Shown here: piece after piece, positions 1 through 48,857 of the stretch
Numbering within the stretch: position 1 is the stretch's first letter
Layout of the letters: each line of letters starts with the position of its first letter
Assembly: GCA_011364985.1 (NCBI GenBank)
Contig: RDOC01000001.1
Location: 422,630-471,486, forward strand
Reading direction: 5' to 3'
Length of the DNA: 48,857 nt
From: Candidatus Thorarchaeota archaeon
Lineage (GTDB): Archaea; Asgardarchaeota; Thorarchaeia; Thorarchaeales; Thorarchaeaceae
Notes under the pieces: model-generated
Told to the model about the DNA's origin: nothing
What the model saw: only the letters and a program-made list of their open reading frames with translations
Database searches by the model: none
Translations under genes and position numbers: made by a program

Positions 1-2
1 CC

Positions 3-530
3 GTTTCCTCTAGAAAGAACACCCCGCTTGAAACTTCAGCAGGAATTGATGTGGTGTCAAATGAAATCGAGAAAATTGCCACAGATGACAGCACTAAGAT
101 ACTAACGGCATTGGATGACGAGAGCAATATGGTTGTTTGGATTAGCTACTATATTGGTTTTCCACTCATGGCCTTCATTGAGGGTTTTATGCCAGTAGTG
201 GATGAAGATTGTGATTCAGAAGAAATAGCAATGACCCTAATTGAAAAGGCATCACCGATTTTGGAAAAAAAGGGACAGGTAGTCGGATTTGCCATCACTC
301 GGTTGACAAACAATAAGGCAGAGATTGGCCCAGTTGGATTAGTTCCCGAGGAACGAGGAAAGGGACTAGCTAATTATCTCTTTGTGAATGCTCTTGAAGG
401 CGTGAAAGATGCCGGCATCAATACTGCATGCCTCGATGTGTCCATTGCCAATCACCCTGCCAGAAAACTGTACGAGAAGTACGGTTTCAAGAAAGCGTTT
501 AGCAAGCAGTTCTACTACTGGACGTCCTAG
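3..530 (+). CDS. GNAT-family N-acetyltransferase, 5'-truncated at window edge
   Basis: Frame open from base 3; acetyl-CoA motif VGLVPEERGKGLA and NHPARKLYEKYGF. Confidence 0.85.
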   Translation, partial: VSSRKNTPLETSAGIDVVSNEIEKIATDDSTKILTALDDESNMVVWISYYIGFPLMAFIEGFMPVVDEDCDSEEIAMTLIEKASPILEKKGQVVGFAITRLTNNKAEIGPVGLVPEERGKGLANYLFVNALEGVKDAGINTACLDVSIANHPARKLYEKYGFKKAFSKQFYYWTS

Positions 531-619
531 AGGAGGATTTTGAGGTCTTTCCTTTCGTATAACACATATCTTCGATGTACCCACTTGGTGACTTTGGGAT
601 TTTGTTTACGGAACTCATC
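531..619 (-). repeat. Highly degenerate copy of actin 3' end plus downstream hairpin (copy 5)
   Basis: Minus frame reads DEFRKQNPKVT vs actin [11 protein letters not shown]; aggaggattttgaggtctttcctttcg resembles aggagggcttcgcggcccaccttcg downstream of actin. Confidence 0.5.
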
Positions 620-672
620 ATTTTGGCATGTAAGCATGCCTTTTTCTCTCAACGCAAAATCTAAAAGCAAAT

Positions 673-704
673 GTTAGAAATATATAACGTTAGAAATATA
701 CAAC
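673..704 (+). promoter_or_regulatory. Tandem 16-bp operator-like repeat upstream of the membrane protein/XRE pair
   Basis: gttagaaatatataac followed directly by gttagaaatatacaac; each unit quasi-palindromic (GTTA-N8-TAAC/CAAC). Confidence 0.65.
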
Positions 705-708
705 ACTG

Positions 709-1053
709 GTGAGAAGCATGCAAATCAATCTAGTCAACTATCTTGGGTTTCTAGGGTTTCTTGGTCTACTAGGATTCGTAACTGGCAATGTTGGTTTTTT
801 GGGGTTTTTCGGGTTCTTCGGATTCCTAAGCATATTAGGAGGAAGGGGCTCTGATGAGCGAATTGAAAATAGCATAAATCGAGCATGCAGAAATGCCTAT
901 ATTGTGATTACTATTACCATGGTTTCTTCGCTGGTCTATGTTGTATCCTTTGATGCTATTCAGGCGTTTCCTTTGGTTTTCGCACTGCTTTTCATAGTTA
1001 GTATAATGGCCTTTGTGTTTTCATTCATTGTCTACAATCGACGTGGAGATTGA
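709..1053 (+). CDS. Small membrane protein, DUF3796-like
   Basis: [12 protein letters not shown]...GFFGFFGF repeats, DER motif, further hydrophobic helices; coupled to an XRE gene. Confidence 0.75.
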
Positions 1054-1256
1054 TTCATTTGATGACGACCAAGATGAAGAAGCTTCGTGAAGAGCATGGT
1101 TTGACACAGGAAGAGCTTGCTCGCATTGTAGGAGTGAGAAGAGAAACTATCATCTATCTGGAGAAGGGAAAATACAATCCCTCCCTCAAGCTAGCATACA
1201 AAGTTGCAAAGGCCTTGAAGAGCACAATAGAAGAGGTGTTTATTCTCAACAGTTGA
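1050..1256 (+). CDS. XRE/Cro-family HTH transcriptional regulator
   Basis: [38 protein letters not shown]. Confidence 0.92.
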
Positions 1257-1295
1257 GAAGCAGAGCGAAATCGCCAATCCCCTTGCCTTGTTGTA

Positions 1296-1421
1296 ATGAA
1301 TGATAATGAGCTTAATCGTCTCACCGAGGGGGAAGATACAGCTGTCAGCATCCAATGGATACTCCTTCATCTCGTAGAACACGAGGCGCTACATGTTGAC
1401 CAAGACGCTTTGCTTAAGTGA
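1296..1421 (+). pseudogene. DinB-family C-terminal remnant
   Basis: Manual translation MNDNELNRLTEGEDTAVSIQWILLHLVEHEALHVDQDALLK* carries the DinB-type W-x3-H-x3-H-E-x2-H-x2-Q helix; N-terminal part missing. Confidence 0.65.
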
Positions 1422-1505
1422 CTTCAGAGAAATGTGTGGATACAATGGAATCTGCATTTGCTGATATGCCAAGGAATAATAAACCTTTGAGATTTCTGGG
1501 TTCTA

Positions 1506-1958
1506 ATGACGAATGAGTGCTCAGATATCACTGTCTGTGGCCAACGGCTTTGCACCCAATGTGATTATCACAAAGGAACGATTGTTGACGCAGCGAAGAG
1601 ATTGCTTGAATTTGTGGAGAAATATCAATCACTTGGCCTCATAGTGAAGACGTCCACAGATTATGACTATGAGCAGTTCACGAAATTGACTCAATGGCTG
1701 GCAAGCCAAGACAAGCCCTGTAAGGGGTGCCGTCAAGGTGGAGGATGGTCATGGTGGCCAGATTGCCCCGTTCGAGATTGCTGTCTTTCGAAGGGTCTTG
1801 ACTTCTGTTTTCAATGTGATGAATTCCCGTGTAATAAATTGCTTGAGGGTCCACTGATCGAAAGAAGAAAAAGAATCATCAGAGTAAATGAACAAATCAA
1901 ATCTCTTGGAATGGATGAATGGCTTAAACGCCTTCATGAATTCTACCGTAAGCAATGA
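1506..1958 (+). CDS. Cys-rich putative metal-binding protein, DUF3795-like
   Basis: CGxxxCxxC, CxGC and C-x4-CC-x7-C-x2-C-x4-C pattern. Confidence 0.8.
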   Translation: MTNECSDITVCGQRLCTQCDYHKGTIVDAAKRLLEFVEKYQSLGLIVKTSTDYDYEQFTKLTQWLASQDKPCKGCRQGGGWSWWPDCPVRDCCLSKGLDFCFQCDEFPCNKLLEGPLIERRKRIIRVNEQIKSLGMDEWLKRLHEFYRKQ

Positions 1959-2008
1959 GTGTTGAAGATCAACAAAGCCATCTTGCAGTTGTTCCTCCAT
2001 CTTGCTTC

Positions 2009-2111
2009 GTGAAGAAAGGGGACACGAGTCTCGCCATCTGTCATATTATGAGAGCTGTAAGTCTTGGATGTGCTTGTCGATGACTTCGGAACTTTGTTCT
2101 TCGAAGTTCTT
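2009..2111 (-). repeat. Degenerate copy of actin 3' end (copy 4)
   Basis: 2058-2111 matches 9561-9614 at 39/54 nt ungapped; minus frame KNFEEQSSEVIDKHI vs actin [15 protein letters not shown]. Confidence 0.8.
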
Positions 2112-2349
2112 TGAATAGGCAGTCACTCTAAAGAAACACTAATTACAAGGACTAATTACTCCCTGGGATTTCCAGTGAATGATAATCAAAACTGAAAACA
2201 GCATCAAATCAATTGTTTTTCGCCTTTAATCACAAAGTATCTCATATCCTAGCAATCTTCTTCACATCAAAGACGTGTGCAATAGATTCAATACATATTC
2301 CAGTTCTCATTAGAGTGATAGGGGTGCATGCATCAAGTGGGGACTATAC

Positions 2350-3621
2350 TTGACTGATGAATCATACACCAAAGGAACAAACAGCAGCAAACTGGACCAG
2401 CTGAAGGAAGATGCCAATTCGAACGAAAAAGTGCTTTTCTTGCTAAATCGATACACAGGGCTGGCACCCTACTTCCACGAGTTTGTAATAGGAAACTTAG
2501 ACCCCCAGATCCTGTCAGGATTTGTCAGTGCAATGTCCAGTTTCCTAGCCGAGTTCTTGGGGTTACAACAGCCAAGTTGGAAGACGACTTACGGTCCAGA
2601 TTTGACGCTTATTGCAGAAGCAGGAGAATGGATGGTGGGTGTTCTTGCTGTCTCAGTAGAAACCACCGATCTCAGAAGTCGTCTAAGAAGGGTTGTCTAC
2701 GAATTTGAAGAAACGTTCGGAGCTCTGCGTGACAGTGATGGCTTTGAAGGCACCGCATTCAACCAGTTTGACGAATACGTTATGAAAGCTTTCATGTCAG
2801 ACAAAATTGCCCCTCAATCGCTTGTTGCAAGAAGGCCTAGATGGAAGGAATACATTCAGCCATCAAAGAGCCCGCAAGTGTCATTCACAACGAGAAAAAT
2901 GCTGCTTGGTCTTGAAGAGGAAACTACAGCTTCCAACATAGCATATGAAAACTTCATGCCATTTAGAACGGCACGCGAGTACATACTCAAGGCCTGTTGG
3001 CAGAACTTGGTTAGCATCAAGTATGTTCCCACTCAAGAAGACATCTTGGATATAACTGAAGAGATTCTGACAATTGCTCTCGATGGGACCAATCCCTTAG
3101 GACTATCTTCTGCAGTGACACGACTGATTGGCCAGCTGAATGGACGTGATTCTCTATCCAGATTCATCAGCCAGATTCCAGCGGAGTCGCGGAACTCTCT
3201 TCTAAGAGAGCTTGCCGATCTCAACCTCTTAGGATATGTTCACAGAATCACCGTAGAACGTGAACTGGTTCTACTTGAGGAGTGCATAATCTCAAGATTC
3301 ATGCAAGCATGTGCCGACATGATGGATGGGAAAGACCTTCATAGCATGATTGCTGAGACTATCGATGAAGCAGTAGACCACAAGCCTTGGCTATCGAGGA
3401 CTACGTTGCTCGATGATCTTTCGATTACTTGTGCTTTACACGGGCAGATGTATCCAAGAGATTTGGACCAGATGTTTGATGCGCTAGAGTATTTCTTGAA
3501 TAGGCTCATTGAGAGGATCAATCCTATGATTGGTCAAGATAATGTGGATGACCTGCTTCATTACGCACGAAAACACTGTCAGGAAGATTACATTCCCGGA
3601 ATTGCTCGTAGTGTGCTCTAG
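2350..3621 (+). CDS. Asgard longin-like domain protein with C-terminal helical/wHTH-like region
   Basis: N-terminal LFLLNRYTG...DPQILSGFVSAMSSF...LRRVVYEFEETF pattern typical of longin-like folds. Confidence 0.6.
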   Translation: MTDESYTKGTNSSKLDQLKEDANSNEKVLFLLNRYTGLAPYFHEFVIGNLDPQILSGFVSAMSSFLAEFLGLQQPSWKTTYGPDLTLIAEAGEWMVGVLAVSVETTDLRSRLRRVVYEFEETFGALRDSDGFEGTAFNQFDEYVMKAFMSDKIAPQSLVARRPRWKEYIQPSKSPQVSFTTRKMLLGLEEETTASNIAYENFMPFRTAREYILKACWQNLVSIKYVPTQEDILDITEEILTIALDGTNPLGLSSAVTRLIGQLNGRDSLSRFISQIPAESRNSLLRELADLNLLGYVHRITVERELVLLEECIISRFMQACADMMDGKDLHSMIAETIDEAVDHKPWLSRTTLLDDLSITCALHGQMYPRDLDQMFDALEYFLNRLIERINPMIGQDNVDDLLHYARKHCQEDYIPGIARSVL

Positions 3622-3711
3622 CAATTTGCTGGCAGTGCTGGCACACATAAATGAAAAGCCAACCTAGCCTGAGTCACACATACGGTTTCGATTTCATTTC
3701 TTTCCTTCCAA

Positions 3712-3822
3712 CTGACCCCAACTTCCAAACCGCTGTTGCCCTTAGAAGCATCTGTCGATGATGCCTGCCTCTATCCCTCGAACTTCTTGCATGAGAATCA
3801 GCATATTCCTGTTGTCAAAGTG
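3712..3822 (-). repeat. Degenerate copy of actin 3' end (copy 3)
   Basis: 3741-3761 vs 9566-9586 17/21 nt; 3778-3790 vs 9604-9616 11/13 nt with a 1-nt offset; minus reading ends AGIIDRCF*. Confidence 0.7.
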
Positions 3823-3984
3823 TCTGGTTGTCTATTTCTGTCAAACTTTAAGAAGGAATTCTTTCACTAGTAATTGAACATAGAGGGGTTTCATAAAATG
3901 GCGATTCGGCTATTGTGCGATTCTTCGTCAGTAATGATTGCAATCATGAAACACCTCACAGATAGACGGAGGCATAATCTGTAA

Positions 3985-5577
3985 ATGACCAATGAAATCC
4001 TAATCACTGAAGACCGAGCTGCTATGAGTCACTACCATAAGAACATATACTTGGGTTTCGTGTCTTGTATCCCAGATAGGTTAGTTTCTAGGAGTCTCTA
4101 TAGAAGATACTTCGTCCCTCAGGTTCCCGTAGATAACTGCGGTAATGCGCTCATGGCGCCGCTACCTTTGCGCGCCGTCGAATCGGCATTGATTAATGGA
4201 GGATTCAGCAGAACCCAGATTTCAGTAGTGAGGTCAGACTTTTTGGAATCAAGAATCAACGAGGATACAAAGATCGTGGCTCTATCGAGTCATGATCCCC
4301 TCGGTCTGGGCCCAGCAACCACAACATGGTCTACAATCTTCGGAGGAATCCCACACAATAGATGGGAGTTCCTTGAGCTTCTCTCAACATTGATAAGACT
4401 TAGGCAGAAGTACGATTTCAAAGTCATATTAGGAGGAACAGGCTCTTGGCAACTTATACAAGACAATCTGTATGAGAAATGCAAGATAGACTATGTCTTC
4501 GTAGGTGAATCAGAGAATGTCATTCCTGAACTCTTCAAATCCATCATTGATGGATCCTATGATGGTGAATCTATAATTCGGGGTCAAGTCGTACGTCCTG
4601 AGAAGATTCCCCCTATTCTGGCACCGACTAACTGGGGACTGGTTGAAATCTCCAGAGGCTGCGGAAGGGGCTGCATGTACTGCTCTCCTACAGTATCCGG
4701 CAAACTACGAAGTTTACCGATTGACACGATTTTGAGAAGCGTTGCCGTTAACTTGCAAGCTCCATGGAACAGGTCAAAATCCATTTTGTTGCATTCTGAG
4801 GACTTCTTCAGATATGAATCGGCTGATAGAGAGTATAGGGTAAATGCAGATGCCATCTTTGGATTGTACGATTCTCTCTTTGAATTAGGAGCAAGGCAAA
4901 TCTACATCACTCACGCATCATTTGCCAACTTTGTGAAGGATGAGGACTTCATTGTTGAGTTCACTAAATACCTGCGTAGTCATGGAATGACGAGCTATGG
5001 ATGTCAACCAGGGCTTGAAACCGGTAGCACTCGTATGATGAAGGCTATGATGGCGGGGAAAATGAAACCCTATACATCAGAGCAATGGCCTTGGATTGTC
5101 CATGAGGCGTCAAGAATAATGGACCAGAATAACTGGTACCCTGTTGCAACCTTGATCATGGGACTGCCCGGTGAGAGTCATGAGGACATAGCAGCGACGT
5201 ACCACCTAGTTGAAGATCTCCAATCCTACAAGGCATTATACATACCTCTCTTCTTTGTTCCAATGACGAAAACCCGCTTAGAAGGTAGGCAGCAGTTCAT
5301 TTCGGAAAACATGAGCATGGAGCATTGGAGACTAATGGAACTGTGCTGGAAGCACAACCTTGAACACATCTATGACCTCTACAGAGTGGTTGACACCGAA
5401 AGCCCGCATGCTCTGAAGATATTCTTGAAGACTGCAGTAAGTGCGCTCAAAGCCCTTTTCAGCATAAAGAGAAGTGGAACCCTATCCAATAGCCCAAGAG
5501 CTCCAAGACTAGAAGACCTTGGACATACAAGTCCGTTGGAAATGACATCGCTAGACGAGGCTCGCTTTGCTGTCTAA
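3985..5577 (+). CDS. B12-binding-domain radical SAM protein
   Basis: EISRGCGRGCMYC (CxxxCxxC), ILGG...GESE cobalamin-binding-like region, GLETGS and IMGLPGE motifs. Confidence 0.9.
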   Translation: MTNEILITEDRAAMSHYHKNIYLGFVSCIPDRLVSRSLYRRYFVPQVPVDNCGNALMAPLPLRAVESALINGGFSRTQISVVRSDFLESRINEDTKIVALSSHDPLGLGPATTTWSTIFGGIPHNRWEFLELLSTLIRLRQKYDFKVILGGTGSWQLIQDNLYEKCKIDYVFVGESENVIPELFKSIIDGSYDGESIIRGQVVRPEKIPPILAPTNWGLVEISRGCGRGCMYCSPTVSGKLRSLPIDTILRSVAVNLQAPWNRSKSILLHSEDFFRYESADREYRVNADAIFGLYDSLFELGARQIYITHASFANFVKDEDFIVEFTKYLRSHGMTSYGCQPGLETGSTRMMKAMMAGKMKPYTSEQWPWIVHEASRIMDQNNWYPVATLIMGLPGESHEDIAATYHLVEDLQSYKALYIPLFFVPMTKTRLEGRQQFISENMSMEHWRLMELCWKHNLEHIYDLYRVVDTESPHALKIFLKTAVSALKALFSIKRSGTLSNSPRAPRLEDLGHTSPLEMTSLDEARFAV

Positions 5578-5639
5578 TTTTCACCTCAACGATTCAATAT
5601 ATGGCCCAGGTTGTTCACAACAACTCCAAAGAGGAGCAA

Positions 5640-5730
5640 GTGAAGGGTGGCTCCGTAGCCCGCCTTGGAGACTGCTGTAGCAGGTCTTAGACATACCTGC
5701 GGATGACCTCAGGTTCTTGCACTTCAAAGT
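5640..5730 (-). repeat. Degenerate copy of actin 3' end plus downstream hairpin (copy 2)
   Basis: 5681-5730 vs 9561-9610 40/50 nt; 5640-5678 aligns to the hairpin region from 9522; minus frame FEVQEPEVIRRYV*. Confidence 0.92.
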
Positions 5731-5761
5731 TGAAATTCCTCTCAGTAAATCTAAAGTATAG

Positions 5762-6463
5762 GTGACCTATATTATTGAACCTAAGTTGAAAGATAGCGAA
5801 TTCTGGGATGAAATGGAACAATACTATGATGAGAGGGCGTCAGAGTATGATCATGTCTATTCAGGGGAAGGCCCTGCATTTCCTGATCAAAACGCATACA
5901 AAAAGGATGCAAGGCAAATCAGTAGCATGGCAGAGAGATTCGGTAGAGGTAGTCTAGTTGATATTGCCTGTGGAACAGGGTTCTGGTTTCCCCATTATTC
6001 AGCCAACTGTGATCGGGTTACACTTCTTGACCAATCGAAGAATATGCTAGCGTGTTGCAGAAAAAGAGCTGAGAAAACTGGTCTTTCTGACAAGTGCACT
6101 TTCATTCTAGGTGACTTTTTTGAAGCAAAACTCCAAAGCGACTCATTTGATAGCGCAGTGGTTGGATTCCTTCTCAGCCACCTCAATCCCAATTATGAAC
6201 TAATGCTATTTCAGATATTAAGTAGGATAATGAAACCTGATGCGGAACTTCTCATCATCGATTCTGCATGGAGTAAACAACGTAGCCTGCATCGTCAAAA
6301 GACAGGAATACAGAAACGAGTATTAAATGATGGAAGAGAGTTCTGCATTCCTAAAAGGTACTTCAGCAAGGAAGAAATCTACGAGTTGTTAAAGCGAAAT
6401 GATTTTCGTATTTCCGAGCTCTACTTTGGTAATGCGTTTCTAGCAGTGATTGCAGTCAGATGA
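5762..6463 (+). CDS. Class I SAM-dependent methyltransferase
   Basis: LVDIACGTG motif I, LDQSKNML, GDFF. Confidence 0.9.
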   Translation: MTYIIEPKLKDSEFWDEMEQYYDERASEYDHVYSGEGPAFPDQNAYKKDARQISSMAERFGRGSLVDIACGTGFWFPHYSANCDRVTLLDQSKNMLACCRKRAEKTGLSDKCTFILGDFFEAKLQSDSFDSAVVGFLLSHLNPNYELMLFQILSRIMKPDAELLIIDSAWSKQRSLHRQKTGIQKRVLNDGREFCIPKRYFSKEEIYELLKRNDFRISELYFGNAFLAVIAVR

Positions 6464-6740
6464 CTGTTGTTTTTTCCGCTAGATTACTCTACTTGACAAG
6501 CTTTGCCATGTGTATTCTTGACCGCAATTGGACACCAAAAGCTGCGATGAGTGGCGAAGGAGGATATGTTATAGGGTATGTCTGTGAAGATACAGAAACC
6601 AGATCCCAATCGACCTTCTCAATGAATGTCACGAAGGCTGAATGGAATACTGTGTAAACCGTGACTCCCTCCTGCAAAGTGATATCGAAACTGGTATTGG
6701 ACGGATGTGTGTTGCAGAAGGGCACTCCCTCCGACTTCAC

Positions 6741-8615
6741 CTATTTCTTCCGCATCGCAACAACAGTAACGATGACAACAACTATGGCAATAGCCCCACC
6801 TGCCATCAAGAGCAACTCTGTGGGCAGTTCATCTGTGGTGGTTGTCGTTGTCGTAGTGGCACTCGTAGTCGTTGTTGTCGTCGTGACTATCCTCTCGACA
6901 TTTGCGAAGAAGTCAATCTTCAGAGAGAAAGAGATATGGTCGTCAGCCACATACTCATTTAGTGTGAAGGGGCCTCCGGTTACAAAGGGATCATAACCAA
7001 GAACAGGATCATATCCATCTCCTGTGCTGGGGTTCACTGCATCAAGGGCTCCTTCTGGAAAGATGCTGATATAAGCAAACTCCACCAGCAGCCAGAAAGA
7101 GGGATCTTCCTCAACTTCTATCCATAACTGATATGTAGCAGGAACATGGACTGATACAGCAAGCGGATATTCGTCGCGATCCGTGGCTGCATAGAAAGTT
7201 TCGATACTGTCAGCGGCATCAAGGGCAGTGATAGGACTACCGTCGGACCATGTCATTCCCTCTCGAATGCTGAAATGTATTCGCGTACGACCTACTGGAA
7301 CATCCCCGTTGTCATCATGGGTTTCCATCGTATACCCCGCAGCAAGCCAGGGGATTAGATTGCCATTCGTGTCAAGGTTCAAGAGTGGAAGCATGGTATG
7401 GCTCAGCACTCGCTTCTCTGCTCTGTCCGCCCGCCAGTAGGTGAAGGTACTTAGGTCTTCATCAATTCCAATCCGCAACGTCCCTCCAAACGGTCCTCCG
7501 GCAGTTGCTCGCAGTCTCGCGAGGTAGGTCCCCCATGGGAAGTGATATCCCCATGAAGATGTTGGGTCAGGGCGATATTCCTCGAAGCGGTCAGTCCTGA
7601 AAGCATATTTCTCTGTGGTACAGCCCACTGGTATGACAGGGCACTGCTCCAGTATTATCTCCTCCATTGATTTCACGACTGCACTGGCTTCCGCGAATGT
7701 TTCTGCTGATTCCAGCTCATCACATAACGAATCGTAGGTGGAATTGGTGAAATGCGGCCAGTTGTTCATAGAGAATCGTGAATCAAACTTCTTCAACTCC
7801 CTTCGTACATCATAGTACCAAGCGTATGTTAGAGAGTGGTGGAGAAAAGCGATGTCATAATCTGCTCCAGCCATCACCCGGGATCCTATGTCTTCGATTG
7901 GTGTGATTACGACGCTTCCATTTATTGAGATAGCATCCAAGGCATTGGCAAGAATCTGGGCGAAGTTTCCAAAGTAAATTCCTTGATCAGCAACCTCAAT
8001 CAGGACAGTTAGTGTATCCCCATTTGGTGCCTCTCGATGAGCGTTTCCTGAAACATCATCAAATCCCTCTTCATCAAGGATATTATTGGCTAGGATAATG
8101 CTTTCGTCATAGTAGACACCTCCCAAGTCTTCCTCTGCGGAAAAGGGAAGTGATGCAGGGAGAAATGTGTCTTGATGCTGGTAGGGGGTGGCCAACCAGG
8201 GGTTTGTCATGGTTGCTGCTGCTGCTACCTTATCTAGGGCCAAAGCAAAAGCTCTGCGGAAACCAGCTATGGTGAAGGGATATTTGTCACAGTTGACATA
8301 TAGAACACCCAACCCACTACCAAGGACTGTTTTCACCGTCACATCAGGGTCGTCTTCAAATGCAACATAGTAATCGTCTACTGACACGCCAATTAGGTCT
8401 ATCTCATTGTTCAGGAGCGCCTGGACTCGACCCCAATCAGAAGAGATGACTCTGTAGTTGATATTGTCCACATAACCCCCTTCTGTTTGACTTGAAAGTG
8501 TATAGTTAGCATCATTATGAAACGAATATCCCTCAATCGCGTTCTGCGGGCCCACGCCCACAAGGAGCAGTAGAACAGCCCCCATTGTTAAATAGACTTG
8601 TATGTTTTTCTTCAC
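6741..8615 (-). CDS. ABC peptide/nickel-type (family 5) substrate-binding protein, circularly permuted, with Thr-rich linker and C-terminal membrane anchor
   Basis: Signal peptide; FRRAFALALDK; GGTLRIG; REGMTWSDGSPITALD; TGGPFTL; poly-Thr, TM helix, RKK. Confidence 0.88.
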   Translation of the reverse strand: MKKNIQVYLTMGAVLLLLVGVGPQNAIEGYSFHNDANYTLSSQTEGGYVDNINYRVISSDWGRVQALLNNEIDLIGVSVDDYYVAFEDDPDVTVKTVLGSGLGVLYVNCDKYPFTIAGFRRAFALALDKVAAAATMTNPWLATPYQHQDTFLPASLPFSAEEDLGGVYYDESIILANNILDEEGFDDVSGNAHREAPNGDTLTVLIEVADQGIYFGNFAQILANALDAISINGSVVITPIEDIGSRVMAGADYDIAFLHHSLTYAWYYDVRRELKKFDSRFSMNNWPHFTNSTYDSLCDELESAETFAEASAVVKSMEEIILEQCPVIPVGCTTEKYAFRTDRFEEYRPDPTSSWGYHFPWGTYLARLRATAGGPFGGTLRIGIDEDLSTFTYWRADRAEKRVLSHTMLPLLNLDTNGNLIPWLAAGYTMETHDDNGDVPVGRTRIHFSIREGMTWSDGSPITALDAADSIETFYAATDRDEYPLAVSVHVPATYQLWIEVEEDPSFWLLVEFAYISIFPEGALDAVNPSTGDGYDPVLGYDPFVTGGPFTLNEYVADDHISFSLKIDFFANVERIVTTTTTTTSATTTTTTTTDELPTELLLMAGGAIAIVVVIVTVVAMRKK

Positions 8616-8682
8616 GTCTTTCCCTCAATTACACTGCTTTTGTTTGTGTTGCCCCCATTGTATAGTGCGGCTCTAAGCTAAA

Positions 8683-9405
8683 TTACTCTGGGGTCACTCT
8701 TGCAAGTATGTTCTCCCTTATCAATCTTAGTTCGCCACGGACATCTCTCTGGATATGCATATCAGGTCCTAGGTACACCTGTAGATGACTTCGGGTCCCT
8801 GCTCTTCGAACTCCTTTCTTTAGCGCAAGTTTAATCCTGATTCCGTAAAATGTGAAAATGGAGAACAAAGCAGGGCATGAGAGCATTATAAGTCCTCCTG
8901 TCCCAAGAAGCATCAGAACTCGTGACAGGACAAAGAAATCTTCAATGTCGTATACAAGGAATGATACTATTAAGGCAATGATTGCAGCCAGCCACGCAAC
9001 AAGTGTGATTCTAGCCTTCAGTACTGGTTCAAGTTTTTCAATGTCTGCGCTAATCTCAAGATCTGTTCTCTTGAAGAGGAAATCCTGAAAATGTCGTAGT
9101 CTTCTATGAATTGTATATGCAAGTGGGAGAGGTGCAACAATTACCAGAGATAGGAAGCTGAATGCCAAAACGGGATCTCTATCAATGATTGTCAAGAAGC
9201 TGATGATAAGACTTGTACAAATGCCCCCTATGGCTGAAATTTGAATTATTATCTCGGTCAAGGTGGCATGGCGAATGAAAAAGATCACCAGTGTCTTTTC
9301 AGTACTTCTTGATTCTGCTTGACTCTCTAGCATGAGGTACAAGGAAAATCCGAAGAAGCATGATACAAGTCCGCCAGCAAAAACTAATACTCCACCATCC
9401 AACAC
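8683..9405 (-). CDS. Hypothetical multi-pass membrane protein; 3' end reads through an actin-derived repeat
   Basis: Five to six hydrophobic segments; no recognised motif. Confidence 0.6.
   Translation of the reverse strand: MLDGGVLVFAGGLVSCFFGFSLYLMLESQAESRSTEKTLVIFFIRHATLTEIIIQISAIGGICTSLIISFLTIIDRDPVLAFSFLSLVIVAPLPLAYTIHRRLRHFQDFLFKRTDLEISADIEKLEPVLKARITLVAWLAAIIALIVSFLVYDIEDFFVLSRVLMLLGTGGLIMLSCPALFSIFTFYGIRIKLALKKGVRRAGTRSHLQVYLGPDMHIQRDVRGELRLIRENILARVTPE
8763..8816 (-). repeat. Near-identical copy of actin 3' end (copy 1, att-like direct repeat)
   Basis: 50/54 nt identical to 9561-9614; minus frame (R)[15 protein letters not shown] vs actin [16 protein letters not shown]. Confidence 0.97.
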
Positions 9406-9523
9406 AGTATTTCCTCAGTCCTCTGTTGAACCTGCCAAGTTAATGAATTCTTCCTATGCTAATAATTCTGTAACAATGTTGTTCACTTCATTGAATTTTG
9501 AAATGCAGGAAAAATAGAGGTGT

Positions 9524-9549
9524 GAAGGAGGGCTTCGCGGCCCACCTTC
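9524..9549 (-). terminator. Hairpin just downstream of the actin stop codon
   Basis: gaaggagggc-ttcgcg-gcccaccttc inverted repeat; T-rich run follows on the minus strand. Confidence 0.55.
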
Positions 9550-9566
9550 GAAACTACGGTCAGGTC

Positions 9567-10706
9567 TTAGATACACCTGTGGATGACTTCGGGTCCCTGC
9601 TCTTCGAATTCCTTGCGGCTCACCCACATCTTCTGGAAGGTCTTAAGTGAGGCAAGAATGGAACCGCCGATCCAGACAGAGTACTGTCTCTCGGGTGGAG
9701 CAATGATGCGGACCTCGATGTTCTCTGGAACTAGTTCGGTGATCTCCTTATGGAGTCGCTCCTTGAGTCCTGGGAACATAGTCGAACCACCGGACAACAC
9801 AACGTTGGCATAGAGGTCACGTCGTAGGTCGACGTCACACGCCTTGATTGACTCAACAATGTGGTCGTCGAGTGGCTGGGTGTCAAGACCAATAGCGCTT
9901 GGATTAAAGAATAGCTCAGGAGCCTGGAACCTCTCTGCACCAACAGTGATTACCTCACCGTCTGGAAGCATGTAAGGCTTGTCGACACCAGCCTTGTCAG
10001 CGACTGTTCTCTCCCTCTCAGGATCAAGGGCTACGTAGCACAGCTTCTCCTTGACGTCTCTGACGATTTCCTTCTCAGCACCGCTCACGAAGGAATAGCC
10101 TCTCTGCCTGAGCAATCTGCGCAGGTACTCGGTGATGTCACGGCCTGCAAGATCAATTCTTCGGATAGCATGGGAAATAGCGAAACCCTCGTAGATTGGC
10201 ACGATGTGAGTCACACCATCACCAGAGTCTATGACAAGTCCCGTCGTTCTTCCGGATGCGTACAGCGAGAGTACTGCCTGAGTTGCAACGTATACTGCTG
10301 GTACACCGAAGTTGTCAAACATGACAGATGCCATGCGCTCTCTGTTCTCACGAGGATTGAACGGTGCCTCGGTGAGGAGAACAGGATTCTCGCTGGGATC
10401 CACCTTAAGATCGTTGTAGAAAGTGTAACTCCAGATCTTCTCAATTGCATCCCAGTCGTCAATTACACCGTGGGTGATTGGATAGACTAGTCGCAGTACA
10501 CCACGCAGGTTGATGGCTTCCTCACCGATGTAGTAGTCCCTCGTATAGTGGTCGACATCAGTCATGATCGACTCGTAACGTGGATATCCAATCAGTGTGG
10601 GCCAGACACTCCGTGGCTGATCTTCGCCGGCATAACCGTTTTTGCTTAGCCCAGTACCGTTGTCAATAACGATGGGCTTTGCACCAAGAAACTCGTCTTC
10701 AGCCAT
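9567..10706 (-). CDS. Actin (conserved Asgard Lokiactin type)
   Basis: [60 protein letters not shown]; 379 aa. Confidence 0.98.
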
Positions 10707-10992
10707 TTTTATCGGTCCTCTTTTTTGGTTCTAGGAGAATCAGATTCTCAATCAGAGTTGAAACTACTCTGAACTGGAATCACGTTTCTGACGGAGATAT
10801 TTAAGCATTGTCTGTTTGTTTGTAATTGCTAGCACACATACATAGGTGATGTATGTCTAATGAATTTACTATATTGTAAACCGACTTCAATGAGCTATTT
10901 TGAGCGCATTCTCGATTCGGTAGATTAAGCATTCTTTTAAAGAATAATGAAATATACGTGAAATATATATATATCGTTGGTGTGCATTAGAC

Positions 10993-11832
10993 TTGGCGAA
11001 CGTAATGTTCTGGAAGACTGCAGACCAAGTTATTCAAGAGGAAGTCGAGAGTGTGCGTCCCCGAAAAGTCATTTTGGACCAGCTTGAGGGAGGCACCAAG
11101 ACAGGCAAGGAGCTACGGGATGCTATTCAAACAGATATGTTTGCTCAAGCCCTCCGAGAAGGAATGGAAGGAATGGCGCCTTCAGATTTCACTGTCACGG
11201 ACCCGAAGCTTTACTTCAATACCAAGTATCTTGAGGAGGCGGGCATCATCACAAGCAGGAAGGATTCCAGAGAGAGGCAGTTCGGCTTGACACCCTGGGC
11301 GATTCAACCTGTTCGTCGTGCACTCGGAGTAAAGAGACCAATTTTACTCCTCACCTCTATGTCTCACCCCGAGGACCAGCGACCCTTCGTATCGTGGATT
11401 TCATACCAGACAGAATTCGACATTGTACGTCTACGCATCCTTGTTGCAGATGGAACATTCAGAAGAGGAGCGTCTAGGAACCTGACGCGTCATGTGCCTG
11501 CAGAGATTGATGAAAAAGGAGACAGTGATTCGTCATACAGAAGAACATACCTTGAGAAGCTTCTTGACAATCCATGGGAGGACCTTCCTCTGGAAACAGT
11601 AGGGGACTTCGATACAAGCATCCCTGGGGACTTGATGGCCACTTATGGGAAGATTGAAGCGATTATCCAAAACAACCTTCCCGAATACGAAGTGGTCGTG
11701 GACCTATCAACAGGACCACCTCTCATACCAACTGCACTGACTCTTGTAGCAATGAACTACTCCCTCACGGCAATCTTCATCCGTCACCAAGGAGGGGCAT
11801 CCACAGTCACACGGGTCCTGCCAAGAGAGTGA
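10993..11832 (+). CDS. Winged-helix regulator with C-terminal CARF-like Rossmann domain
   Basis: N-terminal wHTH (LYFNTKYLEEAGIITSRK); C-terminal VVVDLSTGPPLIPTAL resembles the CARF D-x-[ST]-G motif. Confidence 0.55.
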   Translation: MANVMFWKTADQVIQEEVESVRPRKVILDQLEGGTKTGKELRDAIQTDMFAQALREGMEGMAPSDFTVTDPKLYFNTKYLEEAGIITSRKDSRERQFGLTPWAIQPVRRALGVKRPILLLTSMSHPEDQRPFVSWISYQTEFDIVRLRILVADGTFRRGASRNLTRHVPAEIDEKGDSDSSYRRTYLEKLLDNPWEDLPLETVGDFDTSIPGDLMATYGKIEAIIQNNLPEYEVVVDLSTGPPLIPTALTLVAMNYSLTAIFIRHQGGASTVTRVLPRE

Positions 11833-11836
11833 TACT

Positions 11837-12520
11837 ATGAGAGGTAAGAACAAGCTTGAATGGAAGCCAATCGACTTGGAGAGAAGACTGAAGCTCTTGG
11901 TCGATGCGGTCAATCAGATTGAGAGAACTACACCCAAGCAAAATACTCGACTCCTCAAGAAAACAAGACGGTGGTCCAAGCAACTCAATATGATACTCGA
12001 TTCGATCTCGAATATTAGGACTGCCTTGGGCCCAATCTTGGAAAATGCATTTGGTATGTCGATGAAAGACGATGAGCTCCTGCAAGTAGCAATGTTTCAA
12101 CCTAGTACAAAGAACTTGTTTCTGGAATTGGAAACGCACTTTCGAAATGAGGATGTGAGTCCTGTGAAAGACGACGATTTCACAGACCTGATAGCCCTTG
12201 GAGAAATGAGCCAAGTTCTGGCACTTGTGGGAGATGCGGCGATTTCAATGGCAGTGCTACACCAGCTCTGGAAATCTAGGGCTGCTGATGTTGGAATGTT
12301 AACACAACACCGTGCCAACGTCGTAAGCAATCAACATCTTGCAGAGGTATGTGATAGATGGCAACTCTATGATTACAGAATTCATTTTGATCCTGCCGGA
12401 CCAAGCCTGAGCGAAATGGAACATGATAAAGGAACGCTTCTTGAAGCGATTTACGGGATCGTATACATTCATCACGGCCTCGACAAAGTACGGGACTTGG
12501 TCACTCACATTGTTAGCTAG
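11837..12520 (+). CDS. Ribonuclease III-family protein (Mini-III-like, no dsRBD)
   Basis: LALVGDAAISM, VSNQHLA, GTLLEAIYGIVY. Confidence 0.8.
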   Translation: MRGKNKLEWKPIDLERRLKLLVDAVNQIERTTPKQNTRLLKKTRRWSKQLNMILDSISNIRTALGPILENAFGMSMKDDELLQVAMFQPSTKNLFLELETHFRNEDVSPVKDDDFTDLIALGEMSQVLALVGDAAISMAVLHQLWKSRAADVGMLTQHRANVVSNQHLAEVCDRWQLYDYRIHFDPAGPSLSEMEHDKGTLLEAIYGIVYIHHGLDKVRDLVTHIVS

Positions 12521-14064
12521 ACCTCGGTCATATCATATTCATCATCCAAGTACTTTCTGCCTGTACCGAGGGGGAAAAGTCTCTCAAATCGTTTGAGAAT
12601 ATCATTTGCATCTCCTGGGTCGGAATAGACTCTCACTGATGGAATTGTTCTTCTTTGCTGCCTCAGAATCTTCATCAATGGTGCTCCCTCATCTGTTTCA
12701 TCAAGAGGGATGATTTCTAGGCCAGTACGTTCCCCGCCAACAAGAAGCGGAATGCGACTCAACTTCTCTTCACCAAGATCAGGACTAACAACATCGATGA
12801 CAACACGCCCAGGTTCTTTAGCAACCTCAGTTTCTGCGTCCATCAAGCGTTCGATGTCATGCAACATTCTCAGGAATTCGCTTTGCACATCAATTGCGAA
12901 GGAGGAGATTGGTCTTGAAAGAACTACCTTGAAGAGACGTCTGTACCGAATTCTAGAGATGTACTCTCTTACGAAATCAATCTCAGAATCGCCAAGCCAA
13001 TCGTATAAATCGGCGTCGGTCCATCTTGTAAACAGCCCAATACATTCATTCTTGGATAATGCTTCTTCCTTGATTCTAAAATAGGTGGCCTTCGAGATCA
13101 AGGCCTCACTAAGCTTAACAGCATGATGCAAGTATAGATCACTAAACATCCAGTTGCGTGACAAAATCAGGGACTCAAGAGAGTGCAGGGCTTTGATCAT
13201 GAAAGCTCTAACATACTTCCTGCTTCGGTCACGCACGACCCTGTTTGTCATCATGACCCGTTCTGCCGGGAACAAGCCAAGTTGCACACCACTGAAGTGT
13301 GCATCACGAATTAGGTAATCGGTTTTATCTATATCTAAAGGGTGGTCAAGGAACTCGGACAGAAGACCTAGAATCGGGTCTCTTGTCTTGCCCCTGAATA
13401 CATCGATTATTATTCGAGGCTCCATGTCATTCTGCTGGAGGATTTCTGTTATGCTACTATTGAGAAGAATATGCTCGCCAAGGTCAAGATGGTCGAGACC
13501 AGCCCAAGCCTCAAGTGCATACTCAATGCTATGAGATGTTGGAGGATGGCCTATGTCATGAAGCAATGCAGCAGCACGAAATATCTTCTGGTGGTAATCA
13601 TCAAGCAAGTTTGACAAGGGAACAAAGCAGGGTTTGCCAATATCATTACAGTAATTCACCACGCTGATACATTTCTGGGCCAAGAAGCTCGTGCCCATGC
13701 AATGCTCAAAGCGAGTATGAGTAGCACCGGGATATACAATATGTGCAGGGCCTAACTGCTTGACAAATCTGAGCCTAAGCATCTCCCAGCTGGAGAGTAT
13801 ATCCAACTCCCAAGGATCAAAGATGATTGCACCGTGTATAGGATCTTGAATTGCTTTCTGCCGCGAATGCTTTTCACCCAATGATAACAGGCGTTTGTGG
13901 TTCGACACAATCTTTTCTATCTTTGCCAGAGCAGCTCCACCTGACGCCTTCGCAGTGACAAGGTTTTGTTCTCGAAGGCCAGTTACTCGGATGAGCTGAA
14001 TCAGATCAGGGTCTATTTGCTGATGTCTAACAGAATTTCCCTTGGGAATATTAGCTTGATTCAT
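12517..14064 (-). CDS. HD-domain phosphohydrolase (SAMHD1/dNTP triphosphohydrolase-like)
   Basis: IQDPIHG, RLRFVKQLG, YPGATHTRFEH, LLHDIGH, DIDKTDYLIRD, YLHH. Confidence 0.92.
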   Translation of the reverse strand: MNQANIPKGNSVRHQQIDPDLIQLIRVTGLREQNLVTAKASGGAALAKIEKIVSNHKRLLSLGEKHSRQKAIQDPIHGAIIFDPWELDILSSWEMLRLRFVKQLGPAHIVYPGATHTRFEHCMGTSFLAQKCISVVNYCNDIGKPCFVPLSNLLDDYHQKIFRAAALLHDIGHPPTSHSIEYALEAWAGLDHLDLGEHILLNSSITEILQQNDMEPRIIIDVFRGKTRDPILGLLSEFLDHPLDIDKTDYLIRDAHFSGVQLGLFPAERVMMTNRVVRDRSRKYVRAFMIKALHSLESLILSRNWMFSDLYLHHAVKLSEALISKATYFRIKEEALSKNECIGLFTRWTDADLYDWLGDSEIDFVREYISRIRYRRLFKVVLSRPISSFAIDVQSEFLRMLHDIERLMDAETEVAKEPGRVVIDVVSPDLGEEKLSRIPLLVGGERTGLEIIPLDETDEGAPLMKILRQQRRTIPSVRVYSDPGDANDILKRFERLFPLGTGRKYLDDEYDMTEV

Positions 14065-14133
14065 TGATGACCCCAGGTAGCTAGTCGCTCATCTCTCATA
14101 TAAGGCATCAGTTTGTCGTCCTTCCAGATGAAG

Positions 14134-14682
14134 TCAGGGGTATATTGGCTTTGAGCGCTGGACTCTCTCTCTTGCAGAAGCGTATTCAATCGTGTTGTCG
14201 CGTTCCATTGCTTTGCAGTACCCATCTGGGTGGCAATAGCCCCATCTTCGCAAGCTCTTGCAAGAAGGCGCACTGCGCACTTTGTAGAAGGGTGCATCAA
14301 CCAAGCTGGCTTTAACAAAATAGTCAGCAACGGTCTTTATGCTCTTTCTAGAATAAGCATACTTGATACAAGGAGGAGCACGCCTAACGAGATATGACGT
14401 GATAATTCGGAAAAGGCGAAGCCATAGAAGGCATTTCTTGGCAACATAAAGGAAGTCGCACTTCGGGCAGAATTTCTTCTCGATAGATAACATGCAGAAT
14501 TCGTTCCTGCTCTCTTTAGTTAGACCGGATTGACGAAGAAGGTGGAACTTGATGTCAACAAACCATTCAGGCGTAAAGGATCCAAACTCTGAGATGAACA
14601 GGCCAAGTTCTTTAGCAACGTCCTCATCGGATTCGTTCCAGTTATCTGGACTGAGCATGACATCTTCTGAAGGCACAGGCAT
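14134..14682 (-). CDS. Protein resembling the Fe-S C-terminal domain of primase large subunit
   Basis: APPCIK ... APSCKSLRRWGYC-x5-C ... Y; shorter spacing than PriL; extra CPKC. Confidence 0.5.
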   Translation of the reverse strand: MPVPSEDVMLSPDNWNESDEDVAKELGLFISEFGSFTPEWFVDIKFHLLRQSGLTKESRNEFCMLSIEKKFCPKCDFLYVAKKCLLWLRLFRIITSYLVRRAPPCIKYAYSRKSIKTVADYFVKASLVDAPFYKVRSAPSCKSLRRWGYCHPDGYCKAMERDNTIEYASARERVQRSKPIYP

Positions 14683-14852
14683 AGCTCTATCACTATTTGA
14701 TGTTGCAAACTAGGTCTTAAGGGCATCACTTGCCCTGTTGAGGTCTCCTGTACTGATTGTTACTTCAAATCGATACTCCTTGGAGCAACTCTTAAATTGT
14801 CTAAACGATGTCCGACCTTCGCAGTGCGAGTTCTATGTGAGGTTCTTTCGAG

Positions 14853-15863
14853 ATGGCCCAGCTCGACATAATATTTGAGGAATCGTTCAGGGAGCCAATC
14901 ACGTCTCTGGAACTTGCAGACATGGTTGGAGATGACAAGAACGAGCTGGTCATTTCGACACTAAATGGAGATATCAGGGCTTTTTCATTCCACCTAGGAA
15001 AGAAGCCAAAAATCAAGGAGATAGCGAAGACCGGAGGACTGCCACCTGTTGCGGCCTTCTCCGTGGGTGACATTCTTGGAAATGGAAGACCAGATTTTGT
15101 TGTTGGCGGCCTAGACAATTTCCTGCGGGTACTAGTCTACTTGGGTGGCAAGCTTGAAGTCCGAGGAACAACACCAGTTGGTACCCTTCCTACTGCGCTT
15201 ATGGTAGCCAATGTTGTTGATGACCCAAGTGCGGAAGTTCTGGTGGCTACAAACGATAAAGCGCTCAGATGCTATGGTTGGTATGATGTAGTTCTGGACA
15301 AGTTGGCGCATAAGGTTGTTGAACGACCCGTTTTCTCAATGCAACCTTTGAACACCAAGAATCTACCGTATAGTAGATTTGTATTTGGTGATGATAGTGG
15401 GTATCTCTATATCTACCAGTATGCCGATGATAGATTGCATGAGATTAGCAGAACCCGAATTGGAGGAGATGTGAATCTGGTAGCAACGGGCAATATCACT
15501 GGAAGCAGATATGACGAAACTGCGGTTATTGCAGATGGAAGAAACCTCACACTGCTATCTTTTGAGCAACAGTCTTTTGAGAAGATTTGCTCGATAAGAA
15601 CTCCCAATAATGTTGCATCTATTAGAATGGGACACCTTCTTGATGATCCTGAAAAGGGACAGATAATACTAGGTCTCTGTGATTCGAGCGTACTCCTATA
15701 TGATCTTGATGACGGTGAGCTAGTTGAGCTAGCGTCAATCAAGACGAAGTCAAAGGCAAGAGAAGCTATGATTGCCTTTGGAGATGTCACTGGAAACTCC
15801 CGGAATGAGATTATTCAAGCCGTTGGAAATGATTTGCTGGTATTATCTCTGAAAAGCGAATAA
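14853..15863 (+). CDS. FG-GAP-like repeat beta-propeller protein, no signal peptide
   Basis: Repeats ADMVGDDKNELVI, GDILGNGRPDFVV, ANVVDDPSAEVLV, GNITGSRYDETAV, GDVTGNSRNEII. Confidence 0.8.
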   Translation: MAQLDIIFEESFREPITSLELADMVGDDKNELVISTLNGDIRAFSFHLGKKPKIKEIAKTGGLPPVAAFSVGDILGNGRPDFVVGGLDNFLRVLVYLGGKLEVRGTTPVGTLPTALMVANVVDDPSAEVLVATNDKALRCYGWYDVVLDKLAHKVVERPVFSMQPLNTKNLPYSRFVFGDDSGYLYIYQYADDRLHEISRTRIGGDVNLVATGNITGSRYDETAVIADGRNLTLLSFEQQSFEKICSIRTPNNVASIRMGHLLDDPEKGQIILGLCDSSVLLYDLDDGELVELASIKTKSKAREAMIAFGDVTGNSRNEIIQAVGNDLLVLSLKSE

Positions 15864-15867
15864 ATAA

Positions 15868-16287
15868 CTATGTCAACTTCGGCATGAATACTTCATTGGG
15901 CTGCAGGATCTTAATCATCTTAACCTTGGTGTTCGACCTGATCTTAGGAACCACCTCGCCTTCAAGCCAAGACTTCACTTTCTCGCGGGCTTCCTCAATG
16001 GTATCGGCCTCTGCATTCATGTCGAACCTGACAAAGAGATTATAGGGCTCACGCTCGGAAACCTCTCTCTTGATCATGGCCCAAAATGCCTTGGAACCAG
16101 CCGGTATGTCAATACGTCCCAGAATCTCAGACCATGACTTCCCTTCGAGTCGTTTTGAAACCATGGCCAAATCTTTCAGTTCGGGCAGTTCCTTTAGCGC
16201 GGCCAAGACTTTCTCCCCTGTTGCTTTGATATCACTCATATCTTCGAACTCCGCAATTAAGTAATGGTCTGCTCTGAATTTGGGCAT
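15868..16287 (-). CDS. Hypothetical protein
   Basis: 139-aa ORF with globular composition filling the gap between neighbours. Confidence 0.65.
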   Translation of the reverse strand: MPKFRADHYLIAEFEDMSDIKATGEKVLAALKELPELKDLAMVSKRLEGKSWSEILGRIDIPAGSKAFWAMIKREVSEREPYNLFVRFDMNAEADTIEEAREKVKSWLEGEVVPKIRSNTKVKMIKILQPNEVFMPKLT

Positions 16288-16356
16288 TTGTTTTTGGCTC
16301 CATGTAATGTTGACGACGCGGCCTTCCTGCCTCCGCTCTTAAGTATAATGGTTTGC

Positions 16357-16956
16357 TTAGGTCTGCATAGATAGTTCTTTCGTGAAATGCTGGAAGCGAT
16401 ATGCAGCAGTTAGCAATCCCATGAGCGTCACGATAACCAAGCCCCACAATAGTATCGAGAAGATGGAAAACATGACCAAGGTGAGCAGTCGCTCGGACCT
16501 TGCACCCAAACCAACGTCAAGATCGGTCACCCCTAGACTTTCAGCCCTCGAACGAGTATAGCTAGTCAGCAACCATCCAGAAATACACAAGAACGTCCAA
16601 ATTGGTATGGGAAGAGAGAGAAAATCTTGCCCCTCGTATGCCAAGGCAATTCCCAGAATTAACACAACCTCCGAAATCTTATCGATGACAGAGTCAGTCA
16701 ACGCACCGATTGCAGAGGATCTTCCAGCTCCTTTGGCGATAGCCCCATCTACCCCATCAAAGAAACCAACTAGGAAAACGAAGACACCAAATAAAGGCTC
16801 GGATCCGATAACTAACAGAAAAAGACTTCCTAGAAGTGCAAAGAAAAGGGTCAAGAACGTCACTGAATTGGGAGGAACACTCATCTCTTGCATGGGCTTT
16901 GCCACACGGTACACAAGACCTTTGAAAATCCCGCGAACTCTATATTTGCTTGGCAT
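16357..16956 (-). CDS. CDP-alcohol phosphatidyltransferase (archaetidylinositol phosphate synthase-like)
   Basis: DGVDGAIAK...GALTDSVIDK motif; PNSVT; SYTRSRAE; RSER. Confidence 0.92.
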   Translation of the reverse strand: MPSKYRVRGIFKGLVYRVAKPMQEMSVPPNSVTFLTLFFALLGSLFLLVIGSEPLFGVFVFLVGFFDGVDGAIAKGAGRSSAIGALTDSVIDKISEVVLILGIALAYEGQDFLSLPIPIWTFLCISGWLLTSYTRSRAESLGVTDLDVGLGARSERLLTLVMFSIFSILLWGLVIVTLMGLLTAAYRFQHFTKELSMQT

Positions 16957-17986
16957 ATTTGGTGTCTCCGAACATTCTTCCGGCGGAATGAGCGACCATA
17001 TTGGTGATGTGCAATCCTTGCTCTAGCTTCGGATCTCCGTATAGAACCGAATTGTCTATGCTACAATGGGATGGTACATAGGTTCCTTTGCCGATACTGA
17101 CATTGGGTCCAATCCTTGACCCAGAACCGATTCTTGACTCTTCAATGCATACTGGTCCTATCAATTGTACGTTGCTTTCAATAGTAATTCCAGATGGAAG
17201 AGTCAGAGTATCACCAAACTCAATACCATCACCACTCTTGACCAATAATGTATCATGTCTTGGACTAGCCTCGTCAATGAGTTTGGGCAGCACGGAGAGG
17301 ACATCACTAATTGTATCAAAGTCATGCCAGAATCCACTAACCGGAACAGGATACACTCTAATTGAGGAAGATGCAATTTCGTTCAAAACACTTCTGACGG
17401 ATGTCTCTCCTGCCTCGAGCAAACGCCTGAACTCATTCTTTACTTCAGTTCCGCCTGCTAATAACATGGTGCTAACGCCTACTGCGCATAGTCCTTTGAC
17501 TTCCGACCTGTTTTGACCGCCTATTTGGGCTATAGATCCGTCTTCACGAACATAGACTCTTGAACCAACACTTCTCTCTGCATCGACTGCAAGACAAAGT
17601 GTATGGCTATTCCTCTCTGAAGACCTGGATAGAAAAGAGAAAACCAGGCTAGGGTCAACCAAATAGTCAGCGGGACATGCCAAGAAGGATCTCTCGTCGA
17701 CAGTGTCCAACAAGGTAACAAGAGTCTGTAAGGGACCAATTTCGTAATTCGTAATTCTTCTGGCAAAGAGAGACTCTCCAAACCCCAAACCAGAAATCAT
17801 GTCTATTATCTCATTGCCTTGCCAGCCACAACCGACAGTGATTTTTCCTAACCCAGCCGCTCTGAGCGACAGAATAAGACGTTCAAGAATTGTCATTCCA
17901 GCTAAACGTATCATCGTCTTCGGACTCGCCCTTGTTATTCCCGACATTCGAGAGCCCTGTCCTGCAGCTAGGATTACCGCATGCAT
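16940..17986 (-). CDS. Sugar/alcohol-phosphate nucleotidyltransferase with C-terminal left-handed beta-helix
   Basis: AVILAAGQGSRM...PK; WHDFDT; hexapeptide repeats IGSGSRIGPNVSIG. Confidence 0.88.
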   Translation of the reverse strand: MHAVILAAGQGSRMSGITRASPKTMIRLAGMTILERLILSLRAAGLGKITVGCGWQGNEIIDMISGLGFGESLFARRITNYEIGPLQTLVTLLDTVDERSFLACPADYLVDPSLVFSFLSRSSERNSHTLCLAVDAERSVGSRVYVREDGSIAQIGGQNRSEVKGLCAVGVSTMLLAGGTEVKNEFRRLLEAGETSVRSVLNEIASSSIRVYPVPVSGFWHDFDTISDVLSVLPKLIDEASPRHDTLLVKSGDGIEFGDTLTLPSGITIESNVQLIGPVCIEESRIGSGSRIGPNVSIGKGTYVPSHCSIDNSVLYGDPKLEQGLHITNMVAHSAGRMFGDTKYAKQI

Positions 17987-18061
17987 TTCAAATCCTTCCG
18001 TTGATGCTAATTCTTTTCTTTGTAAGGTTCATATGTATGTTTGTAAGAATAGCTAGCTTGG

Positions 18062-18778
18062 GTGTATTCATTGACGCCAAGAGTTCTGAAAGTGCAGGAT
18101 TCAAACAACTGCGAGGACATAATCAAGGAGGCAGCTTCCATTGTCCTAGAGGGAGGGCTCGTTGTCTATCCAACTGATACCAGCTATGGTTTGGCATGCG
18201 ATCCTAGGCAAGAGGATGCAATGGAGAGGCTTGTTAATGCAAAACGGAGAGAGAGACATCTCGGAATTCCCCTGCTATTCTCAGACCTAACTCAATGTGA
18301 AGTGTATCATGAGTTTGCAAATCTGGAGAAGATTCTTGCCAAGATGTTTTGGCCGGGGGCTTTGACGCTGGTTGTAATAGCAAGCAGTACCGTACCGAAA
18401 CATGTGGCATCTGGCAGGAACTCCATTGCAGTCCGTGTTCCCGACCATGCCATTCCTCGTGGAATGGCGAACGAGATTGGAGCGCCAATATCAGGAACGA
18501 GCGCGAATATTAGCGGAGAGGAATCGCCTTTTGATATAGATACGGCACTGAAACAGCTTGGTGACATTGTGGACCTTTACATTGATGACGGACCTTCTAA
18601 GTCGAGATTGAATTCGACAATTGTAGGTGTTGAGGAAGCAGGAATGGGCGAAGAACCACTGAATATCAAGGTCTATCGAGAGGGAGAGATCACTATCAAT
18701 GAGCTGACCGACAGACTGAAGGTAGATTCTGACGCCCTGAAATCTTGGACAATGCGTATTGTGTACGCGGACAAGTGA
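18062..18778 (+). CDS. sua5: L-threonylcarbamoyladenylate synthase (YrdC/TsaC/Sua5)
   Basis: VVYPTDTSYGL, KRR, FWPGALT, AVRVP, TSANISG, STIV. Confidence 0.95.
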   Translation: MYSLTPRVLKVQDSNNCEDIIKEAASIVLEGGLVVYPTDTSYGLACDPRQEDAMERLVNAKRRERHLGIPLLFSDLTQCEVYHEFANLEKILAKMFWPGALTLVVIASSTVPKHVASGRNSIAVRVPDHAIPRGMANEIGAPISGTSANISGEESPFDIDTALKQLGDIVDLYIDDGPSKSRLNSTIVGVEEAGMGEEPLNIKVYREGEITINELTDRLKVDSDALKSWTMRIVYADK

Positions 18779-19322
18779 GGCGGCCAGTCTGCACAAGTAT
18801 AATCTTTTGGTTGGATGCCCCAGAAATAGAGAGCGAGCAGCAACATCAGAAGTCAATTACTTCATTGGCGATCTCTTTGGAGACTCGAATCTGAGTGTGT
18901 CTATTACTCATGTACCAGGTCTACTTGCCTGTTGGACAGGGCTCAATCCATTCGAGGCAATAAAGCAGCTGACCGACCTAGCCAATGAGAATCCGTACCA
19001 GTTCAGATATGCAATTAAGTTCACACCCATTGAACGATGTGTAGAATCAGAAATACCAAGAATTGTTGCCGCAGTAGAAGAACTCTCATACAAGATAAGA
19101 GAAAATGATTCCTTCAGAGTGACAGTGAGAAGAAGACATACCGAGCTGGAAAATATAGAGATTGTTAAGGCTGCTGCTTCGGTCATTCAAAGAACCGTGA
19201 ATTTGGACCAGCCAGATAGAACAGTCTGGATTGAGGTCGTAGGAGAATGGACTGGCGTATCCATATTGAATCAGGACATAGATATTCTCTCAATCATGAC
19301 CATGCGTGATGATCAGTACTAA
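18759..19322 (+). CDS. Stand-alone THUMP-domain RNA-binding protein (true start possibly CTG at 18789)
   Basis: SFRVTVRRRH...VNLDQPDRTVWIEV. Confidence 0.88.
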   Translation: MCTRTSEAASLHKYNLLVGCPRNRERAATSEVNYFIGDLFGDSNLSVSITHVPGLLACWTGLNPFEAIKQLTDLANENPYQFRYAIKFTPIERCVESEIPRIVAAVEELSYKIRENDSFRVTVRRRHTELENIEIVKAAASVIQRTVNLDQPDRTVWIEVVGEWTGVSILNQDIDILSIMTMRDDQY

Positions 19323-19340
19323 GACGATAAGACTGAGGGA

Positions 19341-19931
19341 TTATGACTCAAAGGCGACCATAGACACCCTGCTTGAAATGCATCGCTTCAAAGCTTCATA
19401 CCGTGCGTCAAGTGTTTCCGACTCTGAAACTGTCTGAATCTCAGTGGATTCTATCCCAAAATGCGTAGCAATTCTACTGATTCGTTCTTCGGTTACTTGG
19501 AACGGATTTGGGGCTTCAATCCCAATGAGAGAGATGATTTCAGCCACTGTTCTGCAAACCACTTCCGAATCCTCTGCAATTGCAACAAGCGCGACTGAAG
19601 CAGGTTTGTCCCTTATTCCCAGAGTATTTAGTGCAACGCCAATTTGACGTTGACAAGACGCATACAGTATTATCTCCACATCCAGAGATCTTGCCTTGTA
19701 GTATTGGCCAGTTAGAGCATTGAGAGCGTTCTGCGACGCAGAAAGAAGGTGTTCGACACCTGCAATCAAGTCGGGATTAAAGAATTGGAGCGCTAGCAAG
19801 TTCTTCGAGTATTTCTCTGCAATCTCAAGCAGCTCATTCTGGCTTTTCTGCTTAGTGTTGTAAATCTCATGGAAAATTGCCTTGACTTTTCGTGAGCCTT
19901 TCCATAAATCCACAGTGTGCAGTCTAATCAC
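19341..19931 (-). CDS. cgi121: KEOPS subunit Cgi121
   Basis: QFFNPDLIAGVEHL, ARSLDVEIILYASCQRQIGVAL. Confidence 0.9.
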   Translation of the reverse strand: MIRLHTVDLWKGSRKVKAIFHEIYNTKQKSQNELLEIAEKYSKNLLALQFFNPDLIAGVEHLLSASQNALNALTGQYYKARSLDVEIILYASCQRQIGVALNTLGIRDKPASVALVAIAEDSEVVCRTVAEIISLIGIEAPNPFQVTEERISRIATHFGIESTEIQTVSESETLDARYEALKRCISSRVSMVAFES

Positions 19932-19947
19932 CTACAAACACGCTGAA

Positions 19948-20529
19948 TCATAGACGCTTGAGAAAATAATCCGCCACCGTTGGTTCGAACCCTACTTCAA
20001 ATACAAGTTTGTTGCGAATATCCTTCATATTCAAAGTGGGGTCTTCCTCTTTGAACATCTTCACAAGAGATATTATTGATTCACGATGTTCCCAGGGGTA
20101 TACGGTCCAGCATGTCGTCTTGACCATATAGTAGTCAGGAACAATGCATGAAGTTGGTTTCAGATGAAGAACAGCAGATTTGGTATTCTTGGCACCCAAG
20201 GTCTTCGCATGTTCGATTGCATGAAGAAGGCTGTCACCTGTGTCTGCGATCTCATCTATAATGAGGAGATTCTTGTTTTTCATTGACCCAGATATTGGCT
20301 GGGTGATGTTCGGTTTCTTGCCTCTTACAGCGACATCGGTATAGTACTCAATACGGATATTCTGCAGACTTCGTGCATAGAGAACATCAGAAAGTATCCT
20401 TGCAGGAATCCAGCCGCCTCTTGCAATTCCAACTAGGATGTCAGGTTCAAAGCCGCTTTCAACAATTCTCTCTGAAAGCTGAAGTGTAAGGTTGTATATA
20501 TCTTGCCACGACAGAACTAGATACTCCAT
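19948..20529 (-). CDS. Type I (purine-like) phosphoribosyltransferase
   Basis: GIARGGWIP, LIIDEIADTGDSL PRPP loop, YPWE; start reassigned to MEYLVLSW. Confidence 0.9.
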   Translation of the reverse strand: MEYLVLSWQDIYNLTLQLSERIVESGFEPDILVGIARGGWIPARILSDVLYARSLQNIRIEYYTDVAVRGKKPNITQPISGSMKNKNLLIIDEIADTGDSLLHAIEHAKTLGAKNTKSAVLHLKPTSCIVPDYYMVKTTCWTVYPWEHRESIISLVKMFKEEDPTLNMKDIRNKLVFEVGFEPTVADYFLKRL

Positions 20530-20654
20530 TCTTCTCCTGTACCCCTTCAGGGCTTTGACTCTCTTCAAAGTTGCCGCCATATTAACGCTGTGGCGGCGGA
20601 AACAGAAGCGTAACCTAAATGTGCTAGCAGGTAGCAAGAGTCAAGGGGTCAAAA

Positions 20655-21920
20655 ATGAAACCAGATCTTGTGCTCACAAATATTGGGCAATTAGCAACCA
20701 TTGGAGGCAGCAGCCAAGAACCGAGAACCGGCGATAGGATGAAAGATCTCGCAATTATAGAAAATGGTGCAGTAGCCATAAGAAATGGGATAATCATCGC
20801 AGTAGGAACAAGTGAAGAGATTGATTCGCAAATCACGGAAGAGCCGTTCTTTCCTCCGGTGGAATTCCCAGATATGCTTGCAATTCCCGGTTTTGTCGAT
20901 AGTCACACGCATCTGGCCTTCGGTGGGTCTAGAGAACATGATTTTGCAATGAAGCTTGAAGGCAAAACGTACCTTCAGATACTAGAGGCAGGAGGTGGCA
21001 TTCTTAATACACTGAAGGCAACACGACAGGCTTCACAAGAGGAGCTTACAGCGAACGCATTCTCTTATGCATCAAGTATGCTTTCCTCTGGAACAACAAC
21101 AATTGAAGCAAAGAGTGGCTATGGGCTGGATATTGAGAATGAACTGAAGATGTTGCGTGCCACAAATGCACTTAATACGATGCTGTCAACGGAGATTGTT
21201 TCAACCTTTTTGGGGGCTCATGCCATTCCTCCGGAGTTTGAGGGGAAGACCGATGACTATGTAGATCTTGTTGTCAATGAAATGATCCCTAGAGTATCAG
21301 AGCAGGGCTTAGCCGAGTTCTGCGATGTTTTTTGTGAGAAGGGAGTATTTGATGTTGAACAGTCCAGACGGATTCTACTGGCAGCAAAGAAAAAGGGAAT
21401 GAAAATCAAGATTCATGCTGATGAGATTGTTCAGTTGGGAGGCGCCGGGCTAGCTGCTGAAGTTGGTGCAATCTCAGCGGATCACCTCCTCATGGCCTCT
21501 GACAATGATTTGGAAGCAATGAGAAAAACCGGAACCATAGCAACACTGCTGCCATCTACGGCTTTTAGTCTAAATGCCGACTATGCCAACGCCAGAAAGA
21601 TGATAGGGATGGGACTTCCAGTGGCACTTGCAACGGACTTCAATCCAAACTGTGCCAATGAGTCCATGTTCTTCACAATTGCCTTGGCATGCTACAAAAT
21701 GAAGATACAGCCAAGAGAGGCCATTACCGCGGCAACGATAAACGCGGCCCATGCCTTGGGTCGAGGCGAGTCAGTAGGGAGCATTGAGCTAGGAAAGAAG
21801 GCTGACTTGCTGATTTTAGATTGCCCCAATCCAGAATATCTCACTTGGAGATTTGGTGTGAATCTAGTACATACCGTTATCTCAAATGGGGAGGTAGTTC
21901 ATACAAAGCTGGGTCCTTGA
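20655..21920 (+). CDS. hutI: Imidazolonepropionase
   Basis: PGFVDSHTH, EAKSGYGL, GAHAIP, CDVFCEKG, HADE, ATDFNP. Confidence 0.97.
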   Translation: MKPDLVLTNIGQLATIGGSSQEPRTGDRMKDLAIIENGAVAIRNGIIIAVGTSEEIDSQITEEPFFPPVEFPDMLAIPGFVDSHTHLAFGGSREHDFAMKLEGKTYLQILEAGGGILNTLKATRQASQEELTANAFSYASSMLSSGTTTIEAKSGYGLDIENELKMLRATNALNTMLSTEIVSTFLGAHAIPPEFEGKTDDYVDLVVNEMIPRVSEQGLAEFCDVFCEKGVFDVEQSRRILLAAKKKGMKIKIHADEIVQLGGAGLAAEVGAISADHLLMASDNDLEAMRKTGTIATLLPSTAFSLNADYANARKMIGMGLPVALATDFNPNCANESMFFTIALACYKMKIQPREAITAATINAAHALGRGESVGSIELGKKADLLILDCPNPEYLTWRFGVNLVHTVISNGEVVHTKLGP

Positions 21921-21937
21921 AATAATCCGGACGAAGA

Positions 21938-22387
21938 CTACTGACATTCACCAGGGTAAGAGCCGTTCTCTTGATAGCGCCTGAAGTGTTCTAGCCATTT
22001 CGGGTCTTTCGGTGCCGCCTTGACCCAATCAACGAACTCGGTTAGTTTCTCGATAGTTTCAGGATGCGCCGTGTGTTCAAACTCGCATGCATCTGCCTCT
22101 GCGATCTCTTCATCAATTCCGATCAGACTGAAGAACCATTTCAATGTCTGATGGGTTCTTTCAAGGCGGTCTGCAATCACCATTCCCTCTGGCGTAAGGC
22201 TCACACTACGGTATTTTTTGTAATTCACTAGACCCAGTTTCTTCAGTTTTTGAAGAACATACGTCACACTTGGTGCTTTGACGCCGCGGACTTCGGCGAT
22301 TTCAGTAACACTAGCCGAACCATGCTTCTCTTGGAGTTCATATATGGTTTCCAAGTACTGTTCCATTGCCTTAGTTATTTCAGTCAT
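21938..22387 (-). CDS. DtxR/MntR-family metal-dependent regulator
   Basis: MEQYLETIY, VKAPSVT, ADACEFEH. Confidence 0.93.
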   Translation of the reverse strand: MTEITKAMEQYLETIYELQEKHGSASVTEIAEVRGVKAPSVTYVLQKLKKLGLVNYKKYRSVSLTPEGMVIADRLERTHQTLKWFFSLIGIDEEIAEADACEFEHTAHPETIEKLTEFVDWVKAAPKDPKWLEHFRRYQENGSYPGECQ

Positions 22388-22588
22388 GACTGGTAATAAG
22401 GTTAGAGGACTTGCTGATTAATACTTCTGTATTCACATCATCAGACGGGTAGTATGGCTACTGCTTAGATAGACACATTTTCATTCGGACTCATTAACAA
22501 GCTTGCGAGATCTTGTTCAAATCATGGTTATCAGCCAATAGAGATCCAATTCTGATAGATAAGGGCTCAATTCCGGTGATGGCATGAT

Positions 22589-24121
22589 CTATTCTTCAAG
22601 AATAGAGCCTGTCACAGCTTCCACACATTTGATGATATGCCCAGTTCGAATCATGCTTTGAATGGAAGAGATATCATCATGAAGCGGTCGGTCATTCTGT
22701 ATCATCGGAACGACTTCTCGAATGCTGCTCATGGCGGCTGTGATTGGCTGAGAGGGGGCCAGGGGTGAAAGAAGGTCAATACCTTGTGATGCACATAGGT
22801 ATTCAATGGCAATAACATTCTCTGCATTTTGAAGAATTTGCATGGCCTTTCGAGCTGCAATAGTGCCCATACTGACGTGATCTTCCTGATCGGCACTTGT
22901 TGGAATGGAGTCGACACTTGCTGGATGAGCAAGTACCTTGTTTTCAGAAACTAGGGATGCTGCAGTATACTGAGCAATCATCAAACCGGACTCAAGCCCG
23001 CCTTCAGTTGTCAGGAAAGGAGGAAGACCACTCAGGTGAGCATTGACAAGTCGGTTAATTCTGCGCTCCGATATGTTCGCAATCTCGGAGATGACTATTC
23101 CCAAGAGGTCCATAGCAATCGCTATTGGCTGACCGTGAAAGTTGCCACCTGAGAGGATCTCCTTTTCATCGGCAAAGACCAGTGGATTGTCAGTTGCGGA
23201 GTTAATCTCGATTTCAAGGACAAATCTAGCATAGCGTATGGAGTCAAGTGAAGCGCCGAGAACTTGAGGAATACAGCGGAGAGAATAGGCGTCCTGCACT
23301 TTCCCACAGTTCTCATGAGACTTGTTAATCTCACTGTCGCGCAGGATGTCCAGCATTGTTCTAGCAATGTCAAGTTGGCCCTCATGCCGGCGGGTCATGT
23401 GAATCCTCTCATCAAATGCAGTTCTGGTTCCTCTCAAGGCTTCCAAGCTCATAGCTGAGGCAACAATTGCGTTCCGTACAAGTGTTAAGGCATCATGAAC
23501 AACAAGACAACCAACAGAACTCATAGGTTGAGTCCCGTTAATCAAAGCCACCCCCTCCTTGGCTTCAAGACTGATAGGGGTGATTTGTGCACTCTGCATA
23601 GCTTCGGCGCCACTGTAAATGGTCCCTTTGTATGATGCCCGCCCTTCTCCAATTAGAACTAAAGCCATATGCGCAAGAGGAGCTAAATCTCCACTTGACC
23701 CAACAGAGCCTTGTTGTGGCACAATGGGAACAACATCCTTGTTGAGCATCTCGATTAGAGCTTCAATTACTTCTAGGCGTACTCCAGAATATCCCTTAGC
23801 CAATGCATTAGCTCTGAGTAGCATCATACCACGAACAACTTCTTCACTGAAGGGCGGACCAACTCCTGCACTATGACTTCTTATCAGATTTACCTGCAGT
23901 CGGGCCAAATCATTTGGGCTGATTGATACGTTGGACAGGTCTCCAAAGCCAGTGTTCACTCCATAGACAATCTTACCTTCAGCTAATGTAGACTCAACCA
24001 CATCTCGACTGGCAAGGATTCCATCCAAGGCGGCCTCCGCGAGTTCTACTGATTTCTTATGTCGCGAAACCTGCACTACTTCATCAATCGTAAGATGTTC
24101 GCCGTCGATAACAACTGTCAT
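22589..24121 (-). CDS. hutH: Histidine ammonia-lyase
   Basis: YGVNTGFG, SVGSSGDLAPL (MIO tripeptide SSG), VQDAYSLRC, GGNFHG, QEDHVSMG. Confidence 0.97.
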   Translation of the reverse strand: MTVVIDGEHLTIDEVVQVSRHKKSVELAEAALDGILASRDVVESTLAEGKIVYGVNTGFGDLSNVSISPNDLARLQVNLIRSHSAGVGPPFSEEVVRGMMLLRANALAKGYSGVRLEVIEALIEMLNKDVVPIVPQQGSVGSSGDLAPLAHMALVLIGEGRASYKGTIYSGAEAMQSAQITPISLEAKEGVALINGTQPMSSVGCLVVHDALTLVRNAIVASAMSLEALRGTRTAFDERIHMTRRHEGQLDIARTMLDILRDSEINKSHENCGKVQDAYSLRCIPQVLGASLDSIRYARFVLEIEINSATDNPLVFADEKEILSGGNFHGQPIAIAMDLLGIVISEIANISERRINRLVNAHLSGLPPFLTTEGGLESGLMIAQYTAASLVSENKVLAHPASVDSIPTSADQEDHVSMGTIAARKAMQILQNAENVIAIEYLCASQGIDLLSPLAPSQPITAAMSSIREVVPMIQNDRPLHDDISSIQSMIRTGHIIKCVEAVTGSILEE

Positions 24122-24218
24122 TATTGCCGCCCTCGAAGATTAGCGTCAGGTTTCTGTGAGCTGTCTATGCTTTAGCAGTTATGGTTCCAAAGAATTCGGC
24201 ATTTACAAGCTAGTGGCT

Positions 24219-25178
24219 TCATGATAGGTATTTGTGCATAAAGAAATCAGTGAATTCGTATCCGACTTTTCGAAGTGCTTGAATTAGCTCTTCTCGTTTT
24301 GCGTGAATGAAGATTGCCATTGTAGTCAAATACTGACTCTTAGCCCAAATTTCCATTTGGCGCAGAAGTGGAAGTGCACCTTGGTCCCAGTCGAAATCGG
24401 GATTGATTTCTAGGTCAAGAATCCAAGCAGCCCCGTCATACTCCTTTCCAAATACGAGCCCCAGTAGAGTTGTATCTTCATCGCCAATTACATAGGTTGC
24501 ATAGCTCGAATCCATGAGATCTGGTCGAGGGCTGAATTTTGGATAGAGCGACTGAATCTCGGATTGCTCCGAGTCATTGCTCACTCCCACAATGCTGGAG
24601 AAGCGCTGTGCTCTCCATTTGTAATACGAGCCCAATATCCTCTTTGATTGAGGCGGCATAGGAGTAAGATTCGTAGGGGGCTCTATGCCAGATTTTGAAA
24701 CAGGTTTTCGCAGAACATATGCAAAATCCTTGTAACCCAAGGACAGGTACAACTTCCGCGCCACGTCCAACAAGTAATCGGTATGGAGACCTATTCTGCC
24801 GAGACCTCTTGCGCGCGCCCAGTCTTCGACTCTGATCATGAGTCGCCGTCCGAGTCCGTACCCTCTGAATTCCTGCAGGACTTCCACATCATAGACCCAA
24901 GCCATTTCTTCATCTGCCTTGTCCCACGTGTCGTTTTCTTCACGAAGACCAACCCAAATTGCTCCACAGAACACATTCTCATAGTCTTGGGCGACAAAAA
25001 GCATAACATCGAAATCAAAGAAATCAACCTTGGAGAGATCCTCTCGGTGCTTCTCGAAGAGATCCTCATCGCTATCAGTGCTACCGACATAGAATTTCTC
25101 CTTGAATAGAGGGAAACATGCATGGTAGTAGTTCAGAAGATCTTCCTGAGACTCCGCTGGTCGAATGATGAACTCCAT
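24219..25178 (-). CDS. Tandem-domain GNAT acetyltransferase
   Basis: VEVLQEFRGYGLGRRLM, ARKLYLSLGY; second, degenerate GNAT domain. Confidence 0.85.
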   Translation of the reverse strand: MEFIIRPAESQEDLLNYYHACFPLFKEKFYVGSTDSDEDLFEKHREDLSKVDFFDFDVMLFVAQDYENVFCGAIWVGLREENDTWDKADEEMAWVYDVEVLQEFRGYGLGRRLMIRVEDWARARGLGRIGLHTDYLLDVARKLYLSLGYKDFAYVLRKPVSKSGIEPPTNLTPMPPQSKRILGSYYKWRAQRFSSIVGVSNDSEQSEIQSLYPKFSPRPDLMDSSYATYVIGDEDTTLLGLVFGKEYDGAAWILDLEINPDFDWDQGALPLLRQMEIWAKSQYLTTMAIFIHAKREELIQALRKVGYEFTDFFMHKYLS

Positions 25179-25250
25179 GGTGGGATTGCACTCCTGCGAT
25201 AGCAGAGGAACGTGTAATGATAAGCCTCTGCTTTGCAGCAGAAGCAGTCT

Positions 25251-27304
25251 TTATCCTATGATCTTCTTCCGAACCAGTTCCTCCAAATAATCGTCCTCTG
25301 GAATGTAAGGCAGGGTTATTTGGCCTCTTTTTCCCATTCTCTTGTTCCATTCAATCACAGCTTCCACGGCATGGTCATTTCGAGCCCAAGCACGTCTAGC
25401 CACGCCACTCATTACATCCCAGTCTAATGCAGATCTTATGATATTGTCAACCCGATCACTTCCATCGAGAACAAGCCCAAATCCGCCATTGATTGCTTTG
25501 CCTATCCCTACACCACCCCCATTTGATAGAACGCAGAGAGTCATTCCTCTTGCTGCATTTCCTGCCCAGCACTGATGAGACATGTCGCTGGAGATATTAC
25601 TTCCATCTAGTATGTTTGCAGTTTCTCTAAAGGGCGAATCTGTTCCACCTGTATCATGGTGGTCCCTTCCAAGCATTATTGGCCCTATCTTACCCTCGCG
25701 TACGCTTTTGTTGAACTTGAGTGCAATCTTAACACGACCCTCTACATCTGCATAAAGTATCCTTGCTTGTGAGCCGACGACCAAGGCGTTCTTCTCAGCG
25801 TCCCGAATCCAGACATAGTTGTCTCGGTCTTGCCCTCGCCTTGTGGGATCTATACAGGACATGGCGATACTGTCAGTCTCTATGAGATCCTTGTGCTCCC
25901 CGCTCAGACAGATCCATCTAAAAGGACCGTAGCCATAATCGAAACACACAGGGCCCATGATGTGTTCGACATACGATGGAAAAATGAATCCATCATCTGT
26001 GGTTTTACCATTCCTCGCAATACTCGTAGCTCCAGCATCAAAGACCGCCTTCATGAAGCTGTTGCCGTAGTCCCAGAAGTGTGTCCCTTGAGCAGTTACT
26101 TTCCGTATTAAATCAAATTGCAGACGAAGGGATTCATCGACCTTGTTCTTGAACTCTGCACGATCCCTTCTGAGTAGCTCCCTTCCCTGTTCAAAGCTCA
26201 ATCCTTGAGGTGTATATCCGCCATTGTATACATCATGGCATGAGGTCTGGTCGGAGGAGAGTTCGATAGGAATCTCATGTCTTGCTACATAATCCCAAGC
26301 ATCGACGATGTTGCCGTAATAGCCAATAGAAACAGTATCACCACTCTCGCGAAATTCCTTCACCCATTCGAAGATCTCATCGAGATCATCAGAAGAGCGA
26401 TTGAGCCATCCTTGTTTGCTTCGTGTTTCTATTCTGCTCTTGTCCACTTCTGCAATAATCCCAATGCCCCCTGCAATCTCAACTGCCTTTGCTTGGGCAC
26501 CACTCATCCCTCCAAGACCGGAACTAAGGAAGACCTTTCCACTCAGATCCTTGTCATCTGGAATACCGAGGTAGAGACGACCTGCATTCAGTAACGTCAG
26601 ATAGGTTCCGTGAACAATCCCCTGCGGGCCAATGTACATCCAACCACCTGCAGTCATCTTTGCGGGACTCAGCGTGGTGCTAGAGCCTGTCCGTAATTCG
26701 TGACGCCGAGGGAGGATGCCTTGCGAAACATCTCTGGAGTATCAAACATCCCGACCATTAGTCCATTTGTCGAGATTACTCGAGGGGCATTCCTATGAGA
26801 GGGAAATAACCCCAAAGGATGACCCGAATTGACGGCCAGAGTCTGCTCTTCATCCATTGTCTGCAGATACTTCATAATAAGCTGATACTGCATCCAATTC
26901 TGGCAGACTTGGCCTGATTCACCATATGTCACGAGTTCGTAGGGATAGAGTGCAACATCAAAATCCAAGTTATTGTCTATCATCAATTGAATTGCTCTTG
27001 CCTCAAGAATTCCCTTATATTCGTCAATGGATCTTGCTTTAATTCGCCCTTGAGACCTGAACCGGTATCCATAGATTCGACCCCTTGTTACTAGCTCATT
27101 CAGAAATTCTGGTGCAAGTCGTTCATGAAGGCTGTCTGGGACATAACGCAGGGCATTCTTTAGAGCGACTACGGTTTCTGATTGAGTCAGGTTGTAACCT
27201 CTATCTGGTGCTCTCCGTATTCCAGACTCGAACTCCGGATCAGGAGGAAGTTCAGATGAGAGTTTTATATTCATTACATCAGAAATACTAGTCAATAGCA
27301 ACAC
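25251..27304 (-). CDS. hutU: Urocanate hydratase (long UROC1-like type), split by a 29-nt putative intron; exons 27304-26689 and 26659-25251, 674 aa if spliced
   Basis: NNLDFDVALYPYELVTYG, SGHPLGLF, NYGQ|MTAGGWMYIGPQGIVHGT, GLGGMSGAQ, SDQTSCH, GRDHHD. Confidence 0.95.
26660..26688 (-). other. Putative bulge-helix-bulge mRNA intron (29 nt) in hutU
   Basis: AGGCTCTAGCACCACGCTGAGTCCCGCAA; bulges ACA and AAA flank helix ACGG/CCGC (one A-C mismatch); cuts AC^A and AA^A rejoin TAC GGA CAG ATG. Confidence 0.8.
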
Positions 27305-27647
27305 CGCCTGATTTCAACTGGTTTGTTGTCAATCAAGCATAAAACGATTTCAGTCGTCGTGTCTCTTCTTAGATTCGGAAGTAGACCTACGTTTCAAACA
27401 ACCACTAGCTGAACTTGGTGATATTCCAAGTTCTCTCCAAAGAAAGTCATCATTAAGAATGTTGTAGCTTGATAATAGGGAGAGAAGAAAAAGTGATACC
27501 TTGGTAACGACGAGCAGAAAAAGACAAGGCAGCAAGTAGAGAATCGGGCGATTAGGAAGAGAGAATCTGCCGTTTTCTGAATCACAAGCTGCGGAAATGG
27601 TACGAGAGAGCTACCTGACCGGGAAATCAGAATTCAGATATACCCTT

Positions 27648-28088
27648 TCATAATGTTGGGCTCTGTTTTGATGAGCAATCAGGGGGACATAGCTTCTGAA
27701 ACACTGAAAGATCAACCGCCTTTCCAAAGATTCTAGAGGCGGTCCAGAGACAATCCTGGCGAAACGCATCGAGAGTGAAGCCAATGGATCTCAATTCTTT
27801 CAGATAGTAGAGATGACTAATAGCTCCATCCAATAGCTCTTCAGCAGAAGTCTCACCATTCCCACCTGCAAGGTCTCTTGGAAGCGAAGATTCAACCTCG
27901 ATTGTAATATCTGAAGAGATTTTGGTACGGATCACCAAAATACGAACCCAACTATCCTCGAAGAGAATTGAAACAGCTTCGCCAGCTTCATTAAAGTCTG
28001 AGGACGCTACTTGAGATATCAATTTTGTGTATTTTGTTTTCAGTATTGTCGCCTGTTTCATTTCATTCCTTTCCCCTCGTTTGATCAA
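27648..28088 (-). CDS. Hypothetical protein
   Basis: 146-aa ORF downstream of a small wHTH gene on the same strand. Confidence 0.6.
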   Translation of the reverse strand: MIKRGERNEMKQATILKTKYTKLISQVASSDFNEAGEAVSILFEDSWVRILVIRTKISSDITIEVESSLPRDLAGGNGETSAEELLDGAISHLYYLKELRSIGFTLDAFRQDCLWTASRIFGKAVDLSVFQKLCPPDCSSKQSPTL

Positions 28089-28144
28089 CTACTGAGAAAT
28101 TCACCATGGTTCGATACAGACACCGCCAAGAACAGGAGGTTTTC

Positions 28145-28399
28145 CTATACCTGTATTGGGCTGTACCTCATGAATACTGCACGAAGTTTTTCTTGGTCAA
28201 CAACATACAACGGGCGACGCATATCATTGAGATTGGGAATTCTTCGACAGACATTCCAAGACAGCAGCTTCTTGAGAGCGAAAGTCACAGTCCGAAGGGG
28301 GATCTCTGCCGTTCGGCTGATATCTCTTGGGGCCATTGGACCGTTCGATTTCAAGGCATCAATCACTAGAAGTGTGCTTTTGGGAGGCTCGCCAATCAT
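28145..28399 (-). CDS. Small winged-helix DNA-binding protein
   Basis: LKSNGPMAPRDI...PLRTVTFALKKL...PNLNDMRRPLY. Confidence 0.8.
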   Translation of the reverse strand: MIGEPPKSTLLVIDALKSNGPMAPRDISRTAEIPLRTVTFALKKLLSWNVCRRIPNLNDMRRPLYVVDQEKLRAVFMRYSPIQV

Positions 28400-28739
28400 T
28401 CTTCATTCACATCATTTCATTTTTCGTAGGTATTATGTGAGGAGCAGGGCGTGCATTTATGTCATGCAACATTAGACAGGAGAGAGAACTAGGAAGAGAG
28501 AGAATTGAAGCGATTTCTTGAGTAGGATATGATTCAATCATGATTGTGTCAATTCCAATTGGCTTAATGAATCTCCTATTACTATGACATAGCAATAGCT
28601 TCTCATACCTAGTCTAGCATTTGCACAGACTGAATATCTATTCACGGGACATGGTTGGTTCATATTCCTGCGCCGGGGCTCTCAAAACCGGAGAATTCTG
28701 AACCAGTTGCTTCGGTTTTGAAGCAATAGATGCTGATCA

Positions 28740-29324
28740 CTAGACAATGATGTCTTTGATGATATTCTTGTTTTCAACAATGCCCCAGCTACAAAAGCGC
28801 AGTTTTTTCCATCGCTCATAGACAGCTTCGATTTGACCAAGGGCCTTTGCGAAGTATATGGAGAGGACCAATCCGTGCGAAACAATCAGAATGGGGGCGT
28901 TCAAGTTTTCATTGTCGATTTGTCTGATTGCCTGCAAGAATCTTTCATGAGCGCTTTGTGCAGATTCCCAATTATGTACACTGCAGTGCGGATTGGCTAA
29001 TGTGGTTTCTACCGCTTTAAAGTAATCATCAGAAGAGAGAGAGGACCCCTTGTCACGGTTGAGCTCATTGAGAAGCGAAGTAGCTACTATTTCCTCTTCA
29101 GAAGATGACAGGAAGAATTCAGCTGTTTGAATGGCTTTTCTTTCCTCTGAAGAGTAGATGCGATCAAAGCCCAGACCAATTGAAGCCCTCGCGGCTTTCG
29201 CTTGCCTAATACCTTCTTCAGATAGCACCCATGAACTCGCCGGTAAGCGTGAATCGATCTGTGTATGTGCGTGTCTTAGAAGGTAAAGTGTATTGTTCCG
29301 CACCATAATTGTTTCAACTGCCAT
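28740..29324 (-). CDS. Histidine phosphatase superfamily protein
   Basis: YLLRHA, YSSEERKAIQTA, LNE, IVSHG. Confidence 0.9.
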   Translation of the reverse strand: MAVETIMVRNNTLYLLRHAHTQIDSRLPASSWVLSEEGIRQAKAARASIGLGFDRIYSSEERKAIQTAEFFLSSSEEEIVATSLLNELNRDKGSSLSSDDYFKAVETTLANPHCSVHNWESAQSAHERFLQAIRQIDNENLNAPILIVSHGLVLSIYFAKALGQIEAVYERWKKLRFCSWGIVENKNIIKDIIV

Positions 29325-29432
29325 TAGTCCATAAAAGCGGATAGCTTCTTTGTCTTAAAGGAGAAATCAATGAACCTCTGCATTTATCAAAGGATAGGGG
29401 ATTTGTTAGATTAGCAATGAGAGTGGCATAGA

Positions 29433-30116
29433 ATGGTCAAGGATGATGCACGTATTCTTGAACAGATTAGGCAGGTGGAGGAAGAAATCGAATCTACTAT
29501 GTGGTCCTGTCGCAACAAGGAAGATTACCAAGCTGAAATCAGGGCTTATCAAGAGGTCAAAGAGAAACTGGAGGGGTATAAGAAACTCCCAGAGAACATT
29601 GAAAAAGAACGTGATCGTGTTCTGTCATATTGTCTAATGAGGCTAGATGAAGCCTTATCCAATTCTGGGGAAAACGCTAATGCGATTGAAAGAGCGATAT
29701 ATGCTCTTGAAGTTGCCAAGAGATCAAAGGATGCGGTTCAGATAGCCCGCTGCCATCTGGCTCTTGGAATCAGACTGTTGAATAGGGGAAAGATCTCAGA
29801 GGCAGAAAAGAATTGGAGATACGTATTCAAGCTAGCTGAGAAACGAAAAGAAGACAACGACATGCGTCAGGTCTTAGGATGGACACTTTTTGCGCAGGCG
29901 CATGTTGTGAACAGCAAGTCGCTCTATAATCAGGCATATGAACTCCTTCTTAGGGCAAGGGAAATCCTGGCCGATATCGAAAACTATGCGGGTCTTGCAG
30001 CCATTTATAAGCTGCTTGCTCAAGTTTGCTCTTCTCTGGGTCATGACGAGGAAGCTGAAATCTCTCGTAAGCTGGCAGCAGAATACGATGCAAAAGCTTC
30101 CAGCCAGTACCAGTAG
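29433..30116 (+). CDS. TPR-like alpha-helical repeat protein
   Basis: ARCHLALG...AEKNW; AAIYKLLAQVCSSLGHDEEA. Confidence 0.7.
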   Translation: MVKDDARILEQIRQVEEEIESTMWSCRNKEDYQAEIRAYQEVKEKLEGYKKLPENIEKERDRVLSYCLMRLDEALSNSGENANAIERAIYALEVAKRSKDAVQIARCHLALGIRLLNRGKISEAEKNWRYVFKLAEKRKEDNDMRQVLGWTLFAQAHVVNSKSLYNQAYELLLRAREILADIENYAGLAAIYKLLAQVCSSLGHDEEAEISRKLAAEYDAKASSQYQ

Positions 30117-30134
30117 TCTCAAGGAGAAAGGCAA

Positions 30135-30329
30135 TTGGCAGGATTGGTGTTCTTCGGACTTGAGAACCTAAGGGCAATAGTGAAGTTCTACACAGACAGA
30201 CTTGGAATGAGAATCTGACTGGAACAAGAAGACATGGCCTTGGAATTCCAAACCTTCTTGTATGGTTTGCAGCCCATAGAAGTCGAATCATTTCTCAACT
30301 TGTCAATGGAACGAAAGGAAGCGCCATAG
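30135..30329 (+). pseudogene. VOC/glyoxalase-family remnant
   Basis: Manual translation MAGLVFFGLENLRAIVKFYTDRLGMRI*LEQED; AGGAG upstream; in-frame TGA at 30216; C-terminal half absent. Confidence 0.65.
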
Positions 30330-30353
30330 GATAAGTTGACCTATTATGATAGA

Positions 30354-30944
30354 TTAGACTGCAACGAAACCGCTGTTCTCGCTCTTCCATCCGAGTTTCT
30401 TCGCCTTCTTGAAGGCTTCATTTGAGTCCTTATACTTGCCAATAAGCCATAAGAGGAGTCGTAGCTGGTTCCATAGGTCGGGATCATCAGGGTTGGACCC
30501 TATTTGGGTTCGAATGCCCTTTTCAATTGCCTTGTACCGCTTTTTCTCACGTTTGCGCTCTTCCATTGCTTGTTCAAGCACATTTCTAATATGATCAGAA
30601 GAACGAATTAGACGGTACGAGAGGAATTCCTTTGGAGCGCCCTTAATTGCCGAGTTGATTGCTGAAGTTGGAGTGTCAGCTACACGGCACAATTCCCCCT
30701 CAATGAGCATCTGTTCACATCCGCCTCTCATGAACTCAAGCAGGGACTCCAATTGAATGGTAACTGGATGGTCAGGGCCTAAATGGTCGCTCGCCTGAGT
30801 CCACTCAAAGTAGACCACTTCTCTTCCAACCATATCAAGTACGCTCGGTGTGCAGCCAATTTTCTTCAAATCGGCAATGAGATTCCTGACTGTGTATGCA
30901 TCTCGGTCAGTCAGCTTTGATTCCTTTCGAGACATACTCCTCAC
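30354..30944 (-). CDS. Hypothetical protein with C-terminal TPR
   Basis: NPDDPDLWNQLRLLLWLIGKYKDSNEAFKKA. Confidence 0.7.
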   Translation of the reverse strand: MRSMSRKESKLTDRDAYTVRNLIADLKKIGCTPSVLDMVGREVVYFEWTQASDHLGPDHPVTIQLESLLEFMRGGCEQMLIEGELCRVADTPTSAINSAIKGAPKEFLSYRLIRSSDHIRNVLEQAMEERKREKKRYKAIEKGIRTQIGSNPDDPDLWNQLRLLLWLIGKYKDSNEAFKKAKKLGWKSENSGFVAV

Positions 30945-31061
30945 ACGCCAAAAACAGTATAGTAACTACGACGGCATTCTGATAAATAATCTGCATATGT
31001 ATCGGACGCTATTACTACATGCACATGGGTCAATATACCAGTCCTGAATTATTCACTAGCA

Positions 31062-31832
31062 CTAGTAGGGCAATTCCCACAGCACCCAATCTGGGAGAGG
31101 AACAAAGAAACGAAGATAGAGAATTAGGAGAAGTAACAGAACCGACGCCGCCAAAACTCCCCAGTCGCGACACCTGAAACGAAGTTGCTCCATGTATGTC
31201 CTGTTTTCGCTTCCTCCAAAGCCACGAGACTCCATACTCTCCGCGATTGAAAGCGCGCGACGAATAGACACAATAATGAGGGGTACAATGATTGGGATAA
31301 TACCCCTAATTCTTGATAGAAGACTACCCTTGTCAAGTTCAACACCGCGAGCCCTTTGTGCGTCCATTATGGCATAAGCCTCTTGACCAAGTGTTGGTAC
31401 ATACCTCATTGCCATACTCATTGCAAAGGCAAACTCAAACTTTACTCTCATCTGAATCAACGCTTGAGAAAGCTCATCAGGATGTACTGTAAGGAAGAAC
31501 AGCGAGAAAGAGGTCATAAGGCAAATCAAGCGAAGCGTGAGAGCGATAGAATGTGAAAAAGGATTAGGCACAGTTGAGAAAAGCGTATTGAACACCATGA
31601 TAAAGAGAAGCAAGAAACTCAGACCTTTCATGCTTCTGCTCCATCTTCTTAGAGATCTAGCAGCAATGATGAGCGGGACAAGAAATAGGAAGAAGATGAG
31701 CAACGGAACAATATTGATGAAAGTTAGGGAGATGATGGCAAAAGCAATTGACATGACTAGTTTTGCACGAGGGTCTATGTTATGAATGGGGGAATCCTGT
31801 CGAGTATACTGAAATACCTCAAGGAAAGACAT
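31062..31832 (-). CDS. ecfT: ECF transporter transmembrane component T
   Basis: IDPRAKL, MRYVPTL, AQRARG, AESMESRGF. Confidence 0.93.
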   Translation of the reverse strand: MSFLEVFQYTRQDSPIHNIDPRAKLVMSIAFAIISLTFINIVPLLIFFLFLVPLIIAARSLRRWSRSMKGLSFLLLFIMVFNTLFSTVPNPFSHSIALTLRLICLMTSFSLFFLTVHPDELSQALIQMRVKFEFAFAMSMAMRYVPTLGQEAYAIMDAQRARGVELDKGSLLSRIRGIIPIIVPLIIVSIRRALSIAESMESRGFGGSENRTYMEQLRFRCRDWGVLAASVLLLLLILYLRFFVPLPDWVLWELPY

Positions 31833-31834
31833 TA

Positions 31835-32659
31835 CTATTGACCCTCCAGAATCTCGACTATTGCATCTTCAACTTCCGAGAGCAGGAAACATCGCTCAGA
31901 AGCTGTGGGAAAGGTTCTATGAAGGGCTCTTGCGGTTTGAGTGAGTTGTGGAATTGTTAGTGAGCATAGATCAAGAACTTGTTGATTGCTTAGAACTGAG
32001 CGAGTAGGCCCATCTGCAACTATCTTGCCATCAGCCATTGCAATTGTCCTTGGAAAGTGCTCAACAACGAACTCGATATCATGAGTGACAACGATTACTG
32101 TACAGCCCTTTTCATTAAGTTCTTTCAAGAGATCAGCCAGTAATTCCTTCTGCCGAGCGTCCTGTCCGATTGTTGGCTCATCCAAGGCAAGAACAAGAGG
32201 CTCAATTGCTAGGACTGATGCAAGAGCGACGCGTTTGCGTTCACCGCCAGATAATGAGAAGGGGGATCGTTCTCCGAAACCTTCAAGGCTAAGCTTGGAA
32301 AGCGTCCTATCGCACCGCTGTTGTGCATCCTCCTGGGAGAAGCCAAGGTTTCTCAGGCCAAAGATGATTTCTTTCTCAACTGTGTCTAGGAATAGCTGGT
32401 GGTCAGGATTCTGCCAAACAAGCCCAACAATTCTGGACAGCTCTGCAACAGACTTACTACTGGCATTGCCACCATCGACGAATACGCGGCCCCGCATTGG
32501 CCGCAGAAGACCATTCATGTGCTTAATCAGAGTCGTCTTACCAGCCCCATTTGCTCCCATTATTGCAAGACGATCGCCTTGGTTGATTTGGAACGAAACG
32601 CCCCTCAAGGCTGTGTATAAACCCTCGTAGGAGAAATGCACATCCTCCATGATTATCAA
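31835..32659 (-). CDS. ecfA2: ECF transporter ATPase
   Basis: GANGAGKT, QNPDHQL, LSGGERKR, LDEPT. Confidence 0.9.
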   Translation of the reverse strand: MIIMEDVHFSYEGLYTALRGVSFQINQGDRLAIMGANGAGKTTLIKHMNGLLRPMRGRVFVDGGNASSKSVAELSRIVGLVWQNPDHQLFLDTVEKEIIFGLRNLGFSQEDAQQRCDRTLSKLSLEGFGERSPFSLSGGERKRVALASVLAIEPLVLALDEPTIGQDARQKELLADLLKELNEKGCTVIVVTHDIEFVVEHFPRTIAMADGKIVADGPTRSVLSNQQVLDLCSLTIPQLTQTARALHRTFPTASERCFLLSEVEDAIVEILEGQ

Positions 32660-33525
32660 GAACAGCTCGCCTCCTCTACAAGGTCCGAGAGTTCTTCTCC
32701 AGTAAGAGGTACTCTGCCTAACTTTAGGCCACGTTTTTCAAGCTTCATGTATATTTGAGTGGCCTTTGGAATGCCGATTCCCAATTCAGCACAGACACTG
32801 GATGAGAGCATTTCTCGTGGATTGCCATCTGCCACGATTTGCCCATTATCCATCAGAATAACACGAGAGGCGTCCTTCGCAATCAAATCGAGCCTGTGCT
32901 CAACAAGCACTATGGTCATTCCCTTTCTATTGAACTCGGCCAGAATTCCTAGAATTTTCTCAGCACTTTTGGGGTCGAGATTAGATGTAGGTTCGTCAGC
33001 AACCAAGACACGTGGCTGGAGAGCAAGCGTAGCAGCCATTGCCACTCGCTGCTGTTCTCCGCCTGACATTTCGTGAGGGTGCTTCTCTCGCAGACTTTCA
33101 AGTTCAAGCAAGTCAATGAAGTGCTCGACGCGCCTGCGAATCTCAGACGGTTCGACACCAAGATTCTCGGGTCCAAACGCTATTTCCTTTTCCACGTTGA
33201 GGGTCACAAGTTGATTCGTCGGGTTCTGAAAAACCAATCCGGCATGTGGAGCCAATTGGGCAACAGTGCTCTCTCGTGTGTTAATGCCATCAACATAGAC
33301 GTTCCCGGCAATATAGCCGCGATGGAAGTGCGGCACCAACCCATTGATTGCTCTGCACAGAGTGGTCTTTCCGCAACCAGAAGGCCCAGTTACGACAATG
33401 TATTCATCTTCTTCAACGGTCAAAGAAACCTTCCGAAGAGCCAATGAATCTGCTCCAAGATACTTGAAGCTGAAATCTGCAAACTCAATCAGCGGCAGTA
33501 AATCATTCCTCCCTAGCTGGAACAT
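32656..33525 (-). CDS. ecfA1: ECF transporter ATPase (true start possibly CTG at 33498)
   Basis: GPSGCGKT, FQNPTNQ, MSGGEQQR, DEPTSNLD. Confidence 0.9.
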   Translation of the reverse strand: MFQLGRNDLLPLIEFADFSFKYLGADSLALRKVSLTVEEDEYIVVTGPSGCGKTTLCRAINGLVPHFHRGYIAGNVYVDGINTRESTVAQLAPHAGLVFQNPTNQLVTLNVEKEIAFGPENLGVEPSEIRRRVEHFIDLLELESLREKHPHEMSGGEQQRVAMAATLALQPRVLVADEPTSNLDPKSAEKILGILAEFNRKGMTIVLVEHRLDLIAKDASRVILMDNGQIVADGNPREMLSSSVCAELGIGIPKATQIYMKLEKRGLKLGRVPLTGEELSDLVEEASCS

Positions 33526-34517
33526 TCTTTGCTTCCGTTCCTCTTCGATATTTCATCCCTAATGAGTTCGACTGAACGAACCAGAGCCGCGTCACGATTC
33601 ATGGTCCCGTTGGCTCCTGCAGCATTAGCATGCCCACCACCATGCCCTCCAATGACAACACCAAGGGGTTCCATGATATCAGAACCAAGATCGATTCCTG
33701 TCATCGAAGAAAACTTGTTGGTACTTCGAGCGCTCAAACGGACTTCGCCCTTTGAGGTCTTTCCACCAACTATTGCTACATCGGCCCCCAGCTCAATCAA
33801 CCCCCGACATGAACTGGCCTCGAAGGCGTTAATCTTTGATATAGCAATCACCCAATCACCAAGAAGATGGATTCTACATCGTCCAGCCGCCTTCAGGCGT
33901 GCAATTCGTTCCGACCTCTCGGGCTTGACTATCAATGAATTTACACTTTGGGAATAGTCAGCTCCTGCATCTATGAGTTCCAAAGCGGTTGAAAGCGCCT
34001 CTGCACCGCTGTAGAAGAAGCGTCTCGTGTCAAAAATCATTCCAGTGAGGAGGAGGGTTGCCACTGCAGGAGTCAGTTCTACTCCTAGTTCCTTGGAGAG
34101 ATCAAACATAATCTCACAAGTCGATGAAGTATCCGAACGAATGATAGTGTGCTCGGCCAAGCTAGCAATATCAGGATTTATCCCATGATGGTCAATTACA
34201 ATGGTTCTCTTCGGGTCGAGAAGCAACGACTCCACTGAGCTTCCAAGCTGGTAGCGATTATTTGTGTCAAGTATGACCACAAGGTCATGAGTCTTGTCAG
34301 AGCTAGTTGAGACGGTAGCCCCAGGGGTCAGGCTTTCGAGTACTTGGTTTGAAAGCTTACTAACATCATCACTGACTAAGGTTGCAGCACCCTTAGGATT
34401 CAAAGCATTGTATATGTACTGCATTGCCAGCATTGCACATACGGCATCAGGGTCGGCATTGTGATGGCCTAGTATCAGTACATTCTTGGCGCCTCTCAGA
34501 AGAAATTCAAGACTCAC
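33513..34517 (-). CDS. DHH/DHHA1-family phosphoesterase
   Basis: HHNADPDA, ILDT, IDHH, GGGHANAAG. Confidence 0.92.
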   Translation of the reverse strand: MSLEFLLRGAKNVLILGHHNADPDAVCAMLAMQYIYNALNPKGAATLVSDDVSKLSNQVLESLTPGATVSTSSDKTHDLVVILDTNNRYQLGSSVESLLLDPKRTIVIDHHGINPDIASLAEHTIIRSDTSSTCEIMFDLSKELGVELTPAVATLLLTGMIFDTRRFFYSGAEALSTALELIDAGADYSQSVNSLIVKPERSERIARLKAAGRCRIHLLGDWVIAISKINAFEASSCRGLIELGADVAIVGGKTSKGEVRLSARSTNKFSSMTGIDLGSDIMEPLGVVIGGHGGGHANAAGANGTMNRDAALVRSVELIRDEISKRNGSKECSS

Positions 34518-34824
34518 AGCTCTTCAACTCCTTGAGACATTTCTCAAGCCAAGCTGTGCCATGTTCTGCCGCTTCGTCGATGAGATCATTAAGATCACCA
34601 CCGCTTTCATAGTTTTGAGAGATATCGATGTCAATGTCTAGATCAAGCTTATCGCTAAGATGAACCGAACAACTGACTGTTAGTTCAGCAATGCTCTTTT
34701 TGGGAATCCTACGAAAGATGAATTCAGTTATCTTGGCTTCACACTCTTCAGCAAGCAGCTCTATTTGCTTTTCTGAAATGTTGGGCAACCCGATTTCGTC
34801 AGCTTCTGGCCGCATTTCTCTCAC
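34507..34824 (-). CDS. DUF3194-like archaeal protein
   Basis: Position between pfdB and the DHH gene; acidic small alpha/beta protein. Confidence 0.7.
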   Translation of the reverse strand: MREMRPEADEIGLPNISEKQIELLAEECEAKITEFIFRRIPKKSIAELTVSCSVHLSDKLDLDIDIDISQNYESGGDLNDLIDEAAEHGTAWLEKCLKELKSCES

Positions 34825-35183
34825 TAAAGTTTTGGTTCGTGCTTAGCAATTTCGATTTTGATTTTCGCCTCAAGATCGCTGAGCTTCTTGGCGAGCTTCT
34901 CAATTTGGCTGTTCGTCGATTCGAACTTCATCTGCAGCGTCTTTTCACGGTCATCAAGTTCTTCTACGATCTTGGGTTTGTCCACCCTAAACATCACCTG
35001 ACCAACGCTTTTGTATGTGACCACATTGTCAGGTTGCTTACGCAGCTCTTCCAAAGTGGCGCGAAGCTCAACTAACTCGGTTTGAATTGTCTGCTTGTAT
35101 GTGGTTAGAGTTTCATGCTGTTGTCTCAAATTCTCAAATCTTCTTAGATCGTCCTGTAATGCAGGAGGTATACTCTGAGCCAT
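34824..35183 (-). CDS. pfdB: Prefoldin beta subunit
   Basis: IPP, coiled coils flanking YKSVGQVMF; operon position. Confidence 0.92.
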   Translation of the reverse strand: MAQSIPPALQDDLRRFENLRQQHETLTTYKQTIQTELVELRATLEELRKQPDNVVTYKSVGQVMFRVDKPKIVEELDDREKTLQMKFESTNSQIEKLAKKLSDLEAKIKIEIAKHEPKL

Positions 35184-35242
35184 TGTAGTTCAACGCCTTG
35201 ATAGTAGTAGGTTGCTTCCGCCTTCGGCTTCGCGGTCGTGAC

Positions 35243-35515
35243 TTAAGGATTTTGGCTTGCAACCGATTCGACAGTACGCATGCACCCAGAAATCCACGCC
35301 AGATAAGAATTCATTGCTGCTCTGAGTGCCGTCAAATCCTCAGCAGATATTTCGAGAAAGAGGACAGAAGAACGAACGGACACCTTCACTTCAGCCCTAT
35401 CGGACGGTGCAGAACGTGTTTCGGGAATAATCGCATCGTAGATTATCTTGGCTAGCTCGCCAGAACCCATGGGAACTTCAAGATTGGCCTGCAAGGAAAC
35501 TAAGCTTGGCTTCAT
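35243..35515 (-). CDS. pcc1: KEOPS subunit Pcc1
   Basis: AKIIYDAIIPE, ISAEDLTALRAAMNSYLAW. Confidence 0.9.
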   Translation of the reverse strand: MKPSLVSLQANLEVPMGSGELAKIIYDAIIPETRSAPSDRAEVKVSVRSSVLFLEISAEDLTALRAAMNSYLAWISGCMRTVESVASQNP

Positions 35516-35519
35516 TCGA

Positions 35520-36077
35520 CTACGACCTTTCATATTTGGTTATTCTCATGCGGGGACCTATCTCCTTGGCATCTAGTGCATGATAGTGTGTCCAGAGAAT
35601 TTTCCCATTTGGAAGACTCGACAACCATAGCTCTATTTGACCACGACCCTTCTCTCCGATGCACATGGGGAAGGTTCTTTCTGACACCATCACATCCAAC
35701 AATTCGGAGAGGGAATCTGCCAAGATTCGAGCCTGCTGAGATGTATTTTCCTCTATACATACAGAGATTGCTCCACTGATACGTGGACCTTTGTCGGGGA
35801 TTATCTCCCTACGAAGAATCGCGCTCTCCAAGAACAGGGTGGCACCAATGGATCCAGTTGGCAAAAGAATTTGGATTGTTCGAGGATTACCCTTGAACAT
35901 TGTTATAACAAGCGCAGCTTTTGCATCTGATTGACTGATTCTTGCTACTAGCTCCTTGATGTTCATACCGCCACGATTGAACCGTTCGCTCCTAGGGAGT
36001 ACAGAGTGAAGATCACGAACAAAGGAACGCACTCTATTGGAGGTATTTCGAGAGGTTGTAATCAGCACAGTGGGCAT
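35520..36077 (-). CDS. Brix/Imp4-domain ribosome biogenesis protein
   Basis: LITTSRNTSNRVRSFVRDL, NRG, GNP, IGPRM. Confidence 0.9.
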   Translation of the reverse strand: MPTVLITTSRNTSNRVRSFVRDLHSVLPRSERFNRGGMNIKELVARISQSDAKAALVITMFKGNPRTIQILLPTGSIGATLFLESAILRREIIPDKGPRISGAISVCIEENTSQQARILADSLSELLDVMVSERTFPMCIGEKGRGQIELWLSSLPNGKILWTHYHALDAKEIGPRMRITKYERS

Positions 36078-36116
36078 CTCAATCCACTGTCCCCAGCAAG
36101 ATGAACGATTCTTGCT

Positions 36117-36512
36117 CTATTCAGGAGCCTCAGAAGACTCCTCATCGTCAACGTCCACAGTCGTCGACGCGACGACATCTTCTTCTACATTAGGTAGAAA
36201 CTCGTTTGGAACGACGATTTCATCTTCATCCCTTAGTGCTAGGAAATCGCCAGATACTCTTTGTGCGATGGCCCGTCTTGCGGCTCGCCCTGCATCAGTG
36301 TATGGAACATAGGCACCGCCTGCAAATAGTAGACCGCATTTCTTGCATACCCAGAGACCAGCAGATTTTCGAGCCAAGGCACGTGTAGCACACGAAGGGC
36401 ATCTGTGGGCTTCGTTTCTCCTCTTTTCAATATCGAGGACCCTTCGACGTAGCTTAGCTCCATATCTAGAGCTGAATCTTCCAGTGCTTCCTACCTTTTT
36501 GGTACGTCCCAA
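36117..36512 (-). CDS. rpl37ae: 50S ribosomal protein L37ae (eL43) with acidic C-terminal extension
   Basis: RTKKVGSTGRFSSRYG, CPSC...WVCKKCG, AGGAY. Confidence 0.96.
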   Translation of the reverse strand: MGRTKKVGSTGRFSSRYGAKLRRRVLDIEKRRNEAHRCPSCATRALARKSAGLWVCKKCGLLFAGGAYVPYTDAGRAARRAIAQRVSGDFLALRDEDEIVVPNEFLPNVEEDVVASTTVDVDDEESSEAPE

Positions 36513-37024
36513 CGAGTTGGTCTCCTTCGAATTTCATCAAACCGATGGATTTGCCATCAATTTCATCCAGTCGCCCTTCACTTTCGCTTATTAGCGTATC
36601 TGTCTGTGATTGAGAGATCTTGATGCCTAGAGATATCTCTTGCACTGTCTAAAACGTCTGCTCCACTTCGTTAACAATCTCATAGCATAGGTCTAAGACC
36701 CATGCCTTCCGCTTTGTGCCTAGCGACATCGAAGATATGCTCAACGATGCCCAAATCGCCCTGGGCGACAAGGAGAGTCGGATTGCGAAGTGCCTCTGGG
36801 TCAAGGACTGCTCTTGTAGAACCTTCAACCCGTGCCACTGGATTCAAAGGCATGACTGCGGGGATGACTCCTGCCCCTAAATGGCAAGCATAGAGAATCC
36901 TGTCCCATGAGAAGTTTCAGGTCTGGATGTGGGAACTGACTGAGTGTGATGACTAGAAACCTGACATGGCGTACGTCTGTGGGAAAACCAAGACTGACCC
37001 TCAGAACGGGGTGGAGTCCAAGAG

Positions 37025-37864
37025 TCAGACGCCAGCTTCTTTCACTGTATCAGTAATCAAACCTCGGATTTCTTTTGTTTGACTAAGCGCCATATCCATA
37101 GCTTGTTCAATCAATTCGATCGAGATTGGACCAGCTCCACCACCCTTTTGAATCGCAGTGAACTTATCATTCTTGTCAATTGCCATTGTGAGACGGCATG
37201 ATTGAACAATTTCCTCCTTGAGAATGGGGTCGATGACCACATGATCTGCAATCTTTGACACAGTGTGTTCAATGGCCATGTTGCTGAGAGGCAGCTCAAG
37301 CATCTTCCCCGTTTCAACGAGTTCGTTATCTTCCAACTTCATCTCTGGAAAGCGCGTTGTTAGCAGCGCTGCATTCACAGCAATTGAACTTGCATCGATG
37401 AGATTTCCGTCATATTCCAAAGGATAGACATCTGCAAAGACCATGTAGACCTTTCTACCTTCCTCGATACAGAGATTCTTCACGTCCACAGTCTCAGACT
37501 CACGAACACCTCTATCAACTACGCGTGCTAACTCAATGGCGTCTTCTTTTGGAGGCCCTATCTCGAACAGAGGAGATGCAATGGGTGCCAATTCCGCAGT
37601 AATCATTACAACTCCCTCATCAGGGGTGTCTGGGTATGGCTCTCCTGTGAGCACCTTGACACCAGCAACTACGCTAGTTCCACCAAGTCGGACAATTGCA
37701 GACCCTTCTGCCTTGGCAGCAACTGGATTTGGCTCGATTTCGAGTTGACGGTATTCGTCGAATTTTCGTCCATCCACCCTATCGCCTCTTTTCAAAAGAT
37801 CGGCAATGTAGTTACGATCAATGTGACTTATCACTTCAGCACTGAAGTCTCCCATTCTACTCAT
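37025..37864 (-). CDS. rrp42: Exosome subunit Rrp42
   Basis: RVDGRKFDEYR, AEGSA, PYPDTPDEG, ELARVVDRGVRES, DGNLIDA. Confidence 0.96.
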   Translation of the reverse strand: MSRMGDFSAEVISHIDRNYIADLLKRGDRVDGRKFDEYRQLEIEPNPVAAKAEGSAIVRLGGTSVVAGVKVLTGEPYPDTPDEGVVMITAELAPIASPLFEIGPPKEDAIELARVVDRGVRESETVDVKNLCIEEGRKVYMVFADVYPLEYDGNLIDASSIAVNAALLTTRFPEMKLEDNELVETGKMLELPLSNMAIEHTVSKIADHVVIDPILKEEIVQSCRLTMAIDKNDKFTAIQKGGGAGPISIELIEQAMDMALSQTKEIRGLITDTVKEAGV

Positions 37865-38678
37865 CCTCCATTAAGTCAGACTCACCAAGGTCTGTTTCCA
37901 AATCATCTTCGAAGTCCTCATCATCTTCATCATCTTCATCATCATCTTCGGGAGTACGCTTAGCGTAGGCACGCTTCAGGGCATCCTTTTGGAGTTCATG
38001 AAGATACTTACATGCATTGACTCCCAGCTGCACTGCTTCCAGAAGTTCCTCTCTTGTGAAAGAACCATCCTGTTGAAGGAGCGTTATCTCGCCGGTCTTA
38101 GGCAGGACCGCCAGTGGAATGTCGCCCTCACCGTATTTGTCTTCTTCATCACCCAAGTCCACAATGAGTGTTCCATCAGCCTTACCAACAGCCACGGCAG
38201 GAACCAGACTCCTCATCGGTATACCTGCGTCAGCCAAAGCAAGTGATGCAGCATTTATTGCGGCGCATCTTGTACCACCGTCGGCCTGGATGACCTGAAT
38301 GAACACATCAACCACGGCTTTAGGAAAGTCTTCCAAGAAGAGTGCGGGTTCTAATGCGTTTGCAATCACCATTGATATCTCCCTTTCTCTTCGTGAAGGA
38401 GCTGGCCGCTTCCTGTCAGAAACCGAGAAAGTAGCCATACGGTATACACATCTCAAATATGCCCGATCATTAAGAGTTAGATGCCGTGGATGTAGTTCGC
38501 GTGGACCATAGACAGCAGCCAAAATGTAGGTCTTCCCCTGTCTGATAGACGCTGAACCATCCGCACTCTTGAGCACTCCAACTTCCATCTGAATCGGGCG
38601 CAATTCGTCTGGTCTTCTCCCATCAAAACGTAAGCCCTCTGCATTAATCAAGGCATCAGGCCTTTTCTCTGTACTCAT
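37857..38678 (-). CDS. rrp41: Exosome subunit Rrp41
   Basis: RFDGRRPDELRP, ADGSA, VYGPRE, QADGGTR; acidic tail. Confidence 0.97.
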   Translation of the reverse strand: MSTEKRPDALINAEGLRFDGRRPDELRPIQMEVGVLKSADGSASIRQGKTYILAAVYGPRELHPRHLTLNDRAYLRCVYRMATFSVSDRKRPAPSRREREISMVIANALEPALFLEDFPKAVVDVFIQVIQADGGTRCAAINAASLALADAGIPMRSLVPAVAVGKADGTLIVDLGDEEDKYGEGDIPLAVLPKTGEITLLQQDGSFTREELLEAVQLGVNACKYLHELQKDALKRAYAKRTPEDDDEDDEDDEDFEDDLETDLGESDLMEDE

Positions 38679-39646
38679 TACTTATTCACATCCTCTGAAT
38701 CATCATCTTTTGCTGAATCATCCTCAGTTTCACTAGACTCCTCCTCTTCTGCGGCATCTTTCATCTCCTCAGCAGGCGCCGCTAACGACGACTCTTGATT
38801 TGTCGTTTCTTCCTCAGAATCTTCCTCTGTGCCGGCATTCTTCTCAGCCGCTGTATCTTCTGGTGTGGAGCCATTTTCTTTCTCAAGCTTCGGTTCTGGT
38901 TTGCTCTTTGATTCTTGTGGCTCTTCGGAAGCTGTACCGGTATCATCATCATCTTGTGCCCCCTCCATCTTTGCCATCTCTTCCTCTAACATTGCTCTAA
39001 CTCGGTCAGTTAGCTTTGATGTATGTGCTTCCTCTTCAATCATCTTGAAGGCCCTAATTGCAAGCCGCAGAACATCCGTGCTCGGTGCACGAATCCAGAT
39101 TCGACCATTCTGTCCCACCATTGTCTGGATACGCAATTGGTCCTTAATCATATTGATCATTGACCCTCTGCGTCCGATTATCCGTGGGATTTTTGCCGGA
39201 CTGATGTGCAGAATCATGCCGTCGCCAAGCTTGCGAAGTCCTCGTCCTTTCATGCTAAGGAATGGGCCTCCACTCCTATCGAAAGCTATTACTTCCGCGG
39301 CTATAACATCGCCGATATCCATGTATTCCGAAATATCATCGGAATAGGGTCTGCGCAATGCATTGTTAGCGTGCAGTGATGCCCCATAGGGGCCACCAAT
39401 ATCGACTTTCCAGTTATTTCCTGCAACAAGCGTGATTGTTCCTAGGACTAGATCACCCTCGCGGGGTATGTATACTCCTTCAAGAGCAACGACTTTTACC
39501 CTGTTGCCACGAAGCTCTGCAAGTCCCACAACTGAAGCATAGATCTTGCCTTTTTCACTATAAGTCCCTTCGGAGGGGCGATATCTGCCCTCAGCCAATA
39601 ATTGACCTGGGACTACTATTTCTCGCTTTTGAAAGTATACTGCCAA
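38678..39646 (-). CDS. rrp4: Exosome RNA-binding subunit Rrp4 with long acidic tail
   Basis: VVPGQLL, YIPREGD (S1), KIPRIIGRRGSM (KH), VGQNGRIW. Confidence 0.96.
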   Translation of the reverse strand: MAVYFQKREIVVPGQLLAEGRYRPSEGTYSEKGKIYASVVGLAELRGNRVKVVALEGVYIPREGDLVLGTITLVAGNNWKVDIGGPYGASLHANNALRRPYSDDISEYMDIGDVIAAEVIAFDRSGGPFLSMKGRGLRKLGDGMILHISPAKIPRIIGRRGSMINMIKDQLRIQTMVGQNGRIWIRAPSTDVLRLAIRAFKMIEEEAHTSKLTDRVRAMLEEEMAKMEGAQDDDDTGTASEEPQESKSKPEPKLEKENGSTPEDTAAEKNAGTEEDSEEETTNQESSLAAPAEEMKDAAEEEESSETEDDSAKDDDSEDVNK

Positions 39647-39697
39647 TGTATTCCCTCGTTTGATTTCATTGATAAATTGGATTATTCGATTACCTTG

Positions 39698-40423
39698 TTA
39701 TCGGACAGTTTCTATCCTAACCTGTCCCTTGCATAACTTATTGAGATCATCATAGAGCTCCTGACGTTTCTGGGCAGGAATCTCAACAAGCCCAGACCAT
39801 GAACCATCTTGTGCCCAGGATTCGTTCTTGATAACTCCAGATTCTGCAACCATGTTGTAACCTTTTCCACTGAATGCAGCAGGAAGGGTGATTTGAAGCT
39901 TAACGCTCTCAAAGGAAATCGGAATGATTACCCTTAGAGACTGCACTACTCCAGGTATCTGCTCATCCACCTTAATGAACGGATCTACTCGAACTTTTGC
40001 CTCTTCCATTGCCTGTCTAATACGGTCAGGAGGGTGGGGATGCCCGGTTTGTGGATTCATTGCCCTCTTGGAGATGTGTTCGATGATCAGCTCGGTCTTC
40101 TCATGAACCATCTGAATTCTCTGCTCATGGGTCAGTTTGAACTCGCCATGTTTGATGACTTCAGGGGCGATTTCGAAGATGTCAGTCGTTCCAAAGGCGT
40201 CTTCGACTAGCTCTTCCGAAGCGTGGTCGCCTCGTCGCGCATCTTCAAAGATGTCATAGCTTTTCAAGATTTCTTCAATAGGCACGATTCCGCCGCGTCT
40301 GTATTCGAAGGCAAGGTCAGGATCAACAAATATCTCGATATGGAGATGCTCCTTCTTGTAACCAATGGCAACAGCATCGAGCTCAATCCATTTGTCACCA
40401 GTTTTTCTACCTGAACCCATCAT
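39698..40423 (-). CDS. sdo1: Ribosome maturation factor SBDS/Sdo1
   Basis: EIFVDPD, FGTTD, NPQTGHPHPPDRI. Confidence 0.93.
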   Translation of the reverse strand: MMGSGRKTGDKWIELDAVAIGYKKEHLHIEIFVDPDLAFEYRRGGIVPIEEILKSYDIFEDARRGDHASEELVEDAFGTTDIFEIAPEVIKHGEFKLTHEQRIQMVHEKTELIIEHISKRAMNPQTGHPHPPDRIRQAMEEAKVRVDPFIKVDEQIPGVVQSLRVIIPISFESVKLQITLPAAFSGKGYNMVAESGVIKNESWAQDGSWSGLVEIPAQKRQELYDDLNKLCKGQVRIETVR

Positions 40424-40443
40424 TGGCTATTCGCTCTCCTCTT

Positions 40444-41163
40444 CTAGGCCCCGAGGAATTCTTCTTTTTCTTCCCGTCTGAGTCTATGAAATAGTCGGGT
40501 TTCAACTGATATTTTTGCAATCTCAACATTGTCTGCTGTTAGTTCCGAGTCGGTTGCTTGTCTCAGCGCATCCAGAGCCAATTTGATGGCATGGGTAAGC
40601 GTTTGTTTCTTGCTTTTGTCATAGTTTTGCTCCAAGAATTGACCCGCAGGAGTACTTCCACGGCCGATGACAGCTGCCAAGAAACCCCAATATGTTCCTA
40701 CTGGATCAGTGACAAAGAGTCTTGGCATATTGTCTTGGTCGACAGAGCCAATAATCATCGCAACACCGTATGGCCTGATTCCGCCCCCTTGTGTATATTG
40801 GGCCTTCAAGTCACAGATATGTTCGGCCAGAACTTCGCCTGGTACTATTTCCTCGTAGGTAAGCCAGTAGGACTGAGCTTTGATCCGTGCTTCTTGGATT
40901 AGTTTCCTTGCGTCAGCCATGAAGCCAGATGTTGCGACTCCAATATGGTCATCGATCTTTGATATCTTTTCAACACTGTCTGGTTCCTGAAGTGGCATCA
41001 TCTTCTTCTCTGCAAGGAGCACAACGCCTTCATTTACTAGGACCCCTATCGAGGTGGCGCCTTGCTCCACTGCCTTCTTTGCGTACTCAGCAGCAAAGAT
41101 ACGTCCCTCAGGACTGAAGATGCTGGTTGACATATCATATCCAGCACCAGATATACCAAACAC
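40444..41163 (-). CDS. psmA: 20S proteasome alpha subunit
   Basis: GYD...IFSPEGR, EKISKIDDHIG, SGFMADAR, YTQGGGIRPYG, TDPVG. Confidence 0.93.
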   Translation of the reverse strand: MFGISGAGYDMSTSIFSPEGRIFAAEYAKKAVEQGATSIGVLVNEGVVLLAEKKMMPLQEPDSVEKISKIDDHIGVATSGFMADARKLIQEARIKAQSYWLTYEEIVPGEVLAEHICDLKAQYTQGGGIRPYGVAMIIGSVDQDNMPRLFVTDPVGTYWGFLAAVIGRGSTPAGQFLEQNYDKSKKQTLTHAIKLALDALRQATDSELTADNVEIAKISVETRLFHRLRREEKEEFLGA

Positions 41164-41384
41164 GTCTTTTCCTCCAAGTAGTCAACGCTGCAACCGGACG
41201 GAAGTAGGAGCCTCAAACCATGGGCACTACCTAGCAATTCCGACTGATTGACGCCAGACTGCAGTTATTACTCCGGCCCAGGATATATGGTATACTCCAG
41301 GGCTCTAAGGGCACAGTCTGACTAGGCACATAAAGCTTCCTACAGGTACATATTGTCGGAATGCTGCTGTGAACCAGTCCCCAG

Positions 41385-41783
41385 TCACTCTTGAAGCAAG
41401 TAGAGATACACGATAAAAGCCATCGACAAGAGAACCGTCACTACGGCAACTTCTATGGAGTACATGAAATAGGCTGCCAAGCAAACGACGACAAGAAGGA
41501 TGATTATCTCCAACCATCCAGACCTGATCTGTGTTAGATAAAGGCGCAAGTTGACAGCAGTAACTGTAAGGAATACAAACATTCCAAACATGGTGAAAAT
41601 CTCGATTATGGGAACTAGAAATGGGTTAGCTGCATTCAGCGAACCGACTAGAGAAGTGTCAATGACATCTGGAGCAGACCATGCCCATAGAGCCAGACCG
41701 AAAATTAAGAGAATTATTGCAAAGAACACAGTAATAATCGTAGAACGGACAATCTCTTCACGTTCAGGAATTTCATCACTCAT
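41385..41783 (-). CDS. Hypothetical four-helix membrane protein
   Basis: Hydrophobic helices; start reassigned to MSDEIPE. Confidence 0.65.
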   Translation of the reverse strand: MSDEIPEREEIVRSTIITVFFAIILLIFGLALWAWSAPDVIDTSLVGSLNAANPFLVPIIEIFTMFGMFVFLTVTAVNLRLYLTQIRSGWLEIIILLVVVCLAAYFMYSIEVAVVTVLLSMAFIVYLYLLQE

Positions 41784-41872
41784 TCTCTTTACACCGGCCT
41801 TGGCGTCGGGAAGAATATGTACTCCACTTAAAGATACCGACAGCATCTGATATGCACTAGCCTGCCCAGTAG

Positions 41873-42808
41873 TTAATGCGAATGATGATGGTTGGATGGA
41901 GGCATACTGGGGGTCAATGAGGGCTGGTGTTTCTCTAGCTCTTTCTCCAGTTCATCAAGCCCAACATGTTGTCGAGCCCGTTTGACATAGAGACCTGCGA
42001 TATAAGACAGAGAAGCAATAACTCCTGCGACGGCGCTGGGAGATACACGAATAATGAAAGACAAGGAGATTCCAGCAAGTTCAGAGAGCAGGGCTATACA
42101 GAATACAGCCAAAATGACACTGCGCACCGATCTGAGAACCTCATTTGACGCCGCAGCAGGTGCAACCATTATTGCATAGACCAGAATTGCACCAACAGCT
42201 TTTGTAGCTAAGGCGATAGCTAAGGCAGATATGATTAGCATCAGATAGTGATACGCCCTAGCATTCATTCCATGGGCAATGGACCCCTCCATATCTACGC
42301 TTACGTAGATGAACTCCTTACCGAATAGGATCATGATGAAGACGAGTATCACGGTGGTAGCAGCAAGGGAGATTATATCGAAATCCGTAAGCAGTAGAAT
42401 GTCACCCACAAGGTATGCCCAGATTCTCAGAACATCTTGGGAAGGAATGTAGTACATAAGAAAGACAGCGAAACTCATAGAAAAGGCAAAGGAAACACCC
42501 ACGGCCACTTCCATCTTCTCTGCGATACCAGATTCGCCTGCATACCCTGTGACAACAGAAACCAAGACAGCAAACAGGAGAGCTCCAATGACAGGATCAA
42601 ACCAAGGAGCGATTCCTGTCGCTTGAAGATAGAAACCCAGAGCAGCCCCGCCAAGTGCCGCATGTGCAGCACCTGATGTCATAAAGGAGAGACCTCGGAA
42701 AACTAGGAAAGTTCCACTACTTGAAGCGACGATAGCGATAAGAAAAGCTCCAACCAAAGCTCGCTGGAGAAAGGGGCTGTCAAGAATTAGCATAAGAAGA
42801 TCAATCAT
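41873..42808 (-). CDS. Zn/Mn ABC transporter permease (ZnuB-like)
   Basis: FLQRAL, AHAALGG, YLVGDIL, VGAILV, PAA; His-containing tail. Confidence 0.9.
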   Translation of the reverse strand: MIDLLMLILDSPFLQRALVGAFLIAIVASSSGTFLVFRGLSFMTSGAAHAALGGAALGFYLQATGIAPWFDPVIGALLFAVLVSVVTGYAGESGIAEKMEVAVGVSFAFSMSFAVFLMYYIPSQDVLRIWAYLVGDILLLTDFDIISLAATTVILVFIMILFGKEFIYVSVDMEGSIAHGMNARAYHYLMLIISALAIALATKAVGAILVYAIMVAPAAASNEVLRSVRSVILAVFCIALLSELAGISLSFIIRVSPSAVAGVIASLSYIAGLYVKRARQHVGLDELEKELEKHQPSLTPSMPPSNHHHSH

Positions 42809-43622
42809 GGCGATCGAATCCCGAGTCCTTTGTAATGCAATATCTATGCCCCGAATGCTCAACAATCCGTGCTGTTGGGCCATAAACGTGTTTCATCATG
42901 TCCAAATCCATGATATCGCAGGGAGTACCTATACCAACAACAGTGTTCTTCATGAGTAGGACATCTTTGACGTAACTATGTATTGGATTTAGATCATGGG
43001 TCACCATTACAATGTCTACATCGTTCTCACGGTGATAGGTACCGAGAGCTTCCACTATCAGATCTTGGCTGTGAGAGTCAGTACCAGCTAGTGGTTCATC
43101 CAGCATTAGAACTGAACCGTCGCTTGCAAGGGCTCTTGCTACAAGCACTCTCTGTCGTTGACCCCCAGAAAGCTCGGGAAAGGGACGCTCCCACAGGTCG
43201 TCCATGTCCACTTGCTTTAGGGCGGCAATCACTGCATTCCTGTCCTTGGATGTGGAGAATCGTGGAGGCGGCTTCTTCAAAAGACGTCCCATCAACACAA
43301 TATCCTTAACCTTCATAGGTACATTGAGTTCAATGTGGTCCCGCTGAGGAACATAACGGACAATCTTTCTGATACGATTCTTCTCTCTGACGGAATCGTA
43401 GCCATGAAGCTTCACAAAGCCCTTAGCAGGCTTCAGGAGACCAAGTACCGTCTTTACCAGTGTACTTTTTCCTGACCCGTTTGGACCAATTATCGCGGTG
43501 AAGCTCGGTGAATCTATGCTGAAATTCACATCATGCAGAGCAATGTCTCCATTCGGATATCTAACGGCAAGGTCGTTGGCCTCCATCATTAGTTGCCTTC
43601 CCAATTTCCTGACCTCTGACAA
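42801..43622 (-). CDS. Zn/Mn ABC transporter ATPase (ZnuC-like)
   Basis: GPNGSGKST, YVPQR, LSGGQRQR, LDEP, VTHD. Confidence 0.92.
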   Translation of the reverse strand: MSEVRKLGRQLMMEANDLAVRYPNGDIALHDVNFSIDSPSFTAIIGPNGSGKSTLVKTVLGLLKPAKGFVKLHGYDSVREKNRIRKIVRYVPQRDHIELNVPMKVKDIVLMGRLLKKPPPRFSTSKDRNAVIAALKQVDMDDLWERPFPELSGGQRQRVLVARALASDGSVLMLDEPLAGTDSHSQDLIVEALGTYHRENDVDIVMVTHDLNPIHSYVKDVLLMKNTVVGIGTPCDIMDLDMMKHVYGPTARIVEHSGHRYCITKDSGFDRHD

Positions 43623-43728
43623 AAAATCAACTAGAGATAGTTCTGTTCTAGGCCTTGAATAATCTTCTCATGCATTCATAAATGAGGCCTCTAACAGGAG
43701 CTTAATATCTGAGTATTTCCTTTTAGGA

Positions 43729-44811
43729 TTGGATAAAATGAAATGGCACAAAACTGTTCTTCTGATTCTCATTAGTTCATTGGCATTCATACCGTTGAGC
43801 CCGCCATTTGTTGTACATGCTCAAACAGAATCTAGGTTGATGCTTGCAGTATCTATTGCTCCATTGGGAGGGATTGTTGATGGTGTGGGTGGCAACTTCA
43901 TTGAAACGACAATCCTACTTACAGAAGCAGTAGAACCACATGCATATACAGTGGACCCATCGATCGTCGCCATAGCCGATAGCGCTGACCTTCTGGTTCT
44001 TACAGGACATTATGATTGGGAAGAAGAATTGGCAGATCTCACTGCTACTCCGTACATCACTCTAGACGATGAAGGCGCATTGATGAGCTATGAAGACTTC
44101 GGAGCAAGGCTGTCACCAATGCCTGGAACTCATGTGGATGAGCTAGTCCTTGTCCAAAATGAACACGACGATCGTAATCCTCATGCATACTGGCTATTGC
44201 CTGAGAATGCAATAGCAATAGCAAATGCCACCAGAGCAGCCCTTAGCAGCTTGGACTCTGCTCTTGCAAGTAACTGGAATGACAACTTCAATGGCTTTGT
44301 TGATGATGTTGAATCCCTGAGTCATCTTGTTGAAGAAGCTGATAGTGAGTATCGGTTTTCAGAGATGCATGCAGTTGTTGTGTTTCCAGCTGAGGCATAC
44401 GTGGCAGAGGCCTTTGGAATAGAAGTGGAGGCAGTCCTGATTGTCGAGAGCCAGACCATCACTGGTGATGAACTCCTTCAAGTGCAAAATGCCCTTCGAA
44501 ATGGAACGATTGAACTCATTCTGGGGTCGGATGTTGCCCGCTTTCAGGCCGGAGGAGAATTTGCTGAACAACTAATCAAGGATTATGGTGGTAAACTCGT
44601 ATGGTGGCGAGCCGTATTCTTCTCCGGACTGTCGGATTATATATCAATCATGACCTACAATCTTGGATCGTTGACTGCAACGCTGGAACTCGATGATGAA
44701 GCTGGCCAGTCGAATGTTCTCGATCTATCTTTGATTGCCCTCGCCATCGTGCTCGGCACACTTGTAGCGATTGAAACGGTCGTCCTAATTGCTAGGGCAA
44801 GAGCTGAATAG
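43729..44811 (+). CDS. Zn/Mn ABC substrate-binding protein (ZnuA/TroA-like) with C-terminal anchor
   Basis: Signal peptide, EPHAY, NPHAYWL, C-terminal TM helix. Confidence 0.88.
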   Translation: MDKMKWHKTVLLILISSLAFIPLSPPFVVHAQTESRLMLAVSIAPLGGIVDGVGGNFIETTILLTEAVEPHAYTVDPSIVAIADSADLLVLTGHYDWEEELADLTATPYITLDDEGALMSYEDFGARLSPMPGTHVDELVLVQNEHDDRNPHAYWLLPENAIAIANATRAALSSLDSALASNWNDNFNGFVDDVESLSHLVEEADSEYRFSEMHAVVVFPAEAYVAEAFGIEVEAVLIVESQTITGDELLQVQNALRNGTIELILGSDVARFQAGGEFAEQLIKDYGGKLVWWRAVFFSGLSDYISIMTYNLGSLTATLELDDEAGQSNVLDLSLIALAIVLGTLVAIETVVLIARARAE

Positions 44812-44817
44812 CCAGAG

Positions 44818-45159
44818 TCATTTCTGAATCTTAGTTCCAAGACGCATATTGTAGACACGAAATTCCAGCTCGGTCAGCTCATCCTGAATCTTTCTGTATC
44901 GATTGTTGAATTCATCAGGCCCAACAAGACCAGCTTTCTTCTCCATAACAAGCTGTTTTAGGGCTCTCTGACGCTCACGAATCTTCTCTTTGAGTTCGCA
45001 CCATGACTCACGATTTGCAGAAACTGAATCACTCCAGCTTTCGCTTGAGTCGGAAGTCTGCTCCAACTTGTGGACCACATCATCTAGGGATCTCTTGATG
45101 TCTTCAGGGTTTCTATCCGACTCATTTTTGCTCAAGGAGTTCACCATGAGACTTGGCAT
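44818..45159 (-). CDS. Hypothetical coiled-coil protein
   Basis: 113-aa helical, charged ORF. Confidence 0.6.
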   Translation of the reverse strand: MPSLMVNSLSKNESDRNPEDIKRSLDDVVHKLEQTSDSSESWSDSVSANRESWCELKEKIRERQRALKQLVMEKKAGLVGPDEFNNRYRKIQDELTELEFRVYNMRLGTKIQK

Positions 45160-45208
45160 GACCGTGAGTTATATGCCTTCACATAGGGAGTTATTCATAC
45201 TTCTTATA

Positions 45209-46132
45209 CTATCCTAAGAAGAATGGGATGAATGCGATGACAGGGAGAAGGAGGATAGTACCAATGGTAACAATAGTCGCCACTGTTTCAGTCTCCAAAT
45301 CAAAGGCACCTGCATAGACAACATTCAAGACAGCAGTAGGCATTATCGCCTCAAGCATCACAACTTGGGTTGTTGCTGCAGAAAGTGCGAACAGCAAAAG
45401 AAGAGGGATTGTTATAGTTGGAACAAGAACTTGACGTACAAACACGACTCTCAAGGCTTCTCTCAAGTTTACAGTGGAATACCTAGTGCCAACAGAGAGA
45501 CCTACGGATATCAATGCAAGATAAGTAGTGATGTTACCAGAGTATGATAGAATGCTTGCAGCAATCCCAGGTAGGGAAAAACTGAAAAAAAGCAATAAAC
45601 CAGCTAGACAAGCTGCAAGCAATGGAGGGAAAGTGACCGCTTTTATTAGTCTAGAACTCCTTGGGATGGAGGTGCCACCATAGGTGGACCCTATGAAAGA
45701 TCCTAAAGTCACCATTAGAAGCATCTGAGTAACAGAGAATGTAACTACTATTGGTATGCCCATGGGACCCACGAATACTAGAACTAGAGGCAGTGGAATG
45801 AAGAGAGCATTGTTGAAGGCTGAACATAGGAAAAACGCTCCCTTTCTCTTGGCAGGAATATCCGAGTTTCTTATCAGTATATACAGAATAATAGGCCCTG
45901 AAAGATGTACTGTAAGAGCGAGTACAATTATGGAAGGGATTTCCTCCAAGGATGCTGGTGAAGCAGTTAGGAGTGAATAAAGGACAAGCAAAGGCATGAG
46001 GATATTGACAAGAAGTTTTGTTAATAGTGAATTTGCATCTTCACCTTTCAATGAAAATCGGCCGAGTAGGTAACCAAATAGAATAAACGCATAGAATAGA
46101 CCAATTCGAATCGCCAGCTCGGAAAATTCCAC
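45209..46132 (-). CDS. AEC (auxin efflux carrier)-family transporter
   Basis: Hydrophobic throughout; FNNALFIPLP, FPPLLA, MPTA. Confidence 0.88.
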   Translation of the reverse strand: MEFSELAIRIGLFYAFILFGYLLGRFSLKGEDANSLLTKLLVNILMPLLVLYSLLTASPASLEEIPSIIVLALTVHLSGPIILYILIRNSDIPAKRKGAFFLCSAFNNALFIPLPLVLVFVGPMGIPIVVTFSVTQMLLMVTLGSFIGSTYGGTSIPRSSRLIKAVTFPPLLAACLAGLLLFFSFSLPGIAASILSYSGNITTYLALISVGLSVGTRYSTVNLREALRVVFVRQVLVPTITIPLLLLFALSAATTQVVMLEAIMPTAVLNVVYAGAFDLETETVATIVTIGTILLLPVIAFIPFFLG

Positions 46133-46296
46133 TTCTGTTTACCTCAAATCCTGGCCACGTTACTCACGTATAAGCAGAGAGGTTGGACTATACTTTCGGG
46201 GCATGCCACAAAGAAGAGGGGCTTTGAATAGTTCTGCCATGCATGCTGTCCATTCCCAGTATTTGTATATCATCTCCTAGATGTTAGACTTGTCCT

Positions 46297-46612
46297 CTAC
46301 AACGCCTTCCGCAGACTGTGTGGACGTATCAATCTGTTGTGCGAGCAGATACATCGTGCATGTTCAGGTAGCAGGGCATTATCGAAGGCTGCATGAGGGT
46401 TCTTTCCGATGCAGATAGCGACATGATTAGTCACTAGAGCTGCGCTCCTGTCTTCCATTGCTTCAACGATAGTCTTTGCCAGTTCCTTAGTACCATGCAC
46501 TGTATACAACATCAGCCTAATTCTCCTCCTATCTTTGGCACGATCTCATGCAAGTTCGCTCTGTAAATGAACCATCAGTTGTACAACTGAAATGCCATGG
46601 AGAATGCACATC
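46297..46612 (-). pseudogene. Class II aldolase (fuculose-phosphate aldolase-like) remnant
   Basis: GTKELAKTIVEAMEDRSAALVTNH...AFDNA; upstream out-of-frame VHSP and IGGE pieces with stops. Confidence 0.65.
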
Positions 46613-46749
46613 CTTTGCTAGTGGTCGAGGGCAATGTTGTCACAACAGAATCTTCTTCGCCTCTTTTTAAAGGAAAGTTTGTGCCGCAAACTCGTTTGGC
46701 CCACAAATTCGGTCGCCATGTTATATGCATTTGATGTCATGCTAGATAT

Positions 46750-47508
46750 ATGACATCTACAATGTTTGAACCTGCAATTATGGTAGAAAACCTGACAAAG
46801 AGATTTGGGAAAATCACTGCCGTTGATGACCTCAGTCTTGAAATTGGTTGGGGTGAACTCTTTGGACTTCTTGGTCCTAACGGTGCTGGAAAGACAACTG
46901 TAATTAACATCCTTAGCACTTTGCTTCAGCCTACTAATGGCGTAGCAACAATTGCAAGTCATGACGTCGTCTACGATGCAGATGCTATTAGAAGGATAAT
47001 TGGAGTCTGTCCACAAGAGCCGGCATTCTACAAGCATCTCACTGGCAGGGAGAATATCGAGCTCTTCGGAGATCTCCATGAAGTTCCTCAAAATGTCCTC
47101 AATGAACGCATTGAAACCATGCTCAAGAAGATTGGATTGAAAGAAGATGCAGACCGTCGAGCTGGACAGTACAGCGGAGGAATGATTCGCCGTGTCAGCA
47201 CGGTGATGTCCTTAATCAACAATCCAAAGGTTGCTCTACTCGATGAACCCACTGTGGCTATGGATCCGGTATCCAGACGCGCTGTATGGGACTTCATCAA
47301 GGAGTTGAAGAACAATGGGATGGCGATCATTCTTACAACGCACTACATGGAGGAGGCAGAGGAACTCTGCGACCGTGTTGGAATTGTTGATGAAGGTAAG
47401 CTAATCGCTCTTGGGACACCTGAGGAACTGATGGAAGAACACTCTGCCAAGAATTTGGAAGAGGTATTCATCAAGCTCACTGGGAAGAAGCTAAGGGAGG
47501 CGGTCTAG
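46750..47508 (+). CDS. ABC-2 (DrrA/NodI-like) exporter ATPase
   Basis: GPNGAGKT, YSGGM, LDEPT, TTHYMEEAE. Confidence 0.93.
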   Translation: MTSTMFEPAIMVENLTKRFGKITAVDDLSLEIGWGELFGLLGPNGAGKTTVINILSTLLQPTNGVATIASHDVVYDADAIRRIIGVCPQEPAFYKHLTGRENIELFGDLHEVPQNVLNERIETMLKKIGLKEDADRRAGQYSGGMIRRVSTVMSLINNPKVALLDEPTVAMDPVSRRAVWDFIKELKNNGMAIILTTHYMEEAEELCDRVGIVDEGKLIALGTPEELMEEHSAKNLEEVFIKLTGKKLREAV

Positions 47509-48669
47509 ATGAGTATACGGCGCATATCAGCTCTAGTGAGGAAGAATGTGAAGATGTTTACAAGACAGCCTGCAGTTCTATTCATGCTATTGCTTTTCCC
47601 ATTGATCGTCACAGCAACCTTTGGCCTAGCCTTTGGAAGCATGGGCGAAGGAGGCACAACTGATTTCGATATTGGCCTTCTTAATCTGGATACTGCGACC
47701 ACAGATGTGCAGTGGGCAGAGAGTTTTGAGGACAATCTGACCGAATTGAAAGGAATAACTGTACACTATTTTGATACCAATGAAACTGGCCATTCACAGT
47801 TGATCCAAGGAAATCTTGATGCATTCGTTGTTATTCCTCAGGGCTTTGGCGATAGCTGCAATTCATACTGGGAGGCTCCATTCAACGGAAGTTCTTGGAC
47901 CAATACAACAGTAGAGCTCTATGTTGACAGTGGCTCAATGATAGCAAGCAGTGCAGTACCGCCTCTTATACAACAAGTCATGCTCAAGACTCTGTTCGGA
48001 ATCGAGGCAACTACCCTTGACCTGCCGGTTAACATTGGAAACCCCTCAATGGTGGAAGTAAGTGCATTCTCCCAATGGGACTTCATGGCTCCAGGAATAT
48101 TCGTCTTTGCAAGCATCTTCATGATAATGATTGTTGCACAGTCATTAACTGAGGAGCGAGATGGAGGGCTGTTGAAACGCATGGGCACCACCCCGCTTAA
48201 GTCTCACGAGTTCATGCTAAGTGAGGTGATTTCCTACATGATCATTGCAGTAATCCAAGTAGCTCTTGTCTTTGTGACATCCTACTTGATAGGCTACCGA
48301 CCTGCAACAGATGCCGGAGGCCTTGCCTTTGCGTTCGTGATACTTCTAGCATTCTCGTTGGTGAACGTAGGTTTTGGTCTGATTGCAGCCACCGTTTCCA
48401 AGTCAGCCGAAATAGCAACGGGAATGTCCTTCATCTTCATCATGCCGCAGATGTTTTTGGGTACATTCATGCCACTAGGCGAAGCAGCGGAGATCATCGC
48501 ACAATTCGTGCCGAGTAACTATGTGACAGAATCCTTGACCACGCTGTTTCTTAGGGGAGCCCCAGTAGCCACTTTCTCTATCTGGATGAACTTCGGTGTT
48601 GTTTCATTGATCGGGATTGCTGTTCTTTTAGTCGGTATTATACTATTCAGGAAGTACGGAACGAGATGA
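47509..48669 (+). CDS. ABC-2 exporter permease
   Basis: N-terminal TM, extracellular loop, APG, EERDGGLLKRM, further TMs. Confidence 0.9.
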   Translation: MSIRRISALVRKNVKMFTRQPAVLFMLLLFPLIVTATFGLAFGSMGEGGTTDFDIGLLNLDTATTDVQWAESFEDNLTELKGITVHYFDTNETGHSQLIQGNLDAFVVIPQGFGDSCNSYWEAPFNGSSWTNTTVELYVDSGSMIASSAVPPLIQQVMLKTLFGIEATTLDLPVNIGNPSMVEVSAFSQWDFMAPGIFVFASIFMIMIVAQSLTEERDGGLLKRMGTTPLKSHEFMLSEVISYMIIAVIQVALVFVTSYLIGYRPATDAGGLAFAFVILLAFSLVNVGFGLIAATVSKSAEIATGMSFIFIMPQMFLGTFMPLGEAAEIIAQFVPSNYVTESLTTLFLRGAPVATFSIWMNFGVVSLIGIAVLLVGIILFRKYGTR

Positions 48670-48680
48670 GGGTCATGCAG

Positions 48681-48711
48681 AGGGGCATCAAAATTGCCCC
48701 TTTTTCTTTTT
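48681..48711 (+). terminator. Hairpin plus T-tract terminator
   Basis: aggggca-tcaaaat-tgcccct followed by ttttcttttt, just after the permease stop. Confidence 0.7.
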
Positions 48712-48857
48712 GAAATAGAATTGAATGTTTATGACTTCTGTTCTTCATAATTCGTGGGGACGGTTTTTAAGGGTAAAGAGGTACGTAATTCTTCTTTAAT
48801 GAGGGAATTCGGATGTCCGGGACAGGCGAGAGTCAACCTACTATACAAGAAAGCCGT

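Follow-up and report, generated by a model that had tools for sequence, protein, structure and literature searches.

The actin gene of a Candidatus Thorarchaeota archaeon is followed by a series of decaying fragments of its own 3' end, with unrelated genes lying between them, which raises the question of how the tail of a conserved gene came to be copied repeatedly and to hold other genes apart. We analyzed the stretch of 48,857 nucleotides that contains this locus (the window), which belongs to a 1.7-Mb metagenome assembly that is 74% complete and has a scaffold gap adjoining the window. An earlier note, made from the sequence alone, had read the fragments as the work of a mobile-element family using actin as its attachment site (attB).

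The array in the window

The displaced actin-tail array is real, and comprises the following features, listed from the actin gene outward:

9567..10706, minus strand: actin gene (379 aa; PF00022, E 2e-133), anchor of the array; its final ~50-60 nt are the duplicated segment
9524..9549, minus strand: hairpin directly past the actin stop, mostly carried along with the copies
8683..9405, minus strand: module 1, membrane protein ORF (240 aa), within which copy 1 (at 8763) is read in a different frame
8762..8818, minus strand: copy 1 of the actin tail, -50 to +7 relative to the stop, without the hairpin
6741..8615, minus strand: module 2a, family 5 solute-binding protein (624 aa; SBP_bac_5, Pfam)
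5762..6463, plus strand: module 2b, SAM methyltransferase (Pfam)
5628..5730, minus strand: copy 2, actin tail with hairpin, -44 to +55 (89 nt at 76%)
3985..5577, plus strand: module 3, radical SAM protein (530 aa; Pfam)
3717..3808, minus strand: copy 3, decayed (core 3741-3790)
2350..3621, plus strand: module 4, 423-aa protein, no Pfam match
2009..2111, minus strand: copy 4 with decayed hairpin (core 2058-2111, 39/54)
1506..1958, plus strand: module 5, DUF3795 protein (Pfam)
1239..1427, plus strand: DinB-family remnant of ~63 codons (BLAST); the gene is common in actin arrays
709..1256, plus strand: DUF3796 and XRE pair (Pfam)
517..618, minus strand: copy 5, heavily decayed (p=0.013), backed mainly by synteny with copy 3 of L034
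1..530, plus strand: 3' part of a GNAT gene (Pfam), of a family frequent in actin arrays; the scaffold gap lies directly to its left

The anchoring actin is 93-99% identical to named Thorarchaeota actin records. An ungapped scan of the 1.7-Mb genome on both strands with the 54-nt actin end gave 50/54 at 8763, 40/54 at 5681 and 39/54 at 2058, which reproduces exactly the same-orientation repeats counted earlier. The best match elsewhere in the genome was 31/54. In gapped alignments against 1000 shuffles each, the regions 8762-8818, 5628-5730, 3717-3808 (previously seen as two blocks at about 3741-3790) and 2009-2128 all gave p<0.001, and 517-618 reached only p=0.013. A profile of Thorarchaeota actin ends ranked the four stronger copies straight after actin genome-wide (E 4.6e-11, 2.8e-5, 0.026 and 0.052) and missed the weakest. 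This weak fifth copy, which the earlier note had placed at about 570-619, is supported by synteny with a copy in the relative L034, whose XRE and DUF3796 module aligns to the window as far as, and into, its own closing copy at the position of 517-618. A sixth copy between the solute-binding protein and methyltransferase genes was not detectable by gapped alignment against shuffles (p=0.89). Setting aside apparent paralogues, one IS pair and one artefact at a gap, no other gene in the genome has its 3' end duplicated in isolation with a match of at least 30/42. The hairpin after the actin stop is part of most copies; its fold z-score is only -0.94, and its support comes from its recurrence in relatives.

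Pfam bears out the module contents read earlier as GNAT, DUF3796, XRE, DUF3795, radical SAM, methyltransferase and SBP_bac_5, and BLAST confirms the DinB remnant; a protein described as longin-like has no Pfam match, and that label is unconfirmed. The scaffold gap immediately left of the window (C11:422532-422629) interrupts the GNAT gene, and beyond it lie genes that close the array in relatives (a 4Fe-4S protein, a DNA methylase and, by eye, a gelsolin-like gene). Upstream of actin, a conserved gene without a Pfam match (10993-11832), in which an HTH followed by a CARF-like motif can be seen by eye, has genes with an RNase III domain and an HD domain as neighbors.

Repeats in a metagenome assembly of 74% completeness, with a scaffold gap beside them, could also stem from local duplication, chance or misassembly. 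The copies are 60-93% identical to actin and none is identical. Misassembly is unlikely because a single contig of an independent assembly, possibly of the source run, spans 2670-8937 without joints. Dozens of genomes moreover show the pattern, with junctions in common; the comparative data refute this explanation, to which we assign almost no probability. Excision joints were not found in the contigs of two runs, contigs being assemblies that drop rare variants.

Breadth of the array and exchange of its modules

The array is lineage-wide in Thorarchaeota. When about 60 actin loci were each scanned with their own tail, 40 same-strand copies were found in 450 kb downstream of actin, none in 432 kb upstream, and none in inverted orientation; a profile search returned 49 copies at E<0.01 with the same asymmetry. 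The duplication is specific to actin, with a copy within 5 kb of 22/54 actin ends as against 0/792 other gene ends at the same loci. Metagenome contigs supply further arrays of up to five copies. No copies were found 10-30 kb downstream in 14 extended regions, nor to the left of the window. Gene order upstream of actin is fixed (0/143 family pairs occur in both orders) as against a variable order downstream (36/320 pairs, some of which may be paralogues), and it is the downstream side that carries the copies. Two further loci contain unusual actin-related sequence. At L068 a second, divergent actin-like gene of 373 aa (6831-7949) is itself cargo within the array, and a copy 3634 nt past the actin stop resembles a longer (~30 codons), more divergent actin tail. 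At L074/L075, about 540-620 nt past the actin stop, a GNAT ORF ends E-F-D-C-I-stop, by eye a shortened actin-tail copy reused as its end.

The modules consist of one to four genes and are mostly 0.3-4.5 kb long; their 122 ORFs fall into 77 families, whose representatives have mixed orientation (41 against actin, 36 with it). Among the cargo are GNATs, DinB proteins, a nitroreductase, methyltransferases, DUF433/DUF5615 pairs and HepT/nucleotidyltransferase pairs. Modules retain their junctions yet switch slot between genomes: the nitroreductase module, for example, is in slot 1 of L106 and in slot 2 of L080 (91% along its whole length). A filled/empty pair is seen in L325 and L323: from its first copy onward, L325 corresponds to L323 as read from the actin end onward (86%). 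A second candidate, L333 as the empty allele of L331, was rejected, as L333 has a scaffold gap at that place. Some modules came in with a foreign actin tail, and some cargo has homologues in relatives' chromosomes away from actin.

The modules of the window take part in this exchange. The module 2b methyltransferase is a stand-alone module in L033 (73% nucleotide identity, same junction), a related gene occupies slot 1 of L335, and the DUF3796 and XRE pair stands alone in L034/L325 and L323 (75-76%). A homologue of module 1 in G001 (55%) lies behind a translation-factor-like gene, not actin, and homologues of module 4 (23-45%) lie away from actin in 4/5 same-genus genomes; the module 3 radical SAM protein was not found in five same-genus genomes at E 1e-20. 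Together, the comparative data support what had been proposed as serial insertion at the actin 3' end, in which the gene stays intact, its tail is displaced and a variable gene-capture array grows behind it. The accompanying claim that similarity falls with distance holds as a trend within arrays (the nearer copy is more alike in 21/31 within-array pairs), with no correlation across arrays. The array can be called chronological only loosely, as modules occur in both orders across genomes.

Copy edges, replaced tails and candidate enzymes

The edges of the copies bear on how the tail is displaced. Counted from the end of the stop codon, 17/41 well-kept copies start at -50 to -53 and most others are shorter; over the 41 the edge ranges from -35 to -66 with a mode of about -52, one call at -116 being spurious. 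Copies never exceed ~66 nt of the 1140-nt actin gene. The working gene itself carries short foreign tracts at its end. From -88 onward the actins of L074 and L077 differ at 18 sites, as against 98% similarity upstream, and comparable tracts begin at -73 in L058/L071, at -112 in L067/L085 and at -55 in L062/L063. The replaced tracts measure 55-112 nt and start upstream of the copy edges. Each of the three copies in L084 is closer to alleles from other genomes than to the L084 tail, and a foreign, synonymously recoded tail in the working gene combined with a displaced native tail was seen in several relatives. The most divergent 7-codon window of actin starts at -57, where the copies begin (2.66 versus a median of 1.06, over 89 close allele pairs that are not independent). 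Copy mismatches amount to 30% at third codon positions versus ~10% at first and second positions, an excess expected in part from later synonymous drift of the working gene. Foreign tail tracts and copy edges therefore indicate that insertion replaces the tail, with a break or crossover near -50 to -60.

Close to this region, 63 nt before the stop, the actin genes of L071, L084, L085, L086, L027 and L158 carry a 30-nt insert with a stop codon. The insert has bulge-helix-bulge geometry with a 4-bp helix that shows a compensatory change in L071, and cutting at the bulges restores the protein; judged from sequence, it is likely to be a tRNA-type intron in the actin mRNA. It is absent from the actin of the window. 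Two more 30-nt hairpin inserts, at actin codons ~10 and ~101, occur in L184, L192, L196 and L222; one is in frame without a stop, the other has two stops, and both are probably introns of the same kind. We dropped the idea that the mini-intron shields the insertion site, since L084 and L085 have both the intron at -63 and copies.

We favor, at slightly better than even confidence, repair of double-strand breaks as the cause of tail displacement; a homing endonuclease that is now absent here probably seeded the process, and homologous recombination with the copies as second arm would then have spread it. Incoming DNA from a relative would bring a stretch of actin together with a tail and hairpin, plus one to four accessory genes. 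The resident actin would be broken ~50-60 nt before its stop, and its left end would be repaired on the incoming actin homology, yielding a working new tail with new genes behind it. The right end, made up of the old tail, the hairpin and everything downstream, would be trimmed variably and rejoined behind the new genes as a copy. A module ending in a copy could then be added before any relative's array, lost or moved via ordinary homologous recombination with actin and copy as arms, and an integrase would be unnecessary once the donor's own copy gives homology for both ends. Archaea can recombine over a few tens of bases. Several observations count against this reading: the first copy of L062 has the alleles of its working gene, not those of the relative; actins with the mini-intron at -63 (L084, L085) still carry copies; and the searches described below found no endonuclease gene behind actin in Thorarchaeota.

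The narrow modal edge also fits a site-specific recombinase. Such an enzyme could act in trans from an unsampled virus or integrative element with the actin 3' end as attB, the modules being integrase-less satellites or remnants that accumulated in tandem; the geometry is that of tRNA- or icd-type attL/attR sites, 17/41 edges cluster at -50 to -53, the replaced tracts are short (55-112 nt) and the modules behave as units. However, the scatter of the edges from -35 to -66 and the start of the foreign tracts upstream of them argue against it, as does the search for the enzyme. No tyrosine, serine or SSV-type recombinase and no Cas1 was found in or linked to any module, a search that covered the 122 module ORFs and flanking DNA to a distance of 10-30 kb; one integrase does lie 14 kb from actin, but no copy brackets it. 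For tyrosine recombinases we used PF00589 and a profile from 22 Asgard integrases. PF00589 occurs in 9/23 genomes of the family and was not found in the present, 74% complete genome, in line with the earlier note, which had seen no recombinase in the window; PF07508 occurs in 3/60 and PF16795 in 0/85 family genomes, and Cas1 in 0/16 genomes of the genus. Terminal inverted repeats at module ends score the same as the control, and no conserved arm is present at the junctions. Viral contigs, a set that may include few Thorarchaeota viruses, contained no actin, actin-tail pattern or match to the f12 enzyme described below, and Rfam gave no match. An integrase-bearing element family with actin as attB is thus not upheld, no recombinase having been found in the modules or bracketed by copies and the copy edges being variable, and we regard a recombinase in trans as unlikely. 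G043, which belongs to a different Asgard family, has a gene for a XerA-like recombinase (L159:9573-10490) facing actin tail to tail, and this locus has no copies.

The one candidate DNA-cutting gene tied to an array of this kind lies outside Thorarchaeota. Among 26 further actin loci from other lineages, one, of the Asgard family f12, has five copies in 10 kb, and the first gene of this array is a 377-aa ORF with two LAGLIDADG-like motifs. An ORF of 377-395 aa follows actin at six f12 loci (G144, G276, G133, G139 and two more assemblies); at the three examined, copies follow the ORF and start at about -33 to -62. The protein has no Pfam name. Its structural model (pLDDT 85) matches almost only LAGLIDADG endonucleases (I-AniI, I-WcaI and I-Tsp061I) at modest E values (top 7e-4), and by this prediction the slot-1 gene, at L283:1515-2648, is of LAGLIDADG fold. 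A third Asgard family has a 491-aa slot-1 ORF with similar motifs and a weak match (probability 28%).

Within Thorarchaeota, the f12 protein and a 58-sequence family profile had no match in 85 genomes or 78 actin loci, and no endonuclease gene or remnant lies behind actin in the 78 distinct loci (607 kb); other Thorarchaeota LAGLIDADG genes had no match behind actin either. These other genes are mostly in long, probably intein-bearing ORFs, the free-standing ones apparently beside rRNA or ribosomal-protein genes. At L254-L261 free-standing genes of 220-280 aa, several apparently by rRNA, include three loci with short direct repeats downstream. The genome of the window has a 364-aa LAGLIDADG-like ORF (C18:13703-14794) and a remnant (C11:30947-31216) adjoining a carboxyltransferase-like gene; this group sits upstream of conserved genes in relatives.

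The lack of a motor gene in the Thorarchaeota searched would suit a process with no dedicated enzyme, namely homology-facilitated illegitimate recombination: foreign DNA is anchored through the conserved actin and joined illegitimately at its far end, after which ordinary recombination spreads and shuffles the modules. The edges are indeed variable and module-specific, cargo homologues occur elsewhere in relatives' chromosomes, and such a process has been put forward to explain the immunity arrays of Vibrio T6SS and the Rhs orphans (PMC5361080). However, it leaves unexplained the ~66-nt ceiling in a 1140-nt gene, the peak at -52, the 0/792 at neighboring conserved genes and the slot-1 endonuclease gene of sister lineages, and we give it little weight. 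In the break-repair reading, the slot-1 gene of the sister lineage and the narrow ceiling on copy length point to an initiating nuclease. What we infer is an initiating break, a homing endonuclease that made the break, and the loss, rarity or action in trans of that enzyme in Thorarchaeota, together with the way DNA passes between cells and the way new cargo first joins a tail.

Related systems and meaning

In fungal mitochondria, mobile endonuclease ORFs (mORFs) comprise a foreign C-terminus in a gene, an endonuclease and the displaced native C-terminus, as in Allomyces macrogynus atp6 and Glomus atp6, atp9, cox2 and nad3 (PMC3630166). As in mORFs, the 3' end of a conserved gene is here exchanged for a foreign one, the native end moves downstream and the differences are largely synonymous; in f12 the LAGLIDADG-fold gene predicted from the model even has the same slot. 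The actin array differs from mORFs in the many repeats of the event, in inserts that are cassettes of accessory genes and in its archaeal host, and the endonuclease gene behind the new tail, present in f12, was not found in 78 Thorarchaeota loci or 85 genomes.

Integrative elements are known at gene 3' ends, such as tRNA islands, e14 in icd, SCCmec in rlmH and ICESt/CIMEs in fda. The array resembles tandem islands of this kind in that the target gene is restored, its 3' fragment is displaced to the far end and growth proceeds serially from the anchor; it differs in that its modules are mostly 0.3-4.5 kb, without an integrase or remnant of one, and have a variable 5' edge and no element ends. 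With integrons and CALINs, including archaeal ones (PMC9668308), it shares small swappable cassettes, addition at one end and shuffled order, as well as toxin-antitoxin pairs, GNATs, methyltransferases and DinB among the cargo. Unlike theirs, its repeat is a fragment of protein-coding sequence instead of attC, and cargo lies in both orientations (41 versus 36). IntI was not found, and no attC sites were seen on inspection (made without an attC model), the boundary being actin coding sequence plus the 3' hairpin. Casposons differ from the array in their Cas1 casposase (0/16 in the genus) and terminal inverted repeats. In Vibrio T6SS immunity and Rhs/CDI orphan-tip arrays, as here, DNA inserts next to a conserved gene through homology and older DNA is pushed away from that gene, and later movement is by homologous recombination with no integrase known (PMC5361080). 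There, however, the part that is swapped, the tip, is variable and under selection, whereas the tail of the actin protein remains unchanged and the cargo has no relation to the anchor gene. The actin array works like mORF tail swapping and Rhs/T6SS arrays, looks like tandem islands and integrons, and departs from each of them in a defining feature.

Our literature search found no description of an actin-anchored array. We tentatively suggest, at somewhat less than even confidence, that Asgard archaea possess an integrase-free, integron-like capture platform, in which homing endonucleases attack the tails of essential genes such as actin and the displaced tails serve as permanent recombination handles for cassette exchange after the enzyme has gone. 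The array points to an integrase-free route to cassette arrays and connects tail swapping of the fungal mORF type with the growth of prokaryotic genomic islands. Island finders centered on integrases will overlook actin arrays, and phylogenies at the allele level need to allow for possible mosaicism in the final ~20 codons of Asgard actin. For the Thorarchaeota, the finding is of a lineage-wide gene-acquisition hotspot on actin, in close prokaryotic relatives of eukaryotes.

What the first reader, a model, noticed from the sequence alone, without database searches (positions are those of the whole stretch)
26640..26708. Putative bulge-helix-bulge mRNA intron in a metabolic gene (hutU)
Seen: hutU is split exactly inside the conserved urocanase motif NYGQ-MTAGxW by 29 extra nt that add a stop (…GQALAPR*) and shift the frame; both halves are otherwise intact. 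On the minus strand the junction folds as: exon pairing (ATT/GAT, or GTCA/TGAC further out), central helix ACGG/CCGC (3 G-C pairs plus an A-C mismatch), 3-nt bulges ACA and AAA on opposite strands, and an intron hairpin GGCTC-T-AGC[ACCAC]GCT-GAGTC. Established: archaeal tRNA splicing endonuclease cuts after the second nt of each bulge; mRNA introns of this type are known mainly from crenarchaeal cbf5. Applying that rule (AC^A, AA^A) removes 26688-26660 and gives TAC GGA CAG ATG, restoring the motif and a 674-aa frame. Inference: an Asgard metabolic mRNA is spliced by the tRNA machinery, possibly as a switch on histidine catabolism; automated annotation would call it a pseudogene.
Basis: partly seen in the sequence, partly recalled or inferred. 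Interest (0 to 1): 0.92.

Follow-up and report, generated by a model that had tools for sequence, protein, structure and literature searches.

The report
tRNA-type intron splitting Asgard urocanase gene
The only urocanase gene found in this Thorarchaeia (Asgard) genome is broken by a 29-base insert shaped like an archaeal tRNA intron; relatives keep it with compensating base changes and the same genome has such inserts in EF-1alpha, porA and ahcY, so these mRNAs are very probably spliced, which the papers I could search document inside only one archaeal coding gene (cbf5).

Summary
Confirmed. A 29-nt insert (26688-26660, minus strand) splits the Gln codon of the urocanase NYGQ|MTAG motif, adds a stop and shifts the frame.

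Seven other Thorarchaeia genomes (8 of 87 in all, 5 genera) carry 30-nt inserts at the same site. 96% of cells pair and 7 pairs change on both sides, including an exon-intron pair. Flanking codons are fixed towards pairing. 61 genomes have the junction intact, and 3 carry a different 32-nt insert at a second hutU site.

This genome also has BHB inserts in EF-1alpha (only copy found), porA and ahcY, plus a two-subunit EndA with the broad-specificity loop, and RtcB. Best reading (0.88): an EndA/RtcB-spliced mRNA intron. Splicing is inferred, not seen: no RNA run covered a junction.

A histidine switch is not supported: presence is scattered over the tree and housekeeping genes carry the same inserts. 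Published precedents are cbf5 and one Haloferax 5' UTR. This scan had already noted such introns, including in hutU, on other genomes.

The parts
26689..27274 (-). hutU exon 1 (ATG 27274; codons 1-195 plus the first base of Gln196)
   Evidence: matches TIGR01228 positions 18-124; homologues align from ATG 27274
26660..26688 (-). 29-nt BHB-type intron; shifts the frame and holds an in-frame stop
   Evidence: same-site 30-nt inserts in 7 other genomes
25251..26659 (-). hutU exon 2 (last two bases of Gln196, then Met197 to the stop)
   Evidence: matches TIGR01228 positions 123-537; Met197 = Met132 of P. putida urocanase 1UWK
26691..26694 (-). central helix, exon strand ACGG
   Evidence: covaries C-G to U-A with the intron strand in 3 genomes
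26688..26690 (-). 5' bulge ACA; predicted cut after its second base
   Evidence: invariant in all 8 alleles
26666..26687 (-). intron hairpin: 8 pairs, one bulged T, 5-nt loop
   Evidence: 6 of the 9 stem pairs change on both sides across alleles
26669..26671 (-). in-frame TGA inside the intron; unspliced RNA gives a 201-aa fragment
   Evidence: a stop at the same place in all 8 alleles, as TGA, TAA or TAG
26662..26665 (-). central helix, intron strand CCGC (A.C mismatch in this allele and in G023; 4 of 4 pairs in the other six)
26659..26661 (-). 3' bulge AAA; predicted cut after its second base
   Evidence: middle base varies (A, C, G), third base is always A, the middle base of the restored Gln codon
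26695..26719 (-). 5' strand of an extended exon-exon helix (codons 186-194)
   Evidence: codons fixed towards pairing in intron-bearing alleles
26636..26658 (-). 3' strand of the extended exon-exon helix (codons 196-204)
22589..24121 (-). hutH, histidine ammonia-lyase, intact (context)
   Evidence: TIGR01225, 708 bits
20655..21920 (+). hutI, imidazolonepropionase, intact (context)
   Evidence: TIGR01224, 476 bits

Best explanation
The insert is a short archaeal intron in an mRNA. The hutU pre-mRNA folds into exon helix, 3-nt bulge, 4-bp helix, 3-nt bulge and intron hairpin. The cell's two-subunit tRNA splicing endonuclease (EndA, with the loop that allows relaxed substrates) cuts after the second base of each bulge, and RtcB joins the exons, rebuilding the Gln196 codon and a 664-aa urocanase. 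Unspliced RNA ends at the stop in the intron. The intron is most likely a tolerated passenger, spliced constitutively, gained, lost and moved between lineages, not a regulatory device. SHOWN: the insert, its structure, its conservation with covariation, exon codon constraint, purifying selection on both exons, presence of EndA and RtcB, three more such inserts in this genome. INFERRED: cleavage by EndA, ligation by RtcB, translation of the spliced RNA, neutrality.
For: (1) Same-site 30-nt inserts in G014, G017, G023, G032, G070, G071, G104; 96% of 151 cells paired, 7 pairs with changes on both sides, 0 of 500 shuffles reach the covariation score, slid controls pair 31-50%. (2) The synonymous Tyr change TAC to TAT in the exon is matched by a change in the intron strand in 3 genomes. 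(3) In G017, G032 and G104 the unspliced codon reads His (CAC); only removal at the BHB cut, or one base along, gives the invariant Gln. (4) Exon codons beside the insert are fixed: Gly195 GGA 8/8 against 6/45 intronless, Val191 GTC 8/8 against 9/45, Leu189 CTC 7/8 against 3/45; 12-16 of 19 exon-exon pairs against 3-12 in intronless alleles. (5) Purifying selection on both exons: G017 vs G032 dN 0.042 and 0.031, dS 0.98 and 0.93; one urocanase gene in each of five intron-bearing genomes checked. (6) EF-1alpha has a stop-bearing 30-nt BHB insert in G000, G024, G030, G066 and is the only full-length copy found in each; porA in G000 and G109; ahcY in G000; a second hutU site in G011, G033, G109. 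(7) Two EndA paralogues and RtcB; the catalytic one is closest to A. pernix EndA (E 1.7e-46), with Tyr/His/Lys and the lysine-bearing loop aligned, the loop shown to confer broad specificity (PMC3241643).
Against: No spliced RNA, excised intron or cleavage was observed. This allele is the weakest of the eight: A.C mismatch, one base shorter, 12 of 19 exon pairs, pair probabilities 0.1-0.7. The eight alleles are kin, about 5-6 lineages, so the statistics overstate; the 19-pair exon helix was drawn after seeing these alleles, so that count is partly circular (the free duplex-energy test gave only p = 0.009). Exon 2 begins almost at an in-frame ATG, which leaves room for re-initiation. The second-site insert of G033 and G109 has only two Watson-Crick pairs in its central helix.
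Confidence: 0.88

Rival explanations
1. No splicing: the gene is a natural split gene. Ribosomes stop in the insert, re-initiate at Met197, and the two pieces assemble into an active urocanase; the hairpin aids coupling.
For: A stop is kept at the same place in all 8 alleles with all three stop codons, and an in-frame ATG follows the junction. A Met also lies within 2-3 codons after the EF-1alpha and ahcY junctions.
Against: It does not explain two exact 3-nt bulges and a covarying exon-intron helix. Three alleles would carry His in place of the invariant Gln. porA and the second hutU site of G011 have no ATG at the junction. No Shine-Dalgarno-like run precedes the ATG. EF-1alpha would be cut inside its GTPase domain and lose two conserved residues.
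Confidence: 0.05
2. The family is a true intron, but this particular 29-nt allele has decayed and is spliced poorly or not at all, so hutU here is turning into a pseudogene.
For: Helix mismatch, 1-nt deletion, lowest exon pairing of the eight, marginal predicted fold; end branch 0.33 is among the longer ones.
Against: No other stop or frameshift in 664 codons; hutH and hutI intact; intronless G028 and G030 have equally long branches, 0.34 and 0.33; G023 has the same mismatch; most cbf5 introns also have unconventional BHBs (PMC2738675).
Confidence: 0.04
3. Translational recoding (stop read-through as selenocysteine, or ribosomal bypass) yields full-length protein without RNA cutting.
For: The stop is UGA in this allele, lies in a hairpin, and the genome has a tRNA-Sec.
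Against: Here the insert also shifts the frame, so read-through cannot work; the stop is TAA or TAG in four alleles; take-off and landing codons do not match (CAG/AAG here, CAC/GAA in G017).
Confidence: 0.02
4. Assembly artefact or chance insertion in a dead gene.
For: Raw DNA reads could not be mapped; the genome is a 74%-complete assembly.
Against: Homologous, diverged inserts at the same base in seven independent assemblies from five genera, with purifying selection on both exons.
Confidence: 0.01

Closest known systems
BHB intron in the cbf5 pre-mRNA of Sulfolobales and Desulfurococcales (Watanabe 2002; Yoshinari 2006; Yokobori 2009, PMC2738675)
   Same: Short intron inside a coding sequence, inserted between the first and second base of a conserved codon; relaxed BHB with cuts between the second and third bulge bases; host has a hetero-oligomeric EndA; lineage-specific absence.
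   Different: Asgard host; metabolic gene; at least four such coding genes in one genome, and two sites in hutU across the class; scattered rather than one ancestral gain with a few losses; splicing shown by cDNA for cbf5, not here.
BHB intron in the 5' UTR of Haloferax HVO_1309 (Schwarz 2020, PMC7714728)
   Same: mRNA substrate of the tRNA splicing endonuclease.
   Different: That intron is outside the coding sequence, so translation does not strictly need splicing; here the reading frame does.
Archaeal tRNA introns, including the many repeatedly gained ones of Asgard archaea (bioRxiv 10.64898/2026.10.13.758758)
   Same: BHB anatomy, repeated gains, unknown route of arrival; two EndA paralogues in most Asgard genomes.
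   Different: That study covers tRNA genes only and never mentions mRNA. A covariance model of the hutU intron found no second member in this genome, so no tRNA donor was identified.
Group I, group II and homing-endonuclease-bearing archaeal introns (own knowledge)
   Same: Interrupt conserved motifs and can move between lineages.
   Different: At 29-30 nt there is no room for a ribozyme core or an ORF; no endonuclease gene was recognised beside hutU.

Membership tests
Archaeal endonuclease-spliced (BHB) intron | Two 3-nt bulges on opposite strands around a 4-bp helix | tested here: met
   relaxed form here (3 of 4 pairs), 4 of 4 in six of eight alleles
Archaeal endonuclease-spliced (BHB) intron | Cuts after the second base of each bulge restore the uninterrupted gene | tested here: met
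   26688-26660 gives NYGQMTAGGW; holds for all 8 alleles
Archaeal endonuclease-spliced (BHB) intron | Outer helices on the intron and exon sides | tested here: met
   intron stem with 6 of 9 pairs covarying; exon helix supported comparatively but weak in this allele's predicted fold
Archaeal endonuclease-spliced (BHB) intron | Structure conserved while sequence varies | tested here: met
Archaeal endonuclease-spliced (BHB) intron | Host encodes EndA able to take relaxed motifs, and a ligase | tested here: met
   catalytic and structural-type paralogues, loop aligned to A. pernix, RtcB; presence only, activity not tested
Archaeal endonuclease-spliced (BHB) intron | Spliced RNA or excised intron seen in vivo | tested here: inconclusive
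Archaeal endonuclease-spliced (BHB) intron | Cleavage by EndA in vitro | not testable with these tools
   needs an assay
Group I / group II self-splicing intron | Catalytic RNA core of well over 100 nt | tested here: not met
   insert is 29-30 nt
Programmed ribosomal bypass (T4 gene 60 type) | Matched take-off and landing codons, stop right after take-off | tested here: not met
   codons do not match; the stop is six codons in
Selenocysteine read-through | In-frame UGA with the frame continuing | tested here: not met
   frame shifts in this allele; TAA or TAG in four others
Regulatory (condition-dependent) intron | Splicing rate changes with a signal | not testable with these tools
   no RNA data; distribution argues against a conserved switch

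The most novel reading that the evidence does not exclude
Thorarchaeia routinely splice protein-coding mRNAs with the tRNA machinery: about 30-nt BHB introns are gained, lost and passed between lineages in metabolic and essential genes (hutU at two sites, EF-1alpha, porA, ahcY), and even pull flanking amino acids (Ala187 to Ser/Thr, Met189 to Leu) towards better exon pairing. Interrupted mRNAs would then be a normal feature of an Asgard lineage, hidden in annotations as pseudogenes. A histidine-responsive switch on top of this I put at about 0.08.
Probability: 0.7. Interest if true: 0.86.

Novelty: new member of a known kind. Interest (0 to 1): 0.76.

Why it matters
Reviews name only two archaeal mRNAs spliced by the tRNA endonuclease, cbf5 and HVO_1309 (PMC10485636; PMC7714728), and the 2009 cbf5 paper says introns in other genes were predicted but unconfirmed. 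Four interrupted coding genes in one 74%-complete Asgard genome, one of them EF-1alpha, would show that relatives of the eukaryote host lineage already cope with introns in ordinary mRNAs, by a route unrelated to the spliceosome. It changes annotation: split genes in Asgard assemblies may be intact, which affects metabolic reconstructions and marker-gene trees. It also gives a testable system for intron gain, loss and transfer, since near-identical sister alleles exist with and without the insert. A 70-nt substrate and two small EndA subunits make the bench test simple.

Tried and rejected
RNA evidence: I spent the one run search on the EF-1alpha locus, as the most likely to be covered. No RNA holder was listed. 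Three same-study metatranscriptomes laid at 85% likeness gave only fragments; two short pieces about 98% alike stop 100 bases or more from the junction, and contigs ending at the junction are from other organisms.

Motif-only genome scans are noisy and also miss cases: most of their top candidates were ordinary genes or gene borders on inspection, and ahcY was missed (contig end, mismatched first intron pair). Four is therefore a lower bound.

A covariance model of the hutU intron found no other member in this genome or the class; weak hits lay in ordinary ORFs or non-BHB hairpins. 80 metagenome loci held no insert at this site. In 400 Asgard genomes the three extra pattern matches were not hutU. 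The G032 match to the EF-1alpha pattern is chance. A second break in G030 EF-1alpha is a scaffold gap. Promoter and terminator scans were at background. A literature search for the role of Gln131 of urocanase gave nothing usable. Searches were input slips; the pair coordinates were wrong and were redone.

Full report
Observation. On the minus strand, hutU is called as two ORFs, 27304-26669 and 26657-25251, which match consecutive parts of the urocanase model TIGR01228 (positions 18-124 and 123-537). Removing 29 nt restores one frame, and only three sliding placements give the family motif NYGQMTAGGW. The BHB rule (cut after the second base of each bulge) picks 26688-26660, one of the three. 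Homologues align from ATG 27274, so the product is 664 aa. The junction falls between the residues equal to 131 and 132 of P. putida urocanase; that this segment lines the active site is my own knowledge and was not confirmed by a paper here. hutH and hutI nearby are intact. Close homologues lie on Thorarchaeota records.

Is it more than chance? The fold alone is not strong: the core beats shuffles at p about 0.04, pair probabilities are 0.1-0.7 by window, and a relaxed scan finds 259 similar folds in the genome. The coincidence of both cut sites with the ends of the insert has a background rate of about 2e-5 (259 hits over 3.4 million positions and 11 lengths, three placements; my arithmetic). 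The decisive evidence is comparative.

Relatives. Of 87 genomes of the class, 8 in 5 genera carry an insert at this exact base and 61 have the junction intact. The seven others are 30 nt, in frame, and all hold a stop at the same place (TGA, TAA or TAG). On the eight-way alignment the BHB plus flanking helices pair in 96% of cells; 7 pairs change on both sides; no shuffle of 500 reaches the covariation score; slid controls pair 31-50%. The exon's synonymous Tyr change is matched in the intron strand in three genomes. The middle base of the 3' bulge, the intron's last base by the rule, varies freely, while the third, which becomes part of the Gln codon, is always A. In three genomes the unspliced codon is His, so the invariant Gln exists only after removal. 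These alleles are kin, so the counts overstate independence.

Exon constraint. Beside the insert, codons that vary in intronless alleles are fixed: Gly195 GGA 8/8 against 6/45, Val191 GTC 8/8 against 9/45, Gly190 GGC 7/8 against 6/45, Leu189 CTC 7/8 against 3/45. These bases are complementary to invariant positions of exon 2, giving 12-16 of 19 pairs against 3-12 (the pair list was drawn after seeing the data). Shared ancestry of a transferred patch could add to this. Both exons are under purifying selection (G017 vs G032: dN 0.03-0.04, dS 0.93-0.98), and each of five intron-bearing genomes checked has one urocanase gene.

History. On a 98-protein tree with the junction masked, presence of the insert needs 7 changes, at least 6 forced by well-supported branches, no fewer than shuffled labels often give (97 of 500). 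The inserts are clearly homologous, so this means many precise losses, lateral spread, or both; the tree cannot tell which. G014 (with insert) is 96% identical to G001 (without) downstream of the junction but only 72-76% upstream, and its exon 1 is the one that departs from the clade: a likely gain by recombination, or an assembly chimera. A different 32-nt insert sits at codon 116 of hutU in G011, G033 and G109, again just after a Tyr-Gly pair.

Other genes of this genome. A scan for BHB folds whose removal joins two coding frames ranked hutU near the top and found EF-1alpha (C15:202262-202291, 30 nt, in-frame stop, restores DFIKNMITG) and porA (C11:138556-138587, 32 nt, restores YPITPQT). 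The EF-1alpha insert recurs with paired changes in G024, G030 and G066, and no second full-length EF-1alpha was found in any of the four. The porA insert recurs in G109 at 31 nt. A note of this scan pointed to ahcY, which I confirmed: C1:160-129, 32 nt, 4-pair helix, restores GHPSEVM. An essential single-copy gene that reads only after the BHB cut is the strongest indirect argument that these inserts leave the mRNA.

Machinery. The genome has two EndA paralogues and RtcB. The 188-aa one is closest to the A. pernix catalytic subunit (E 1.7e-46), keeps the Tyr/His/Lys triad and aligns over the loop with its lysine, which confers broad specificity (PMC3241643). The 213-aa one lacks the catalytic His and reads as the structural subunit. 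This fits a helix with one mismatch.

RNA. No RNA holder was listed and no contig of this organism crossed a junction. Splicing is therefore inferred.

Mechanism and rivals. Best: EndA cuts, RtcB ligates, Gln196 is rebuilt (0.88). Split enzyme by re-initiation at Met197 (0.05) is the main rival: the stop is conserved and an ATG follows, but it leaves the bulges, the covariation, the His alleles and porA unexplained. Decay of this one allele 0.04, recoding 0.02, artefact 0.01. The conserved stop may protect against a full-length protein with ten extra residues in a conserved motif, but with so few lineages and a purine-rich stem arm it may also be chance. A histidine switch is not excluded but has no support.

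Known systems. It works like, and passes every testable feature of, the archaeal BHB intron; the nearest case is cbf5 (PMC2738675), then HVO_1309 (PMC7714728). A 2023 review counts these two (PMC10485636). A 2026 preprint on Asgard introns covers tRNAs only. Seven intron-directed searches of the held library found no report of Asgard mRNA introns (less overlaps); subscription papers are not covered. This scan's unpublished notes already hold similar cases in other Asgard and DPANN genomes, including hutU; they are leads, not support.

Verdict. Real feature; new member of a known but very small kind, with a multi-gene, polymorphic pattern that is not in the papers I could search. Interest 0.76.

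Noticed in passing
L122:1763-1792 (G000 C15:202262-202291, +): 30-nt BHB insert with an in-frame stop in the only EF-1alpha gene found; same-site inserts in G024, G030, G066 (L131-L133).
   Followed up: yes
L123:1556-1587 (G000 C11:138556-138587, +): 32-nt BHB insert in the porA YPITPQ|T motif; 31-nt same-site insert in G109 (L137).
   Followed up: yes
L138:129-160 (G000 C1, -): 32-nt BHB insert in ahcY (GHPS|EVM); 4-pair central helix, first intron pair mismatched.
   Followed up: partly
L235, L236, L237 (G011, G033, G109): A second, unrelated 32-nt insert in hutU at codon 116 (TYG|ESGQ). Both hutU sites follow a Tyr-Gly pair that supplies the helix strand, a hint of target preference. In G033 and G109 the central helix has only two Watson-Crick pairs.
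   Followed up: partly
L006 (G014) against L003 (G001): hutU 96% identical downstream of the intron site but 72-76% upstream: recombination breakpoint at the intron, or an assembly chimera.
   Followed up: partly
L124:1924-1954 (G000 C12, -): 31-nt BHB-like fold whose removal joins frames of 236 and 534 codons; no known motif at the junction, not tested by homology.
   Followed up: no
L130 (G000 C11:352835-352925, -): tRNA-Sec called by ARAGORN.
   Followed up: no
window 22589-24121 (-): hutH has Ser-Ser-Gly where the usual MIO-forming triad is Ala-Ser-Gly (sequence; the usual triad is own knowledge).
   Followed up: no
window 25251-27274 (-): The urocanase is the long (about 665 aa) form; best solved relative is 6UEK, 681 aa. 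On the tree, Promethearchaeota and one group of Cloacimonadota copies lie close to the Thorarchaeia ones, suggesting transfer.
   Followed up: no
L131 (G030 C45:20576-20675): Apparent second break in EF-1alpha is a run of N with a 55-nt overlap: scaffold gap, not biology.
   Followed up: yes
G000 tRNA genes: Many tRNA genes carry introns and several ARAGORN calls look mis-parsed, as expected for multi-intron genes.
   Followed up: no
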